A stretch of 64,000 bases of DNA from Actinomycetota bacterium (GTDB taxonomy: Bacteria; Actinomycetota; Acidimicrobiia; Acidimicrobiales; SZUA-35), in NCBI GenBank assembly GCA_039201605.1, contig JBCCRO010000004.1:53327-117326 (forward strand), in the 5' to 3' direction. This document shows positions 1-64,000 of the stretch, one piece after another. Each line of letters opens with the position of its first letter. Position 1 is the stretch's first letter. The position numbers and the translations under genes are program-made. The notes beneath the pieces are model-generated. The model worked only from the letters and a program-made list of their open reading frames with translations. It had not been told where the DNA came from and did no database searches.

Positions 1-1030
1 CCCGCTGGACGTCGATACCCGACGACTCGGCCAGATCGCGGTTGTCGGCCACGGCCCGCATCGCCTTGCCCATCCGGGTGAACTGGAGGAGGCCGCCGAC
101 GATGATCAGAACGATGATCGAGATGATCATCGCCACCAGGTCCTTCGGGGTGATCTCGACCGGGCCGATGGAGATGGCCTGCTGGCCGGCGAAGTCCCGG
201 AAGAAGCGGGGGTTGCCGCCGAAGAAGTACAGGAACACGTAGCGCATCACGATCGACAGCCCGATCGTGATCACCATCTGGGCGATCAGGCTGACCCCCG
301 AGCGGCGCATGCCCCGGAAGATCCCTCGGTCCAGGGCGTAACCCATCAGGCCACCCATGACCATGCCGAGGAGGGCGGCGAAGATGAGGTTGACCCCGTC
401 TCCGAACGGGCCCGGCAGCGGGGCGAGGAAGCCGATGAGACCGGCCAGGCCGTAGTAGTTGAAGAAGAAGGTCATCAGCTGGCCCCAGGTGACTAGCTCG
501 GCGTGAGCGAAGTTCACCAGGCCGGTGGTGCCGAAGATCAGCGAAAGGCCGATGGCGGCCATGGCCAGGTACAGGCCCTGCTTGAGGCCCTCGACGGTGA
601 GCTGAGCCACCCGGCGCCCGGTGATGCCGCTCCCGTCGTCGGCATCGTCGCCGCCGGCGCCCGAGCTGAGGGCGAACAGCGTGGTCTTGGCCTGCCCCGC
701 CTCCACCAGCACCTCGAGCGACGCCCTATCGGCGTCGGCAAGCGAAACTCCCTCGGGCAGGGTCTCGGCGTCCAGGGTCACCGTGTAGGTCCCCGGCCCA
801 CTCACGGGAACCGACCAGTTCCCGTCGGCGTCGGTCGTCGATTCGCCCTCACCGTCAACGGTGAGGAGCACACCCTCCACCGGTACACGTTCTCCGGTGT
901 CGTCCTCGACTCGAAGACGGCCGCCGATCGACTCACCGTCTTCTTGAGCTCCGGCGCTGGAGGTGTATCCGAAAAAGGACGTTACGACGATTGCGACAGC
1001 ACAAACCACTCGCAACCAATGCCTCAACAC
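1..1030 (-). CDS. Branched-chain amino acid ABC transporter permease (LivH family). The 3' end is cut by the window edge. It has a signal peptide and a ~110-aa extracytoplasmic N-terminal extension.
   Basis: Hand translation of the minus strand from GTG at 1028-1030 gives VLRHWLRVVCAVAIVVTSFFGYTSSAGA, then GGRLRVEDDTGERVPVEGVLLTVDGEGESTTDADGNWSVPVSGPGTYTV. It continues into a LivH core: VAQLTVEGLKQGLYLAMAAIGLSLIFGTTGLVNFAHAE...GKAMRAVADNRDLAESSGIDVQR. The ORF is absent from the track because it has no stop codon inside the window. Confidence 0.8.
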   Translation of the reverse strand, partial: MLRHWLRVVCAVAIVVTSFFGYTSSAGAQEDGESIGGRLRVEDDTGERVPVEGVLLTVDGEGESTTDADGNWSVPVSGPGTYTVTLDAETLPEGVSLADADRASLEVLVEAGQAKTTLFALSSGAGGDDADDGSGITGRRVAQLTVEGLKQGLYLAMAAIGLSLIFGTTGLVNFAHAELVTWGQLMTFFFNYYGLAGLIGFLAPLPGPFGDGVNLIFAALLGMVMGGLMGYALDRGIFRGMRRSGVSLIAQMVITIGLSIVMRYVFLYFFGGNPRFFRDFAGQQAISIGPVEITPKDLVAMIISIIVLIIVGGLLQFTRMGKAMRAVADNRDLAESSGIDVQR

Positions 1031-1180
1031 GCTCTCCCAACGCTCTGCAGGCAACAACGTCTGGCGACCATAGCGGCTTGACCTACCGGTTACCAGAGAC
1101 GACCAACTCGTGTAACCCAATCCGAATCACCGCCGAACCGGGCCCGTCGGCCCAGCTCAGGGACGTCGATTCATCCGTGA

Positions 1181-2125
1181 TCAGAGGCGGCTGAGGCGGA
1201 CTTCGGTGACGGCGTGGTCGGCGCCCTTGCGCAGGATGAGGTCGGCCCGCTCCCGGGTGGGGAGGATGTTCTCGTAGAGGTTGCGCTCGTTGATGCGGGT
1301 CCAGATGTCGGTCGCCGTCTTCGTCGCCTCCTCGTCGTTGAGCTTGGCGTAGCGACTGAAATACGACTGCGGGTCGCGGAAGGCGGTCTCCCGGAGGGCG
1401 AAGAAGCGCTCGACGTACCAGTTGCGGATGTGGTTGACGTCGGCGTCGACGAAGATCGAGAAGTCGAAGAAATCCGACACGAACAGCGAGCTGTCCTCCT
1501 CGGCGGTACCGGTCTGGAGGACGTTGAGTCCCTCGACGATCACGATGTCGGGCCGGTTGACCACCAGCTGCTCACCGGGCAGCACGTCGTAGGTCAGGTG
1601 GGAGTACACCGGGGCTTCGACCTGCGGGGTGCCGGACTTGATCTCGGCCACGAACTCGAGCAGTCGGCGCCGGTCGTAGGACTCGGGGAAACCCTTGCGG
1701 TCCATCAGGTTGCGCTCCTCCAGCACCGCATTGGGGTGGAGGAAGCCGTCGGTGGTCACCAGGTCGACCTTGGGGTGATCGGGCCAGCGGGCCAGCAGGG
1801 TCTGCAGCACGCGGGCCGTCGTCGACTTGCCGACGGCCACCGAGCCCGCCACCCCGATGATGAACGGAACCTTCTCCGGCAGCTTGCCCAGGAACGTGTC
1901 GGTGGCCCGGTACAGCTCCTGGGCGGCGCCGACGTAGAGGTTGAGCAGGCGGGAGACGGGGAGGTAGACGTCGGTTACCTCGTCGAGGCTCAGCGCGTCG
2001 TTGAGGCCCCGGAGCCGGTCGACGTCCTCCTCGGTGAGGGTGAGCGGCGTCGCCGCCCGCAACATGGCCCACTGCTCGGCGTTGAACGACAGGTACCGCG
2101 AGGGCTGATGATGCAGAGGACTCAT
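1181..2125 (-). CDS. coaA: Type I pantothenate kinase
   Basis: The 314-aa ORF looks like CoaA along its whole length. It has the P-loop [14 protein letters not shown] and the motifs DGFLHPN, GFPESYD and [10 protein letters not shown]. Confidence 0.95.
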
Positions 2126-2228
2126 GGCGCAACCGGCTTCGTCGAGGGATGGGCGACTCGTCGTCCGGCCCTGATGGTGGCACCTCCCTCCATCTCGTGC
2201 GAGTCATGGCTCCGATTTCGTCGGTACC

Positions 2229-2732
2229 GTGCCTCGAATGGCATCGGGATCACGACGACGACAGGCGGCTCGAGTGGTGGTCCTCGACGGCGACGGACGG
2301 ATCCTGCTCATCAAGTCGAAGGATCCGGCCAACCCCGGTGGACCCGGGTGGTGGGAGATACCGGGCGGGGGGATGGATCCCGGCGAGACCTCGGCCGATA
2401 CCGCCGCCCGCGAGCTGTGGGAGGAGGCGGGCATCACCGAGGCCGAGGTGGGGCCCGTGGTGTGGACCCAGCAGGTGCAGTTCACGTTCGCCGGCCTCTA
2501 CTTCGACCAGGACGAGTACATCCACGTCGCCTGGACCGAGCAGACCGAGATCCGCCGCCCGGGTCACCTCGAGATGCTGGAGGCGATGGCCTTCGAGGGC
2601 GCCCGGTGGTGGACGCTCGACGAGGTGGTCACCGCTGAGACGGCGTTCCTGCCGCCCGGTCTCCCCCGGCTGCTCCCCGATCTGGTGGCCGGCGACCTGC
2701 CCGATCCCCCGCTCGACATCTCGCCGAGCTGA
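2229..2732 (+). CDS. NUDIX hydrolase
   Basis: Nudix box GGGMDPGETSADTAARELWEEAGI. The start is GTG at 2229, with ATG at 2238 as an alternative. Confidence 0.85.
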   Translation: MPRMASGSRRRQAARVVVLDGDGRILLIKSKDPANPGGPGWWEIPGGGMDPGETSADTAARELWEEAGITEAEVGPVVWTQQVQFTFAGLYFDQDEYIHVAWTEQTEIRRPGHLEMLEAMAFEGARWWTLDEVVTAETAFLPPGLPRLLPDLVAGDLPDPPLDISPS

Positions 2733-2813
2733 GCGGGTGCGTCCCAGCGCATCGCCTGCGCCGCCTCCGGCGAGATCCGAGGTCGGCGCTCGGGTGGGGC
2801 GAGGGCGGGACCG

Positions 2814-3350
2814 CTAGTAGTCGGAGTTGATGCCGAGGATCACGATCACCTTGGCGTCGGCCAGCTCCACCCCGGGGTCGCTGGGCATGGGCTCGATGGC
2901 CGTCGGGTCGAGCCCCAGTGTCTCGGCCACCAACACGGCGTCGGCGGCGAATCCGCTGATGTAGTAGACGATGCTGTCGTCCATCGTCGGCCCGTTCTTG
3001 GCGTCGAGCGTGTCGTAGCCCGCCTCGGCCAACACCGCCGTCCCCGCTCCGGCGACGCCGACCCGTCGGGCGCCGTTGGCCACCCGGACCTGCACCTCCT
3101 CCGGCGGGCGGGCGGCGACCACGGCGGTGGTGGTGGTCGATTCGTCGTCGGCCTCCTCCTCGGTGGTGTCGGTGACGGTGGCCTCCGACTCCAGCGTCGG
3201 CTCCTTCTCGGCCACGATCACGCCGTCGTCGAGGGTGTCGCCGAGGGTCCGGACTGCGGTGATGATGCCGAAACCGAGCAGCAGAAGCACGGCGGCGAGG
3301 AGGGCCGCATTGAGCAGGTCGTGTCGCTCAAGACGGTCGACGGCCATCAC
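2814..3350 (-). CDS. Membrane-anchored LytR C-terminal (LytR_C) domain protein
   Basis: It has an N-terminal TM helix (LLAAVLLLLGFGIITAV) and an acidic linker. The C-terminal domain VRVANGARRVGVAGAGTAVLAEAGYDT...AKVIVILGINSDY is typical of LytR_C. Confidence 0.7.
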   Translation of the reverse strand: MMAVDRLERHDLLNAALLAAVLLLLGFGIITAVRTLGDTLDDGVIVAEKEPTLESEATVTDTTEEEADDESTTTTAVVAARPPEEVQVRVANGARRVGVAGAGTAVLAEAGYDTLDAKNGPTMDDSIVYYISGFAADAVLVAETLGLDPTAIEPMPSDPGVELADAKVIVILGINSDY

Positions 3351-3483
3351 CTTTTGCCCGGAACCAGACGCACGGCTACGAGGCTAGGCCAACCAGGGTC
3401 CAGGTTGGTGGCAATGGCGGCCACCCCCGTAACATCGCCTGCGTCGGAGGCGCCGTCGCCCTCGACCCCAGGGGGATAGCGCC

Positions 3484-4815
3484 ATGGACTTCGCCATACC
3501 GGCCGACATTCAGCAACTGCTCGACGAACTCGACCGGTTCATCGAGGACGAGATCAAGCCGCTGGAGCGGGAGAACGACAACATCCGCTTCTTCGACCAC
3601 CGTCGGGAGGACAGTCGTACCGACTGGGACCGCAACGGTTGGCCCAACGCGGAGTGGGAGGCCCTGCTGCGGGAGATGCGCCGCCGGGCCGATGCCGCCG
3701 GCTACCTCAAGTACCACCTGCCCAAGCGCTTCGGCGGCCAGGACGGGTCGAACCTGGCGATGGCCATCATCCGGGAGCATTTGGCGGCCAAGGGGCTCGG
3801 ACTCCACAACGACCTGCAGAACGAGAGCTCGATCGTCGGCAACTTCCCGACCGTGCTCATGATGGAGACCTACGGTTCGCCGGCTCAGCAGGAGTACTGG
3901 ATCCCCAGGATCCTGGCCGGTGAGGCCCGCATCGGCTTCGGCCTGACCGAGCCGATGGCCGGCACCGACGCCACCCGGATGGAGACCAACGCCTACCGCG
4001 ACGGTGACGAGTGGGTGATCAACGGGGCCAAGCGGTGGAACACCGGCATGCACGCCGCCACCCACGACTACATCTTCGCCCGCACCTCGGGGAAGCCCGG
4101 CGAGGCCACCGGCATCACCACGTTCATCGTCCCGGTCGACACCCCCGGTTTCACCGTCGAGTTCATGTGGTGGACCTACAACATGCCCTCCGACCACGCC
4201 GAGGTGACCCTGGACGACGTCCGGGTGTCCGACAGCGACATTCTCGGGGCCGAGGGACGGGGGCTGGAGACGGCGCAGCTCTTCGTCCACGAGAACCGGA
4301 TCCGCCAGGCCGCCTCCAGTCTCGGAGCCGCTCAGTACTGCATCAACGAGGCGGTCAAGTACGCCCGGGAGCGCATGATCCACGACCGGCCCCTGGCTGT
4401 GAACCAGGCCATCCAGTGGCCCCTGATCGAGATGCACACCGAGGCCGCCATGCTGCGGGAGCTGATCCGCAAGACGGCGTGGCAGCTCGACCAGGTGGAG
4501 CACGGCACCGAGATCTCCGACAAGGTGGCCATGTGCAACTATCGGGCCAACCGTCTGGTGGGCGAGGCCGCCGATCGGGCCATCCAGGTCCACGGCGGCA
4601 TCGGCTACAGCCGTCACATGCCCTTCGAGCACATCTTCCGCCACCATCGCCGCTACCGGATCACCGAGGGAGCCGAGGAGATGCAGATGCGGCGGGTGGG
4701 CCAGCACCTGTTCGGTTTCGGCCGGGCCGAGAACCCGATGTTCGACACCCCGAGCTTCGCCAGCCGGTTCAACAAGGTGCAGCGAGGCGCGCCCGCCTCC
4801 TGGCTCGACGACTGA
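3484..4815 (+). CDS. Acyl-CoA dehydrogenase family protein
   Basis: The 443-aa ORF has ACAD hallmarks: GLTEPMAGTDATRMET, WVINGAKRW, QVHGGIGYS and ITEGAEEMQ. Confidence 0.9.
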   Translation: MDFAIPADIQQLLDELDRFIEDEIKPLERENDNIRFFDHRREDSRTDWDRNGWPNAEWEALLREMRRRADAAGYLKYHLPKRFGGQDGSNLAMAIIREHLAAKGLGLHNDLQNESSIVGNFPTVLMMETYGSPAQQEYWIPRILAGEARIGFGLTEPMAGTDATRMETNAYRDGDEWVINGAKRWNTGMHAATHDYIFARTSGKPGEATGITTFIVPVDTPGFTVEFMWWTYNMPSDHAEVTLDDVRVSDSDILGAEGRGLETAQLFVHENRIRQAASSLGAAQYCINEAVKYARERMIHDRPLAVNQAIQWPLIEMHTEAAMLRELIRKTAWQLDQVEHGTEISDKVAMCNYRANRLVGEAADRAIQVHGGIGYSRHMPFEHIFRHHRRYRITEGAEEMQMRRVGQHLFGFGRAENPMFDTPSFASRFNKVQRGAPASWLDD

Positions 4816-4856
4816 CGGCGCCGCCCCGAGGTCGGCGGCCTTCGGGAGGTCGAGGC

Positions 4857-5630
4857 TCAGGGAGCCAGGAGTCGGGCCCGGGTGAGGAAACCGGTGTGGG
4901 CCACCATCCGGTGGTCGGGGCGGACGGCCTGACCGTCGACGTGCCACCCCCGGTTCAGGACCTCGACGGTGGAGATCTCGCTGAACGGGGCCCGCTTGAG
5001 TGCGTCGGTGAACTTCGTGACCTGCATGATCGACGGGCTGTAGGACACGATGATCCCGCCCGGTCGTAGCGCCTTCTCGGCGTGGGGCACGACCTGCCAC
5101 GGCTCGGGCAGGTCGAGCATCACCCGATCGACGTCGGTCTCGTCGATGCCCTCGTAGCAGTTGCGGATCTCGACGTGGTAGCGATCGAGGGTGTCCCGGC
5201 CGAGGAAGGCGGCCACGTTGTTCCGGGCCCGGGCGGCGAAGTCCTCCCGGAGTTCGTAGCCGGTGACGTCGGCCCCGGCCCGGAGCATCGTCATCGACAG
5301 GGCGCCCGAACCGACACCCGATTCCAGCACCCGCATGCCGGGGCCGATGTCGCCCAACAGCAGCATCGGGCCGAGGTCCTTCGGGTAGATGACCTGCGCC
5401 CCCCGAGGCATCGAGAGGACGAAATCGGTGAGCGTCGGGCGGAACACGCGGAACCGCTGGCCCTTGGTCGTCGCCACCTCGTCGCCCTCGACCACGCCGG
5501 CGATCTCCTCGTGGGGCAGGACCCCGGCGTGGGACTGGAACTCCTTGCCTTCGGTCAGGGTGACCAGGTAGCGGCGACCCTTGTGGTCGATCAGGAGGAC
5601 CATGTCCCCCATCGTCAGCTGGGCGCTCAC
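4857..5630 (-). CDS. trmI: tRNA (adenine58-N1)-methyltransferase TrmI
   Basis: MGDMVLLIDHKGRRYLVTL...QVIYPKDLGPMLLLGDIGPGMRVLESGVGSGALSMTM...DRVMLDLPEPW matches the GCD14/TrmI family. I moved the start to GTG at 5630, which forms a GTGA overlap with the ttuA stop. ATG at 5612 is an alternative. The 467-aa track ORF has a spurious Arg/Pro-rich N-terminal extension. Confidence 0.9.
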   Translation of the reverse strand: MSAQLTMGDMVLLIDHKGRRYLVTLTEGKEFQSHAGVLPHEEIAGVVEGDEVATTKGQRFRVFRPTLTDFVLSMPRGAQVIYPKDLGPMLLLGDIGPGMRVLESGVGSGALSMTMLRAGADVTGYELREDFAARARNNVAAFLGRDTLDRYHVEIRNCYEGIDETDVDRVMLDLPEPWQVVPHAEKALRPGGIIVSYSPSIMQVTKFTDALKRAPFSEISTVEVLNRGWHVDGQAVRPDHRMVAHTGFLTRARLLAP

Positions 5631-6646
5631 TTGACTCTCCTCACCAGTTCGACGGGCACCGGTTCCCGGCCGGCCACCTGCTCGGTCAGTCGGCAGAAGG
5701 CGCACACCTCGCCACCGGCCGGGCCTCCGCAGCGGGCGCAGGTCCCGAGTCCGGGGGCGCCGGCGGTCTCGTCGGCGGCATCGCCGGTGACCGCACCGGC
5801 ATCCGGAGCGGCCTGGGCGGCGGTGCCGGCCGCTCCGGCGTCGCCGACCGGCTCGGCGAAGCGGTCGACGGCGCGGCGCAGGAAGCTGAAGTAGAAGTCG
5901 GCCTTCGTCCCGGGCGAGCGGAGCTCGATGTCGTTGAGAGCCTCCTTGTAGTGGAGGTGCTTGTTGCCCGCCGCCATCGGGCACTCCTCGACCATGTAGT
6001 CGATCCCCCGCAGCACGCAGTAGGCGGCGGTCTCCCGTTCGGTCAGGCGGACGAGGGGCTTGATCTTGCGGGGGAAGCCGTTGCCGGCGGGTAGCACCGG
6101 GCGCTGTCGACCCAGATAGTCGTTCTGCCACCGCAGCACGTTGCCGAACAGCACCGCCGCCTCGTCGTCGAGGTTGTGGCCGGTCACCACGGCGTCGTAA
6201 CCGCCGTCGAGGGCTGCGCTGTCGAACAGGTGCCGCTTCGACAGCCCACACGACGAGCACGGCACCCGACGGGTGACGGCGGCGGCGGTCGGGATGTCGT
6301 AGTCGTAGCGGTCCCGTAGATCGATCTCGATCAGCTTGAGACCTCGGCCGGCGGCGAACTCACGGGTGTAGCGGCCCGAGGTGTCGGAGTACTCGCCGAT
6401 GCCGAGCCCGATGTAGAGGCCGTCGGCCTCGTAGCCCAGCTCGCCCAACAGGTCCCACACCGCCAGGCTGTCCTTGCCCCCCGACACCGCCACCAGGGGT
6501 TTCTCCCCCGGAGTCAGCATGTCGAAGTCCTTGATGGCCCGCTCCACCTGCTGACGGCAGTAGCGCAGGAAGTGCTCCACGCAGAAGTTGGCGTTGTGGC
6601 GGGCCACGTCGATCACGGCCGGGCCGCGGCACACCCGGCACTTCAC
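5627..6646 (-). CDS. ttuA: TtuA-like tRNA 2-thiolation PP-loop ATPase (TtuA/Ncs6 family)
   Basis: It has an N-terminal zinc-finger-like CRVC...CVEH, the PP-loop SGGKDS, CSSCG plus TGHNLDDEAA, and a C-terminal CARCGG...CAFC. A ThiS-like gene lies immediately upstream with a GTGA overlap. Confidence 0.8.
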   Translation of the reverse strand: MKCRVCRGPAVIDVARHNANFCVEHFLRYCRQQVERAIKDFDMLTPGEKPLVAVSGGKDSLAVWDLLGELGYEADGLYIGLGIGEYSDTSGRYTREFAAGRGLKLIEIDLRDRYDYDIPTAAAVTRRVPCSSCGLSKRHLFDSAALDGGYDAVVTGHNLDDEAAVLFGNVLRWQNDYLGRQRPVLPAGNGFPRKIKPLVRLTERETAAYCVLRGIDYMVEECPMAAGNKHLHYKEALNDIELRSPGTKADFYFSFLRRAVDRFAEPVGDAGAAGTAAQAAPDAGAVTGDAADETAGAPGLGTCARCGGPAGGEVCAFCRLTEQVAGREPVPVELVRRVK

Positions 6647-6843
6647 CCCTGGCCTCCGCTGATGACGGGCCTGATCTCGACGACGGCGTCGTCCTCCAGA
6701 CGGGCGTCACCCGGCACCAGCTCCGAGTTGCGGATGACCAGGACCGCCTCGCGGTTCAGGTCGAGCTGCTGCAACAGCTTGACCACGGAGATCGGACCGG
6801 CGATCTCCACCTCACGCGTCGGGTTTCGAAGCAGCACCTTCAC
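6643..6843 (-). CDS. ttuB: ThiS/MoaD-family ubiquitin-like sulfur carrier (TtuB-like). The C-terminus is ...VISGGQG.
   Basis: The 66-aa ORF has a beta-grasp pattern (MKVLLRNPTREVEI...VVEIRPVISGGQG). Its stop overlaps the ttuA start in a GTGA. Confidence 0.7.
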   Translation of the reverse strand: MKVLLRNPTREVEIAGPISVVKLLQQLDLNREAVLVIRNSELVPGDARLEDDAVVEIRPVISGGQG

Positions 6844-6893
6844 CCCTCCAGCATGCCGCGATCGAGCCGGGAACCCGGCTCCCGCTCGCCGGG

Positions 6894-7307
6894 TCAGTCG
6901 GTGGTGCCGGCGGCGGCCGCCTTGGCCGCTCGACGCTCGGCCCGCTCGGCCCGACGTCGACGCCGCCGGTCCTTGCGCTCGTGGCGGCGGACCTTACGGT
7001 CGGCCCTGGCCGTTTGGCGCTCGTCGCGCCGTTCCCCCCGGCGCACCTTCTTCGCCGCCCGTCGCTCCCGCTTGGCCGCCTTCGCAGCCCGCTTCTCGCC
7101 CTTGATCTGCTGGGCGTGGCTCTCGGGGACGTGCTCGATCACGATCTTCTTACCGGTGCCGACCGGCCCGACGTCGATGATCTGGCGTCGGCCCGTGCCC
7201 CGCCGGGCCAGCCGGTAGCCGGCCAGGGCGAGGCTGGTGAAGACCCAGTTGCGGGACGGCCCGCCGAGGTAGCGAGGTACGCCCCAGCGGATGAGGCGCT
7301 CGATCAC
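6894..7307 (-). CDS. Hypothetical protein with an extremely Arg/Lys-rich C-terminal tail
   Basis: The 137-aa ORF starts at a GTG in a GTGA overlap with the upstream gene. The tail reads KRAAKAAKRERRAAKKVRRGERRDERQTARADRKVRRHERKDRRRRRRAERAERRAAKAA. Confidence 0.55.
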   Translation of the reverse strand: MIERLIRWGVPRYLGGPSRNWVFTSLALAGYRLARRGTGRRQIIDVGPVGTGKKIVIEHVPESHAQQIKGEKRAAKAAKRERRAAKKVRRGERRDERQTARADRKVRRHERKDRRRRRRAERAERRAAKAAAAGTTD

Positions 7308-7513
7308 AGTCGGCGGATCTCCAGGACCGTGCTCTTGCGGTTGCCGGCCCGGCGGCCCAGGAAGTAGACGATGAGGAACAGCAGCACGGCGCCGACGGCA
7401 CCGGCCACCACGGCCTTCTTCTTGCCGTCCTCGGCCACGACATCGATCTGGCCCTGGATGTCGCGGAACTTGGCCTCGATGTCGGCGGGCGTGATGTTGG
7501 ATGCTTCAGTCAT
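7304..7513 (-). CDS. Small single-pass membrane protein
   Basis: The 69-aa ORF has one TM helix (AVVAGAVGAVLLFLIVYFLG). It is operonic with both flanking small genes. Confidence 0.55.
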   Translation of the reverse strand: MTEASNITPADIEAKFRDIQGQIDVVAEDGKKKAVVAGAVGAVLLFLIVYFLGRRAGNRKSTVLEIRRL

Positions 7514-7523
7514 AACGCTTCCT

Positions 7524-7838
7524 TCAGCGGACCTTCTTACGGGCTCGGCTCATGGCCGAATAGATCAGGACGAGGATGAGCAGGAGCGCGGCCATGGCGA
7601 TGACGTAGGGCAGGGACGACGCCCACGACGATCCGCTGAACACCTCGAGGCTCTGCATCAGGCGCAGGAGACCGAGACCGAAGAAGAAGGCTCCGAGGAA
7701 GACGAACAGCGAGCCGGCGATACCGAATCCGAGGTAGCGGCCAAGGCTCTTGAGCGGTTCGACCGTCTCCTGCTTGGCATAGCCCACCACCATCTGCTGG
7801 ATTTCCTGTGCGCCCTCCAGAGGGTTGGGACTCGTCAC
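7524..7838 (-). CDS. Small two-TM membrane protein (actinobacterial holin-X / phage holin superfamily III-like)
   Basis: The 104-aa ORF has two hydrophobic helices (YLGFGIAGSLFVFLGAFFFGLGLL and LPYVIAMAALLLILVLIY). The family name rests on pattern only. Confidence 0.5.
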   Translation of the reverse strand: MTSPNPLEGAQEIQQMVVGYAKQETVEPLKSLGRYLGFGIAGSLFVFLGAFFFGLGLLRLMQSLEVFSGSSWASSLPYVIAMAALLLILVLIYSAMSRARKKVR

Positions 7839-7921
7839 CTGGCCTCCTCGTCTCGATGCTGTATCGGAGTGTATGAGGGGCGATGGTGCTCCGAGGCACC
7901 ACAGGCGGGGAACTTGCGTCC

Positions 7922-8536
7922 TCAGCTGTCGGTGAGGCGGGCCTCGATCAACTCGACGGAGTCGTCGATCATCACGTCGAGGAGACGCAGGCGCTCCGCC
8001 GGACCGGGAGCGCCGAGGAGTCGCTGCTTGTCGAGCGCGGTCACGGGGGCCAGCGCTGACATCTGCATGCAGCCGAGCTCGATGTCGTCGACCTTGGGCG
8101 GCAGGGGCCCGACGTCGACGCCGGACTCGGCGGCCAGGGCCAGGCAGCGGCGGAACTTGGCCGACACCGCCTCATAGCGATCCTGCAGGTCGTCGTCGGT
8201 GGCCTCGTCGGGCCACAGGTCCACCTCGGCCCGGGGGAATGGATCGTCGGAGAGCCACTCCGAGACCCGGAAGCGCTCGACCCCCATCGTGATCAGGGCC
8301 CAGCGCCCGTCGCTGAACTGTTCGGCCTCCAACACCTGGGCGGTGCAGCCGAAATCGGTGCGGACGTCGCCGCCCCCGGTGTCGGCCCCCCGCTCGATGA
8401 GGACGACGCCGAAGGTGCCGTCGCCGTCGAGGACCTCGGTCACCATCGTCCGGTACCGCGGCTCGAAAACATGGAGCGGTAGCACCATGGTGGGGAACAG
8501 CACGGTGCCGAGCGGAAACTGGGGCATGACGGCCAT
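7922..8536 (-). CDS. LON substrate-binding (Lon N-terminal) domain protein
   Basis: The sequence MPQFPLGTVLFPTMVLPLHVFEPRYRTMV...FGVVLIERG matches the typical stand-alone LON N-domain protein. Confidence 0.85.
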   Translation of the reverse strand: MAVMPQFPLGTVLFPTMVLPLHVFEPRYRTMVTEVLDGDGTFGVVLIERGADTGGGDVRTDFGCTAQVLEAEQFSDGRWALITMGVERFRVSEWLSDDPFPRAEVDLWPDEATDDDLQDRYEAVSAKFRRCLALAAESGVDVGPLPPKVDDIELGCMQMSALAPVTALDKQRLLGAPGPAERLRLLDVMIDDSVELIEARLTDS

Positions 8537-8628
8537 GAACGGACAACGCTAGCGACCGCGGACACCGGAGGAGGGATCAAGGCCGGGATGCGTCACCGCA
8601 TCGCCCCCTCCACCCCGGCCCTCCGCGG

Positions 8629-10089
8629 CTAGGAATCGGCGTCGATCGGCTCCAGCGGATCCAGATCCTCGATGACGGGTTCGCCCGGATAGTCGGTGAT
8701 GGCGACCACGAACGGGTCCTGGAGCTCGCGCACCTCGGTGTTGGCGATGATCAGCTCGTCGTTGGCCACGTAGGCGAAGGTCAGCCACTGCTCGGGGTCG
8801 GTCACCGAGCGGACGTAGCCCGAGAGCGCCGTCGAGTCGTTGAGGGTGCCGGTCTTGGCGTAGACGTCGCCGGCCGCCGTCGACTCGACGAAGCGGAGAA
8901 GCAGGCTGCCCCGCTCGGCGCCGATCGCGAGCGATCGGGCGAAGTCCGAATCGGGACCGGCGGCGGCGAGCACGGCGGCGATGGCGGCGCAGGTGACCCG
9001 GTTGGTGTCGGCCAGGCCGGAGCCGTCCTCGAGCAACAGCCCGTCGGTCGGCACACCGTCGGTGCGGAGCAGGTCGAGCATCACCCCGCTGCCGGCCACG
9101 GTCGAGCCCTCGCCCGCCCCGAACAGCCCGATGCGCTTGAGGAGGAGCTCGGCGCCGTAGTTGGAGCTGTAGCTGTTGACGTGGGTGACGATCTCCACAA
9201 GGTTCGGCGACGAGATGGCGGCGACCTCGGTGGTGCCCGGCGGGGTCACCCCGGTGGCCGGACCACCCTCGATCTGAACCCCCCGCTCGGCCAGGAGCTG
9301 GTTGAGGACGGCCACCGCGTCCAGGGCGGGGTCCGACGACGGCGAGCGGCCCCGGGCCACGCCGTTGGTGTCGCTGGGCCAGTCGTTGAAACCCTCGTTG
9401 ACGGCGAGGGCCGACAGCGGCCCCGACTGTTGCTGGATCAGGATCCGCTCGGCCCACGGCCCGGCCCGGACCGTGTCGTACAACGACTCGTCGCCGATGA
9501 GGCTGCCCGTCACCGTCACCACGCCGGTGGCGGCGATGTCGTCGGCCAGATCCTCCAACCGGGTGTGGAACCGGCCGTCGGTCTCCTCGTACTGCTCCCA
9601 CCAGTTCTCGGTGGTCAGGTACGGGTCGCCGTCGCCGATCACGTAGAGGTTGCCGTCGAGCACGCCCCCGGCCACGGCCCCGTCGGCCCGGACCTCGGTG
9701 GTGAAGGTGAAATCGGAGCCGAGCAGTTCGAGCGCAGCGTAGGTGGTGAACAGCTTCTGGTTGGACGCCGGGAGGAGCTGGGTCCGGGTGTTCGACGTCG
9801 GCTCCAGCACGCGGTCGCCGGTCTGCACCTGGAGGCAGGTGGCCTCGGGCGAGGCGTCGATCATCGCCTGCAGGACGGGCGCGATCTCGGCGTCGACCAC
9901 GGGGGCCTGCAGGGTGAGCGGGGCCCGGCGGCCCGACAACAGCGGTGTGCCCGGGACCTGCTCGTAGACGATGTCCTCGGTGCTGACCACGTCGGTGTCG
10001 CGATCGAGGGCGGCTCGGTAGGAGCCGAAGGCCACGAGGGCCAGCACGACGGCCAGCCCCCAGACGCGCACCGCCCGCCCGACGTTCAC
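8629..10089 (-). CDS. dacB: D-alanyl-D-alanine carboxypeptidase/endopeptidase (PBP4, peptidase S13)
   Basis: It has the SxxK motif (PASNQKLFT), [11 protein letters not shown] and [15 protein letters not shown] moved the start to GTG at 10089 ([21 protein letters not shown], a signal/anchor sequence), which forms a GTGA overlap with the TetR stop. The upstream part of the 686-aa track ORF is spurious. Confidence 0.88.
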
Positions 10090-10727
10090 GACGAGGAGCC
10101 TCCGGCCGCCGCATCGGGGGCGGCACCGGTGATCGATTCGATCGGCTCGAGGGCCGACCGCACGAAATCGCGGAAGTGGCGGAGCCGGGCGTCCAGCTGC
10201 TCCTCGGCCAGCGGGTCGCGCCCGAGCAATCCGACCAACATGAAGTGGTCGGAGAAGTACGTGAGCAACGCCCCGTAGCCGGTGACGACCAGGTTCTCGG
10301 CGTCGTGGCGGCGGAAGCGTCCCGCCTCCATCTCCCGCTCGAAGAAGGCGACCGAGCGAATGAAGTACGGCCGGAGGGCGATGCCGAGGTCGAAACCGAG
10401 GTGGCCCTTGTCGGTGAGCGCCTCCCGGCGGACGATGCGGACGATCTCGGGGTTGTGACGGAAGAAGTCGAAGCTGGCCTCCAGCACCGCTTCGACCACG
10501 GTCCAGCCGTCTGGGCTGGAGCCGATCTCGCTGATCCTCTTTCCCCAGTCGTCGAGGGCGTCCTGCAGGATCTGCTGGTAGATCGCCTCCTTCGAGGGGA
10601 AGTAGTGCATGAGGCTGGGGCGTCGGATCCCGACGCCGGCGGCGATGTCGTTGAGCGACGTTCCCTCGTAGCCCTGATTGGCGAAGCACGACCTGGCCTC
10701 GCGCAGAATGAGTTCCCTCGTAGGCAT
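10086..10727 (-). CDS. TetR/AcrR family transcriptional regulator
   Basis: The N-terminal HTH is [51 protein letters not shown] moved the start to the ATG at 10727. Confidence 0.9.
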
Positions 10728-10786
10728 GTCAGCCACGACTAGCAAACTAGTCTGATCGCTCCCCACTTCCGGCCATGAGGACCACC

Positions 10787-11194
10787 ATGAAGATCATTGC
10801 CGCCATGTTCATGGACGACATCCAGTTGCGTCCTGTTCCCGGCCCGTCGACCCGCATCGACCTGACCGGCATCCAGTTCTCCGCCCCCGCTCCGGCCCCG
10901 GTGCCGGTGACGATGGCACCCCACCTGGTGGTGCTGGTGTGGAACCCACCCGACGGCAAGAACACCGCCGCTCTGGAGGTGGTGTTCACCACCGGTCACG
11001 ACCTGGAGGCCCCCGAGGGCGAGCCCCTGGCCCGCAACGTGCAGCCGCTGCAGATCGAGCCGGGCCTGTTCAACTACCGCCTCGTGCGGCCGGAGCTGTC
11101 GTTCACCGAGTACGGCCCGGTCATGGCCCGATGCCGGATCGACGACGGTCCCGAGCATCTGGTGCCCTACACCCTGCTCAGTCCGGTCGAATGA
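10787..11194 (+). CDS. Hypothetical protein with no recognised motif
   Basis: The ORF starts [20 protein letters not shown] and follows a GAGGA ribosome-binding site. It is divergent from the TetR gene, and its stop overlaps the FIST gene start in an ATGA. Confidence 0.55.
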
Positions 11195-12399
11195 TCGACC
11201 CGGCGGGTTTCGGGCCCTCGACCGAGGTCGGCTTCGCCGCCGCTGCGTCCCGCCACCCGGAGGCGGCGGTGGCCACCGCCGAGGTGATCGGAGCGATCGA
11301 GGAGCGTCTCGGAGGCCCGCCGTCGCTGGTCGTGCTGTTCGCCTCGGGTGCGATGGTCGAACCGCTGGCGGAGGTCGTCGATGCCGTCCAGACCCTGCTC
11401 AACCCCGATGTGCTCGTCGGCGGCACCGCCGTCGGGGTGCTGGCCGGCGGTGAGGAGATCGAGCAGGGTGACGCCCTGGCCGCCTGGGCCGCAACCGGCG
11501 TGCGAGCCCAGCCGGTCCGCCTCCAGGGCCTGCCGGGCCCGCTGGTGGCCGGGGTCCCCCGCACATTGGCGCCCGGTTCCACCCTGGCCGTCCTGGCCGA
11601 CCCCTACACCCTGGCCGTCGACGCCCTGTTCGAGCAGGTGGCCGCCGACCAGCCCTCGGTCGCCATCGTGGGTGGCTTGGCCTCGGCGCCGGGCGGCCAC
11701 GGGTCCAACCGCCTGATCCTCGACGACACGATCTACGACGACGGCGCCGTCGGCTTCATCCTCGAACCGGGCGTGGCCCGCCCCGTGGTCAGCCAGGGCT
11801 GTCGGCCGATCGGCGAGCCGTGGGTGATCACCGAGGCCGAGGGCCAGCTGGTGCGGGCCCTCGGCGGTCGTCCCGCCTTGGAGCGACTGACCGAGCTGAT
11901 CGAAGCCCTGCCCGAGGAGGATCGGGCCGCCGCCGCCCGGGGCCTCCACGCCGGGCTGGTGGCCAACCACCATCGGGAGCGGTTCGACCAGGGTGACTTC
12001 CTCATCCGGGCCGTCCTCGGCGCCGACCGCAACAGCGGTGCGGTGGCGATCGGGGATCGGGTCGAGATCGGCCAGGTGCTGCAGTTCCAGGTGCGAGACG
12101 CCGACTCGGCCGACCGGGAACTCGCCCGGCTGCTGGGCTCGGAGCCGGCCGAGGCCGCCCTCGTGTTCACCTGCAACGGCCGGGGGACGCACATGTTCGC
12201 CGAGCCGCACCACGATGCCGCCCTGATCTCCGAGGTCTACGGGCCGGCGGTGGCCGGGATGTTCTGTGCCGGGGAGCTGGGTCCGATCGCCGACCGCAAC
12301 GCCGTGCACGGGTTCACGGCGACCGTCCTGGCCTTCGGCGGTGAGCCTGCCGGTGATCACGGCCCTCCCCCGGTGTCCGACGCCCCCGAACCCACCTGA
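11191..12399 (+). CDS. FIST N/C domain sensor-like protein
   Basis: The sequence [20 protein letters not shown]...SLVVLFASG...GGTAVGVL...LVFTCNGRG...MFCAGELGP is typical of FIST_N plus FIST_C. I moved the start to the ATG at 11191. Confidence 0.75.
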   Translation: MIDPAGFGPSTEVGFAAAASRHPEAAVATAEVIGAIEERLGGPPSLVVLFASGAMVEPLAEVVDAVQTLLNPDVLVGGTAVGVLAGGEEIEQGDALAAWAATGVRAQPVRLQGLPGPLVAGVPRTLAPGSTLAVLADPYTLAVDALFEQVAADQPSVAIVGGLASAPGGHGSNRLILDDTIYDDGAVGFILEPGVARPVVSQGCRPIGEPWVITEAEGQLVRALGGRPALERLTELIEALPEEDRAAAARGLHAGLVANHHRERFDQGDFLIRAVLGADRNSGAVAIGDRVEIGQVLQFQVRDADSADRELARLLGSEPAEAALVFTCNGRGTHMFAEPHHDAALISEVYGPAVAGMFCAGELGPIADRNAVHGFTATVLAFGGEPAGDHGPPPVSDAPEPT

Positions 12400-12433
12400 C
12401 CCCACCCGTCCCCAGCCTCCCGGACCTCTTCCC

Positions 12434-12455
12434 TATATATGTAGAGAAAGAACTC
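12434..12455 (+). promoter_or_regulatory. AT-rich island (tatatatgtagagaaagaac) upstream of tkt. Candidate promoter -10 region.
   Basis: This is one of the few strongly AT-rich stretches in the window. It lies about 90-110 nt upstream of the tkt start and contains TANNNT-type hexamers. I identified no -35 element. Confidence 0.25.
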
Positions 12456-12541
12456 ACGGACCGGGTGTCGACCGGCTACCGTTGACGCGGCCGTTCGGCG
12501 CCGGCGCCGCCCTGCGCCCCGATCACTGGGAGCCAAACGCT

Positions 12542-14530
12542 TTGACCACCGCATCCGAGTCCGAGCTCGACGTCGATCTGGAAAAGATCGGCATCAACGT
12601 GATCCGGGCGTTGGCACTCGACGCCGTCCACCAGGCGAAATCCGGCCACCAGGGCACGGCCATGGCCCTGGCACCCCTGGCCCACGTGCTCTTCACCCGG
12701 GTCATGCGCTACGACGCCACCGACCCCTCCTGGCCCGACCGCGACCGGTTCGTCCTGTCCGCCGGGCACGCCTCGATGCTCCTCTACTCGATGCTCCACC
12801 TCACCGGTCAGGGCCTCGGGACCGACGACCTCCAGGCCTTCCGCCAGTGGGATTCCGCAACCCCCGGTCACCCCGAGGCCGGCCACACCGCCGGGGTCGA
12901 GGTCACCACCGGGCCGCTGGGTCAGGGCCTGGCCAACTCGGTCGGCCTCGCCATCGCCGAGCGTCGGCTTCGGGCCGACTTCGGCGACGACATCTGCAGC
13001 CACAACATCGTCGTCATCGCCGGCGACGGCGACCTGGCCGAGGGCGTGAGCCACGAGGCCGCATCGCTCGCCGGTCACCTCGGCCTCGGCCGACTGGTCG
13101 TGATCTACGACGACAACCGGGTGACCATCGACGGCGAGACCGATCTCGCCCTGAGCGACGACGCCGCCGCCCGCTTCGCCGCCTACGGGTGGGACGTCAA
13201 CAACCTGGGCGAGCAGGCCGAGGATCTCGACGCCCTCGAGTCGGCCCTGAACCGGGCCAAGGCGGTCGAGGATCGCCCCAGCCTGATCATCATCCGCAGC
13301 CGCATCGGCTTCCCCTCCCCCGGGCTCACCGACAACCCCAAGGCCCACGGCAACCCCTTCGACGACGACGAGATCGCCGCCACCAAGGCGGTGATGGGGC
13401 TCCCCACCGACGAGACCTTCCACGTGCCCGACGCCGTACGCGACCTCTACCGGACGGCCGGGGCCCGAGGGGCCGCCGATCACGCCGCCTGGCAGCAGCG
13501 GCTCGACGAGCTGGGCGACAGGCGGGCCGCCTGGGACGCGGCGCAGGCCGGCACCGGCCTCGCCGGGTGGGTCGACGCCCTGCCCGTCTTCGAGCCCGAC
13601 GACTCGATCGCCACCCGCAAAGCGTCGCAGCAGTGCGTCACCGCCCTGGGCCCCGTCGTCCCCGCCTTCACCGGCGGCTCGGCCGACCTCACCGGCAACA
13701 CCGGCACCAAAATCGACGACGTCGCCCACTCGGCGGCCGAGCCCCACGGTCGGCAGGTCTACTTCGGGGTCCGGGAGCACGCCATGGGTTCGGCCCTGGT
13801 CGGCGCCGCCCTCCACGGCGGAGTGATCCCCTTCGGCGGCACCTTCCTGGTGTTCGCCGACTACATGCGACCCGCCCTCCGCCTGGCCGCCATGAGCCAC
13901 GCCAAGGCGGTGTTCGTCTTCACCCACGACTCGGTCGGCGTCGGCGAGGACGGCCCGACCCACCAGCCGATCGAGCAGGTGATGTCGCTGCGAGCCATCC
14001 CCGGTCTCAACGTCATCCGCCCCGCCGACGCCACCGAGGTGGCCGGCGCCTGGAAGACGGCGCTGGAGACCGACGGCCCAACCGCCCTCATCCTCAGCCG
14101 CCAGAACCTGCCCGTGCTCGCCGCCACCACCAGGGACGGCGTGGCCCATGGCGCCTACGCCCTCAACAGCGTGGTCGACCCCGACGTGATCCTGATCGGC
14201 ACCGGCAGCGAGGTCAGCCTCTGCGTCGAGGCCGAGACCCGGCTGGCCGAACAGGGCATCGCCGCCCGCGTGGTGTCGATGCCGTGCTGGGAGCGGTTCG
14301 CCGCCCTGTCGCCCACCGCCCAGGCGGCCGTGATCGACCCCGGCGTACCGGCGGTCTCGATCGAGGCCGGCGTCACCCTCGGGTGGGATCGCTACGCCTC
14401 GACCACCCTCGGCATCGACCGGTTCGGGGCCTCAGCCCCCGGCTCCCGGGTGATGCAGGAGCTGGGTATGACCGCCGACAACGTCGTCGCCGCCGCCCAG
14501 GAACTGGTCGACATCGACCAGGGTTCCTGA
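12542..14530 (+). CDS. tkt: Transketolase
   Basis: INVIRALALDAVHQAKSGHQGTAMALAPLAHVLF..., a GDGDLAEG motif and THDSVGVGEDGPTHQPIE. I moved the start to TTG at 12542, preceded by GGGAG at 12527-12531. The upstream 92 aa of the track ORF are Pro/Arg-rich junk. Confidence 0.93.
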   Translation: MTTASESELDVDLEKIGINVIRALALDAVHQAKSGHQGTAMALAPLAHVLFTRVMRYDATDPSWPDRDRFVLSAGHASMLLYSMLHLTGQGLGTDDLQAFRQWDSATPGHPEAGHTAGVEVTTGPLGQGLANSVGLAIAERRLRADFGDDICSHNIVVIAGDGDLAEGVSHEAASLAGHLGLGRLVVIYDDNRVTIDGETDLALSDDAAARFAAYGWDVNNLGEQAEDLDALESALNRAKAVEDRPSLIIIRSRIGFPSPGLTDNPKAHGNPFDDDEIAATKAVMGLPTDETFHVPDAVRDLYRTAGARGAADHAAWQQRLDELGDRRAAWDAAQAGTGLAGWVDALPVFEPDDSIATRKASQQCVTALGPVVPAFTGGSADLTGNTGTKIDDVAHSAAEPHGRQVYFGVREHAMGSALVGAALHGGVIPFGGTFLVFADYMRPALRLAAMSHAKAVFVFTHDSVGVGEDGPTHQPIEQVMSLRAIPGLNVIRPADATEVAGAWKTALETDGPTALILSRQNLPVLAATTRDGVAHGAYALNSVVDPDVILIGTGSEVSLCVEAETRLAEQGIAARVVSMPCWERFAALSPTAQAAVIDPGVPAVSIEAGVTLGWDRYASTTLGIDRFGASAPGSRVMQELGMTADNVVAAAQELVDIDQGS

Positions 14531-14583
14531 ACCAACCCCCCCCAACCGACACGTACGGCAACGGCCGAGACGAGGAGTCACCG

Positions 14584-15675
14584 ATGTCCCGACTGCATCA
14601 ACTGTTCGACGAGCAGGGCCAGAGCCCCTGGCTCGACAACCTTCGCCGGGGCTGGATCGCCTCGGGTGAACTGAAGGCCTGGGTGGACCGCGGGGTCCGG
14701 GGCCTGACGTCGAACCCGACGATCTTCGCCAAGGCCATGATCGAGACCGACGACTACGACGCCGACCTTGCCTCTCTGGTCGGCGGTGGTTCCTCCGTCA
14801 CCGAGGCCTACTGGGATCTGGTGGTGGCCGACATCGAGGGCGCCCTGGCCGTACTGCGCCCGGTCCACGACGCCTCGGGCGGTGAGGACGGCTACGTCTC
14901 GGTCGAGGTGTCGCCCAACCTGGCCCACGACGAGGCGGGGACGGTGGAGGCCGCCCGCGTGCTCGACGATCGGATCGAGGCCCCCAACCTCTACATCAAG
15001 GTGCCGGCCACGGCCGAGGGCGTCGGGGCCATCCAGACGTTGATCGGCGAGCGGCGCTCGGTCAACGTGACCCTGATCTTCAGCCTCGTCCGCTACGCCG
15101 AGGTCATGGAGGCCTACCTGGCCGGTCTCGAAGCGGCCGAGGGTGACCTGTCGTCGATCTCGTCGGTCGCCTCGTTCTTCGTCAGCCGGGTCGACGTCGA
15201 GGTCGACAAGCGGCTCGAGGGGATCGGCACCGACGCCGCGCTCGCGCTGCGGGGCAAGGCCGCCGTTGCCCAGGCCCAGATGGCCTACAAGCTCTTCACC
15301 GACACCTTCAGCGGCCCCCGGTGGGAGGCGCTCGCCGCCCGGGGCGCCCGGGTGCAGCGACCCCTGTGGGCCTCGACGTCGACCAAGAACCCCGAGTACC
15401 CCGACACGCTCTACGTCGACACCCTGATCGGACCCGACACCGTCAACACCCTTCCCGACGGCACGCTCCTCGCCTTCGAGGACCACGGCACCGTGGCCCG
15501 CACCGTCGACGCCGACCAGGACGGCGCCGCCCAGGTGCTGGCCTCGCTGGCCGAGGTCGGCATCGACATGGAAGAGGTGGCGGCCCAGCTGGAGAAGGAG
15601 GGCGTGGCCTCGTTCGCCTCCAGCTTCGACGACGTGCTCGCCACCCTGGCCGAGCGGGCCGGCTCCCTCACCTGA
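14584..15675 (+). CDS. tal: Transaldolase (actinobacterial long type)
   Basis: MSRLHQLFDEQGQSPWLDNLRR...GLTSNPTIF...YVSVEVSP...NLYIKVPAT...NVTLIFS. The start is the ATG at 14584. The 942-aa track ORF is an out-of-gene extension. Confidence 0.93.
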   Translation: MSRLHQLFDEQGQSPWLDNLRRGWIASGELKAWVDRGVRGLTSNPTIFAKAMIETDDYDADLASLVGGGSSVTEAYWDLVVADIEGALAVLRPVHDASGGEDGYVSVEVSPNLAHDEAGTVEAARVLDDRIEAPNLYIKVPATAEGVGAIQTLIGERRSVNVTLIFSLVRYAEVMEAYLAGLEAAEGDLSSISSVASFFVSRVDVEVDKRLEGIGTDAALALRGKAAVAQAQMAYKLFTDTFSGPRWEALAARGARVQRPLWASTSTKNPEYPDTLYVDTLIGPDTVNTLPDGTLLAFEDHGTVARTVDADQDGAAQVLASLAEVGIDMEEVAAQLEKEGVASFASSFDDVLATLAERAGSLT

Positions 15676-15758
15676 TCCAGCTCAGTTGAGCCGGCCGGGT
15701 TGTCTGATCCAGCTCAGTTGAGCTGGCTGGGTTGTCTGATCCAGCTCAGTTGAGCTGG
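15672..15758. repeat. Tandem 32-bp repeat (2 full copies plus a 23-nt partial copy). Each copy carries the hairpin CCAGCTCA-GT-TGAGCTGG.
   Basis: Units lie at 15672-15703, 15704-15735 and 15736-15758 (ctgatccagctcagttgagcYggcYgggttgt). Unit 1 contains the tal stop (15673-15675). Unit 3 contains the stop and last 4 codons of the convergent CBM gene (15746-). Confidence 0.9.
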
Positions 15759-16762
15759 ATGTAGTCCAGGTTGACCCAGCCGGTGTCGCCGGGGGCCCAC
15801 AGGAGCGAGATGACGTTGTCGCCCTCCACCAGGTCCACCTCACCGCCGACGACGGCCCAGTCCGACCAGCTCGCCGTCACCGCCATCTGGGCGGTGTTGG
15901 CGGGCTCGCCGTTGACCACGACGGTCAGGGTGCGAAGGTCGGCCGGGCCGTTGTTGCCGGCGGCGTAACGCACCATGAAGGGTGTGGCCCCGCCCTGGGG
16001 CGCGGTCACGGTCAGGGTCACGCCGCTGCCCTCGGTGAAGATGTCGCCGACGAAGCCGGTACCGGAGTGGCCCTCGTGATCCGATCGGGCGGTGGCGGCG
16101 CCGAGCAGGGTCCCCGACTCCGCTTCGACCCGAACCACGATCGGGGGCCCCGTCGCCGACGTCGTACTGGAGCCGTCATCGACCGTTGTCGTGGTGGTGG
16201 GCGCCGTCGTCGTGGTCGTCGGGGCCTCGGTCGTCGTCGGGGCCGTGGTGGCCGACGTCGCCCCGGGGGCCGTGGTGGGGGCGGTTGCCGCGGTGGTGGG
16301 TGCCGTCGGACCCGTCGTCGGGTCGTCGGGCACCGGGACCGAGGCCCCGTCCGTCGGCGGCGTCGTGACCGTCACCCCGGTGGGAGGGGCCGAGGCCGAG
16401 GCCGAGGCCCCGGACTCGCCGACGACGGTCGAGCCGCCGACGCCACCCTGCGGTCGGTCACCGGTCACCGGTGGATTGTCGAACACCCGGGCGTCGGTGG
16501 TGTCGGTCTGGCCGTCTCCCTCGGCGTCGCCCACCGCGGTGCCGGGCCCGGCCGGCGCCGTGTCGTCGCCCTCGACCGCCCCGGCCCCCAAGGCGGAGGT
16601 GCTTTCGTCGTCGCGCTCGGCACTGGAGACGGCGAGGGTGAAGGCCACCGCCACGGTGACGGTGATGACCGACGCCAGTGCGATCCGGACCGGGGCCCGC
16701 CAGGCGGTCATCGTCTCGAGTATCTGCTCGGCCGGGCTTCCCGACCGACGGAAGCGGGCCAT
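15746..16762 (-). CDS. Membrane-anchored protein with a Thr/Pro-rich linker and a C-terminal CBM6/CBM35-like carbohydrate-binding module. No catalytic domain.
   Basis: The TM helix is VRIALASVITVTVAVAFTLAV. The T/P low-complexity linker ([14 protein letters not shown]...TTTTTAPTTTTT) is encoded at about 16142-16390. The C-terminal 130 aa, VRVEAESGTL...GTGFVGDI...RYAAGNNG...WVNLDYIQLN, are typical of CBM6/35. The start is uncertain, either ATG at 16762 or at 16711. Confidence 0.7.
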   Translation of the reverse strand: MARFRRSGSPAEQILETMTAWRAPVRIALASVITVTVAVAFTLAVSSAERDDESTSALGAGAVEGDDTAPAGPGTAVGDAEGDGQTDTTDARVFDNPPVTGDRPQGGVGGSTVVGESGASASASAPPTGVTVTTPPTDGASVPVPDDPTTGPTAPTTAATAPTTAPGATSATTAPTTTEAPTTTTTAPTTTTTVDDGSSTTSATGPPIVVRVEAESGTLLGAATARSDHEGHSGTGFVGDIFTEGSGVTLTVTAPQGGATPFMVRYAAGNNGPADLRTLTVVVNGEPANTAQMAVTASWSDWAVVGGEVDLVEGDNVISLLWAPGDTGWVNLDYIQLN

Positions 16763-16983
16763 GGCGACGGACAGGGCGCGCTGGGGGGACGACGGCGCGG
16801 AAGCGTCGTCGGCGCGGACGTCATCGTCGGAGGTCGTCGGGGGTCGACCTGTCACCGGCGTCAACGATAGCCCGCACGGCTCCTCGCTTCGGTCCGGTCG
16901 GGTTGCCCTGCGCAGGTCTGCCCAAGGGTGCGCTGATCCGGGGTGAGTTGCAAAAAGAAACCGACTCACCTAGCTTTCCTCCG

Positions 16984-17481
16984 ATGGCGGGGCCCGACCA
17001 GATCGACACGACCGTCGACCGGACGCGCCCGGCGTCGGACCTGGACGCCGACGCCTGCTCGATCGCCGCCACATTGGCCGTGATCGGCGACCGATGGACG
17101 CTGCTGATCCTGCGGGACGTGTTTCGCGGGGTTCGCCGCTTCGGCCAGCTGCAGGAGGATCTCGGCATCGCCAAGAACCTCTTGGCCGACCGACTGGCCA
17201 AACTGGTCGAGCGCGGAGTGCTGGAGCGGGTGCCCTATCAGGAACGACCCGTTCGCTACGAGTACCGGCTCACGGCCAAAGGGGCCGACCTCAGTACGGC
17301 CCTGATCGCCCTCATGGGTTGGGGCGATCGCTGGTACGCCAAGGACGGCGCCCCCACCGTCCTGATCCACCAGGCCTGTGGGACCCCGATCGAGCAGTCG
17401 GTCCGGTGCCCCCGATGCGATGAACCCGTCAACCCCGGGAAGATCAAGAGTCGACCCGGCCCGGGAAGGAGTACCCCATGA
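16984..17481 (+). CDS. HxlR family transcriptional regulator
   Basis: CSIAATLAVIGDRWTLLILRDVFRGVRRFGQLQEDLGIAKNLLADRLAKLVERGVLERVPYQERPVRYEYRLTAKG. The start is the ATG at 16984, and the stop overlaps the fbiC start in an ATGA. Confidence 0.9.
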   Translation: MAGPDQIDTTVDRTRPASDLDADACSIAATLAVIGDRWTLLILRDVFRGVRRFGQLQEDLGIAKNLLADRLAKLVERGVLERVPYQERPVRYEYRLTAKGADLSTALIALMGWGDRWYAKDGAPTVLIHQACGTPIEQSVRCPRCDEPVNPGKIKSRPGPGRSTP

Positions 17482-19862
17482 GTGCCACGGCCTCACACCG
17501 GCGGCTGGAGCTGCGCTCCCTGACCACCCCCGACCTGCTGGAGCAGGCGGCGGGCAGACGGGACGACCTGTTCGGTCGGCGCATCACCTACTCGCCGAAG
17601 GTGTTCATCCCGTTGACGATGCTGTGCCGCGACCAGTGCGGCTACTGCACCTTCGCCCAGCCCCCGGCCCGGCTCGACCAGCCCTACCTCGCCCCCGAGG
17701 ACGTGCTCCGCGTCGCCCGGCAGGGTGCCCGACGGGGCTGCCACGAGGCGCTGTTCACCCTCGGCGAGCGGCCCGAGCTGCGCTACCCGGTGGCCAAGGC
17801 CTGGCTGGAGGAGCACGGCTACGGCTCCACCGTCGAGTACCTGGCCGCCATGGCCGAGCTGGTACTGACCGAGACCGGCATGCTCCCCCACGCCAACGCC
17901 GGCGCCCTCTACCCCGACGAGTTGGCCCTGCTCCGCACGGTGTCACCCAGCCAGGGGATGATGGTCGAGTCGCTGCGCGACGACCTCGACGCCCACCGCC
18001 GGGCTCCGGACAAGACACCCGAGCGTCGCCTGGCCACCCTGGAGTACGCCGGTGAGCTGGCCATCCCCTTCACCACCGGGATCCTTGTCGGTCTGGGCGA
18101 GAACGAGGACGATCGCATCGAGGCCCTGGAGGCCATCGCCGACAGCCACCGGCGCCACGGCCACATCCAGGAGGTGATCGTCCAGAACTTCCTGCCCAAG
18201 CCCGGCACCGCCATGTGGCGCAGCGAGCCGTGCCCCGACGAGGTCTACCACCGGGCCATCGCCCTGGCCCGCCTGATCCTGCCCGACGACGTCCACCTCC
18301 AGGCCCCGCCCAACCTGAGTGACGACTTCGGGGTGCTGCTCGACGCCGGCATCGACGACTGGGGCGGCGTGTCGCCGGTGACGGCCGACCACGTCAACCC
18401 CGAGCGGCCCTGGCCCGACCTCGACCGGCTGCGGGACATCACCGAGGGCCGGGGCTTCGCCATGGCCCCCCGCCTCACGATCTACCCCACCTACGCCCGC
18501 CGCCCCGACACCTGGCTGGACAAGGCCCTGCGGTTCCCGGTGCTCGACCGGTCGGACGCCGAGGGCCTGGGTCGCGACGATCCCGGGGCGGTCTTCCCCG
18601 AGAAGGCCGAGTTCATCAAGAAGGAGAACGCCGACGACGGGGCCGACGTCGTGCTCATCGGCGACCGATCGACCCAGTGGTACTCCGGCGCCCCGGTGCA
18701 GCCCGTCGACCTGATCACCGGTCGAGGCGAGGGCGTCAGATCGGGTCCGGTGGCCGAGGTGCTGGCCGGGGTCCGGGCCGGGCAGGAGCCGGGCTACGAC
18801 GAACTGCTCACGCTGTTCACCGCCCGAGGCCCCGAGGTGGCGGCGGTGGCGGCCGTGGCCGACGAGCTGCGGCAGGCCATCGTGGGCGACGACATCACCT
18901 ACGTCATCAACCGCAACATCAACTACACCAACGTCTGTACCTTCAAGTGCCGGTTCTGCGGGTTCTCCAAGGGGCCGCTCAGCCTCAACCTGCGGGGCAA
19001 GCCCTACCTCCTCACCCTGGAGGAGATGCAGGGCCGGGTGGTCGAGGCCTGGGACCAGGGCGCCACCGAGGTGTGTCTGCAAGGCGGCATCCACCCCGAC
19101 TTCGACGGTGACTACTACATCGACGTGTGCCGGGCGGTGAAGGAGGCGGCTCCCGACATCCACGTCCACGGGTTCACGGCGCTGGAGGTGACCGAGGGGG
19201 CCAAGCGGCTGGGCGAGCCGCTGGCCGACTACCTGCGCCGCTGCATGGACGCCGGGCTCCGCTCGCTGCCGGGCACGGCGGCCGAGATCCTCGACGATCC
19301 GATCCGCGACGTGCTCTGCCCCGACAAGCTGACCACCGAGGAGTGGCTGGAGGCCCATCGCACCGCCCACGCCGTCGGCCTCCGCTCGAACGTGACCATG
19401 ATGTTCGGCGCCGTCGAGGGGATCGAGAGCTGGGTCAAGCACCTGCTGCTCACCCGGGAGCTGCAGGCCGAGACCGGTGGCTTCACCGAGTTCGTCGGCC
19501 TGCCCTTCGTCCACATGGCCTCGCCGATCTACCTCCAGAAGCGGGCTCGGCGCGGTCCGACCTTCCGGGAGAACCTGCTCGTGCACGCCGTGGCCCGCAT
19601 CGCCTACCGGGGCTACATCGACAACATCCAGTCCGGCTGGGTGAAGATCGGGTTCGACAGCGTGCGGCAACTCCTCCAGGCCGGCTGCAACGACGTGGGC
19701 GGCACCCTGATGGACGAGAACATCTCCCGGGCCGCCGGCGCCAGCCACGGTCAGGGGGTGACCGAGGCCGACTTCGAGGACCTGGCGGCGTCGATCGGGC
19801 GCCGTCTGGTGCAGCGGACGACGCTGTACGGCCGGGTTGGGGAAGTACCCAACGCCGTGTAG
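17478..19862 (+). CDS. fbiC: Bifunctional FO synthase (7,8-didemethyl-8-hydroxy-5-deazariboflavin synthase, CofG+CofH fusion)
   Basis: The 794-aa ORF has two radical-SAM CxxxCxxC motifs, CRDQCGYC in the CofG half and CTFKCRFC in the CofH half. The overall layout matches FbiC. Confidence 0.93.
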   Translation: MSATASHRRLELRSLTTPDLLEQAAGRRDDLFGRRITYSPKVFIPLTMLCRDQCGYCTFAQPPARLDQPYLAPEDVLRVARQGARRGCHEALFTLGERPELRYPVAKAWLEEHGYGSTVEYLAAMAELVLTETGMLPHANAGALYPDELALLRTVSPSQGMMVESLRDDLDAHRRAPDKTPERRLATLEYAGELAIPFTTGILVGLGENEDDRIEALEAIADSHRRHGHIQEVIVQNFLPKPGTAMWRSEPCPDEVYHRAIALARLILPDDVHLQAPPNLSDDFGVLLDAGIDDWGGVSPVTADHVNPERPWPDLDRLRDITEGRGFAMAPRLTIYPTYARRPDTWLDKALRFPVLDRSDAEGLGRDDPGAVFPEKAEFIKKENADDGADVVLIGDRSTQWYSGAPVQPVDLITGRGEGVRSGPVAEVLAGVRAGQEPGYDELLTLFTARGPEVAAVAAVADELRQAIVGDDITYVINRNINYTNVCTFKCRFCGFSKGPLSLNLRGKPYLLTLEEMQGRVVEAWDQGATEVCLQGGIHPDFDGDYYIDVCRAVKEAAPDIHVHGFTALEVTEGAKRLGEPLADYLRRCMDAGLRSLPGTAAEILDDPIRDVLCPDKLTTEEWLEAHRTAHAVGLRSNVTMMFGAVEGIESWVKHLLLTRELQAETGGFTEFVGLPFVHMASPIYLQKRARRGPTFRENLLVHAVARIAYRGYIDNIQSGWVKIGFDSVRQLLQAGCNDVGGTLMDENISRAAGASHGQGVTEADFEDLAASIGRRLVQRTTLYGRVGEVPNAV

Positions 19863-19871
19863 ACACAGCCA

Positions 19872-20987
19872 ATGCCTGCTCCTCGCGCTCGGTCCATGTT
19901 CGACGATCAGGCGGTCGACGCCGCCCTGACCGAGGTGCTGTCCGTCGTCGGCAACGACGAGAACGACGACCTGGTCCGGGCCCTGCTCGTCACCGCGCTG
20001 GACATGGATCAGGCCGGCATCGACCGCCTGGAACTCAAGATCGCCTCCCAGGCCCTGGTCGAGATGCTCGACTCGTGGAAGGTGTTCTCCCTGGCCCGCA
20101 CCTCGCCCAAGGTGACGGTGTTCGGCTCGGCTCGGACCGCTCCCGATGAGGCGACCTACGAGCAGGCCTCCGAGCTCGGCAAGCTCATGGCCGACCACGG
20201 CTGGATGACCATCACCGGCGCCGGGCCCGGGATCATGACCGCCGCCATGGAGGGCGCCGGCCGAGAGCACTCCTTCGGGGTCAACATCGTCCTGCCCTTC
20301 GAGCAGGACGCCAACCCCGTCATCCACGGCGACCCGAAGCTGGCGGAATTCAAGTACTTCTTCACCCGGAAGCTGGCGTTCATGAAGGAGAGCGACGCCT
20401 TCGTGCTCTCCCCCGGCGGTTTCGGCACCCTGGACGAGGCCTTCGAGCTGCTCACCCTGATCCAGACCGGCAAGAGCTATCCGGTGCCGGTCGTCCTGCT
20501 CGACCCCCCGGGCTCCACCTACTGGAGCGGTTGGCGTTCCTTCGTCGAAGCCGAGCTGCTGGGCAACGGCATGATCTCCCCGGCCGACCTCGACATCTTC
20601 ACCCACACCCACGACGCCGCCGAGGCGGCCCAGCAGGTGTGCGCGTTCTACTCCTGCTACCACTCGCTCCGCTACGTGGGGAAGCGCCTGGTGCTCCGCC
20701 TGCAGCAGCAGCTCGACGAGGCTTCGCTGGCCACGCTCAACACCGAGTTCGCCGACATCGTCGTCGAGGGCCGGATCGAGCCGATCGAGACGACGTCGGC
20801 CGAGCGGAGCGACGACGATCACGTCGACCTGCCCCGACTCGGCTTTCGCTTCAACCAGCGGTCCTACGCCCGCCTGGTGGTGTTGATCCGCCGTATCAAC
20901 GAGCTCGCCGGGCGCCCGGGCGACCCGGTCCACGACCTGGTCCATGACGTCACCCCCGACGTCACCCCGGACACCGCCGAGGCCTGA
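19872..20987 (+). CDS. LOG-family (TIGR00730-like) nucleotide phosphoribohydrolase, long form with extra N- and C-terminal regions
   Basis: It has VFGSARTA, TGAGPGIMTAAMEGA and the PGGFGTLDEAFE (PGGxGTxxE) motif. The 371-aa length resembles the PpnN-like long type. Confidence 0.8.
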   Translation: MPAPRARSMFDDQAVDAALTEVLSVVGNDENDDLVRALLVTALDMDQAGIDRLELKIASQALVEMLDSWKVFSLARTSPKVTVFGSARTAPDEATYEQASELGKLMADHGWMTITGAGPGIMTAAMEGAGREHSFGVNIVLPFEQDANPVIHGDPKLAEFKYFFTRKLAFMKESDAFVLSPGGFGTLDEAFELLTLIQTGKSYPVPVVLLDPPGSTYWSGWRSFVEAELLGNGMISPADLDIFTHTHDAAEAAQQVCAFYSCYHSLRYVGKRLVLRLQQQLDEASLATLNTEFADIVVEGRIEPIETTSAERSDDDHVDLPRLGFRFNQRSYARLVVLIRRINELAGRPGDPVHDLVHDVTPDVTPDTAEA

Positions 20988-21033
20988 GCCCCACGGCTCC
21001 CTCGGCGGCCTGGTCGCGATCCCGCCCGCCGTG

Positions 21034-21417
21034 TCAGCGGGCGGCGAGCGCTTCGATCTCGAGCAGCCACCGCTCGTCGAAGATCCCGGTGATGATCACG
21101 GTCAGCGCCGGAGTGTGCTCGCCGAGCGCCCGCCGCCGGGCCGCCCGATTGGCCAGATTGTGGATTCGGGACGACAAGAACGTCGTCACCTTCACCAGCT
21201 CGGCCACGCCCATGTCGGCCGCCTCCAGCTGGGCCATGACGTTGGCCCAGGCCAGGTCGGCCTGCTCGTCGAAGGTCGGGGGCACGACGCCGTCGGCCGT
21301 CTCCGGGATCTGGCCGCTGATCAGCAGCCACTCGTCGGCCCCGGTGACGAGGGCGGCCTGGGCGTAGCCGCCGGCCGGTGTCGGGGTGCCTGCGGCGTTG
21401 ATCGGTCTGTGCAGCAT
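21034..21417 (-). CDS. RidA/YjgF family protein
   Basis: PAGGYAQAALVTGADEWLLISGQIP...VKVTTFL...PALTVIITG...LLEIEALAAR. I moved the start to the ATG at 21417. Confidence 0.85.
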   Translation of the reverse strand: MLHRPINAAGTPTPAGGYAQAALVTGADEWLLISGQIPETADGVVPPTFDEQADLAWANVMAQLEAADMGVAELVKVTTFLSSRIHNLANRAARRRALGEHTPALTVIITGIFDERWLLEIEALAAR

Positions 21418-21529
21418 GTGAGGTCTCCGGGTCGAGGGGATGGTCGAGGTCCGATGATCGCCCGGATGTCGCCGTCGATGGGCCTGAAATCGACGGTGAA
21501 TGTGGCTGAATGGCGGCATACTGCCGGTG

Positions 21530-22006
21530 ATGGACGATATCGACCGCAAGATCATCGAGGTGTTGGCGGGAGACGGGCGCCTCCCGGCCACCGAGCTCAG
21601 CCGACGGGTCGGGTTGAGCACCTCGGCCACCAACGAGCGTCTCCGGCGACTGACGGCCTCGCCCGTCATCCGTCGGTTCACCGTCGAGATCGATCAGGCG
21701 GCGGTCGGGCGGCCGATGACCGTCTTCATCGACCTCAGGCTCCGGCGCGACGTCGACAAGTCGAGCGCCGATGCGGCCCTCCTCGGCCTGGAGCAGATCG
21801 TGGACGCTCGGCACGTGACCGGCCGCTACGACTACCAGCTGCAGGCCGCCGCCACCGACGTCGAGGATCTCGACCGGCTTCTCGAGCGACTTCGGGACGA
21901 AGCGGGCGCCGACGAGACCATGACCCGACTGGCGCTGCGTACCGTGCCGGGGTTCCCCCGGCCGCCGACCTTGCCCGGCGGTGGCCGATCGACGGGACGC
22001 ACCTAG
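21530..22006 (+). CDS. Lrp/AsnC family transcriptional regulator
   Basis: MDDIDRKIIEVLAGDGRLPATELSRRVGLSTSATNERLRRL, followed by an AsnC-type ligand-binding domain. Confidence 0.88.
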   Translation: MDDIDRKIIEVLAGDGRLPATELSRRVGLSTSATNERLRRLTASPVIRRFTVEIDQAAVGRPMTVFIDLRLRRDVDKSSADAALLGLEQIVDARHVTGRYDYQLQAAATDVEDLDRLLERLRDEAGADETMTRLALRTVPGFPRPPTLPGGGRSTGRT

Positions 22007-22272
22007 GCGCCGTCGAGGGCGCGCACCGCCTTCTCCACCGCCCGACGGGCCTGCGTGAGCTGTTTCTCCAGCGGCGGACGGGAGGTCGCGCCCTCGTCGA
22101 CCGCCTCCCGCAGCACGTCGATCGCCAGCTCGGCCAACTGCTCGCTCAGGTTCTCGAGGTCCTGTCGGATGTCGCTGACACGATCGTTCACGGTGGTCGT
22201 CCGGTCCGGGGCCTGGGCCGCGCCGTGGCACAACGACTCGGCGATCGTCCCATCGAGGCGGGGCACCGACAA
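22003..22272 (-). CDS. Small helical hypothetical protein
   Basis: The helical core is VNDRVSDIRQDLENLSEQLAELAIDVLREAV...LTQARRAVEKAVRALDGA. The longest ORF starts at a TTG at 22272, but GTG at 22191 (62 aa) is at least as plausible. Confidence 0.5.
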   Translation of the reverse strand: MSVPRLDGTIAESLCHGAAQAPDRTTTVNDRVSDIRQDLENLSEQLAELAIDVLREAVDEGATSRPPLEKQLTQARRAVEKAVRALDGA

Positions 22273-22286
22273 GGTAGCCTGCTCCA

Positions 22287-22997
22287 GTGCCCGATGCTCA
22301 CGGCGAACGCCAGTGGTTGGAACTGATCGACGCCGACGGCGCCACCTGGTTGTTCGACGTCGCCTTCCTGCTCTCCGACTACCGCTGCATCTACGGCGAG
22401 GGCTGCCGGTCGATCGAACCGGAGCCCGATCCCACCGAGACGATCGGCTGTTGCAGCCACGGCGCCCACTTCATCGACAAGGACGATCGCCGTGAGGTGC
22501 TCGAGGCCGCGGCCCGGCTGCGGCCCGATCAGTGGCAGTACTACGACCGGGCCATGGAGCGGGGCGGCCCCCTCAAGAAGCGCTCGGGCGACTGGACCAC
22601 CCGCAAGGCCGACGGCGCCTGCATCTTCCTGAACCGGGACGGCTTCGAGGGCGGCAGCGGCTGTGCCCTGCACATCGGGGCCCTCGAGGCCGGGGAGCGC
22701 CCCCTCGACTGGAAGCCCCAGGTGTGCTGGCAGGTGCCGATCCGCCTCGACGTCCACACCGACGACTATGGGCACGAGACCGTGATGGTCCGGGCCTGGC
22801 AGCGGCGCGACTGGGGCCCGGGGGGCGATGATTTCAACTGGTGGTGCACCGAGTCGCCCGACGCCCACATCGGTGCCGACCCGTTCTACGTCACGGCGGC
22901 CGAGGAGCTCGAAGAGCTGATCGGGTCCGATCTCTACCAGCGGCTCGTGGCCAGCCTTCAGCGCCGGAGGACCGAGACACCGGTCCGACTGGGATGA
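22287..22997 (+). CDS. Conserved Cys-rich hypothetical protein
   Basis: The 236-aa ORF starts at a GTG. It carries clustered Cys motifs (YRCIYGEGC, GCCSHGAHF, GACIFLN, GSGCALH, QVCWQVP), and its stop overlaps the ClC gene start in an ATGA. Confidence 0.65.
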   Translation: MPDAHGERQWLELIDADGATWLFDVAFLLSDYRCIYGEGCRSIEPEPDPTETIGCCSHGAHFIDKDDRREVLEAAARLRPDQWQYYDRAMERGGPLKKRSGDWTTRKADGACIFLNRDGFEGGSGCALHIGALEAGERPLDWKPQVCWQVPIRLDVHTDDYGHETVMVRAWQRRDWGPGGDDFNWWCTESPDAHIGADPFYVTAAEELEELIGSDLYQRLVASLQRRRTETPVRLG

Positions 22998-24745
22998 GCG
23001 GCCGCTCGTCGGGTCTCTCCCTCTCCGATCGCCGAGCCGCCATCCGGCGCTGGCTCGATCAGTTCGCCAGCGAGGCGGCCAACTCGAAGCTTCTGGCGGC
23101 GTCGGCCGGCGTCGGCGTTGCGGTGGGACTTCTCGTCGCCCTCCTGGAGTGGATCGTCATCGAGGTGGTCCTCCACGCCGTCCTCAACTGGCCGTTGTGG
23201 ATCCAGGTCTTCGCCCCGCTGGTCGGCCTGCTGTTGGCCCAGGCCATGCTGCGGGTGGTCCGGGGCGGACTCTCCCCGGCCACGTCGGAGGAGTACATCC
23301 GACAGTTCCACGCCCGACACCCGTCGTTCCCGATCCCGGAGGTGGCGGCCCGGTTGGCGGCCGGGGTGTCGACGATCGGCCTGGGGGGCGCCGTCGGGTT
23401 GGAGGGTCCGTCGATCTACCTCGGCGGTGCCACCGGCAGCTCGTTCTACAAGCGGTTGGAGGACCAGCTCGGCCGGGGCGCGGCCCAGCAGCTGATCACC
23501 GCCGGCGCCGCCGCCGGTGTGGCCGCCGTGTTCCAGGCGCCGGCCACCGGGGTGGTGTTCGCCATGGAGGCCCCCTATCGCGACGACGTGGCCCACCGGG
23601 CGCTCCTGCCCTCGCTGGTGGCGGCAGCCGCCAGCTTCCTCACCTTCGCCGCCATCCCCTTCGTCCACCACGGTTCGGTGGTCGACTTCGCCTTCGACCG
23701 CAGCGTCGACTCCGCCGAGCTGCTGGGCGCCGTCGCCCTCGGCATCGGCGCCGGTCTCGGTGGCCGGCTGTTCGCCTGGTTCGTGCGCAAGGCCAAGATC
23801 CTGTCGAAGCATGTGTCGCCCTGGCTGGCGGCCGGCGTCGGCGGCCTGATCCTGGGCGCCCTGGCCCTGTGGTCGGCTCAGGTGTTCGGTGAGCCGCTGA
23901 CCCTCGGGCCCGGGGTGACCGCCCTCGACTGGCTGTCCTCCGACAGCTCGCTGCGGCTGATCGTCGCCCTCTTCTTCTTCCGGGCCGTCGCCACCCTGGT
24001 CTCGGTCGGAGCCGGCGGGGTCGGCGGTCTGTTCATCCCCCTCGCCGTCCAGGGCGTGCTGCTGGGCCGGGTGGTGGGCGAGGCCCTCGACCGGCTCGGT
24101 CTCGGCTCGGCCGAGGACGCCCGACTGTGGCCGATCCTCGGTCTGGCCGCCTTCCTCGCCGCCGGCTACCGCACGCCGATCGCGGCGGTGATGTTCGTGG
24201 CCGAGTCGGCCAGCGGGGCCGCCGTGGTGCCCGCTCTGGTCGCCGCCGCCGTCTCCCAGTTGGTGGCCGGAGCCTCGTCGGTGTCGGCGGCGCAGCGGGA
24301 GGAGCGGCTCGGCGGTCTGGAGAGCCGACTGGCCCTGCCCGTCGGCTCGGTGATCGAGACCGACGTGCTCACCGTGCCGCCCGACGCCTCGATCTCGGAG
24401 TTCGTCTGGTTCCACGCTCTCGGTCAGCGTCAGCCCGTCGTGCCCGTGGTCGACGGCAGCCGCTACCTCGGGCTGTGCTCGGTCCACGACGCCACCCGCA
24501 TCGACCGGGCCGACTGGGACGACACCAAGGTCACCGAGATCATGGACACCGACGCCCCAACCGGCCATCCGTGGTGGACGCTGCGCGACGCAGTGGCTGC
24601 GCTGGGGCGGAGCCGCCGGGATCTCATGGCGGTGACCGACACCAAGGACTCGTTCGTGGGCGTGGTGCGCGACGACGAGATCGTCAAGCTCGGGGAGATT
24701 CTGGTTGAGACCGAACCGTCGGACTCGGAGCCGACGGACGGTTAG
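22994..24745 (+). CDS. ClC-type chloride channel/antiporter with C-terminal CBS pair
   Basis: It has GLGGAVGLEGPSIYLG (the GxEGP selectivity motif), GGLFIP and multiple TM helices. The C-terminal region resembles a CBS pair (VLTVPPDASISEF...VVDGSRYLGLCS..., ...MAVTDTKDSFVGVVRDDEI). I moved the start to the ATG at 22994. Confidence 0.88.
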   Translation: MSGRSSGLSLSDRRAAIRRWLDQFASEAANSKLLAASAGVGVAVGLLVALLEWIVIEVVLHAVLNWPLWIQVFAPLVGLLLAQAMLRVVRGGLSPATSEEYIRQFHARHPSFPIPEVAARLAAGVSTIGLGGAVGLEGPSIYLGGATGSSFYKRLEDQLGRGAAQQLITAGAAAGVAAVFQAPATGVVFAMEAPYRDDVAHRALLPSLVAAAASFLTFAAIPFVHHGSVVDFAFDRSVDSAELLGAVALGIGAGLGGRLFAWFVRKAKILSKHVSPWLAAGVGGLILGALALWSAQVFGEPLTLGPGVTALDWLSSDSSLRLIVALFFFRAVATLVSVGAGGVGGLFIPLAVQGVLLGRVVGEALDRLGLGSAEDARLWPILGLAAFLAAGYRTPIAAVMFVAESASGAAVVPALVAAAVSQLVAGASSVSAAQREERLGGLESRLALPVGSVIETDVLTVPPDASISEFVWFHALGQRQPVVPVVDGSRYLGLCSVHDATRIDRADWDDTKVTEIMDTDAPTGHPWWTLRDAVAALGRSRRDLMAVTDTKDSFVGVVRDDEIVKLGEILVETEPSDSEPTDG

Positions 24746-24778
24746 CCGCCCCTGATCGGGGCGGCGGGCACAAGGCCG

Positions 24779-24958
24779 CTAGTCGACCGGCTCGGACTCC
24801 TCGTCGTAGTCCTCGTCGTACCGCTGAGCCTCGGAGGTGGTCGGCAGGTCGAAGGGATCCTCATCGAGTCGGTCCATAAGCGACTCGATGTCATCCCCAT
24901 CAGACGAACGCTTCAGCGCTCGCGCCTCTTCGTACCGACGATGACGCCCCTTCTTCAT
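24779..24958 (-). CDS. Small protein with a basic N-terminus and an acidic C-terminus
   Basis: MKKGRHRRYEEARALKRSSDGDDIESLMDRLDEDPFDLP...DEDYDEESEPVD. An AGGAG lies 7 nt upstream of the ATG at 24958. Confidence 0.6.
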   Translation of the reverse strand: MKKGRHRRYEEARALKRSSDGDDIESLMDRLDEDPFDLPTTSEAQRYDEDYDEESEPVD

Positions 24959-25080
24959 GGGACACTCCTGAAATATGGCTGGGCTGAGGCGTTGTTCCAC
25001 CTGTCCTCAGCGCTCGCGTAGTGTCTCTAGTCTAGGAGTTTTCGCAGCCAGTTGGCGAATGGTCGCGAATACTCACGAAG

Positions 25081-25102
25081 TAGCCGAAATCCGAGTCGGC
25101 TA
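25081..25102 (-). terminator. Hairpin downstream of rnd (stem tagccga/tcggcta, 8-nt loop)
   Basis: This is a 7-bp perfect inverted repeat 18 nt past the rnd stop codon, with no clear U-tract. Confidence 0.3.
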
Positions 25103-25119
25103 GGGCCCGTGTCGGCGGT

Positions 25120-26274
25120 CTACAGCGCTTTGCCGCTGCGCGCCTCGAGCACCAACTGGCCGTCTCCATCGAAGGCGACGGCCGCCTGACCGGCCACGAG
25201 CTGGGCGATCGGGGCCCCCGCCAGGTCGGCCCGCCAGCCGTGCTGGAGGCGGCTTTCCGGGTCTCCCTTGAGCAGGGCCTCCACATCGGCCCTGGTGGCC
25301 AGATGGGCCGGATCGAGCTTGTGGTCGCGGGCCAACTGGCTGATCCAGGCCGTCACCAGCGACACGACCGGCCGCAGATGCTTCGGCAGCTCGGGTGAGC
25401 GGGGCGGACGTCCCTCCTCGGCCTTCATCCGCTGGCCGAACTGGACGGCGGTGATGATCTCCTGTCCGGCGCCGTTGCGGAGGTGTCGGCCGTCGACACC
25501 CCGGAGGCCGTTCAGCTGCTTGGCATCGGAGGGGGCCCGCTGGGCCACGGCCACCACGCCGAGGTCGGACAGGACCTGGCGGACGGGGATGTCGATCTCG
25601 GCCGCCCGTCGTTCACGCCAGGCGGCGACGGCGGTGGCGATGCGGTACGACTCGCCCTTGAGGGACCGGGCCTCCTTGATACGGCCGATCGCCTCCTCGG
25701 GCACCCGGCGGTTCCGGGGTCGCTCCCGCATCAAGGCGCTCTCCTCGAAGGCCCACTCCAGTCGACCGGCGGCCATGAGCTGGCGCTGGATCTCGTCGGT
25801 CAGGGCCAGCAGGTGCTCGACGTCGGCCGCGGCGTAGCGGAGCTGATCCTCGGTGAGGGGCCGCTGGAGCCAATCGGTGAGGCGGTCGCCCTTGGGCAGG
25901 CTGACGTTGCAGTAGCGGTCGAGCAGCGATTTGAGCGAGCCGTTGCTCAGGCCGAGGAAGCCGGCGGCGATCTGGGTGTCGAACAGCTCGGTCGGCACGG
26001 TGCCGGTGACCAGATCGAGCACTTCGAGATCCTGCACCCCGGCGTGGACCACGCACAGACCCGGCCCGTCGAGCAGCTTGGCCAGCGGCTTGAGGTCGAC
26101 GGCGAGGGGGTCGATCAGGGCCAGACCACCGTCCCAGGCGATCTGGATCAGGGCGGCCTGAGGGAAGTACGTCCGCTCCCGATGGAACTCGGTGTCGATG
26201 GCGTAGCGGTCGGCATCGACCACCCTGGCCATCAATTCATCCAACTCGGAGGCGGTCTGGACCAGCAAAGGCAT
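25120..26274 (-). CDS. rnd: Ribonuclease D
   Basis: The DEDDy exonuclease motifs are present (AIDTEFHRERTYFPQAALIQI, HAGVQDLEVL, YAAADVEHL), followed by an HRDC-like region. Confidence 0.9.
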   Translation of the reverse strand: MPLLVQTASELDELMARVVDADRYAIDTEFHRERTYFPQAALIQIAWDGGLALIDPLAVDLKPLAKLLDGPGLCVVHAGVQDLEVLDLVTGTVPTELFDTQIAAGFLGLSNGSLKSLLDRYCNVSLPKGDRLTDWLQRPLTEDQLRYAAADVEHLLALTDEIQRQLMAAGRLEWAFEESALMRERPRNRRVPEEAIGRIKEARSLKGESYRIATAVAAWRERRAAEIDIPVRQVLSDLGVVAVAQRAPSDAKQLNGLRGVDGRHLRNGAGQEIITAVQFGQRMKAEEGRPPRSPELPKHLRPVVSLVTAWISQLARDHKLDPAHLATRADVEALLKGDPESRLQHGWRADLAGAPIAQLVAGQAAVAFDGDGQLVLEARSGKAL

Positions 26275-26350
26275 TACGTCGAGCCTAAGTCAGTGGCGGC
26301 CAAGGTGCACCCACGGTGAACATCCGACGATCCTTCGGTGGCGACGGGGC

Positions 26351-26950
26351 CTACTCGCCGTCGCCACCGAGGCGGTCGAGCTCGTCCCGGGTGTCGGCGT
26401 CGAGCAGCGCCTCGGGGGCCAGATCGACCGCGGTCCAGGGCCCGACGTCGAGGGCGGACCGCCAGGCCCGCTCGCCGGCCGAGAACCGGCGTTGCACCTC
26501 CCGGCCCCACGCCCCGGGCCAGCACCCCACGCTCGGTTGGGGCCGTCCCTCGACCCGGGCGACGGCGGCCCGGGCCCCGCCGTCGGTGGCGGTGACCAGG
26601 GGCGACAGGTGCTCGCCCCGCAACAGCGGGAGGTCGCACGGCGTCACCAGGACCAGACCGGTGGCGGCCCAACCGAGCACGGTGGCCAGTCCGCCGAGCG
26701 GTCCCTCCCCCGGGCTGCGATCGGCGATCACGGGAAGGCCGAGGGCGGGGCCGGCGGTGCCGCCGACGGCGACGACCGGGTCGGCTCCGGCATCGCGCAG
26801 GGCGTCGGCCACCCGGCGGCCCATGGGCACGCCGTCGATCAGCGCCAGTGCCTTGTCGCTGCCGAAGCGGCTCGATCGCCCCCCGCAGAGGACGGCGCCG
26901 ACCAGGGTGGGCACCGCCGACGGCCCCGGGCCGTCGCTCAGGGTCGCCAC
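26351..26950 (-). CDS. mobA: Molybdenum cofactor guanylyltransferase
   Basis: LVGAVLCGGRSSRFGSDKALALIDGVPM...LVTPCDLPLL. The start is GTG at 26950, which overlaps the DUF3151 3' end by 13 nt, or GTG at 26917. The rest of the 353-aa track ORF is spurious. Confidence 0.8.
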   Translation of the reverse strand: MATLSDGPGPSAVPTLVGAVLCGGRSSRFGSDKALALIDGVPMGRRVADALRDAGADPVVAVGGTAGPALGLPVIADRSPGEGPLGGLATVLGWAATGLVLVTPCDLPLLRGEHLSPLVTATDGGARAAVARVEGRPQPSVGCWPGAWGREVQRRFSAGERAWRSALDVGPWTAVDLAPEALLDADTRDELDRLGGDGE

Positions 26951-27360
26951 TCCGGATCCAGCTGGGCCAGGAACACACCGCACCGATCCTCCTCGGACGC
27001 CTCGCCGATGGCGGCGGCGGCCCGCCGGAGCCCGTCGAGGGCTCGGAGGAATCCGTGGTTGGACTCGTGGGTCCACCGGACGTAGCCCGAGCCCCGCCAG
27101 CCGCTCTGGCGGAGCCGGTCGAGGCCCCGGTGGTAGCCCACCCGGTAGGCGGCGTAGGCCTCGACGTCGTCGCGGGCCAGATCGCCGAGGGTGGCCCAGG
27201 CGGCCAGGAACTGGGGGTTGGCGGCCACGACGGCGCTGACGGCGTCGCGTCGTTCGGCCTCGGGGAGCGCCTCGGCCGCCGCCAGGGCGTCGAGCGCCTC
27301 CTGCGGCTCCGGGGCGAGGATCGTCTCGGGGAGGCCGCCGCTCAGGTTGATGTTGCTCAT
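26938..27360 (-). CDS. DUF3151 domain-containing protein
   Basis: PQFLAAWATLGDLARDDVEAYAAYRVGYHRGLDRLRQSGWRGSGYVRWTHESNHGFLRAL...RCGVFLAQLDP. Confidence 0.8.
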   Translation of the reverse strand: MSNINLSGGLPETILAPEPQEALDALAAAEALPEAERRDAVSAVVAANPQFLAAWATLGDLARDDVEAYAAYRVGYHRGLDRLRQSGWRGSGYVRWTHESNHGFLRALDGLRRAAAAIGEASEEDRCGVFLAQLDPEWRP

Positions 27361-28367
27361 GACGTCGAAGGGTATTGGTCGACGGGGTCGTCCGAGTCGT
27401 AGAACTCGTCATCGCCCGTGTCGATCTCGCCGTCGTCGCCGGCGACGAAGTCGGTGTCGTCCGGCGGTGGGGCCACCCCGGTGGCCAAGTAGGCCGACGA
27501 ATGCCGGTAGGCCAGCTCCGCCAGCTCCGGACCGTGGACGAACTGGTCGAAGCGGACCGACGAGCCGCTCCCGGCCGGAAGGGTGTGGACCGTGCAGTGC
27601 GGGGGCACCCGGCGCAGGTCGTCCTCGTAGCGGTACTGGCGGTGGGTCCAGAAGGCCCGCAGGGCGCCGTCGAAGGGCCGCTGGACGCCGATGCGGCGAT
27701 CGGTGAGGTGTCCGACGTGGAGCACGTAGAGCTCGGTCGCCCCCAGCTCGACCGCCCGGGCGGTGTGGATCTCGTTCAGGACGCCCCCGTCGACGTACTC
27801 CACGCCGTCGATCCATCGGGACGGGTAGACGGCGGGCAGCGAGGCCGAGGCCATCAGGGCGTCGACCAGGGGCCCGTCGTCGAACCACCGCTCGGCCACC
27901 CGTTCGACGTCGGTGGCCACGCACTGGAAGGGGATCTCCAGCTCCTCGATCCGGGTGGTCGGGAGCTCCTCGATCAACAGCTGTTCGAGCGGCGACGCGT
28001 CGTGGATGCTCGCACCCTTGCGAGCCAGCTGGACGGCCAGGGGGATGAACCCGCCGGGCATGAGGTCGGGGTCGCCCTCGGCCAGTCGGCGCCAGATCCG
28101 CTCCAGCCGGGCCACGCCCCGCAGGGTGGGATCGGCGGCGTAGGCGGCCCCGTTGATCGAGCCCACCGAACACCCGAGCACCAGGTCGGGCTTGATCCCG
28201 GCCTCGACCAGCGCCCGCAGCATCCCGACCTGGACCGCGCCGAGGCTGCCCCCGCCCGAGAGGACGAAGGCGGTCCGCTGACGACCCGGGAGCCGGGTGG
28301 AGAGCGGGCGTACGGCCTCGCGGACGCTGCGGCGCAGCGCCCGGCCCAGTCCCCGTCGCTCAGCCAA
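27357..28367 (-). CDS. Patatin-like phospholipase
   Basis: It has the oxyanion motif SGGGSLGAVQVG, the nucleophile elbow GCSVGS (GxSxG) and DGG. Its stop overlaps the DUF3151 start in an ATGA. Confidence 0.88.
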   Translation of the reverse strand: MAERRGLGRALRRSVREAVRPLSTRLPGRQRTAFVLSGGGSLGAVQVGMLRALVEAGIKPDLVLGCSVGSINGAAYAADPTLRGVARLERIWRRLAEGDPDLMPGGFIPLAVQLARKGASIHDASPLEQLLIEELPTTRIEELEIPFQCVATDVERVAERWFDDGPLVDALMASASLPAVYPSRWIDGVEYVDGGVLNEIHTARAVELGATELYVLHVGHLTDRRIGVQRPFDGALRAFWTHRQYRYEDDLRRVPPHCTVHTLPAGSGSSVRFDQFVHGPELAELAYRHSSAYLATGVAPPPDDTDFVAGDDGEIDTGDDEFYDSDDPVDQYPSTS

Positions 28368-28385
28368 GAGGCCGACGGCTCCCGA

Positions 28386-29867
28386 TCAGGGGCAACGCAC
28401 CATGCGCAGCGTGTCGGTGGCGCCGATGGTGGCCGAGCTGCCGGCGAGCACCGCCACGATGTCGCCGGTCCGGAGCTCACCCCGGGCCTTGGCCACTTCG
28501 AGCGCCTTGTGGACGGTGCTGACGTTGTCGTCGATGCGGTCGATGGGGATGGCGGTGGCGCCCCAGCTCATCGACAGCTGACGGATCGTCTGCTCCTCCG
28601 GGGTGAAGGCCAGGATCTGCGACCGGGGACGGAAGCGGGCGATGGCCCGCACGGTGAAGCCCGAACGGGAGATGCAGATGATCGCCTTGGCGTTCATCTG
28701 CTTGGCCGCCTGCCAGGTGGCCATCGTCATCACATCGGTGACGGCGGAGTCGGCGCTCTGCGGCTCCTGGAGCTGATCCCGGCGGAGCTGGAGGGCCCAG
28801 CTGTCGTAGTCGAACTCCTGGTCGGCCCGGTGGGCGATCGAGGCCATGGTGGCCACCACCCGGGCCGGGTCGGCACCGATGGCCGTCTCGGCCGAGAGCA
28901 TCACGGCGCTGGTCCCGTCGAACGCGGCGTTGGCCACGTCCGAGGCCTCGGCCCTGGTGGGCGACGGGGCCGAGATCATCGACTCCAACATCTGGGTGGC
29001 GGTGATGGCGGGCTTACCGAGGGCCACGCACCGGGCGATGATCTGCTTCTGGAGATGGGGCAGATCCTGCAGGCTGCACTCGGTGCCGAGGTCGCCTCGG
29101 GCGACCATGACGGCGCCGGAGTCGTTGATGATGCCGTCGAGGTTCTCGATGGCGGCCTTGGTCTCGATCTTGGCCACGACCAGCGGGCCCCGAGGCGCCG
29201 GCTCGAGACCGACGCGACGGACGTCGTGCGCCGAGCGGACGAAGGACAGGGCGACCATGTCGACGCCCTCGGTCACCATGGCGTCGAGCAGCGTCAGGTC
29301 GTGCGGCGTCGGGGTGGTGAGGCGCAGCCGCTCCGAGGGGATGTGCAACCCGGGACGGCCCTGGGTGACACCGCCGAAGAGGACGCGGGCCCGCAGAGCG
29401 TCGGGCAGGTGCTCGATCACCTCGAGGATGATCGAGCCGTCGCCGACGGCGAGGTTGTCGCCGAGATGGACGTCGCCCAGGAGGCTCTCGTAGTCGACGA
29501 AGAGGCGGTCGGCGCTGCTGGTGCCGTTGCCCGGCTCTAGCAGCACCTCGGAGTTGACCTGGAGGTCGACCGGGTTCTCCAGCTGGCCCAGTCGGACCTT
29601 GGGGCCGGGGAGGTCTGCCATGACGCCGACGACCCGACCGCACGACTCGGCGATGCGGCGGATCTGATGGAGGCGTTCGACGGCGTCGTCGAGCGAACCA
29701 TGCGACAGGTTGAGGCGGGCCACGTCCATCCCGGCCTCGACCATCGCCTTCAGGGTCGATTCGTCGGAGCTGGCAGGGCCGATGCTGGCGATGATCTTCG
29801 TACGTCGATTCACGCCGGAAAGTCTACCCGGTGGTCCCGTCCCGACCGGGGAAGGGGCAGAGGTCAC
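28386..29867 (-). CDS. pyk: Pyruvate kinase
   Basis: RRTKIIASIGPAS...MDVARLNLSHG...DLPGPKVRLG...AKIET...MVARGDLG. The start is uncertain, either GTG at 29867 or GTG at 29813 just before RRTKI. Confidence 0.92.
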   Translation of the reverse strand: MTSAPSPVGTGPPGRLSGVNRRTKIIASIGPASSDESTLKAMVEAGMDVARLNLSHGSLDDAVERLHQIRRIAESCGRVVGVMADLPGPKVRLGQLENPVDLQVNSEVLLEPGNGTSSADRLFVDYESLLGDVHLGDNLAVGDGSIILEVIEHLPDALRARVLFGGVTQGRPGLHIPSERLRLTTPTPHDLTLLDAMVTEGVDMVALSFVRSAHDVRRVGLEPAPRGPLVVAKIETKAAIENLDGIINDSGAVMVARGDLGTECSLQDLPHLQKQIIARCVALGKPAITATQMLESMISAPSPTRAEASDVANAAFDGTSAVMLSAETAIGADPARVVATMASIAHRADQEFDYDSWALQLRRDQLQEPQSADSAVTDVMTMATWQAAKQMNAKAIICISRSGFTVRAIARFRPRSQILAFTPEEQTIRQLSMSWGATAIPIDRIDDNVSTVHKALEVAKARGELRTGDIVAVLAGSSATIGATDTLRMVRCP

Positions 29868-29915
29868 AGTGGAGAATGTGCGCGGCCGGAAGAGGCCGTC
29901 CTAGGGTGCGGCCCG

Positions 29916-30533
29916 ATGGATCTGATACTGGTACGCCACGGCCGACCCCACCACATCGAGAACGCCGACGGACCCGCCGATCCCTCGCTGACCGCCCTCG
30001 GCCACCTGCAGGCCCGGGCCGTGGCCGGCCGCCTCGCCACCGAACCGATCGACGCCGTCTATTCCTCGCCCATGAACCGGGCCATGGAGACCGGTGCCCC
30101 CCTTGCCCGGCTGCTCGACCTCGAGCTGCAGATCCGCCACGGCGTCCGGGAGTACGACGCCGAGGACCGCAGCTACATCCCCTTCGAGGTGCTCCGCCAG
30201 GACAAGGAGCGGATGGCGAAGTTCATGGAGCAGGAGACGACGGCCGACCGCGGCGCCTTCAGCCTCGAGGTCGTCGAGACCCTCACCGCCATCGTCAAGG
30301 ACCACCCGTCGCAACGGGTGGTCGTGTTCTGCCACGGCGGTGTGGTCAACGTCTGGGCCTCGCACGTCCTCGGCATGGAGCCGAAGATGTTCACCAACGT
30401 CGACTACACGTCGATCAACCGGTTCAAGGTCTCCTCGAAGGGCTTCAAGTACCTCGAGAGCCTCAACGACAACGGCCACCTCGCCGCGCTCGGCGAGTCG
30501 ACCCCTGACGGCGAGCTGCCCGTCCGGTCCTAG
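29916..30533 (+). CDS. Histidine phosphatase (phosphoglycerate mutase-like) family protein
   Basis: MDLILVRHGRP (the RHG motif), ...SSPMNRAMETG...VVFCHGGV. I moved the start to the ATG at 29916. Confidence 0.85.
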   Translation: MDLILVRHGRPHHIENADGPADPSLTALGHLQARAVAGRLATEPIDAVYSSPMNRAMETGAPLARLLDLELQIRHGVREYDAEDRSYIPFEVLRQDKERMAKFMEQETTADRGAFSLEVVETLTAIVKDHPSQRVVVFCHGGVVNVWASHVLGMEPKMFTNVDYTSINRFKVSSKGFKYLESLNDNGHLAALGESTPDGELPVRS

Positions 30534-31720
30534 TTCCGGGGGACGTCGATCCAGGGGATGTCCTTGTCGGTCCGCACGTCGCCGGGCAGACCGAGCACCC
30601 GCTCGCCCAGGATGTTCTTCATCACCTCGGTGGTGCCGCCCTCGATCGAGTTGGCCCGCATCCGCAGGAACGCCTTCTGGGGCGACGCCATGCCCATCGC
30701 CACCTCGGGCTGGCTGAGCTCGTAGCTGCCGTAGGTCATCGCCTCGGCCCCGAGGAGGTCGAGGTTGAAGCTGGTGATCTCCTGGTTGAGCTCGGCCGAG
30801 GCCAGCTTGCCGACCGAGCCCTCCGGGCCCGGCACCCCCGACTTGCGGTTCTGGGCGGCCCGGATGTTGGTGAGGCGCAGCGCCTCGGCCCGGATCCACA
30901 GCTCGATCAGCCGGTCCTTCTGGGTGGCGGTCCCGCCCTGCTTGTTCCAGGTCTCGACCGCCATGGCGATCGTGCCCGAACCCTGCTGGGGTACCGAACC
31001 GCCGATGGCCACCCGCTCGTTCATCAGCGTGGTCAGCGACACCCTCCAGCCCTCGCCCACCTCGCCCAGGCGCTCGACGTCGGGGACGCGGGCGTCGGTG
31101 AAGTAGACCTCGTTGAACTCGGCCTCGCCCGTCATCTGTCGCAGGGGTCGGACCTCGACACCCGGCTGCTCCATGTCGATCACGAAGTAGGTCAGGCCCT
31201 TGTGCTTCGGCTGATCGGGATCGGTGCGGGCGACGAGCATGCCCCATCGGGAGACGTGGGCCAGCGTGGTCCACACCTTCTGGCCGTTGACCACCCACTC
31301 GTCGCCGTCGCGCTCGGCCCGGGTGGCCAGGCCGGCCACGTCGGATCCGGCACCGGGCTCGGAGAAGAGCTGGCACCACACCTCCTCACCGGTGAACAGC
31401 GGCCGGAGGTAGCGCTCGCGCTGGGGATCGGTGCCGTGGGTGACGACGGTGGGGGCGCCCATGCCGTAGCCGATCGGGTTGCGGCCCATCGGGTTGGGGG
31501 CGCCGGCGGCGAAGAGCCGGTGGTTGACCGTGGTCTGCAGCTTGGGGCTCAGACCGAGCCCGCCGCTCCCCTCGGGGAAGTGGACCCAGGCCAGGCCGGC
31601 GTCGTACTGATGGCCCAGGAACTCGCGGGCCGGGGTGGAGGCCGGGTCGTGTTCGGCCAGCAGGGCGTCGCATCGTTCGACGACCAGGGCCTCGGCGTCG
31701 GTCACGTCGGTCTGGGACAT
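30530..31720 (-). CDS. Acyl-CoA dehydrogenase family protein
   Basis: The 396-aa ORF has SEPGAGSDVAGLATRA, WVVNGQKVW and IEGGTTEVMKNILG. Confidence 0.9.
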   Translation of the reverse strand: MSQTDVTDAEALVVERCDALLAEHDPASTPAREFLGHQYDAGLAWVHFPEGSGGLGLSPKLQTTVNHRLFAAGAPNPMGRNPIGYGMGAPTVVTHGTDPQRERYLRPLFTGEEVWCQLFSEPGAGSDVAGLATRAERDGDEWVVNGQKVWTTLAHVSRWGMLVARTDPDQPKHKGLTYFVIDMEQPGVEVRPLRQMTGEAEFNEVYFTDARVPDVERLGEVGEGWRVSLTTLMNERVAIGGSVPQQGSGTIAMAVETWNKQGGTATQKDRLIELWIRAEALRLTNIRAAQNRKSGVPGPEGSVGKLASAELNQEITSFNLDLLGAEAMTYGSYELSQPEVAMGMASPQKAFLRMRANSIEGGTTEVMKNILGERVLGLPGDVRTDKDIPWIDVPRN

Positions 31721-31795
31721 CGGGCTGCCTCCATCGGGTCGAGAGTTCCGCTCGACGTCAACGCTAGTGCCCGCCCCCGATCCTTGACCAGTCGG

Positions 31796-32395
31796 TCAAG
31801 TAGCGCTGGGTGGGCTCTCGGCCGAGGCCCCGTCGGCTGCCGCCTCCGCCTCGTCGGCCTCGGCCACCCGGGCCAGCAGCTCGTCGCGGATCGACACGCC
31901 CGGCTCACGGGCCTTGTCGCCCGTGATGCGCCAACCGTGGCGAGCGGAATACAGCAGCGGGGGCTCCCCGAGGCGGCCCTCGGCCACATCGACCACGTTG
32001 GCCAGGAACAGGTCGTGGTCGAAGCGGCGGATCTGGTCGAAGGTCTCGCAGTGCAGCCAGGCGATCGAGTTGGGCACGATTGGGCGACCGACGTCGTCGA
32101 GCTCCATGAATTCGGGAGCGACGTAGCGGAACTTGCGGCCCGGGTAGGAGAAGTACTGACCCTCGCGGACCTGATCGCCGGCCAGGATCGAGACCGAGAA
32201 CCGGCCGGACTCCACCATCAGCGGATAGGTGTCGTGCTTCGGACTGACCGAGGCCATCACGATCGGCTCCTCGAAGGAGATCTGCGAAACCCAGTGCGAG
32301 GTGTAGCCCCGGGTCACACCCTCGTGGTGGGCGGCCACCACCTGCACCCCCTTGATCATCTGGCCCAGCGATCGCTTCACGGTCCGGTCAATCAT
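31796..32395 (-). CDS. Flavin reductase-like (FMN-binding split-barrel) protein
   Basis: GVQVVAAHHEGVTRGYTSHWVSQISFEEPIVMASVSP...FSVSILAGDQ fits the flavin reductase domain, followed by an acidic C-terminal tail. Confidence 0.75.
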   Translation of the reverse strand: MIDRTVKRSLGQMIKGVQVVAAHHEGVTRGYTSHWVSQISFEEPIVMASVSPKHDTYPLMVESGRFSVSILAGDQVREGQYFSYPGRKFRYVAPEFMELDDVGRPIVPNSIAWLHCETFDQIRRFDHDLFLANVVDVAEGRLGEPPLLYSARHGWRITGDKAREPGVSIRDELLARVAEADEAEAAADGASAESPPSAT

Positions 32396-32437
32396 CGACG
32401 TGGCCTCCTGTGGCCGTTCCCCCGTTCGGGGGTGGGG

Positions 32438-33223
32438 TCAGTTGCGCCGTACCCGCTGCCGCTCCGCGGCGGCGAGGTGCTCCGAGGCTCGACCGGGGTC
32501 GAGGGCGACCAGCAGTTCGCGCTGCTCGGCGGCCTGATCGTAGCGACCGAGGGCGGCGAGGACCGCAGCGAGCTCCAGCCGCTCGGTCACCCCGGTGCCG
32601 GGAACGCCGAGCAGCAACTCGAGCACCCGGACGAGCTGGCCGAGGTCGCCACGCCGTCGGTAGACGAGCTTGAGGTTGCCCAGCATCCGCTGCACCACGG
32701 CCGACGGCGGGATGGGTCGGAGCATGGCGTCGTCGAAGGCGCCGACCGGGTGGAATCGGGCGAACAGCCGGCGGCAGGCGTCGTGGTCGAGCGGGGCGCC
32801 GCCGGCGAAGGGGTCGAACCACTGGGACGGGTCGGGGCCGTCGCCGATGATGACGTGGCCCGGGAGGCCCACGATGCTCAGCGGTGTACCCAGCCGTCGT
32901 CCGACCTCGGCCGCCACCGCTGACAGGGTGATGGGGATGCCCTTGCGTCGATCGAGCACCCGGTGGATGAAGGAGTTGGCCGGGTCGTAGTAGTTGGCGG
33001 TGTTGCCGACGAAGGCGAGGTCGCCGAAGACGAAGGCGACCACGGCCGCCGCCGGTGGCGCCTCGGCCGCCTCCAGCTCGGCGGCGAGGGCGTCGAGGGC
33101 GGCGACCACCGACGCCTCCTCGGGCGGCTCGGTGGCGAGCGAGGCGACCACCGCCATCAGGCGGTCGAGGCGAGGCTCGTCGGCCTCCAGCAGGCGTCCG
33201 AGTCGATCGGAGGGCGCTGACAC
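32438..33223 (-). CDS. Transglutaminase-like/SirB1 (UPF0162) family protein with a TPR-like C-terminus
   Basis: NYYDPANSFIHRVLDRRKGIPITLSAVAAEVGRRLGTPLSIVGLPGHVIIG...QRMLGNLKLVY. Confidence 0.7.
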   Translation of the reverse strand: MSAPSDRLGRLLEADEPRLDRLMAVVASLATEPPEEASVVAALDALAAELEAAEAPPAAAVVAFVFGDLAFVGNTANYYDPANSFIHRVLDRRKGIPITLSAVAAEVGRRLGTPLSIVGLPGHVIIGDGPDPSQWFDPFAGGAPLDHDACRRLFARFHPVGAFDDAMLRPIPPSAVVQRMLGNLKLVYRRRGDLGQLVRVLELLLGVPGTGVTERLELAAVLAALGRYDQAAEQRELLVALDPGRASEHLAAAERQRVRRN

Positions 33224-33290
33224 CCCTCCATGGTGCCAAGAGCAGGACCAACGCCGGGCACCGTTGCTGCAATTTGGTAGCGTTTGCTGT

Positions 33291-34052
33291 ATGCAACCGC
33301 CGTTTCGCGGTCAACCCGTCCCCTTCGCAATCGCCCATCGAGGCGGCGACGAGGTCGCCCCCGGCAACACCGAGGCGGCGTTTCAGCACGCCGTCTCCCT
33401 CGGGTACCGGTTCCTCGAGACCGACGTCCAGGTCACCGTCGACGGCGAGCTCGCCGTCTTCCACGACGAGACGGTCACCGCCGTCACCGGGGCGGTCGGC
33501 ACCATCGGCGAACGGACCTGGCGGCAGGTGCAGGAGCTTCGGGTCGGGGGCGAGCACCCGATCCCCCGGTTCGCCGACATCGTGGCCCGATTCCCCGACA
33601 TCGCCTTCAACGTCGAGCCCAAGAACGACGCCTCGGTCCAGCCCCTGATCGACTACGTGCTGGGTGAGGGCCTGACCGACCGCATCTGCATCGGCTCGTT
33701 CAGCGACGACCGCATCGCCCGGGTCCGGGCCGGGCTCGGCGACGAGGCCTGCACCTCCCCCGGGCCCAAGGGCGCGGCCGCCGTCCTGGCTCGGGCCCTG
33801 CTCGGCAGCCGGGCCCAAAGCGTGCATACGGCGCTCCAGATCCCGATGTCGTTCGGCGGGGCCCCGGTGGCCAACCGGTGGTTGATCGACCGCTACCAGC
33901 GCCAGGGGTTGCAGGTCCACGTATGGACCGTCAACGACGAGGCCGACATGCGGCGTCTCCTCGACGCCGGCGTCGACGCCATCATGACCGACAAGGTCAC
34001 CGTGCTGAAGGACGTGCTGGTCGAGCGGGGCGACTGGCCGGCCACGGTCTGA
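33291..34052 (+). CDS. Glycerophosphodiester phosphodiesterase
   Basis: FAIAHRGGDEVAPGNTEAAFQHAVSLGYRFLETDVQVTVDGELAVFHDET...VHVWTVND. I moved the start to the ATG at 33291. Confidence 0.88.
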   Translation: MQPPFRGQPVPFAIAHRGGDEVAPGNTEAAFQHAVSLGYRFLETDVQVTVDGELAVFHDETVTAVTGAVGTIGERTWRQVQELRVGGEHPIPRFADIVARFPDIAFNVEPKNDASVQPLIDYVLGEGLTDRICIGSFSDDRIARVRAGLGDEACTSPGPKGAAAVLARALLGSRAQSVHTALQIPMSFGGAPVANRWLIDRYQRQGLQVHVWTVNDEADMRRLLDAGVDAIMTDKVTVLKDVLVERGDWPATV

Positions 34053-34083
34053 GCGGCCCGTCCGATCCCGTCGTCGGGCCCGC
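34053..34083. terminator. Hairpin filling the 30-nt convergent intergenic gap (gcggcccg ... cgggcccgc)
   Basis: An 8-bp GC stem with one bulge sits between the GDPD stop (34050-34052) and the enoyl-CoA hydratase stop (34083-34085). It is a candidate bidirectional terminator. Confidence 0.35.
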
Positions 34084-34895
34084 TACTCCGGGTCGGCGAA
34101 GACCGGGTCCCGCTTCTCGAAGAACGCCGTGATCTGCTCCCGCTGGTTCGGCGAGCCGATCAGAGCCCCGATCTCGGCCCGCTCGGCGGCGAACCCGTCG
34201 GCGGTCGAGAGCTTGGCCGCCTCGTTGAACAGGCGCTTGCCGGCCCGGATGGCGTGAGGCGACTTGCCGGCGATCTCCCCGGCCAGGGCCAGGGCGTCGG
34301 CCCGGGGGTCGTCGGAGACCCGGGTGGCCAGCCCCAGCTCCACCGCCTCGGTACCCGACACGTTGCGGCCGGTGAAGGTGAGCTCCTTGGCCACGTCGAC
34401 CCCGACGAGGTTGATCAGGCTCTGGGTGCCGGTCATGTCGGGGATGAGGCCCCAGCGGATCTCCAGCACCGACAGGTTGGCGTCGGGGGCCACGATGCGG
34501 ATGTCGGCCCCCAGGGCCAGCTGGATGCCGCCGCCGAGGGCGTGGCCGTGGACGGCGGCGATGACAGGCACCGGCAGCGACGTCCACCCGTAGACGGCCT
34601 GTTGACCCCGGTGGGTGATGTGGCCCTCCATCGGGTCGGTGATCGAGCGGGTGCCGCCCCCGTCGCCGCTGTCCGACGCCATGCCCTGGAAGCCGGAGAA
34701 GTCGAGCCCGGCACAGAACGAGCGCCCCTCCCCCGACAGCACCACGCAGCGGAGCGACGGGTCCTCGGCCAGGGCGGCCGAGGTCTCGACCAGGGCGTCG
34801 AACATCGCCTGGTCGAGGGCGTTCATCTTGTCGGGCCGGTTCAGGCGGACGTCGGCCACCCCGCCGTCCATGGTCACCTGCAGTCGATCGCTCAC
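34083..34895 (-). CDS. Enoyl-CoA hydratase/isomerase (crotonase) family protein
   Basis: VADVRLNRPDKMNALD...VVLSGEGRSFCAGLD...AAVHGHALGGGIQLAL. The start is GTG at 34895, preceded by a GAGGAG ribosome-binding site, in a GTGA overlap with the upstream gene. Confidence 0.88.
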   Translation of the reverse strand: MSDRLQVTMDGGVADVRLNRPDKMNALDQAMFDALVETSAALAEDPSLRCVVLSGEGRSFCAGLDFSGFQGMASDSGDGGGTRSITDPMEGHITHRGQQAVYGWTSLPVPVIAAVHGHALGGGIQLALGADIRIVAPDANLSVLEIRWGLIPDMTGTQSLINLVGVDVAKELTFTGRNVSGTEAVELGLATRVSDDPRADALALAGEIAGKSPHAIRAGKRLFNEAAKLSTADGFAAERAEIGALIGSPNQREQITAFFEKRDPVFADPE

Positions 34896-35257
34896 GTCGT
34901 CTCCTCGTCGTTCGCCGGGTCCGGAGCGGGGGCGCTTGCCGCGTCGTCGGTCGATGCGTCGGCGTCCTTCGGGCCCCCGACCCAGGGGCAGTGTCGACAT
35001 CCACGATCACAGCACCAGCCCCGGGTGAGCAAATGGGCGCCGGTCATGGCGAACAGCCCGGTGGCCGGATCGAGGTACCCGGGCTGACCGGCGGCCACGG
35101 CGGCGGCGTGGGCGGCCATGGCCTTGTCGTGGTGGGGGTGCTCGGGTGGGAACCGCACCGGGTGCGGACGATGGGCGCCGTCGGGGCGAGGTAGACGGTG
35201 GCCGGCGGTCCCTCGGACGGTGCGATCAGTCAACGGCCACCATCCTGGTCCGTCCAT
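34892..35257 (-). CDS. DUF5522-like protein (C-terminal CCxxGCRHCP motif)
   Basis: HPVRFPPEHP...GQPGYLDPATGLFAMTGAHLLTRGWCCDRGCRHCPW. The start is uncertain, either ATG at 35257 or TTG at 35233. Confidence 0.6.
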   Translation of the reverse strand: MDGPGWWPLTDRTVRGTAGHRLPRPDGAHRPHPVRFPPEHPHHDKAMAAHAAAVAAGQPGYLDPATGLFAMTGAHLLTRGWCCDRGCRHCPWVGGPKDADASTDDAASAPAPDPANDEETT

Positions 35258-35279
35258 GTGGATAAGTAACGAAATCCAC
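35258..35279. promoter_or_regulatory. Inverted repeat GTGGAT-n10-ATCCAC in an AT-rich divergent promoter region
   Basis: The perfect 6-bp arms lie in the lowest-GC stretch between the divergent genes at 35257 (-) and 35374 (+). It is a candidate operator. Confidence 0.3.
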
Positions 35280-35373
35280 AGGGTTTGCCATCTGGAACCC
35301 CACAATCGATCGAGCTTACGGTGATGGTCAAGCGGAAGACGGTCCCGGGTTGGACGGGTGGAACGGAGGAATC

Positions 35374-35613
35374 ATGGCGCTCTTCGCAGTGACGTTGACG
35401 GATCAGACGACCGACGTGGTCGAAGGAGCGGACGCCTACCAACAGGAGGGCCCGCTGACGACCTTCTTCGCCTTCCGGGACAACCGCCACGTGATCGACT
35501 CGTGGAGCGTCCGGCTCGCCAGCTACCGCACGGCCGACATCGCCGCCATCCGCCGCAGCCAGGTCGTGACCGAGCAGGTCACCGACGACTTCGACGCCCT
35601 CCTCGCCAGCTGA
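35374..35613 (+). CDS. Small hypothetical protein
   Basis: The ORF starts MALFAVTLTDQTTDVVEGADAY after a GGAGG ribosome-binding site. Its stop overlaps the next gene's start in a TGATG. Confidence 0.55.
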   Translation: MALFAVTLTDQTTDVVEGADAYQQEGPLTTFFAFRDNRHVIDSWSVRLASYRTADIAAIRRSQVVTEQVTDDFDALLAS

Positions 35614-36293
35614 TGGCGGGCAATCCGGTCCTGCTCCTGCACGGCTTCACCACCTCGGCGGCGAGGACGTGGCGGGAGCCGGGCTGGATCGATCTGTTGA
35701 CCGAAGCGGGGCGGGAGGTCATCGCCCCCGATCTGCTCGGTCACGGTGACGCCCCCAAGCCGCACGACCCCGAGGCCTACGCCGACGTGGAGGCACTGGT
35801 GGCGGCCGGGCTGCCCGACAGGCCGGTCGACGGCATCGGGTACTCGGCCGGGGCCCGCGTCCTGTTGTCGCTGGCCGCCGCCGAGCCCGACCGCTTCGGA
35901 CGCCTCGTCATCGGCGGGATGGGCGAGGGGCTGCTCCGGCCTCGCCAGGGCAACCCGATCCTCGACGCCCTCGAGGGTCGGGGCGGGGAGGACGACGTGG
36001 TGGCCGGCCGCTTCAAGGCCATGGCCAACGGCGACGGCAACGATCCCAAGGCGTTGGCCGCGTTCATCCAGCGCCCGACGCCGGCTCTGGGGCCCGACGA
36101 GCTGGCCCGCATCTCCTGTCCCACCCTGGTCGTGCTCGGCGATCGGGACTTCGCCGGACCGGCCGAGCCGCTGGCCGAGCTCCTGCCCGAAGGCGAGGCG
36201 CTCACACTGCCCGGTGTCGACCATTTCGGCCTCCCGAAGGCGTTCCCCTTCCTGGAGAAGGGGCTCGACTTCCTCGGCGCCGCCCCCTTCTGA
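35613..36293 (+). CDS. Alpha/beta hydrolase
   Basis: PVLLLHGFTTS..., the nucleophile elbow GYSAGA, and ...LGDRDF...DHF. I moved the start to the ATG at 35613. Confidence 0.82.
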   Translation: MAGNPVLLLHGFTTSAARTWREPGWIDLLTEAGREVIAPDLLGHGDAPKPHDPEAYADVEALVAAGLPDRPVDGIGYSAGARVLLSLAAAEPDRFGRLVIGGMGEGLLRPRQGNPILDALEGRGGEDDVVAGRFKAMANGDGNDPKALAAFIQRPTPALGPDELARISCPTLVVLGDRDFAGPAEPLAELLPEGEALTLPGVDHFGLPKAFPFLEKGLDFLGAAPF

Positions 36294-36316
36294 TCAGCGC
36301 CACCTCCGGCGCGGTG

Positions 36317-37021
36317 TCACGAACGGCCTCCCGAGCCCGTCGGCGGCCCGGCCTGGGTATGGCGGGTGTCCGGTGGCTCGACGATCCAGTCGCCGCCCCG
36401 GTCCCAGCCGTCGTCGAACACCAGCTCGCTCAGCGGTCGACGGCGGACCGGACCGTGTGAGCCGACCGGGACGCCGAGGGGGATGGTGGCGGCGATGGCG
36501 TACTCGTCGGGGATCGCCAGAAGGGCCTTCAGCTCGTCGGTCACGGGGGCGTGCCACCCGGTGAGAACCCCGCCATAGCCGAGGGCCCGGGCCGCCAGCA
36601 GCAGGTTTTGGCAGGCGGGGTAGATGCTGGCACCGTCGATCAGGGCGTTGTGGCGGACCCGCAGACACGGCAGGACGACCACCGGGGTGGCCTCGAAGTG
36701 GTCGACGAAGTGCTGCATGGCCCGCGCCGTCCGGGCCTTCGGCGAATCGTCGTCGGCCCCGCTGCCCGAGGTGTAGCCGTCGGTGCCGCGCTTGGTCGCC
36801 CACCCGGCCCGGAACGCCTCGCCCAGGAGGGCCTTGGCCTCTCGGGCCCGGGGACCGTCGCGGAGCACGAGGAGACGGAAGTGTTGACGGTTGGAGCCGG
36901 TGGGGGCCCTGGTGGCGGCGAACACGATCGCCGCCAGGTCGTCGTCGGGGATCGGCTCGGGGCGGTAGCGACGGATGGCCCTGGTCGTGGCCAGGCCCTC
37001 CAGGAGATCAACGGTCGACAT
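36317..37021 (-). CDS. Nitroreductase family protein
   Basis: TTRAIRRYRPEPIPDDDLAAIVFAATRAPTGSNRQHFRLLVL...QNLLLAARALGYG. I moved the start to the ATG at 37021. Confidence 0.85.
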   Translation of the reverse strand: MSTVDLLEGLATTRAIRRYRPEPIPDDDLAAIVFAATRAPTGSNRQHFRLLVLRDGPRAREAKALLGEAFRAGWATKRGTDGYTSGSGADDDSPKARTARAMQHFVDHFEATPVVVLPCLRVRHNALIDGASIYPACQNLLLAARALGYGGVLTGWHAPVTDELKALLAIPDEYAIAATIPLGVPVGSHGPVRRRPLSELVFDDGWDRGGDWIVEPPDTRHTQAGPPTGSGGRS

Positions 37022-37075
37022 CGGCCCACCCTGGCACATCGCCGGGGTCGAGGGCCCGGTGGAGCGGGCGGGTCT

Positions 37076-37426
37076 CTAGAGGCTCTGGAGGCCGTCGAGC
37101 ACCTTCTCCAGCATGTCGACGTCGGGCCGGGCGGTGGAGGCGGCGGCGTCGGCGGTCACCTCGAGCATGCCGTCGGCCACCAGGTCGCCGACCAGGACCC
37201 GCACGACGGCGACCGGGAGCGAGAGGCGGGCCGCCATCTCGGTGAGGGCGACGCTGTCGACGGCGATGGCGACGAGCTGCTCGCGCTCGAGTTGGAGCGC
37301 TCCCAGGCTGGTTCGACCGAGCTCGGTGGCGGCCAGGACGGCCTCGAGGCTCAGATCGACCTCGGTCTCGCTCCGACCGCCGGTCAGGACGTAGGGACGG
37401 ACCCGGAGTCGGGTGTGGGCGGTCAA
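37076..37426 (-). CDS. DUF742 protein (conservon CvnC-like)
   Basis: It has the hallmark VRPYVLTGGRSE motif and a C-terminal wHTH-like LTEMAARLSLPVAVVRVLVGDLVADGML. The TTG start forms a TTGA overlap with the kinase stop. Confidence 0.8.
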   Translation of the reverse strand: MTAHTRLRVRPYVLTGGRSETEVDLSLEAVLAATELGRTSLGALQLEREQLVAIAVDSVALTEMAARLSLPVAVVRVLVGDLVADGMLEVTADAAASTARPDVDMLEKVLDGLQSL

Positions 37427-38871
37427 CGTCGCTCCCTTCCAGGGCTGTCGGCGCCGGCGACCTCGGCCTCCAGCCCGTCCCGGTAGCGGGAGATGACGGC
37501 CTGCACCTCGGCCGGGTCGTGGTCGGACGCCTCGAGCCGGGGCGCCAGGTCGAGGGGCCGGGAGGCGGCCGATCGCTGCCGTCGTCGCGGGCCGGTCGCC
37601 ACCGCGACCGGGGCCTCCACCGAGGTGTCGGCGTGGCTCCGGCCTTCGGTCGGCGGCCGGGCGGGCCGGTCCCGGTCGGTCGGGGTCTCGGGGTCGGCGT
37701 CGGCCGTCGCCCCCCGCCTGCGGTCGGCGGTGGCGGCGCCATCGGCGGCTGCGGCGTCGGCCGAGGGAGCCGAGGCCAGGGCGTCGCCCGGCACGGTGAC
37801 CACGGCGGTCACCCCGCCGCCGGGGGTGGCGGTGAGGTCGACGATGGCGTCGAGTCGCCGGGCCAGCCGGGCGATGACGGTGAGGCCGATGGTCGCGCCG
37901 TGCTCGATGCTGAAGCGAGGGGGGTCGGCGAGCAGGACGTTGGCGCTGGTGAGCTCCAGCTCGGCCATCCCCGGGCCGTGATCGACGACCGTGATGCGGT
38001 AGTCGCCGGTGGCGAGCCTCACGGCGAACACCTCCACCTCGGCACCGTCGGCCGTGTGCCCGGTGGCGTTTTCCAGGAGTTCGGCCAGCAGGTGGGCCAG
38101 GTCGAACGACGCCTCGGCCGCCACCCAGGCCGGGTCGATGGCGGCCAGCTTGATGCGGGAGTAGGCGCTCGTCTCACCGATGGCCACCCGCACCACGGTG
38201 TCGATGGGCGACGGTTCGCTCCGGGGTCGATCGGCTGCGGCCTCGGCCAGCACCAGCACCGATTCGGTCGAGCGCCGGGCCCGGTTGGTCAGGTGATCGA
38301 GGCGGTACAGCTGCTGGAGGCGATCGGGCTGCTGCTCGGTGTCCTCCAACCAGTCGATGTAGGCCAGCTGCTCGTTGAGCAGCGACTCGGTTCGCCGGGT
38401 CAGCCTCTCGACGACCCGCCGCAGGTTGCCGTCGATGACGGCCCGGCGGCGATCCAGGAGACCCGAGACCGCCGGGGTGACCCCGGTGATGGCCTCCATG
38501 ACCGCCGTCAGCTCGTCGTCGGGCCACAGCAGCGACGTCGTGCTCCGCTCGGAGGCGGCCGCGTTGACGTCGAGATCGTCGTCCGGCTGGTCCGAGGACC
38601 GGGCGGCCGGGCGCGACGCCTCGTCGAGCAGGGCCGGGAGCTCGCTGTCGGTCAGCCGGCGGGCGCTCTCGGCCACGGTGGCCACCCGCTCGGTCAGTCG
38701 GCGCGACTGGCGGACGGCGACGACGGCGGTGACGACCGCCCCCATCACGCATGCCACGGCGACGGCGACACCCCCCGACAGGGCGCTCCAGAGCGCGACC
38801 AGTCCCAGCACGCCGACGGGGACGGCGGCCGTGGCCAACATGGTGCTCCGAAGGCTCAGATTGTCGAACAT
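37423..38871 (-). CDS. Conservon CvnA-like sensor histidine-kinase-like ATPase
   Basis: There are two N-terminal TM segments. The kinase-like region includes QLYRLDHLTNRARRSTESVLVL, LAELLENATGHT, VVDHGPGM and TIGLTVIARLARR (HATPase_c), followed by a low-complexity tail. The start is the ATG at 38871, preceded by AGGAAGG. Confidence 0.8.
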   Translation of the reverse strand: MFDNLSLRSTMLATAAVPVGVLGLVALWSALSGGVAVAVACVMGAVVTAVVAVRQSRRLTERVATVAESARRLTDSELPALLDEASRPAARSSDQPDDDLDVNAAASERSTTSLLWPDDELTAVMEAITGVTPAVSGLLDRRRAVIDGNLRRVVERLTRRTESLLNEQLAYIDWLEDTEQQPDRLQQLYRLDHLTNRARRSTESVLVLAEAAADRPRSEPSPIDTVVRVAIGETSAYSRIKLAAIDPAWVAAEASFDLAHLLAELLENATGHTADGAEVEVFAVRLATGDYRITVVDHGPGMAELELTSANVLLADPPRFSIEHGATIGLTVIARLARRLDAIVDLTATPGGGVTAVVTVPGDALASAPSADAAAADGAATADRRRGATADADPETPTDRDRPARPPTEGRSHADTSVEAPVAVATGPRRRQRSAASRPLDLAPRLEASDHDPAEVQAVISRYRDGLEAEVAGADSPGRERR

Positions 38872-39019
38872 GGGGCCTTCCTGATCGGATCCTTCTTGGC
38901 CATCGGCGCCGACGGGGCGCGGTTGAGGGTCGTCGCCCAGGTCGGCCCGGGCCCTCATGTGCCGCTGGTCCCGGCCGACGGGACAGGGAACGAAACACCG
39001 GTCAAGAGGTCGCGCCAAC

Positions 39020-39760
39020 GTGGAACTGACAACGGACAACCAAACGGCACCCACGGCCACCGCCACGGCGGTCGCCCATCCGCTCGTCGACACGGTTGCC
39101 ACGCTGGCGGCCCGAGGGGCCGACGGGGTGCTCCGTCTGGGGCCTCGGGGCGCCATCTGGTTCGCCCAGGGCCACATCGTGCTGGCCGAGGGACCGAGCA
39201 GTCCCGACCTGGCCAAGGTTCTCGTCGACGCCGACCTGGGCGAGGAGCAGCAGTTGCGGGCCCTGATCGACGGCCGCCGTCGAGACGACGCCCTCGGTGC
39301 CGGTGAGCCGCTGGAGCAGCTGCTCGATCAGCGGCCCGACGTCCACCATCTCGTCGACCGGCTCCTGCACGAGTACAAGCTGACGGCGCTGTTCGAGATG
39401 CTGGTACCGGGCGACATCCAGGCCGAGTTCGCCGAAGGTGTCGTCCACCCTCTCGGCCCCCGCTTCGGTGAGCACGCCGTCGAGCTGCTCGACAAGGCGA
39501 CGCGTCGGATGGAGTTGTGGCGCCGCATCGCCGCCCGCATCCCCTCCACCACCGCCGTGTTCAGCTGGGCGCCCGATCTCCCCCAGCGGATGGAGTCGCG
39601 CCTGGTGACCAACGACGAGTGGCGCTACCTGGCCCAGCTCAACGGTCGCCAGTCGGTGGCCGAGGTCATCAACGCCACCGGCGACAGTGCCTTCCGGGTG
39701 TGCTCGGCCCTCTACCGGCTGGTGCTGGAAGGGCTGATCGAGGAGTGCTCCACCGACTAG
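39020..39760 (+). CDS. DUF4388 (PATAN-like) domain protein
   Basis: ADGVLRLGPRGAIWFAQGHIVLAEG, ...NDEWRYLAQLNGRQSVAEVINATGDSAFRVCSALYRLVLEGLIE. The start is probably GTG at 39020, after AAGAGG. The gene is divergent from the CvnA-like gene. Confidence 0.65.
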   Translation: MELTTDNQTAPTATATAVAHPLVDTVATLAARGADGVLRLGPRGAIWFAQGHIVLAEGPSSPDLAKVLVDADLGEEQQLRALIDGRRRDDALGAGEPLEQLLDQRPDVHHLVDRLLHEYKLTALFEMLVPGDIQAEFAEGVVHPLGPRFGEHAVELLDKATRRMELWRRIAARIPSTTAVFSWAPDLPQRMESRLVTNDEWRYLAQLNGRQSVAEVINATGDSAFRVCSALYRLVLEGLIEECSTD

Positions 39761-39797
39761 CCCCGGGCGCCGAGTCGTCCGGCCATGGGCCGGAGGC

Positions 39798-41268
39798 TCA
39801 CACCAGCGGCCGGTCGGTGGGACGGACCGGCGACGGCAGCAGGGTGTCGCCCATCAGCTCGGCATCGACGGCGGCGGCGCACGAGCGACCCTCGGCGATG
39901 GCCCACACGATCAGGCTCTGACCACGACCCATGTCGCCACAGGCGTACACGCCCTCGGCCGAGGTGGCCCAGTCGCCGTCGCGGACCACGTTGCCCCGGG
40001 GGTCGGTCTCCAACCCGAGCTGGTCGATGATGGTCCCCGGCTCCGGGCCGAGGAAGCCCATGGCCAGGAAGACCAGATCGGCCTTCATCTCGAAGTCGCT
40101 GCCCTCGACCTTCTCGAACGAGGGACGACCGTCGACGGTCTTCATCTCGACCTCGTGGCCCCGCAGGTGCGTGACCTGGCCGTTCTCGCCGATGAACTCC
40201 TCGGTGTTGACGGAGAACACCTGCTCGACGCCCTCCTCGTGGGCCGACGACGAACGGTACATCAGCGGCCAGGTCGGCCACGGGGTGGCGGGGGCCCGCT
40301 CGGCGGGCGGTCTGGGCATGATCTCGAACTGGTGCACGCTGACCGCACCCTGGCGGTTGGCCGTGCCCAGGCAGTCGGCGCCGGTGTCGCCGCCGCCGAT
40401 GATGATCACGTGCTTGCCCTCGGCGTGGATGGGCGAGTCGGCCATGTCGCCCTCCTGGACCTTGTTGGCCAAGGGCAGGTACTCCATCGCCTGGTGGATG
40501 CCGGCGAGCTCCCGACCCGGGATCGGCAGATCGCGCCAGTTGGTGGCGCCACCGGCGAGGACGACGGCGTCGTAGTCGTCGGTCAGTTCGGCCACCGGCA
40601 CGTGGTCGGGGTGATCGGGGTCCGAGCCGACGTAGGCGTTGGTCCGGAACTCGGTGCCCTCGGCCTCCATCTGGGCCAGCCGGCGATCGAGGACCGACTT
40701 CTCCATCTTGAACTCGGGGATGCCGTAGCGGAGCAGGCCCCCGATGCGGTCGGCCCGCTCGTAGACGACCACATCGTGGCCGGCCCGGGTCAGCTGCTGG
40801 GCGACGGCGAGGCCGGCGGGCCCCGAGCCGACGACGGCGACCCGCTTGCCGGTCTTCTTCGACGCCATGACGGGCTCGACCCAGCCCTCCTCCCAGGCCC
40901 GATCGATGATCGACACCTCGATGTTCTTGATGGTGACCGCCTCGGTGTTGATGCCGGCCACACAGGCCGCCTCGCACGGGGCCGGGCAGAGTCGTCCGGT
41001 GAACTCGGGGAAGTTGTTGGTGGCGTGGAGCCGGTCGATGGCGCTGCGCCAGTCGTCGCGGTAGACGAGGTCGTTCCAGTCGGGGATCAGGTTGCCCAGG
41101 GGGCAGCCGTTGTTGCAGAACGGGATGCCGCAGTCCATGCAGCGGGAGGCCTGGGTGCGGACCTCCTCGTCGTCGAAGTCCTGGTAGACCTCGTTCCAGT
41201 CCTTCAGCCGGACCGGGACCGGGCGCCGCTGGGGCAGCTTGCGGTCGTGCAGCAGGAATCCTCGGGGA

Positions 41269-41276
<8 letters not shown>
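39798..41276 (-). CDS. gltD: Glutamate synthase (NADPH) small subunit
   Basis: [24 protein letters not shown], the Rossmann motif [12 protein letters not shown] and [11 protein letters not shown]. Confidence 0.95.
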
Positions 41277-45807
<4,531 letters not shown>

Positions 45808-46070
45808 AGCGATACTCCAAGGACGTCGTCGCGAACTACTGATCAGCCGGTAGGCGGTCGGCTGGCGGGACGGCTTTGGCCCTCCAGTGGGAGAGGCCAG
45901 TTCCCGTGCCCTGTGGAACTCGAAACCCTCAACTGGTTTGCCCAACGATATCGCAACAACAGGTGGCGTCTGCAAACCAGATCTCTAGGACCGATGGAGC
46001 CCATCGTCGGGCTCGCCGTTGGGCATGGCCGGGGCCGCCATCGGTGGGACCGGGGCCGACTTCCGCGATC

Positions 46071-47414
46071 ATGGAGGCCATGCGCACCTCCGAGGCACCG
46101 ATCCGACCGTCGAGCCCCCTGGCCGCCGCCGTACTCGACGATCTGGCCTCGTCGCCGACGCCCTACCACGCCGTCCAGCGCGCCGCCGACCTGCTCGACG
46201 CGGCCGACTTCACCGAGGTGGCGGCCGACGCCCCCTTCCCCGGCGAACCCGGGCTTCGCTATGTCCGGGTCGGCGGCTCGCTGATCGCCTGGCAGCAGCG
46301 GGACTCGGTGGCCGACGGCATGATCGTCATCGGGGCTCACACCGACTCGCCGAACCTCAGGGTGCGAACCAAGCCCGACGTGACCAGCGGTGGCTTCCGT
46401 CAGATCGGGATGGAGATCTACGGCGGCGTGCTCCTCAACTCGTGGCTCGACCGCGACCTCGGCCTGGCCGGTCGGGTGTCGGTGGCCGACGGCGACGGCG
46501 GCATCGACCACCGGCTCTACCTCGACGACCGCCCCCTGCTCCGCATTCCCCAGCTCGCCATCCACCTCGATCGCGACATCCGCAGCAACGGCCTCAAGCT
46601 CGACCCCCAGCGCCACATGACCCCGCTGTGGTCGCTCGACGGCGACGGCGACGCCGGCGACGACGAATCGCCCGGCGGCCTGCGGGAGCACGTGGCCGCC
46701 GCCCTGGGCGTGGGCACCGACGACATCCTGGCCTGGGACCTGATGGCCTTCGACGTCCAGGCTCCGGCCGTCGTCGGACGCAACGACGACCTGTTCGCCT
46801 CGGCCCGCATCGACAACCTCGTCTCCAGCTTCTGCGCCATCCGGGCCCTGATCGACACCGTCGATCACGAGCGGGCCGACGGTCGTCTGCCGCTCGTCGT
46901 GCTCTACGACCACGAGGAGATCGGCTCCGAGTCGGCCACCGGCGCCGCCGGGGCACTGCTCACCTCGGCCCTGGAGCGGGTGGCGGCGGCGGCCTGCGCC
47001 GACCGGGCCGGCTACCTCGCCTCCCTGGCCCGCTCGTTGGTGATCTCGGCCGATGGGGCCCATGCCACCCATCCCAACTACGTCGACAAGCACGAGCCCT
47101 CCCATCACATCGCCCTCAATGCTGGCGTGGTCATCAAGCGCAACGCCAACCAGCGATACGCCACCGACGCCGTCAGTGAGGCCGAGGTCGTCGCAGCCGC
47201 CGCCGAGGTCAACGCCCCGCTGCAGTACTACATCCACCGCAACGACCTGCCGTGCGGCTCGACGATCGGTCCGATCACGGCCGCCCGCCTCGGTGTGCCC
47301 ACGGTGGACGTGGGCGCCCCGCAGCTGGCCATGCACAGCATTCGGGAGATGGCGGGCCTGGCCGACCTCGATCATCTGCACCGTCTGCTCGGGGCGGTAT
47401 TCGCCCGCCGCTGA
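46071..47414 (+). CDS. M18 family aminopeptidase
   Basis: SPTPYHAV, IGAHTDSPNLRV, YGGVLLNSWLDRDL, DHEEIGS and QLAMHSIRE. I moved the start to the ATG at 46071. Confidence 0.9.
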   Translation: MEAMRTSEAPIRPSSPLAAAVLDDLASSPTPYHAVQRAADLLDAADFTEVAADAPFPGEPGLRYVRVGGSLIAWQQRDSVADGMIVIGAHTDSPNLRVRTKPDVTSGGFRQIGMEIYGGVLLNSWLDRDLGLAGRVSVADGDGGIDHRLYLDDRPLLRIPQLAIHLDRDIRSNGLKLDPQRHMTPLWSLDGDGDAGDDESPGGLREHVAAALGVGTDDILAWDLMAFDVQAPAVVGRNDDLFASARIDNLVSSFCAIRALIDTVDHERADGRLPLVVLYDHEEIGSESATGAAGALLTSALERVAAAACADRAGYLASLARSLVISADGAHATHPNYVDKHEPSHHIALNAGVVIKRNANQRYATDAVSEAEVVAAAAEVNAPLQYYIHRNDLPCGSTIGPITAARLGVPTVDVGAPQLAMHSIREMAGLADLDHLHRLLGAVFARR

Positions 47415-47619
47415 CCGGCCGTCGCCGGTCCCCGATCCCGTTCAGATCCGGGTCATCTGCCTAGCGGCGAGCGGCCGCTGATTGTTGCTGTTGGCCGCGC
47501 CTGCAACTACCGTCGGGCGGTCGCCAGGGCCAACTCGGGCCGCGGCGCCTGCTTTTCCGTGTGCGTTGACCACGCGCGGAGCGCAGACAAACAAGACGTG
47601 TCTCGAAGAGGAGAACATC

Positions 47620-49761
<2,142 letters not shown>

Positions 49762-49819
49762 GCGGGAGCGCCGACCGGCGCCTCCCGTCCGTCAGCCGAC
49801 CGGCAACTAGGATCGCTCC

Positions 49820-50734
49820 GTGGCCCTTCGCAAACTGACCTCCACCAACGCCTTCGTGTTCGTCGATCTCGACGATGCACCGGCGACGGGGGTCGTGCGG
49901 AGGGCCCGGAAGATCCTCCAGGGCGGGGCCAAGGATCTGGCCCGGTCCGCCACCTACACCTTCGGCGCCTTCGGCGTGGAGCGCAGCGGCGCCTCGGCCG
50001 GCATCAACGCCGAGGGTGACGACATCGAGGGCGCCATCGGCGCCTTCGTCGAGGAACTGACCCCCGACGCCGCCGCCGGGTCGCTTGAGATCGTCCCGGC
50101 CAAGGGCGTCTCGGCCGCCCAGCTCGCCCCCCTCCGGGCCGCCTCCCCCGGCGGTCCCCTGGCCGGCTCGGCCGACCTGCTGGCCGCCGGGGTCGTCACC
50201 GCCGCCGCCTGGGCCGTCGGCGGCGACCTGGCCGGGCGTTCGGTCGCCATCGAGGGCGAGGCCCAGCTGCCCGAGGCGGTGCGGACGGCGTTGACCGACG
50301 CCGGCGCCAGCGTGGTGAACGTGTGGGGCGCCGACGAGAAACCCTGGCTGGTGTGGGGCGCCGACGTCGACGTCGTCCTCGCCGGCTCCAAGGCCGGGAT
50401 CCTCAACCACCAGGGCACCCCGGCGATCACGGCCAAGGCCGTCGTGCCGTGGGGCCCCCTCCCGGTCACGACCAAGGCCTTCGCCCAGCTGCACCGGGCC
50501 GGCGAGGTCACCGTCGTCCCGGACTTCCTCAGCACCGCCGGGCCCCTGATGGGCGGCCTGCTCGGCGACGATCTCCAGGCCGCCTCGGCGGCCTTCACCG
50601 AGCGGCTGATCTCCCTGCTCGACGACGCCGCCTCGGACGCCGACGGGCTGCTGCTCGGCGCCTGCTACCGGGCAGAGGCCTTCATCGCCGAATGGAGCGG
50701 GTCCAAGCCCTTCGGCCGACCCCTCGCCGCCTGA
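49820..50734 (+). CDS. Glu/Leu/Phe/Val dehydrogenase-like protein, short, with degenerate catalytic and dinucleotide motifs
   Basis: The 304-aa ORF shows a superfamily-like pattern: ARSATYTFGAFGVERSGASAGI where GGGK(G/A)xI is expected, and VVPDFLSTAGP. Neither the catalytic Lys nor a GxGxxG motif is recognisable. Confidence 0.55.
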   Translation: MALRKLTSTNAFVFVDLDDAPATGVVRRARKILQGGAKDLARSATYTFGAFGVERSGASAGINAEGDDIEGAIGAFVEELTPDAAAGSLEIVPAKGVSAAQLAPLRAASPGGPLAGSADLLAAGVVTAAAWAVGGDLAGRSVAIEGEAQLPEAVRTALTDAGASVVNVWGADEKPWLVWGADVDVVLAGSKAGILNHQGTPAITAKAVVPWGPLPVTTKAFAQLHRAGEVTVVPDFLSTAGPLMGGLLGDDLQAASAAFTERLISLLDDAASDADGLLLGACYRAEAFIAEWSGSKPFGRPLAA

Positions 50735-50805
50735 GCGAACCGCCTGCCGCTCGGCACGGCCTCGCCATCCGCTCCACCCCGCTGGCGACGGTGCCGACGG
50801 CTGCG

Positions 50806-50820
50806 CCTGACCTGGTCAGG
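50806..50820. promoter_or_regulatory. Perfect 15-bp palindrome CCTGACC-T-GGTCAGG upstream of the response-regulator operon
   Basis: Seen directly in the sequence, about 110 nt upstream of the GTG at 50931. It is a candidate dimeric-regulator operator. Confidence 0.3.
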
Positions 50821-50930
50821 CCGCTGGCCCGGGTGGTGTCGACCCGGTTGTTGAATACCCAACGAACCTTGATTCCGAGGCCTTCGGGTCGAAAGGCAGT
50901 GATCCGCCGTTCGTAGAAGGAATCGCCATC

Positions 50931-52106
50931 GTGCTCACGGTCCTCTTTGTCGACGATGACTCAAATGTTCTCCAGGGCACGCGTCGAGCGACGCGGAGCA
51001 TGCGTCAGTTCTGGAATGTTCATTTCGTCGAACACGGCAGCGAAGCGCTCGAGTACATCACCGAGAACCGGGTCGACGTGGTGGTCTCCGACATGCGTAT
51101 GCCCGGTATGGACGGCGCCGAGCTGTTGGCCAAGGTGCGAACGATCAGCCCGTCGACGGTCCGCATCATCCTCTCCGGCTACGCCGAGGAGGAGGCGGTG
51201 CTCCGCTCCACCCGGGTGGCGCACCAGTTCCTGAGCAAGCCCTGCGACCTCGAGGACCTCAAGCGGACCATCGAGGAACTGCGGGCCTACCGCTCCACCA
51301 TCGACCAGGAGCAGATCCGGGAGGTGGTCGGCGGGATGCAGCAGCTGCCGGCCCTCGGCACCGTCCACGCCGACCTCGTCGCCGCCATGAACAGCTCGCA
51401 GTCGAGCAACGACTCCCTGGCCGAGATCGTGTCCCGGGACGTCGCCCTGACCGCCGAGCTGCTGCGGCTCGTCAACTCCGCCTTCTTCGGCCTCAACAGC
51501 AGGGTCGAATCGGTGGCCCAGGCCATCGGCTTCCTCGGCATCGACGTGGTACAGGCCATCGTCGCCGGGCACTCGCTGTTCGACGGTGGCAGCACCGGCG
51601 TGGTCGACGTGGCCGAGGTGGCCCGCCGCAGCCAGCTGGTGTCGGCCCTGGCCCGCCGCTCGACGCGCAACGACGGGGGATCCAACAGCGACGCCGCCAC
51701 CGCCTACCTGGCCGGGATGCTCCACCAGGTCGGCGTCCTCGTCCTCGGCGAGCTCGACTGCCCCGACGGCGACATGAAGGCCATCCTCGCCGGTGAGGAC
51801 ATCACCACCGAGCGGATGGTGTTCGGCGTCGACCGTTACACGGTTGGCGCCTACCTACTCGGCCTGTGGGGCTTCGACAACCGCATCGTGCAGGCGGTCA
51901 ACGGCCTGTCCGATCGCGACGGGCCGGAGCGCGAGAGCGTGGCCCGGGCCCTGTTGATCGCCGAGGAGTCGGTGCGCAGCGGCCGGATACCGGTGAGTAG
52001 CTCACCACCGGGCGAGGAACGGATGGACGAGGTGTTGGCCGAGACCACCGAGGCGCTCAGCGCCGAGGCCCGCAGCCACTCGATGACGGCGGAGGTGGCC
52101 CGATGA
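50931..52106 (+). CDS. Response regulator: receiver (REC) + HDOD domain
   Basis: The REC motifs are LFVDDD, VVVSDMRMPGMDG and FLSKP. The HDOD-like region is LPALGTVHADLVAAM...DVALTAELLRLVNSAFFGL...VAQAIGFLG. Confidence 0.82.
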   Translation: MLTVLFVDDDSNVLQGTRRATRSMRQFWNVHFVEHGSEALEYITENRVDVVVSDMRMPGMDGAELLAKVRTISPSTVRIILSGYAEEEAVLRSTRVAHQFLSKPCDLEDLKRTIEELRAYRSTIDQEQIREVVGGMQQLPALGTVHADLVAAMNSSQSSNDSLAEIVSRDVALTAELLRLVNSAFFGLNSRVESVAQAIGFLGIDVVQAIVAGHSLFDGGSTGVVDVAEVARRSQLVSALARRSTRNDGGSNSDAATAYLAGMLHQVGVLVLGELDCPDGDMKAILAGEDITTERMVFGVDRYTVGAYLLGLWGFDNRIVQAVNGLSDRDGPERESVARALLIAEESVRSGRIPVSSSPPGEERMDEVLAETTEALSAEARSHSMTAEVAR

Positions 52107-53227
52107 GCACGCGTATCCTCTTCGTCGACGACGAGCCGAACGTCCTCAGCGGGTTCAAGCGGGTGCTCCACCGCGAGTACGAGTTCGACACCGCCGTCGG
52201 CGGCGCCGAGGGCCTCGCCCTCATCGATCAGCACGAGTACGCCGTCGTCGTGTCCGACATGCGCATGCCGGAGATGAGCGGCGAGGAGTTCCTGGCCAAG
52301 GCCCACGAGCGCCAGCCCGACGCCGTGCAGATGATCCTCAGCGGCCAGGCGAACCTCGAGTCGACCGTGGCCGCCGTCAACAACGGCAACATCTTCCGCT
52401 TCCTGGTCAAGCCGGTCGAGAAGCCGGTCCTGACCGCCGCCCTCGACAGGGCCATCCGCCAGTACGGGTTGATCGAGGCCGAGAAGGAACTGCTGCAGAA
52501 GACCCTCTCGGGCGCCGTCGCCGCCCTGACCGAGGTGGTCACCCTGGTCAGCCCGTCGGTCAGTCGCCGCACCGGACATGTGGTGGCCGTCGCCGACCAC
52601 GTCGGCGCCGCCACCGGCATGGTCGACGACTGGCAGCTGCGCCTGGCCGCCATGCTGAGCGGCATCGGGTTCGCCGCCGTGCCAACCGAGATCATGGACA
52701 AGGCGGCCGCCAACCAGCCGCTCAACAGCCACGAGCAGGCCATGCTCGACAGTCACCCCGAGGTGACCGGGCGGCTGCTGGGGCCGATCCCCCGACTCGA
52801 AGGGGTGTCGTCGATCATCCGGGCCCAGGCCGGATCCACACCGGCTCCCGACGATCTGGCCCGCCAGGTCGAGGTGCTCGACATCGCCGTCGACGTGGCC
52901 AACCACCTCACCCAGGGTCTGTCGATCCACGCCGCCATCTTCGAGATCGAGAAGGCGGCGGGCCACGCCGCCAACCTGATCGAGGCCCTCCATACCCTGC
53001 CGATGTGCGAGGGCGGCACCGTCGAGGAGCTGCCTCTGCGGAGCCTCCAGCCCGGCATGGTGCTCCGTCAGGACGTCATGACGCAGTCGGGGCTCATGCT
53101 GGCCAGCGAGGGCACCTCGCTCACGGTGTCGCTGCTGGAGCGGATCCGCAACTTCTCCCAGTCGGCCGGGGTCGACGAGCCCATTCGCATCGAGTCGATC
53201 GAAGGCGCGAACGCCGCCGTTCGCTGA
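52103..53227 (+). CDS. Response regulator: REC + degenerate HD-GYP-like domain
   Basis: The REC motifs are ILFVDDE, VVVSDMRMPEMSG and FLVKP. The HD-related domain has LAAMLSGIGFAAVP where AAxLHDIGK is expected, and no HHE...GYP motif. The ATG overlaps the upstream stop in an ATGA. Confidence 0.75.
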   Translation: MSTRILFVDDEPNVLSGFKRVLHREYEFDTAVGGAEGLALIDQHEYAVVVSDMRMPEMSGEEFLAKAHERQPDAVQMILSGQANLESTVAAVNNGNIFRFLVKPVEKPVLTAALDRAIRQYGLIEAEKELLQKTLSGAVAALTEVVTLVSPSVSRRTGHVVAVADHVGAATGMVDDWQLRLAAMLSGIGFAAVPTEIMDKAAANQPLNSHEQAMLDSHPEVTGRLLGPIPRLEGVSSIIRAQAGSTPAPDDLARQVEVLDIAVDVANHLTQGLSIHAAIFEIEKAAGHAANLIEALHTLPMCEGGTVEELPLRSLQPGMVLRQDVMTQSGLMLASEGTSLTVSLLERIRNFSQSAGVDEPIRIESIEGANAAVR

Positions 53228-53233
53228 GCGGCC

Positions 53234-54484
53234 TCAGCCGTCGCTCCGGCGCACGCCGGTCAACAACACGACGTCGACGGCGTCGGGGTCGGCGTCGGCG
53301 TCGGACAGAGTGTCGGGGTCGGCGTCGGGCGCGTCCCCCTCGTCGAGCACGGTCAACAGGCCGGCCAGACCGGCGGCCCCGGTCTCGTCCGGCGGCGGGT
53401 CGAGCTGCGACCCCAGGCGGGCCGCCTCGACGAACGTCGTCTCCTCGACCGTGATCGCCCGGCCCCCGGTCGCCACCTGGTGGGCCAGCACGGTCCGCCA
53501 GTCGTAGGTGACGTCATCGAGGATGCCCGAGGCCACGCTGCGGGGGGTCTCCGGCCACGGCACCATCAGCGGGGCCTCGGCGGCGTCGAGGGCGGCGAGC
53601 ACCTCGGCCCGGACGGTGGCGGCATCGACGCCCGGTCGGGGCCCGATGCCGGACAGGATCGGCTCGGCCCGCCGCACGGCGGCGACGTAGGGGTGGGCGG
53701 CCGCGGCCTGCACGGGGTGCAGCGCCGGTACCCGGTAGAGCTCGGCGCGCACCAGACCGTCCATGACGGCGGTGGCCAGCGCCCCTCCCCCGATCTGGAT
53801 GAACAGTCGGCCGGCGGTGAGTCGACGCCGGCGGAGCTGCGCCGCCAGCTCCAACCCCAGGGTCCGACCCCCGTCGATCACGGCCGCCACCCGAGTGCCC
53901 TGCACGGTGAAGGGCAGCGCGCCCTCCGTGAGGGACTCGTCGAGGGCGTGGATGCACGGGTCGCCGTCGGGCCCGCCGGGTCGGCGGGCGCAGGTCGAGG
54001 TGCGGGCGTCGAGCCGCTCCAGCTCGGCCAGGACGGCGGGGTCGGCGTCGGTGGGGACGAACACCCGGAGCTCGCGCTCGGCGCTTCGGGCCACCAGGGC
54101 GGCGCCCAGCGCGGCGTTGCCGCAGGAGGCGATGGCCAGGGGCCGGGAGGCGAGGTCGGGTTGGGCCCGCTGATCGATCAACAGCCGGAGCAGCAGGCCG
54201 AACAGGTGACGGGCCTTGTGGCTCCCGCCGACCGAACCCGTCTCGACCTTCGCCACCACCGGCTGTGGCGGCGGTGTCGCCAGCCGTCGGCCGGCGTCCA
54301 AGGTCAGCTCGACCAGCGGGGTGACCCGGAAGCCGGTACCGGCCACCGCCGCCAGCCGATCGTCGGCTTCGGTGACCAGTTCCCGATAGCCGGCATCGTC
54401 GAGGCCGCACTCGAGGGCGTGGGCGTAGAGGTCGAGGTGGTGCCGAAAGGCGAGGAACGGGTTGTCGGCCCCGGTCACCGTCAT
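53234..54484 (-). CDS. Pyridoxal-phosphate-dependent enzyme (tryptophan synthase beta-like PALP fold)
   Basis: TGSVGGSHKARH holds the candidate PLP lysine. Also present are IASCGNAALGAA and IQIGGGALA, with an acidic low-complexity C-terminus. I moved the start to the ATG at 54484. Confidence 0.7.
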   Translation of the reverse strand: MTVTGADNPFLAFRHHLDLYAHALECGLDDAGYRELVTEADDRLAAVAGTGFRVTPLVELTLDAGRRLATPPPQPVVAKVETGSVGGSHKARHLFGLLLRLLIDQRAQPDLASRPLAIASCGNAALGAALVARSAERELRVFVPTDADPAVLAELERLDARTSTCARRPGGPDGDPCIHALDESLTEGALPFTVQGTRVAAVIDGGRTLGLELAAQLRRRRLTAGRLFIQIGGGALATAVMDGLVRAELYRVPALHPVQAAAAHPYVAAVRRAEPILSGIGPRPGVDAATVRAEVLAALDAAEAPLMVPWPETPRSVASGILDDVTYDWRTVLAHQVATGGRAITVEETTFVEAARLGSQLDPPPDETGAAGLAGLLTVLDEGDAPDADPDTLSDADADPDAVDVVLLTGVRRSDG

Positions 54485-54588
54485 CGGCCTGCGCTCCCCA
54501 TCACCGGTCGGGCCCCGGAGCGGTAAAAGGGAGGCGAAGCACGGCCGCAGGATAGTCTTGTTCGGCGCACAAGGGGTTTGGAGGCGGC

Positions 54589-55515
54589 GTGGTTCGATTC
54601 GACGAGAGCACATCGAAGAAGGGTCGACGCTACATACGCGACCAGCGGTCGCAGGGCGGCGGTCGGCGCAGTGGCGGGGTCGGGCGGCCGGTCGCCGCCG
54701 GTGGCGGACTGGTCGGCATCATCATCGCCATCCTCTTTGCCCTCTTCGGACTCGGCGGAGGAGGCACCACCGGACTCGACATCGACGGCGGCACCGGCCT
54801 CGATGCCGGCCCCCTCGACAGCGGTACCGGTACCACGGTTGTCGACCCCGACGCCGACACCGTCGACCTGATGTCGGCCCTGATGTTCGACATCCAGGAG
54901 ACGTGGGACATCTACTTCGACGAGGCCGGCCTCAACTACGAGTTCACCACGCTCACGATCTTCACCGACTCGGTCAACACCGGCTGCGGCCGGGCCACCT
55001 CGGCCGTCGGGCCCTTCTACTGCCCCGCCCCCAACGACCGAGGCGTCTACATCGACCTCGAGTTCTGGGACGAGTTGGCCGCCCGGTTCGGCGCTCCCGG
55101 CGACTTCGCCCAGTCCTACGTCATCGCCCACGAGGTCGGTCACCACATCCAGGCCATCACCGGCATCAGCGACGCCGTCCGCCAGGCCCAGGCCGAGAAC
55201 CCGTCGCAGAAGAACGAGTTCTCGATCCGCCAGGAGCTGCAGGCCGACTGTCTGGCCGGCGTGTGGGCCTTCTCGGCCAACCAGCGCCTCACCCGGGACA
55301 CCGGTAGGCCCATCATCGAGGAGGGCGACATCGAGGAGGGCCTGGCCGCCGCCGCCTCGGTGGGCGACGACCGGATCCAGGAGTCGGTCGGGGCCGACGT
55401 CAACCCCCACACGTGGACCCACGGGTCGTCGACGCAGCGGGTCCGATGGTTCCGTATCGGGTTCGAGACCGGCGACCCCGAGGCCTGCGACACGTTCGCG
55501 GCGGAGAACCCCTAG
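54589..55515 (+). CDS. YpfJ-type neutral zinc metallopeptidase
   Basis: It has an N-terminal TM helix, GPFYCP, the HExxH motif VIAHEVGHHIQ, ELQADCLAG and THGSSTQRVRWF. Confidence 0.88.
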   Translation: MVRFDESTSKKGRRYIRDQRSQGGGRRSGGVGRPVAAGGGLVGIIIAILFALFGLGGGGTTGLDIDGGTGLDAGPLDSGTGTTVVDPDADTVDLMSALMFDIQETWDIYFDEAGLNYEFTTLTIFTDSVNTGCGRATSAVGPFYCPAPNDRGVYIDLEFWDELAARFGAPGDFAQSYVIAHEVGHHIQAITGISDAVRQAQAENPSQKNEFSIRQELQADCLAGVWAFSANQRLTRDTGRPIIEEGDIEEGLAAAASVGDDRIQESVGADVNPHTWTHGSSTQRVRWFRIGFETGDPEACDTFAAENP

Positions 55516-55570
55516 CCCCGGTACCGCCGGGGTCGCTGCGGGGAGCCCGGCGGCGGCTCGGTGGTTCCGC

Positions 55571-56491
55571 CTAGGCGGTGGCCAGTGCGGCCGCGATCCG
55601 GGCGGCGATGGCGGCGTTGTTCTCGGCCAGGGCGAGGTTGGCGGCGATGACGCGCCCGCCGCTCAGCTCGGCCAGGTGACCGAGGACGGCGGGGGTGACG
55701 GCGGGGCCGGTGACGCCCTCCTCGACCGCCAGGGCGTCGGCCCGACGCGAGAGGTCGAGCATGTCGTCGAGTTCGAGACCGTCGGCCTCCGGGACCGGGG
55801 CCACGACGAGGAGACCACCGCCACCGAGGGCCCAGTGCCGTCGGGCCGCCTCGGCCACCTCGGCCGCCGTGTCAACCCGATGGTCGAGGGCGATCCCGCT
55901 CGAGGGCACATGGAAGGCGGGGAACTCGTCGCACCGCCAGCCCAGTACCGGCACCGATCGGGTCTCCAGGTACTCCAGGGTGCGGGGTAGGTCGAGGAAG
56001 ATCTTGGCTCCGGCCGACACCGTGATCACCCGATGCTCGGCCAGGGCGTCGAGGTCGGCGCTGATGTCGCCGGTGGTGGCGGCGTCGTGGTGCACGCCCC
56101 CGATCCCGCCGGTGGCGAACACCCGGCACCCGGCCGCCGCCGCCAGCCGCACCGAGGCCGACACCGTGGTGGCGCCGTAGGGCCACGCCTGGGCGGCGGC
56201 GACCCCGAGGTCGCGGGCGGCCACCTTGCGGGCCGGGCCGCAGATCGTGTCCACCGCCGACTCGGGCACGCCGATCGTCGGACTCCCGGCCAGGACGGCG
56301 GTGAGGGCTGGAAGGGCGCCTCCGCCGCGCACCGCCTCGAAACAACGGGTCAGGGCGTCCCGGTTGTGGGGCGCCGGCAGGCCGAGCTCGGAGAAGATCG
56401 TCGACTCGAGGGCCACGACGGCCTCACCGGCGGCCAACGCCTCGGCGACGCCGGGCCCGTGGTCGATCGGCGAGGGCGCGGGGTGTGTCAT
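55571..56491 (-). CDS. psuG: Pseudouridine-5'-phosphate glycosidase
   Basis: VVALESTIFSELGLP, YGATTVSASVRLAAAAG, FATGGIGGVH and ISADL match the IndA/PsuG family. Confidence 0.92.
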   Translation of the reverse strand: MTHPAPSPIDHGPGVAEALAAGEAVVALESTIFSELGLPAPHNRDALTRCFEAVRGGGALPALTAVLAGSPTIGVPESAVDTICGPARKVAARDLGVAAAQAWPYGATTVSASVRLAAAAGCRVFATGGIGGVHHDAATTGDISADLDALAEHRVITVSAGAKIFLDLPRTLEYLETRSVPVLGWRCDEFPAFHVPSSGIALDHRVDTAAEVAEAARRHWALGGGGLLVVAPVPEADGLELDDMLDLSRRADALAVEEGVTGPAVTPAVLGHLAELSGGRVIAANLALAENNAAIAARIAAALATA

Positions 56492-56793
56492 CGACAGGCC
56501 AGGGCGGCCGCCGTCACCGCCGGCTCGACCCGGCTCACCTCGGTCTCGAGCACGCGGGGGTTGGTGAAGTCCGACGCCAGGCCGTCGAGGGTGGTGTCGG
56601 AGAGCCCGGTGGCCAGCAGCTCATCGGCGATACAGAGCGCCTCTTCGGGGGTGACGGCGTTGTCGGGGTCGTCGGCGGTCGAGGCGAGGATGGCCTCGGC
56701 CAGACGCTCGGACGACGGGCGGGTGGCGCAGGCCGACAGCGTCACCGTCCCCAGGACGAGCAGCACGGCGACACCGAGTCGTGATCGAAGCAT
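56488..56793 (-). CDS. Putative lipoprotein
   Basis: The signal peptide has a lipobox (LVLGTVTLSAC). The 101-aa ORF's stop overlaps the psuG start in an ATGA. Confidence 0.6.
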   Translation of the reverse strand: MLRSRLGVAVLLVLGTVTLSACATRPSSERLAEAILASTADDPDNAVTPEEALCIADELLATGLSDTTLDGLASDFTNPRVLETEVSRVEPAVTAAALACR

Positions 56794-56817
56794 ACGTCGA
56801 AGGTGGGAGGCGGGCCG

Positions 56818-57261
56818 CTAGCCCTCGGCCGCCGCCGCGTCGGTGTCGAGGGCGGCGAGGAGCCTGTCGACGAACTCCTCGGCGCCACCGGCCAGGTCGT
56901 CGCGCTTGATGGCGTAGCCGCCGATCACTTCGCCGCCGCGCTCGCCGATGACCCGGGACATGATCGGGAGCGTCTTGCCCACCCGGATGGCGTACGTGCA
57001 GTACACGGCGGCCTTCTTGCCGTCGATGACGGGCAGGTTGGCCAGGCGACCGATGCGGCCCGGCTTCTGCCCGAACAGGAACAACCCGTCGGTCCAGCTG
57101 CCGACGACGACCAGGTCGGCCTCGGACAGCGATTGATGGTGGATCTCCGTGATGGGGCAGGCGACGGCCTCGACCCCGGAGCGGCTCAAGCCGCTGGCGA
57201 TCAGGTGGCCGGCGTCGCGGGTGTTGCCGGTGAGGCTCTCGTAGATGACGATGGCTTTCAT
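56818..57261 (-). CDS. Flavodoxin-like protein
   Basis: MKAIVIYESLTGNTRDAGHLIA...DLVVVGSW. I moved the start to the ATG at 57261. The rest of the 264-aa track ORF is spurious. Confidence 0.8.
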   Translation of the reverse strand: MKAIVIYESLTGNTRDAGHLIASGLSRSGVEAVACPITEIHHQSLSEADLVVVGSWTDGLFLFGQKPGRIGRLANLPVIDGKKAAVYCTYAIRVGKTLPIMSRVIGERGGEVIGGYAIKRDDLAGGAEEFVDRLLAALDTDAAAAEG

Positions 57262-57417
57262 GGCTGGTGAAACCTCTTCGCTACGGGGGGGGTCAAACGG
57301 GCCCCGGCGGCCCGCCCTCGGCGCAAAATCCTGCTCGAAAGGTAGCAGACGGGTGACCTTTCGAGACCAGACCGGCGGATTGGCGGGCTCGGCGCCACCG
57401 GCCAGTACGCTGCGGTC

Positions 57418-57684
57418 ATGGGACACCGGATCGACATCACCTACTGCGTTCCCTGAGACTATTCCGCACGCGCCGTGAGCGCGGCTCAGGACCTCCTCAC
57501 CAACTACCAGCACATCATCGATGAGCTGCGGTTCGTGATGGGCGGCGGCGGTGTGTTCGATGTGACCGTCGACGGTGAGACCATCTACTCCAAGGGCGAG
57601 ACCGGCCGGCACGCCGACGACGGTGAGGTGCTGCGGCTCTTCACCGATCGCTTCGGTGCCGAGGTGGCCCGATACGGCACCTGA
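57418..57684 (+). CDS. SelW/Rdx-family selenoprotein with a CxxU redox motif. In-frame UGA (Sec) at 57454-57456.
   Basis: Hand translation from the ATG at 57418 gives MGHRIDITYCVP-[TGA]-DYSARAVSAAQDLLTNYQHIIDELRFVMGGGGVFDVTVDGETIYSKGETGRH.... The TGA is in frame with track ORF 57475-57684. The sequence fits the Rdx pattern (I-x-Y-C-x-x-C/U ... GGxFxVxVDG...S). A hairpin follows the TGA. Confidence 0.75.
57466..57485 (+). promoter_or_regulatory. Candidate bacterial SECIS hairpin
   Basis: The structure is gc-a-cgcgc [CGUGA] gcgcg-gc: 7 bp with a bulged A and a GU-containing 5-nt apical loop. The loop starts 18 nt after the UGA. Confidence 0.5.
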
Positions 57685-58505
57685 TCCGGGTCGACGACCC
57701 GGTCGACCCTCGCATCGAGGTCTTCCAGGGTCTGCGTGACCACGTGCTGCGCCGACGTCGGGAGGAACCCGGCGGCGACATGGACGGCGTCTTCGTGGCC
57801 GAGGGCGACATCGTCGTCGAACGCGCCGTCGCCGCCGGCTACCGCCTGAGCTCGATCCTGATCGACGGCAAGCGGCGCAAACCGCTCCCCGACGCCGTCG
57901 GTCCCGACGTGCCGGTGTACGCCGCCGGGCCCGAGGTGCTCCAGCGCATCACCGGCTACCACCTCCACCGAGGGATGCTGGCCTGCTTCCATCGGCGACC
58001 CGTGCCGACGGCGGCCGAGATCCTGCCCGGCCTGCGGACGGTGACCGTCATCGAGGGGGTGAACAACCCGACCAACCTCGGCGTGATCCTGCGCTGTGCC
58101 GCCGGTCTCGACGTCGGAGGGTTCCTGCTCGACCCGACCTGCTGCGATCCCCTCTATCGCCGGTCGGCCCGGGTGTCGATGGGCGAGGCCTTCGCCCTTC
58201 CCTACGCCCGACTCGACCCGCTCCCCGACGGGCTGGCCCCCGTTCGGGACCTCGGCATGCGGGTCCTGGCCCTCACCCCGGCCGCCGATGCGGTCGACAT
58301 CGGCGAACTCGAGCTCACGCCGACCGAAACGGTGGCCCTGATGCTCGGCGCCGAGGGACCGGGACTGACCGACGTGGCGTTGGCCGCAGCCGACGTGCGG
58401 GTGCGGATCCCGATGTCGGGCACGGTCGACTCGATCAACGTCGGCTCGGCCGCCGCCGTGGCCTTCTTCGCCGTGCTGCAGGCCCGCCGCCGTCGGAGGG
58501 CCTGA
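57681..58505 (+). CDS. TrmH/SpoU family RNA 2'-O-methyltransferase, probably with a non-canonical CTG start
   Basis: The SpoU motifs are GVNNPTNLGVILR, LMLGAEGPGL and IPMSGTVDSINVGSAAAVA. A conserved-looking N-terminus, (L)IRVDDPVDPRIEVFQGLRDHVLRRRRE, is encoded upstream of the first canonical start (GTG at 57744). The frame is open only from 57627. CTG at 57681 forms a CTGA overlap with the SelW stop. Confidence 0.75.
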   Translation: MIRVDDPVDPRIEVFQGLRDHVLRRRREEPGGDMDGVFVAEGDIVVERAVAAGYRLSSILIDGKRRKPLPDAVGPDVPVYAAGPEVLQRITGYHLHRGMLACFHRRPVPTAAEILPGLRTVTVIEGVNNPTNLGVILRCAAGLDVGGFLLDPTCCDPLYRRSARVSMGEAFALPYARLDPLPDGLAPVRDLGMRVLALTPAADAVDIGELELTPTETVALMLGAEGPGLTDVALAAADVRVRIPMSGTVDSINVGSAAAVAFFAVLQARRRRRA

Positions 58506-58558
58506 GCGCCCGGCCGAGGTCACCCTCCCGGCCCGGTCCACCAGCTTCGGCCGTCGAC

Positions 58559-59428
58559 TCACCGGTAGCGGTCGACGGCCTCCGAAGTGGCCCCGACGTA
58601 TCCGCCGCCGAACTTGACGGCGTGGACGGCGAGCGGGGCCAACTGGTGGAGGGCCACCCGGTCGGCCCAACCGTCGGCCAGGGGCCAGACCTCGTGGTAG
58701 GCGGCGAACGCATCCTCCGCCCACCCGCCGAACAGCCGCATCATGGCTAGGTCGAACTCCCGATGGCCACCGTGGGCCGCCGGATCGATCAGCCAGTTGC
58801 GACCGGAGACGTCGACCAGACGGTTCCCGGCCCAGAGGTCGCCGTGGAGTCGGGCCGGTGGCTCCTCGGCCGGGGCCAGCGCCTCCAGCCGATCGGCGAT
58901 CGACGCCAGCCCCTCGATGGTGGCCGCCGGCAGGGACCCGGTGTCGGTGGCGAGGCGGGCAAGTGGTCGGAGCCGATTGTCGGCATAGGACGCAGCCCAC
59001 GTGTCCCGGGGCTCGTTCGGCAGACCACGGCTGCCGGTGGTCCGGCGGTCGGCTCGACCGAAGCACGGGGCCCCGGACCGGTGGAGGGCGGCCAGGGCCC
59101 GGCCGAAGGCGACGTCGGAACCCGGACGGCGACCGGTCTCGTCGATCCAGGCCAGGACCAGCAGCGGCCGCTCCTCCCCCACCGCCAACACCTCGGGCAC
59201 GGCCAGCGCCTCGGGCTCCCGCAGCCAGCGCAGGCCCTCGGCCTCGGTGAGGAAGAACTCGGGCGAGGCCCCGGCCTTGGTCTTGGCGAACACCGTGCGC
59301 CCGTCGGCCAATTCGAGCCGGAACGACGCCGCCACGTCCCCGCCCCCGAGGGCCGTACCGCCACTCACCTCGGCATCGAGGGCGGCGGCCACGTCGGCGG
59401 CCACCACCGGGTCGAGCCGGCCCCTCAC
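58559..59428 (-). CDS. Fructosamine kinase family protein
   Basis: FAKTK..., LHGDLWAGN, LIDPAAHGGHREFDLAM. I moved the start to GTG at 59428, in a GTGA overlap with the HAD gene stop. Confidence 0.85.
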   Translation of the reverse strand: MRGRLDPVVAADVAAALDAEVSGGTALGGGDVAASFRLELADGRTVFAKTKAGASPEFFLTEAEGLRWLREPEALAVPEVLAVGEERPLLVLAWIDETGRRPGSDVAFGRALAALHRSGAPCFGRADRRTTGSRGLPNEPRDTWAASYADNRLRPLARLATDTGSLPAATIEGLASIADRLEALAPAEEPPARLHGDLWAGNRLVDVSGRNWLIDPAAHGGHREFDLAMMRLFGGWAEDAFAAYHEVWPLADGWADRVALHQLAPLAVHAVKFGGGYVGATSEAVDRYR

Positions 59429-60033
59429 GAGGGCTCGGGGCGAGGATGGAGGCCGCAGGCCCGCAGATGCCCCCGGAAGGCGGGGAGGCCGGTGTAGGGC
59501 TCGGCCGTCATGCCCAGCTCTCGGGCGCCGGTGAGCTTGCTCGGCGAGTCGTCGGTGAAGAACACCTCGGCCGGCTCGACCCCCAGGCGCTCGCACACGA
59601 TGGCGAACGCCCGCCGGTCGGGCTTGGCCACCCCCAGCTCGGCCGAGTTGAAGATGGCATCCACCCGGCGAGGCAGGTCGAGGGCGGCCACCTCATCGGC
59701 CACGGTGTCGGTGCCGTTGGTGAGGATCGCCACCGTGACCCCGGCCGCCCGTAGCCGGTCGACCTCGGCCAGCAGTTCGTGGTCGAGATGAGCATCGACC
59801 CCGGTCCAGGCGGCGGCGGCTTCGGCGTCGCCCAGGCGTCGGCCGATCTCGGCCACCCACGCCGCCCTGGTCAGCCGGCCGATCACCAGCGGACCCATCA
59901 GCTCGGGGTCGACGGCGATGGCGGCGATGCGGCCCGGCTCCAGGCTGTGGCGTCGCTCCACCTCGGCCTGGGCGTCGGCGTCGAAGAACCGGACGACGCC
60001 GTCGAGATCGAGGAGCAGGGTCGTCGTCGCCAC
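59425..60033 (-). CDS. HAD family hydrolase
   Basis: Motif I is LLLDLDGV, motif II is ILTNG, and the last motif is FFTDD. Confidence 0.85.
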   Translation of the reverse strand: MATTTLLLDLDGVVRFFDADAQAEVERRHSLEPGRIAAIAVDPELMGPLVIGRLTRAAWVAEIGRRLGDAEAAAAWTGVDAHLDHELLAEVDRLRAAGVTVAILTNGTDTVADEVAALDLPRRVDAIFNSAELGVAKPDRRAFAIVCERLGVEPAEVFFTDDSPSKLTGARELGMTAEPYTGLPAFRGHLRACGLHPRPEPS

Positions 60034-60087
60034 CCGATCAGTATGCAGGGCGCGGTTCGACCTCGCCGACCGTCACCCCGGGCGGCG

Positions 60088-60459
60088 CTACTGGCGGTAG
60101 CGGTACGGCTCCCATTCACGGGGGCGCTGTCCCCGGATCCACTCGAAGCTCAGGAGGGCGGCGTCGTTCCCACCGGGCGCGATGTGGATCAGGTTGCCGC
60201 CCACCCGGCGCCGGGTGGTGGAGATGGCGAGCGCGCCGGTCGGCCATTCGGCCAGGAGCCGGGCCCGGCGGGTCAGCCGCCCGCCCATCACCACCAGCAA
60301 CCGTCGGTCGGTCAGACCGAGGTGGAGTATCCCTCGGGGCGACCGGGCCAGCGCCTCGCCGCCCTCGACCAGCTGCACCTCGGACGCCACCCGCAGCAGC
60401 TCGGACGCATCGAGGATCCGCCCACGGGTGCGCTCCAGGTAGGTGCGAGGGGCGGGCAC
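60088..60459 (-). CDS. Hypothetical protein (123 aa)
   Basis: The start is GTG at 60459, preceded by a GGAGGAG ribosome-binding site. The sequence VPAPRTYLERTRGRILDASELL...LIHIAPGGNDAALLSFEW fits no family I can name with confidence. Confidence 0.5.
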   Translation of the reverse strand: MPAPRTYLERTRGRILDASELLRVASEVQLVEGGEALARSPRGILHLGLTDRRLLVVMGGRLTRRARLLAEWPTGALAISTTRRRVGGNLIHIAPGGNDAALLSFEWIRGQRPREWEPYRYRQ

Positions 60460-60577
60460 GGCGGTCTCCTCCGGTCGATCGCTGGTCGTCACCCGCCTCG
60501 TCGGCCGAAACGGGGCGAATGTGAGCGGTGGCGGCCGGTTGCGTCGAGGATGTGCGCCCCTTCGTAGACTTGAGGTG

Positions 60578-61060
60578 ATGCCTGCTCCCCTCCGGCTCGA
60601 CGATGGCGAAGCCCGCCGTCGGTTCGAGGCCGCTCGCTCCCTCATCTTCAACAGCACGACGCTGAGCTCCATGCACGACACGCTGCGGCGTATCGACGAG
60701 TCGCTCCAGGCGGCCGGTGCCGCCCGGACTCGGCTCGTGCAGTCGGTGGCCCAGCTCGATCCGGCCGCCGTCGACCGTGAACTCAAGCAGGCGCTGCGGG
60801 CCTACGGCCGCCAGGCGCCGGAGGTGGCGGCCATCCAACGGCGGCGGCAGATCGTGATCGGCATCCAGGACGAGATCGACGCCGTCGACGAGCACGTCTA
60901 CCGCACCGTGCTCGACGTGGAGGCCCTGGCGGCGAGATCGGCGGGCGCTCCGTCATCCGCACCGTCCGACCTCGGTCGTCAGATGCAGGACGACCTGGAA
61001 CTGCTCAGGGCCGACACCGCGGCGTTGGAGTCGGCCCGCCGGGAACTGGAGGCGTTCTAG
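60578..61060 (+). CDS. Hypothetical helical/coiled-coil protein
   Basis: The start is the ATG at 60578, after GAGGTG. It is directly followed by the zinc-finger gene start at 61061. Confidence 0.5.
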   Translation: MPAPLRLDDGEARRRFEAARSLIFNSTTLSSMHDTLRRIDESLQAAGAARTRLVQSVAQLDPAAVDRELKQALRAYGRQAPEVAAIQRRRQIVIGIQDEIDAVDEHVYRTVLDVEALAARSAGAPSSAPSDLGRQMQDDLELLRADTAALESARRELEAF

Positions 61061-61393
61061 ATGTTCTGTCCGCTCTGTCTCGATCACGTCCTGGAGCAGA
61101 AGTTCAGCCACGGCATCGAGGTCGACGTGTGCCCCAACTGCAAGGGGGTATGGCTCGACCGGGGCGAGCTGGAGAAGCTGGCGGCCCAGGTGCCCGCCGC
61201 CCCACCTCAGCCGCCGGCGCCCGCTCCCGTGCCCTCCGATCTGGATGATCGCAACGTTCGCCGCGAGCGCCGGGAACCTCGGATCAGCGCCGACACCCTC
61301 GGGGCCAAGAAGCCGAAGAAGAAGAAAAAGAAGAAGCGGAAGGGCCTGGGCGACCTGTTGGACGACGTCTTCGACGACGTTCTCGATTTCTAG
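61061..61393 (+). CDS. zf-TFIIB-type zinc-ribbon protein with a poly-lysine tract
   Basis: MFCPLCLDHVL...VDVCPNCKGVWLDRGELEKL has two CxxC pairs, and the C-terminus contains KKPKKKKKKKRKG. Confidence 0.8.
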   Translation: MFCPLCLDHVLEQKFSHGIEVDVCPNCKGVWLDRGELEKLAAQVPAAPPQPPAPAPVPSDLDDRNVRRERREPRISADTLGAKKPKKKKKKKRKGLGDLLDDVFDDVLDF

Positions 61394-61411
61394 GCCCCGT
61401 GGAACGGGGCC
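61393..61411 (+). terminator. Hairpin ggccccg-tggaa-cggggcc overlapping the stop codon of the zinc-ribbon gene
   Basis: This is a 7-bp perfect GC stem with a 5-nt loop and no T-tract. Confidence 0.4.
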
Positions 61412-61430
61412 GCCCGCCCCTCGGTGAGCG

Positions 61431-61470
61431 GCGACGGGCCCGCCCGGCTCGGTGCCGGGCGACCCGTCGC
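61431..61470. terminator. Long GC hairpin in the convergent intergenic region
   Basis: gcgacggg-cc-cgcccggc [tcggt] gccgggcg-a-cccgtcgc forms about 16 bp with a small internal loop. Confidence 0.35.
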
Positions 61471-61488
61471 CGACCGTTCGTCGGCGTT

Positions 61489-61529
61489 GGCGACGGCCGT
61501 CGATCCCGTCGGGAGATCGGGCCGTCGCC
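61489..61529 (-). terminator. Long GC hairpin 10 nt downstream of the nuclease stop codon
   Basis: ggcgacggcc / ggccgtcgcc forms 10 bp, extended by cgatc / gatcg (5 bp) around a 9-nt loop. Confidence 0.4.
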
Positions 61530-61538
61530 GAGGCGACG

Positions 61539-64000
<2,462 letters not shown>

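Follow-up and report, generated by a model that had tools for sequence, protein, structure and literature searches.

The window, by which we mean the whole 64-kb stretch of DNA that was analysed, carries at 57418-57684 on the plus strand a single 88-codon gene, which by its translation runs from ATG 57418 to the stop codon TGA 57682-57684 and contains a further in-frame TGA at 57454-57456, the position of residue 13. Read in this frame, 57418-57684 gives MGHRIDITYCVP, a stop, DYSARAVSAAQDLLTNYQHIIDELRFVMGGGGVFDVTVDGETIYSKGETGRHADDGEVLRLFTDRFGAEVARYGT and a second stop, with TGA used in both places; the residues that follow the internal TGA begin DYSARAVSAAQ, and the C-terminal end is ARYGT. 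The list of open reading frames (ORFs) holds a sole entry for this frame, from GTG 57475 to 57684 (69 aa). This is what a preliminary description of the DNA had said of gene callers, namely that they see just the 69-aa ORF, and the translation likewise confirms its statement that the frame continues upstream through the TGA at 57454-57456 to ATG 57418. The features of the locus that are used below are as follows, with those of the SelW-like gene named according to the interpretation that we favor.

56818-57261, minus strand: flavodoxin-like gene, divergent, 156 bp from the SelW-like gene
57418-57684, plus strand: full coding sequence of the putative SelW-like/Rdx selenoprotein, 88 residues with predicted Sec13, stop codon TGA 57682-57684
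57418-57420, plus strand: ATG start codon, 12 codons 5' of the TGA
57445-57456, plus strand: predicted redox motif C-V-P-U (TGC GTT CCC TGA), Cys10 at 57445-57447 and putative Sec13 at TGA 57454-57456
57457-57467, plus strand: spacer of 11 nt between the UGA and the stem (columns 16-26 of alignment A2)
57468-57484, plus strand: SECIS-type stem-loop, stem 57468-57473/57479-57484 and loop CGUGA 57474-57478
57475-57477, plus strand: GTG used as a start by ORF finders, the invariant GUG of the putative SECIS apical loop
57541-57594, plus strand: family core GGGGVFDVTVDGETIYSK, residues 42-59, predicted beta strands 2-4
57780-58505, plus strand: SpoU-type methylase gene, about 95 bp downstream of the SelW-like gene

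The arrangement with the flavodoxin-like and SpoU-type genes is common to the loci of 19 of the 80 relatives introduced below, and other neighbors are found in fewer, so that synteny gives little functional guidance. A scan of 57200-57800 for sigma-70 promoters and terminators found neither. Elsewhere in the window, twelve further candidates for a TGA followed by a hairpin were all rejected, mostly as Arg/Pro-rich off-frame ORFs. TGA 12224 was rejected as a selenoprotein codon since it lies upstream of the real transketolase start, and TGA 10088 was rejected as a Sec codon since a TetR-like gene normally ends there.

For the family assignment, the protein was compared with curated profiles. 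When Cys is substituted for the TGA, the Pfam Rdx profile (PF10262, curated cutoff 22.6 bits) matched at 62.7 bits over profile positions 1-71 of 74, and the called 69-aa ORF matched it at 35.8 bits over positions 19-71; the gain from 35.8 to 62.7 bits, with a match that begins at profile position 1, therefore comes from restoring the 19 N-terminal residues. The 88-residue protein also scored 46.6 bits against TIGR02174 ‘CXXU_selWTH’, for which the cutoff is 34.2 (U as C). These scores, both above the curated cutoffs, assign the predicted product of the SelW-like gene to the Rdx / SelT-SelW-SelH family, as the preliminary description had proposed when it called the gene a member of the Rdx/SelW family. 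The NCBIfam equivalog NF041051 (SelTWH_Campy) gave 71.2 bits, under its cutoff of 88, implying that the SelW-like protein is of another subfamily than the Campylobacter-type.

Among solved structures, the protein matched seven Rdx-family entries, the best of which was 3DEX (SAV_2001 of Streptomyces avermitilis; E = 3.4e-11). In the alignments shown, YCVP[TGA] aligns column by column with YCTQC of 3dex, 2fa8 and 2oka and with YCEPC of 2ljk, and in all seven structures it is the second Cys of the CxxC, a motif placed right behind the first beta strand, that shares the TGA column. The GGxF-x-V-x-VDG core is likewise aligned with the solved Rdx structures: the core GGGGVFDVTVDGETIYSK lies opposite GTGGVFVVRVDDEVVW in 3dex and STGGLFEITVDGTIIW in 2fa8, and alignment A1 shows no variation at G42, G45, F47, V49, V51, S58 and K59. 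Two earlier proposals, that C-V-P-U sits at the redox motif of the family and that the downstream part matches its GGxFEVxVDG core, thus agree with the structure-based alignments. The fold looked for in the Rdx family is thioredoxin-like, with the order beta-alpha-beta-beta-beta-alpha. For P0002, the closest full-length homolog (74% identity), the structure model is of low confidence (pLDDT 62, pTM 0.47). This low-confidence model predicts an alpha1-beta-beta-beta-alpha2 order in which strand beta-1 is missing, and the 21 best PDB matches of the same low-confidence model are all bacterial SelW-related, with TM scores of 0.51-0.64.

To compare the TGA and its flanks across relatives, we scanned one genome per GTDB species, obtained 444 confirmed relatives and analysed the best 80 of these 444, all of which are Acidimicrobiia MAGs (with labels such as Acidimicrobiales, Ilumatobacteraceae, ‘Ca. 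Microthrix’ and similar); together with the window gene they make up a set of 81 sequences. The preliminary description had named relatives that lack the upstream 12 codons as evidence that would speak against its proposal. Among the best 80 relatives, these codons are kept together with the TGA in 79 species, and the remaining one (L011) has TGT, a Cys codon, in the TGA column. The tblastn matches span query residues 1-4 through 86-88 in 80 of 80 species and therefore cross the internal stop. An in-frame ATG, GTG or TTG is located 11-21 codons 5' of the TGA, with no stop between, in 81 of 81 sequences, and the usual start is ATG at -11 to -13. At the protein level the Y-C-V-P that precedes the TGA is invariant, and the third codon positions vary (entropy 1.68 bits for Val and 1.40 bits for Pro); the upstream stretch therefore bears the signature of translated sequence. 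We interpret the flanks on both sides of the TGA as being under purifying selection. The gene’s own terminator is TGA in 60 of the 81 sequences, indicating that these genomes still use TGA as a stop codon and have not reassigned it.

Three distant full-length relatives, P0049, P0079 and P0094, read IEYCVPCDYSA, with Cys in the TGA column encoded by TGC or TGT. The Cys pair of the family, including the CVPC of these three proteins, thus coincides with C-V-P-U, which was the outcome that the preliminary description had expected of such an alignment. A protein search returned 105 relatives, nearly all of 68-70 aa and beginning at a common MSA... position, from which we conclude that about 100 database homologs are truncated at one point; some of them are labelled ‘Rdx family protein’ or ‘selenoprotein W-related protein’. 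An identical SelW-like gene is contained in three separate Logan assemblies of the window’s organism, which also occurs in runs SRR22824305, SRR22824306 and SRR22824307.

We then consider the RNA that follows the TGA. Its minimum-free-energy fold is a hairpin at 57466-57485, in which G57466 pairs with C57485, C57467 with G57484, and C57469-C57473 with G57479-G57483, leaving A57468 bulged and CGUGA (57474-57478) as the loop. When the window sequence is folded by itself, this hairpin is no more stable than expected from dinucleotide shuffles (z = -1.25 with a 61-nt and -0.41 with a 42-nt segment), so that its support comes from the cross-species comparison alone. For this comparison we used alignment A2, a gap-free alignment of the 81 sequences in which columns 27-32 are set against columns 38-43 around a 5-nt loop. 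Standard pairs are formed by 94% of the stem cells in A2, as compared with 15-67% after a shift of the 3' arm by 1-3 columns. Changes on both sides are seen at five of the six stem pairs (CG to UA, GC to AU, etc.), none of 500 column shuffles attains the values seen for pairing, for the number of double changes or for covariation, and RNAalifold independently finds the inner four stem pairs. Several compensations join a synonymous change on one arm to a non-synonymous one on the other, as when Arg CGC becomes CGU together with Ala GCG to Thr ACG, or Ala GCC becomes Thr ACC together with Ser AGC to AGU, and others alter both residues (R18...A22 to H18...V22). Co-evolution at the protein level cannot explain the paired synonymous and non-synonymous changes, implying that the RNA pairing, and not the protein, is preserved.

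The loop sequence C-G-U-G is invariant in 81 of 81 sequences, although two of these bases, in Ala GCC and Val GUG, occupy four-fold-degenerate third positions. Within the hairpin, third-position entropy amounts to 0.00-0.72 bits, versus 1.3-1.7 bits at comparable sites outside. L086, a Cys-type homolog, has the residues AQAFRVT at this place and is without an equivalent hairpin (-6.1 versus a mean of -10.3 kcal/mol). The hairpin at 57466-57485 with a CGUGA loop that the preliminary description had drawn is therefore the minimum-free-energy fold and is backed by both covariation and the loss of synonymous variation. Its bulged A fared less uniformly. Columns 27 and 43 plainly pair in 63 of the 81 sequences; in the window, the corresponding A57468 and G57484 are unpaired with each other, the pairs G57466-C57485 and C57467-G57484 take their place, and A57468 is bulged. 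The bulge is thus present in the fold of the window, but together with the two outer pairs it is peculiar to the window sequence, and the conserved element, as defined by the alignment, is a stem of 57468/57469-57473 with 57479-57483/57484 closed by the loop 57474-57478.

In its geometry the element consists of an 11-nt spacer followed by a stem-loop of 6+5+6 nt with a GC-rich stem of 5-6 bp. The loop, CGUGN, begins 17 nt past the A of the UGA and 20 nt from its U, and this distance of 17-20 nt falls inside the 16-37 nt published for the distance from the UGA to the apical loop of bacterial SECIS elements (PMC10778597), consistent with the earlier statement that the geometry is in the bacterial SECIS range. 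The published criteria also call for a small, G-containing apical loop (PMC4607533, PMC1088965), and the element is a 5/6-bp hairpin that has one. A search with covariance models, which the preliminary description had suggested as a check, gave no match: no Rfam family, the SECIS families (RF00031, RF01988-RF01991) included, was identified in the window at gathering thresholds, and at E up to 10 the region 57400-57560 gave noise matches such as WT1-AS_6 and snoRNAs and no SECIS family. The Rfam SECIS models are clade-specific and failed too on bona fide selenoproteins of Acidimicrobiia (Actinomarina preprint, bioRxiv 10.64898/2026.04.03.716425). The element would be one that works like a bacterial SECIS yet stands outside every curated Rfam SECIS family.

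The 69-aa form, given by ORF finders as well as by about 100 public gene models, amounts to reading the TGA as a true stop; translation would start at GTG 57475, and the 12 codons before the TGA would be a non-coding leader or short uORF. A product of this kind would cover Rdx profile positions 19-71, with strand beta-1, the CxxC/U motif and the beginning of helix alpha-1 all missing. The invariance of the GTG across species is in keeping with a start codon, but the GTG sits in the loop of the covarying hairpin, and no Shine-Dalgarno-like purine run is evident, by eye and unscored, in the GC-rich stem before it. Likewise, a true stop would fit with the finding that the window yielded no Sec machinery (described below), but it leaves unexplained why all 81 sequences keep these 12 codons in frame and with coding-type substitutions, and why the codon is TGT in one species and TGC or TGT in three more distant homologs. 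We consider a true stop very unlikely; GTG 57475 is, on this comparison of sequences, best read not as a real start but as part of the SECIS apical loop.

Turning to the decoding machinery, ARAGORN found no tRNA genes in the 64-kb window and no tRNA-Sec in 83 related loci (~1.3 Mb), and tblastn with SelA, SelB and SelD of E. coli K-12 against the window and the 83 loci gave no match at E up to 1e-3. For the window, this agrees with the preliminary description, which had noted the absence of selA, selB, selC and selD. When the related loci were scanned for recurrent in-frame TGA codons with a hairpin, two further gene families were found, both located 7-8 kb from the SelW-like gene. One encodes a UGSC-family (seleno)protein and is present in nine SelW-bearing species, with the motif EALAD-[TGA]-GSC and a conserved TGA; the protein scores 153.3 bits against NF041046 (cutoff 125) and also matches PF24696. 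Directly upstream of it, in seven of the nine species, lies a gene whose 479-aa product has a thioredoxin-like N-terminus and contains the motif FKPG-[TGA]-GSLT, and for which about 117 full-length homologs among the matches listed all have Cys in the TGA column. Conserved hairpins follow the TGA codons of both the UGSC and the 479-aa genes. Neither gene is within the window; their presence in SelW-bearing genomes suggests that the clade decodes Sec at several genes. In the Actinomarinales, another order of the Acidimicrobiia, selA, selB, selC and selD are reported to be present in 84 of 84 complete genomes (2026 preprint, bioRxiv 10.64898/2026.04.03.716425). We infer that selABCD are present in the source genome of the window as well.

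Another possibility is that the UGA is recoded, but not as Sec, either by near-cognate read-through (Trp or Cys) that the hairpin promotes, or by leaky read-through after the machinery was lost. Hairpins 3' of stop codons can in general stimulate read-through, and the Sec genes are not among the genes of the window; an invariant loop, however, is expected of a protein-binding (SelB) site and not of a mere roadblock. Genomes that give up Sec normally switch the codon to Cys, as L011 did for the SelW-like gene, whereas the related genomes retain several independent genes with a TGA and a hairpin. Moreover, the TGA is placed exactly at the column of the catalytic Cys or Sec, in a family for which Sec forms are documented (TIGR02174 ‘CXXU’; PMC1088965). 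Recoding to another amino acid therefore seems to us hardly likely.

We favor, with a probability of roughly 0.9, standard bacterial Sec insertion, in which UGA 57454-57456 would be read as Sec in a SelW-like protein. The family score, the Cys column, the conservation of the TGA and the covariation of the hairpin all agree on this point, and they uphold the central proposal of the preliminary description, a hidden selenoprotein of the SelW/Rdx family. The predicted product is an 88-residue thioredoxin-fold protein of ~9.6 kDa with the CxxU motif C10-V-P-U13. During translation, the hairpin, 11-12 nt past the UGA, would act as a bacterial SECIS: SelB, with GTP and Sec-tRNA(Sec), would bind the loop of the hairpin and deliver selenocysteine to the UGA in the A-site, outcompeting release factor 2, and the TGA at 57682, which has no hairpin, would terminate the gene normally. 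As a thiol-dependent oxidoreductase, the product may then alternate between a selenol/thiol and a selenenylsulfide form.

It is also conceivable, though in our view barely probable, that the gene has two outputs, the 88-residue selenoprotein when selenium is at hand and a 69-residue Sec-less fragment when Sec-tRNA is scarce, the latter arising from termination at the UGA and re-initiation 18 nt downstream at the GUG of the loop. Such a fragment would be without strand beta-1 and the redox motif, and, if it is made, might be regulatory or dominant-negative; two outputs are, however, not needed to account for the invariance of the GUG, because SelB binding would already explain it. A pseudogene, or a TGA introduced by sequencing or assembly error in the window, might be suspected because pseudogenes most often show themselves by a single in-frame stop and because a 609-bp scaffold of a relative has TTA at the TGA codon position, which attests to base-level noise in metagenomes, but both are excluded for practical purposes since the TGA is shared by 79 independent assemblies of different species and by the three Logan assemblies, with purifying selection on both flanks.

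If Sec insertion is the correct reading, the SelW-like gene is another member, effectively an Acidimicrobiia subfamily, of a long-known selenoprotein type, and it leaves the current understanding of selenoproteins unchanged. The modestly new points are that Sec is nearly fixed in the clade, that its clade-specific SECIS, which is well supported, lies outside Rfam, and that the database entries are systematically truncated. A limited literature search found no papers on selenoproteins in Acidimicrobiales, Ilumatobacter or Microthrix. For annotation, the consequence is that this gene and about 100 database clusters of its relatives stand as fragments of 68-70 aa that start inside the putative SECIS loop, although the predicted true product is the 88-residue selenoprotein. 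The alignment of the element from 81 species could seed a covariance model for the Acidimicrobiia, which the Rfam SECIS models do not cover. The hairpin also offers a case in which RNA structure would dictate protein sequence, in the R-A-V-S-A segment, where the replacement of R18/A22 by H18/V22 keeps the base pairs. Finally, the near-fixation of Sec (79 of 80 species) makes the clade a good place to seek the function of bacterial SelW-like proteins.

Bacterial SelW-like CXXU selenoproteins were described in 2005 by Zhang, Fomenko and Gladyshev, and with 48 genes were the most abundant selenoprotein family of the Sargasso Sea survey (PMC1088965); those in complete genomes were catalogued in 2006 by Zhang et al. 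(PMC1794560), and bacterial SelW-like genes are routinely missed or truncated in annotation (PMC4607533). The gene described here is like them in its size of ~80-100 aa, in its N-terminal CxxU with predicted Sec as the second residue of the pair, in the GGxF-x-V-x-VDG core, and in the putative SECIS hairpin placed within the ORF straight after the UGA, and this gene type is abundant in marine bacteria. It differs in that its motif is C-V-P-U and that it belongs to a clade of Acidimicrobiia in which 79 of 80 species have predicted Sec. Eukaryotic selenoprotein W and MIEN1/C17orf37 (2LJK) are of the Rdx family too and have an equally placed CxxU/CxxC, but the eukaryotic SelW has a SECIS of different structure in the 3'-UTR (PMC1088965), and its identity to the window protein is low. 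The Cys-type Rdx proteins 3DEX, 2FA8 (Atu0228), 2OKA (PA protein), 2OBK, 2OJL and 2P0G are homologous in sequence, at ~20-30% identity, but have Cys in place of Sec, a C-T-Q-C motif and a length of ~105 aa. As for the RNA element, the minimal SECIS of E. coli fdhF is said, in work of Liu et al. from 1998, to be a 17-nt stem-loop located 11 nt past the UGA, and the element here likewise has an 11-nt spacer and a stem-loop of 6+5+6 = 17 nt, whereas its primary sequence is different and it has no bulged nucleotide that is conserved. Compared with the general bacterial SECIS consensus (Zhang and Gladyshev 2005), it is a short, GC-rich hairpin whose loop carries an invariant G-U.

Nearly all public gene models of the SelW-like subfamily begin at the GUG within the loop of the SECIS hairpin (57475-57477 of the window) and are consequently fragments of 68-70 aa. 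The public models fall into about 100 database clusters (P0001-P0101), and the false GUG start recurs systematically in annotations from NCBI, ENA, JGI and Logan. Upstream of the TGA, the SelW-like frame of the related locus L057 is open for 938 codons (the region upstream of 5220). Since this gene has a normal ATG at -14, the long open frame is probably a high-GC artefact and not a fusion protein.

The SelW-like gene lies between the following two genes of the window, and the same arrangement was found in 19 of the 80 related loci:

56818-57261, minus strand: flavodoxin-like gene (weak PF12641 match), divergent, 156 bp upstream of the SelW-like gene
57780-58505, plus strand: SpoU methylase gene, ~95 bp downstream of the SelW-like gene

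The flavodoxin-like protein could conceivably be a redox partner of the SelW-like protein, but this idea is unsupported.

Two relatives combine another codon at the Sec position with an intact hairpin. The protein P0002, encoded on a 609-bp ENA scaffold, was called at its full length of 90 aa because TTA (Leu) replaces TGA (369-371 of the scaffold); a base error or else a rare null variant accounts for the TTA, and P0030, a near-identical cluster with 57 member sequences, has the usual truncation. The locus L011, the sole case of TGT (Cys) among the 80 species, has this codon at 10034-10036 and keeps the hairpin despite it. The same contig retains TGA in two further genes, and the Sec position appears to have been converted to Cys recently, in a genome that would still be decoding Sec. 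The two TGA genes of L011 are:

515-1954: 479-aa ORF with an in-frame TGA at 854
1951-2496: UGSC-family (seleno)protein gene with a TGA at 2251 (NF041046, 153.3 bits; PF24696)

The UGSC-family gene immediately follows the 479-aa gene on its 3' side, at a distance of 7-8 kb from the SelW-like gene; it is also present with its TGA in L016, L044, L046, L050, L055, L061, L068 and L075. Its conserved TGA is located within EALAD-[TGA]-GSCTTC and the gene has a hairpin, GUGCA-GUG-UGCAC. Distant homologs of both genes (30-40% identity) are adjacent to each other in L022, on the other strand.

The 479-aa gene was found with its TGA in L044, L046, L050, L055, L068 and L075 as well. The protein has a thioredoxin-like N-terminus with CPAC, and its large C-terminal domain matched no Pfam or NCBIfam family. 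The conserved TGA is located within the motif FKPG-[TGA]-GSLT and is followed downstream by a hairpin, GUCGACCC-CGGGN-GGGUCGAC, in which L050 shows a compensatory change; the gene call for the L011 copy is a fragment of 343 aa. The gene may encode a selenoprotein variant, so far undescribed, of an uncharacterised family. Of the best 120 matches, 119 are full-length homologs (~480 aa); at least 117 of these have Cys at the TGA column, and the database names of these Cys-bearing proteins are just 'thioredoxin' or 'hypothetical'.
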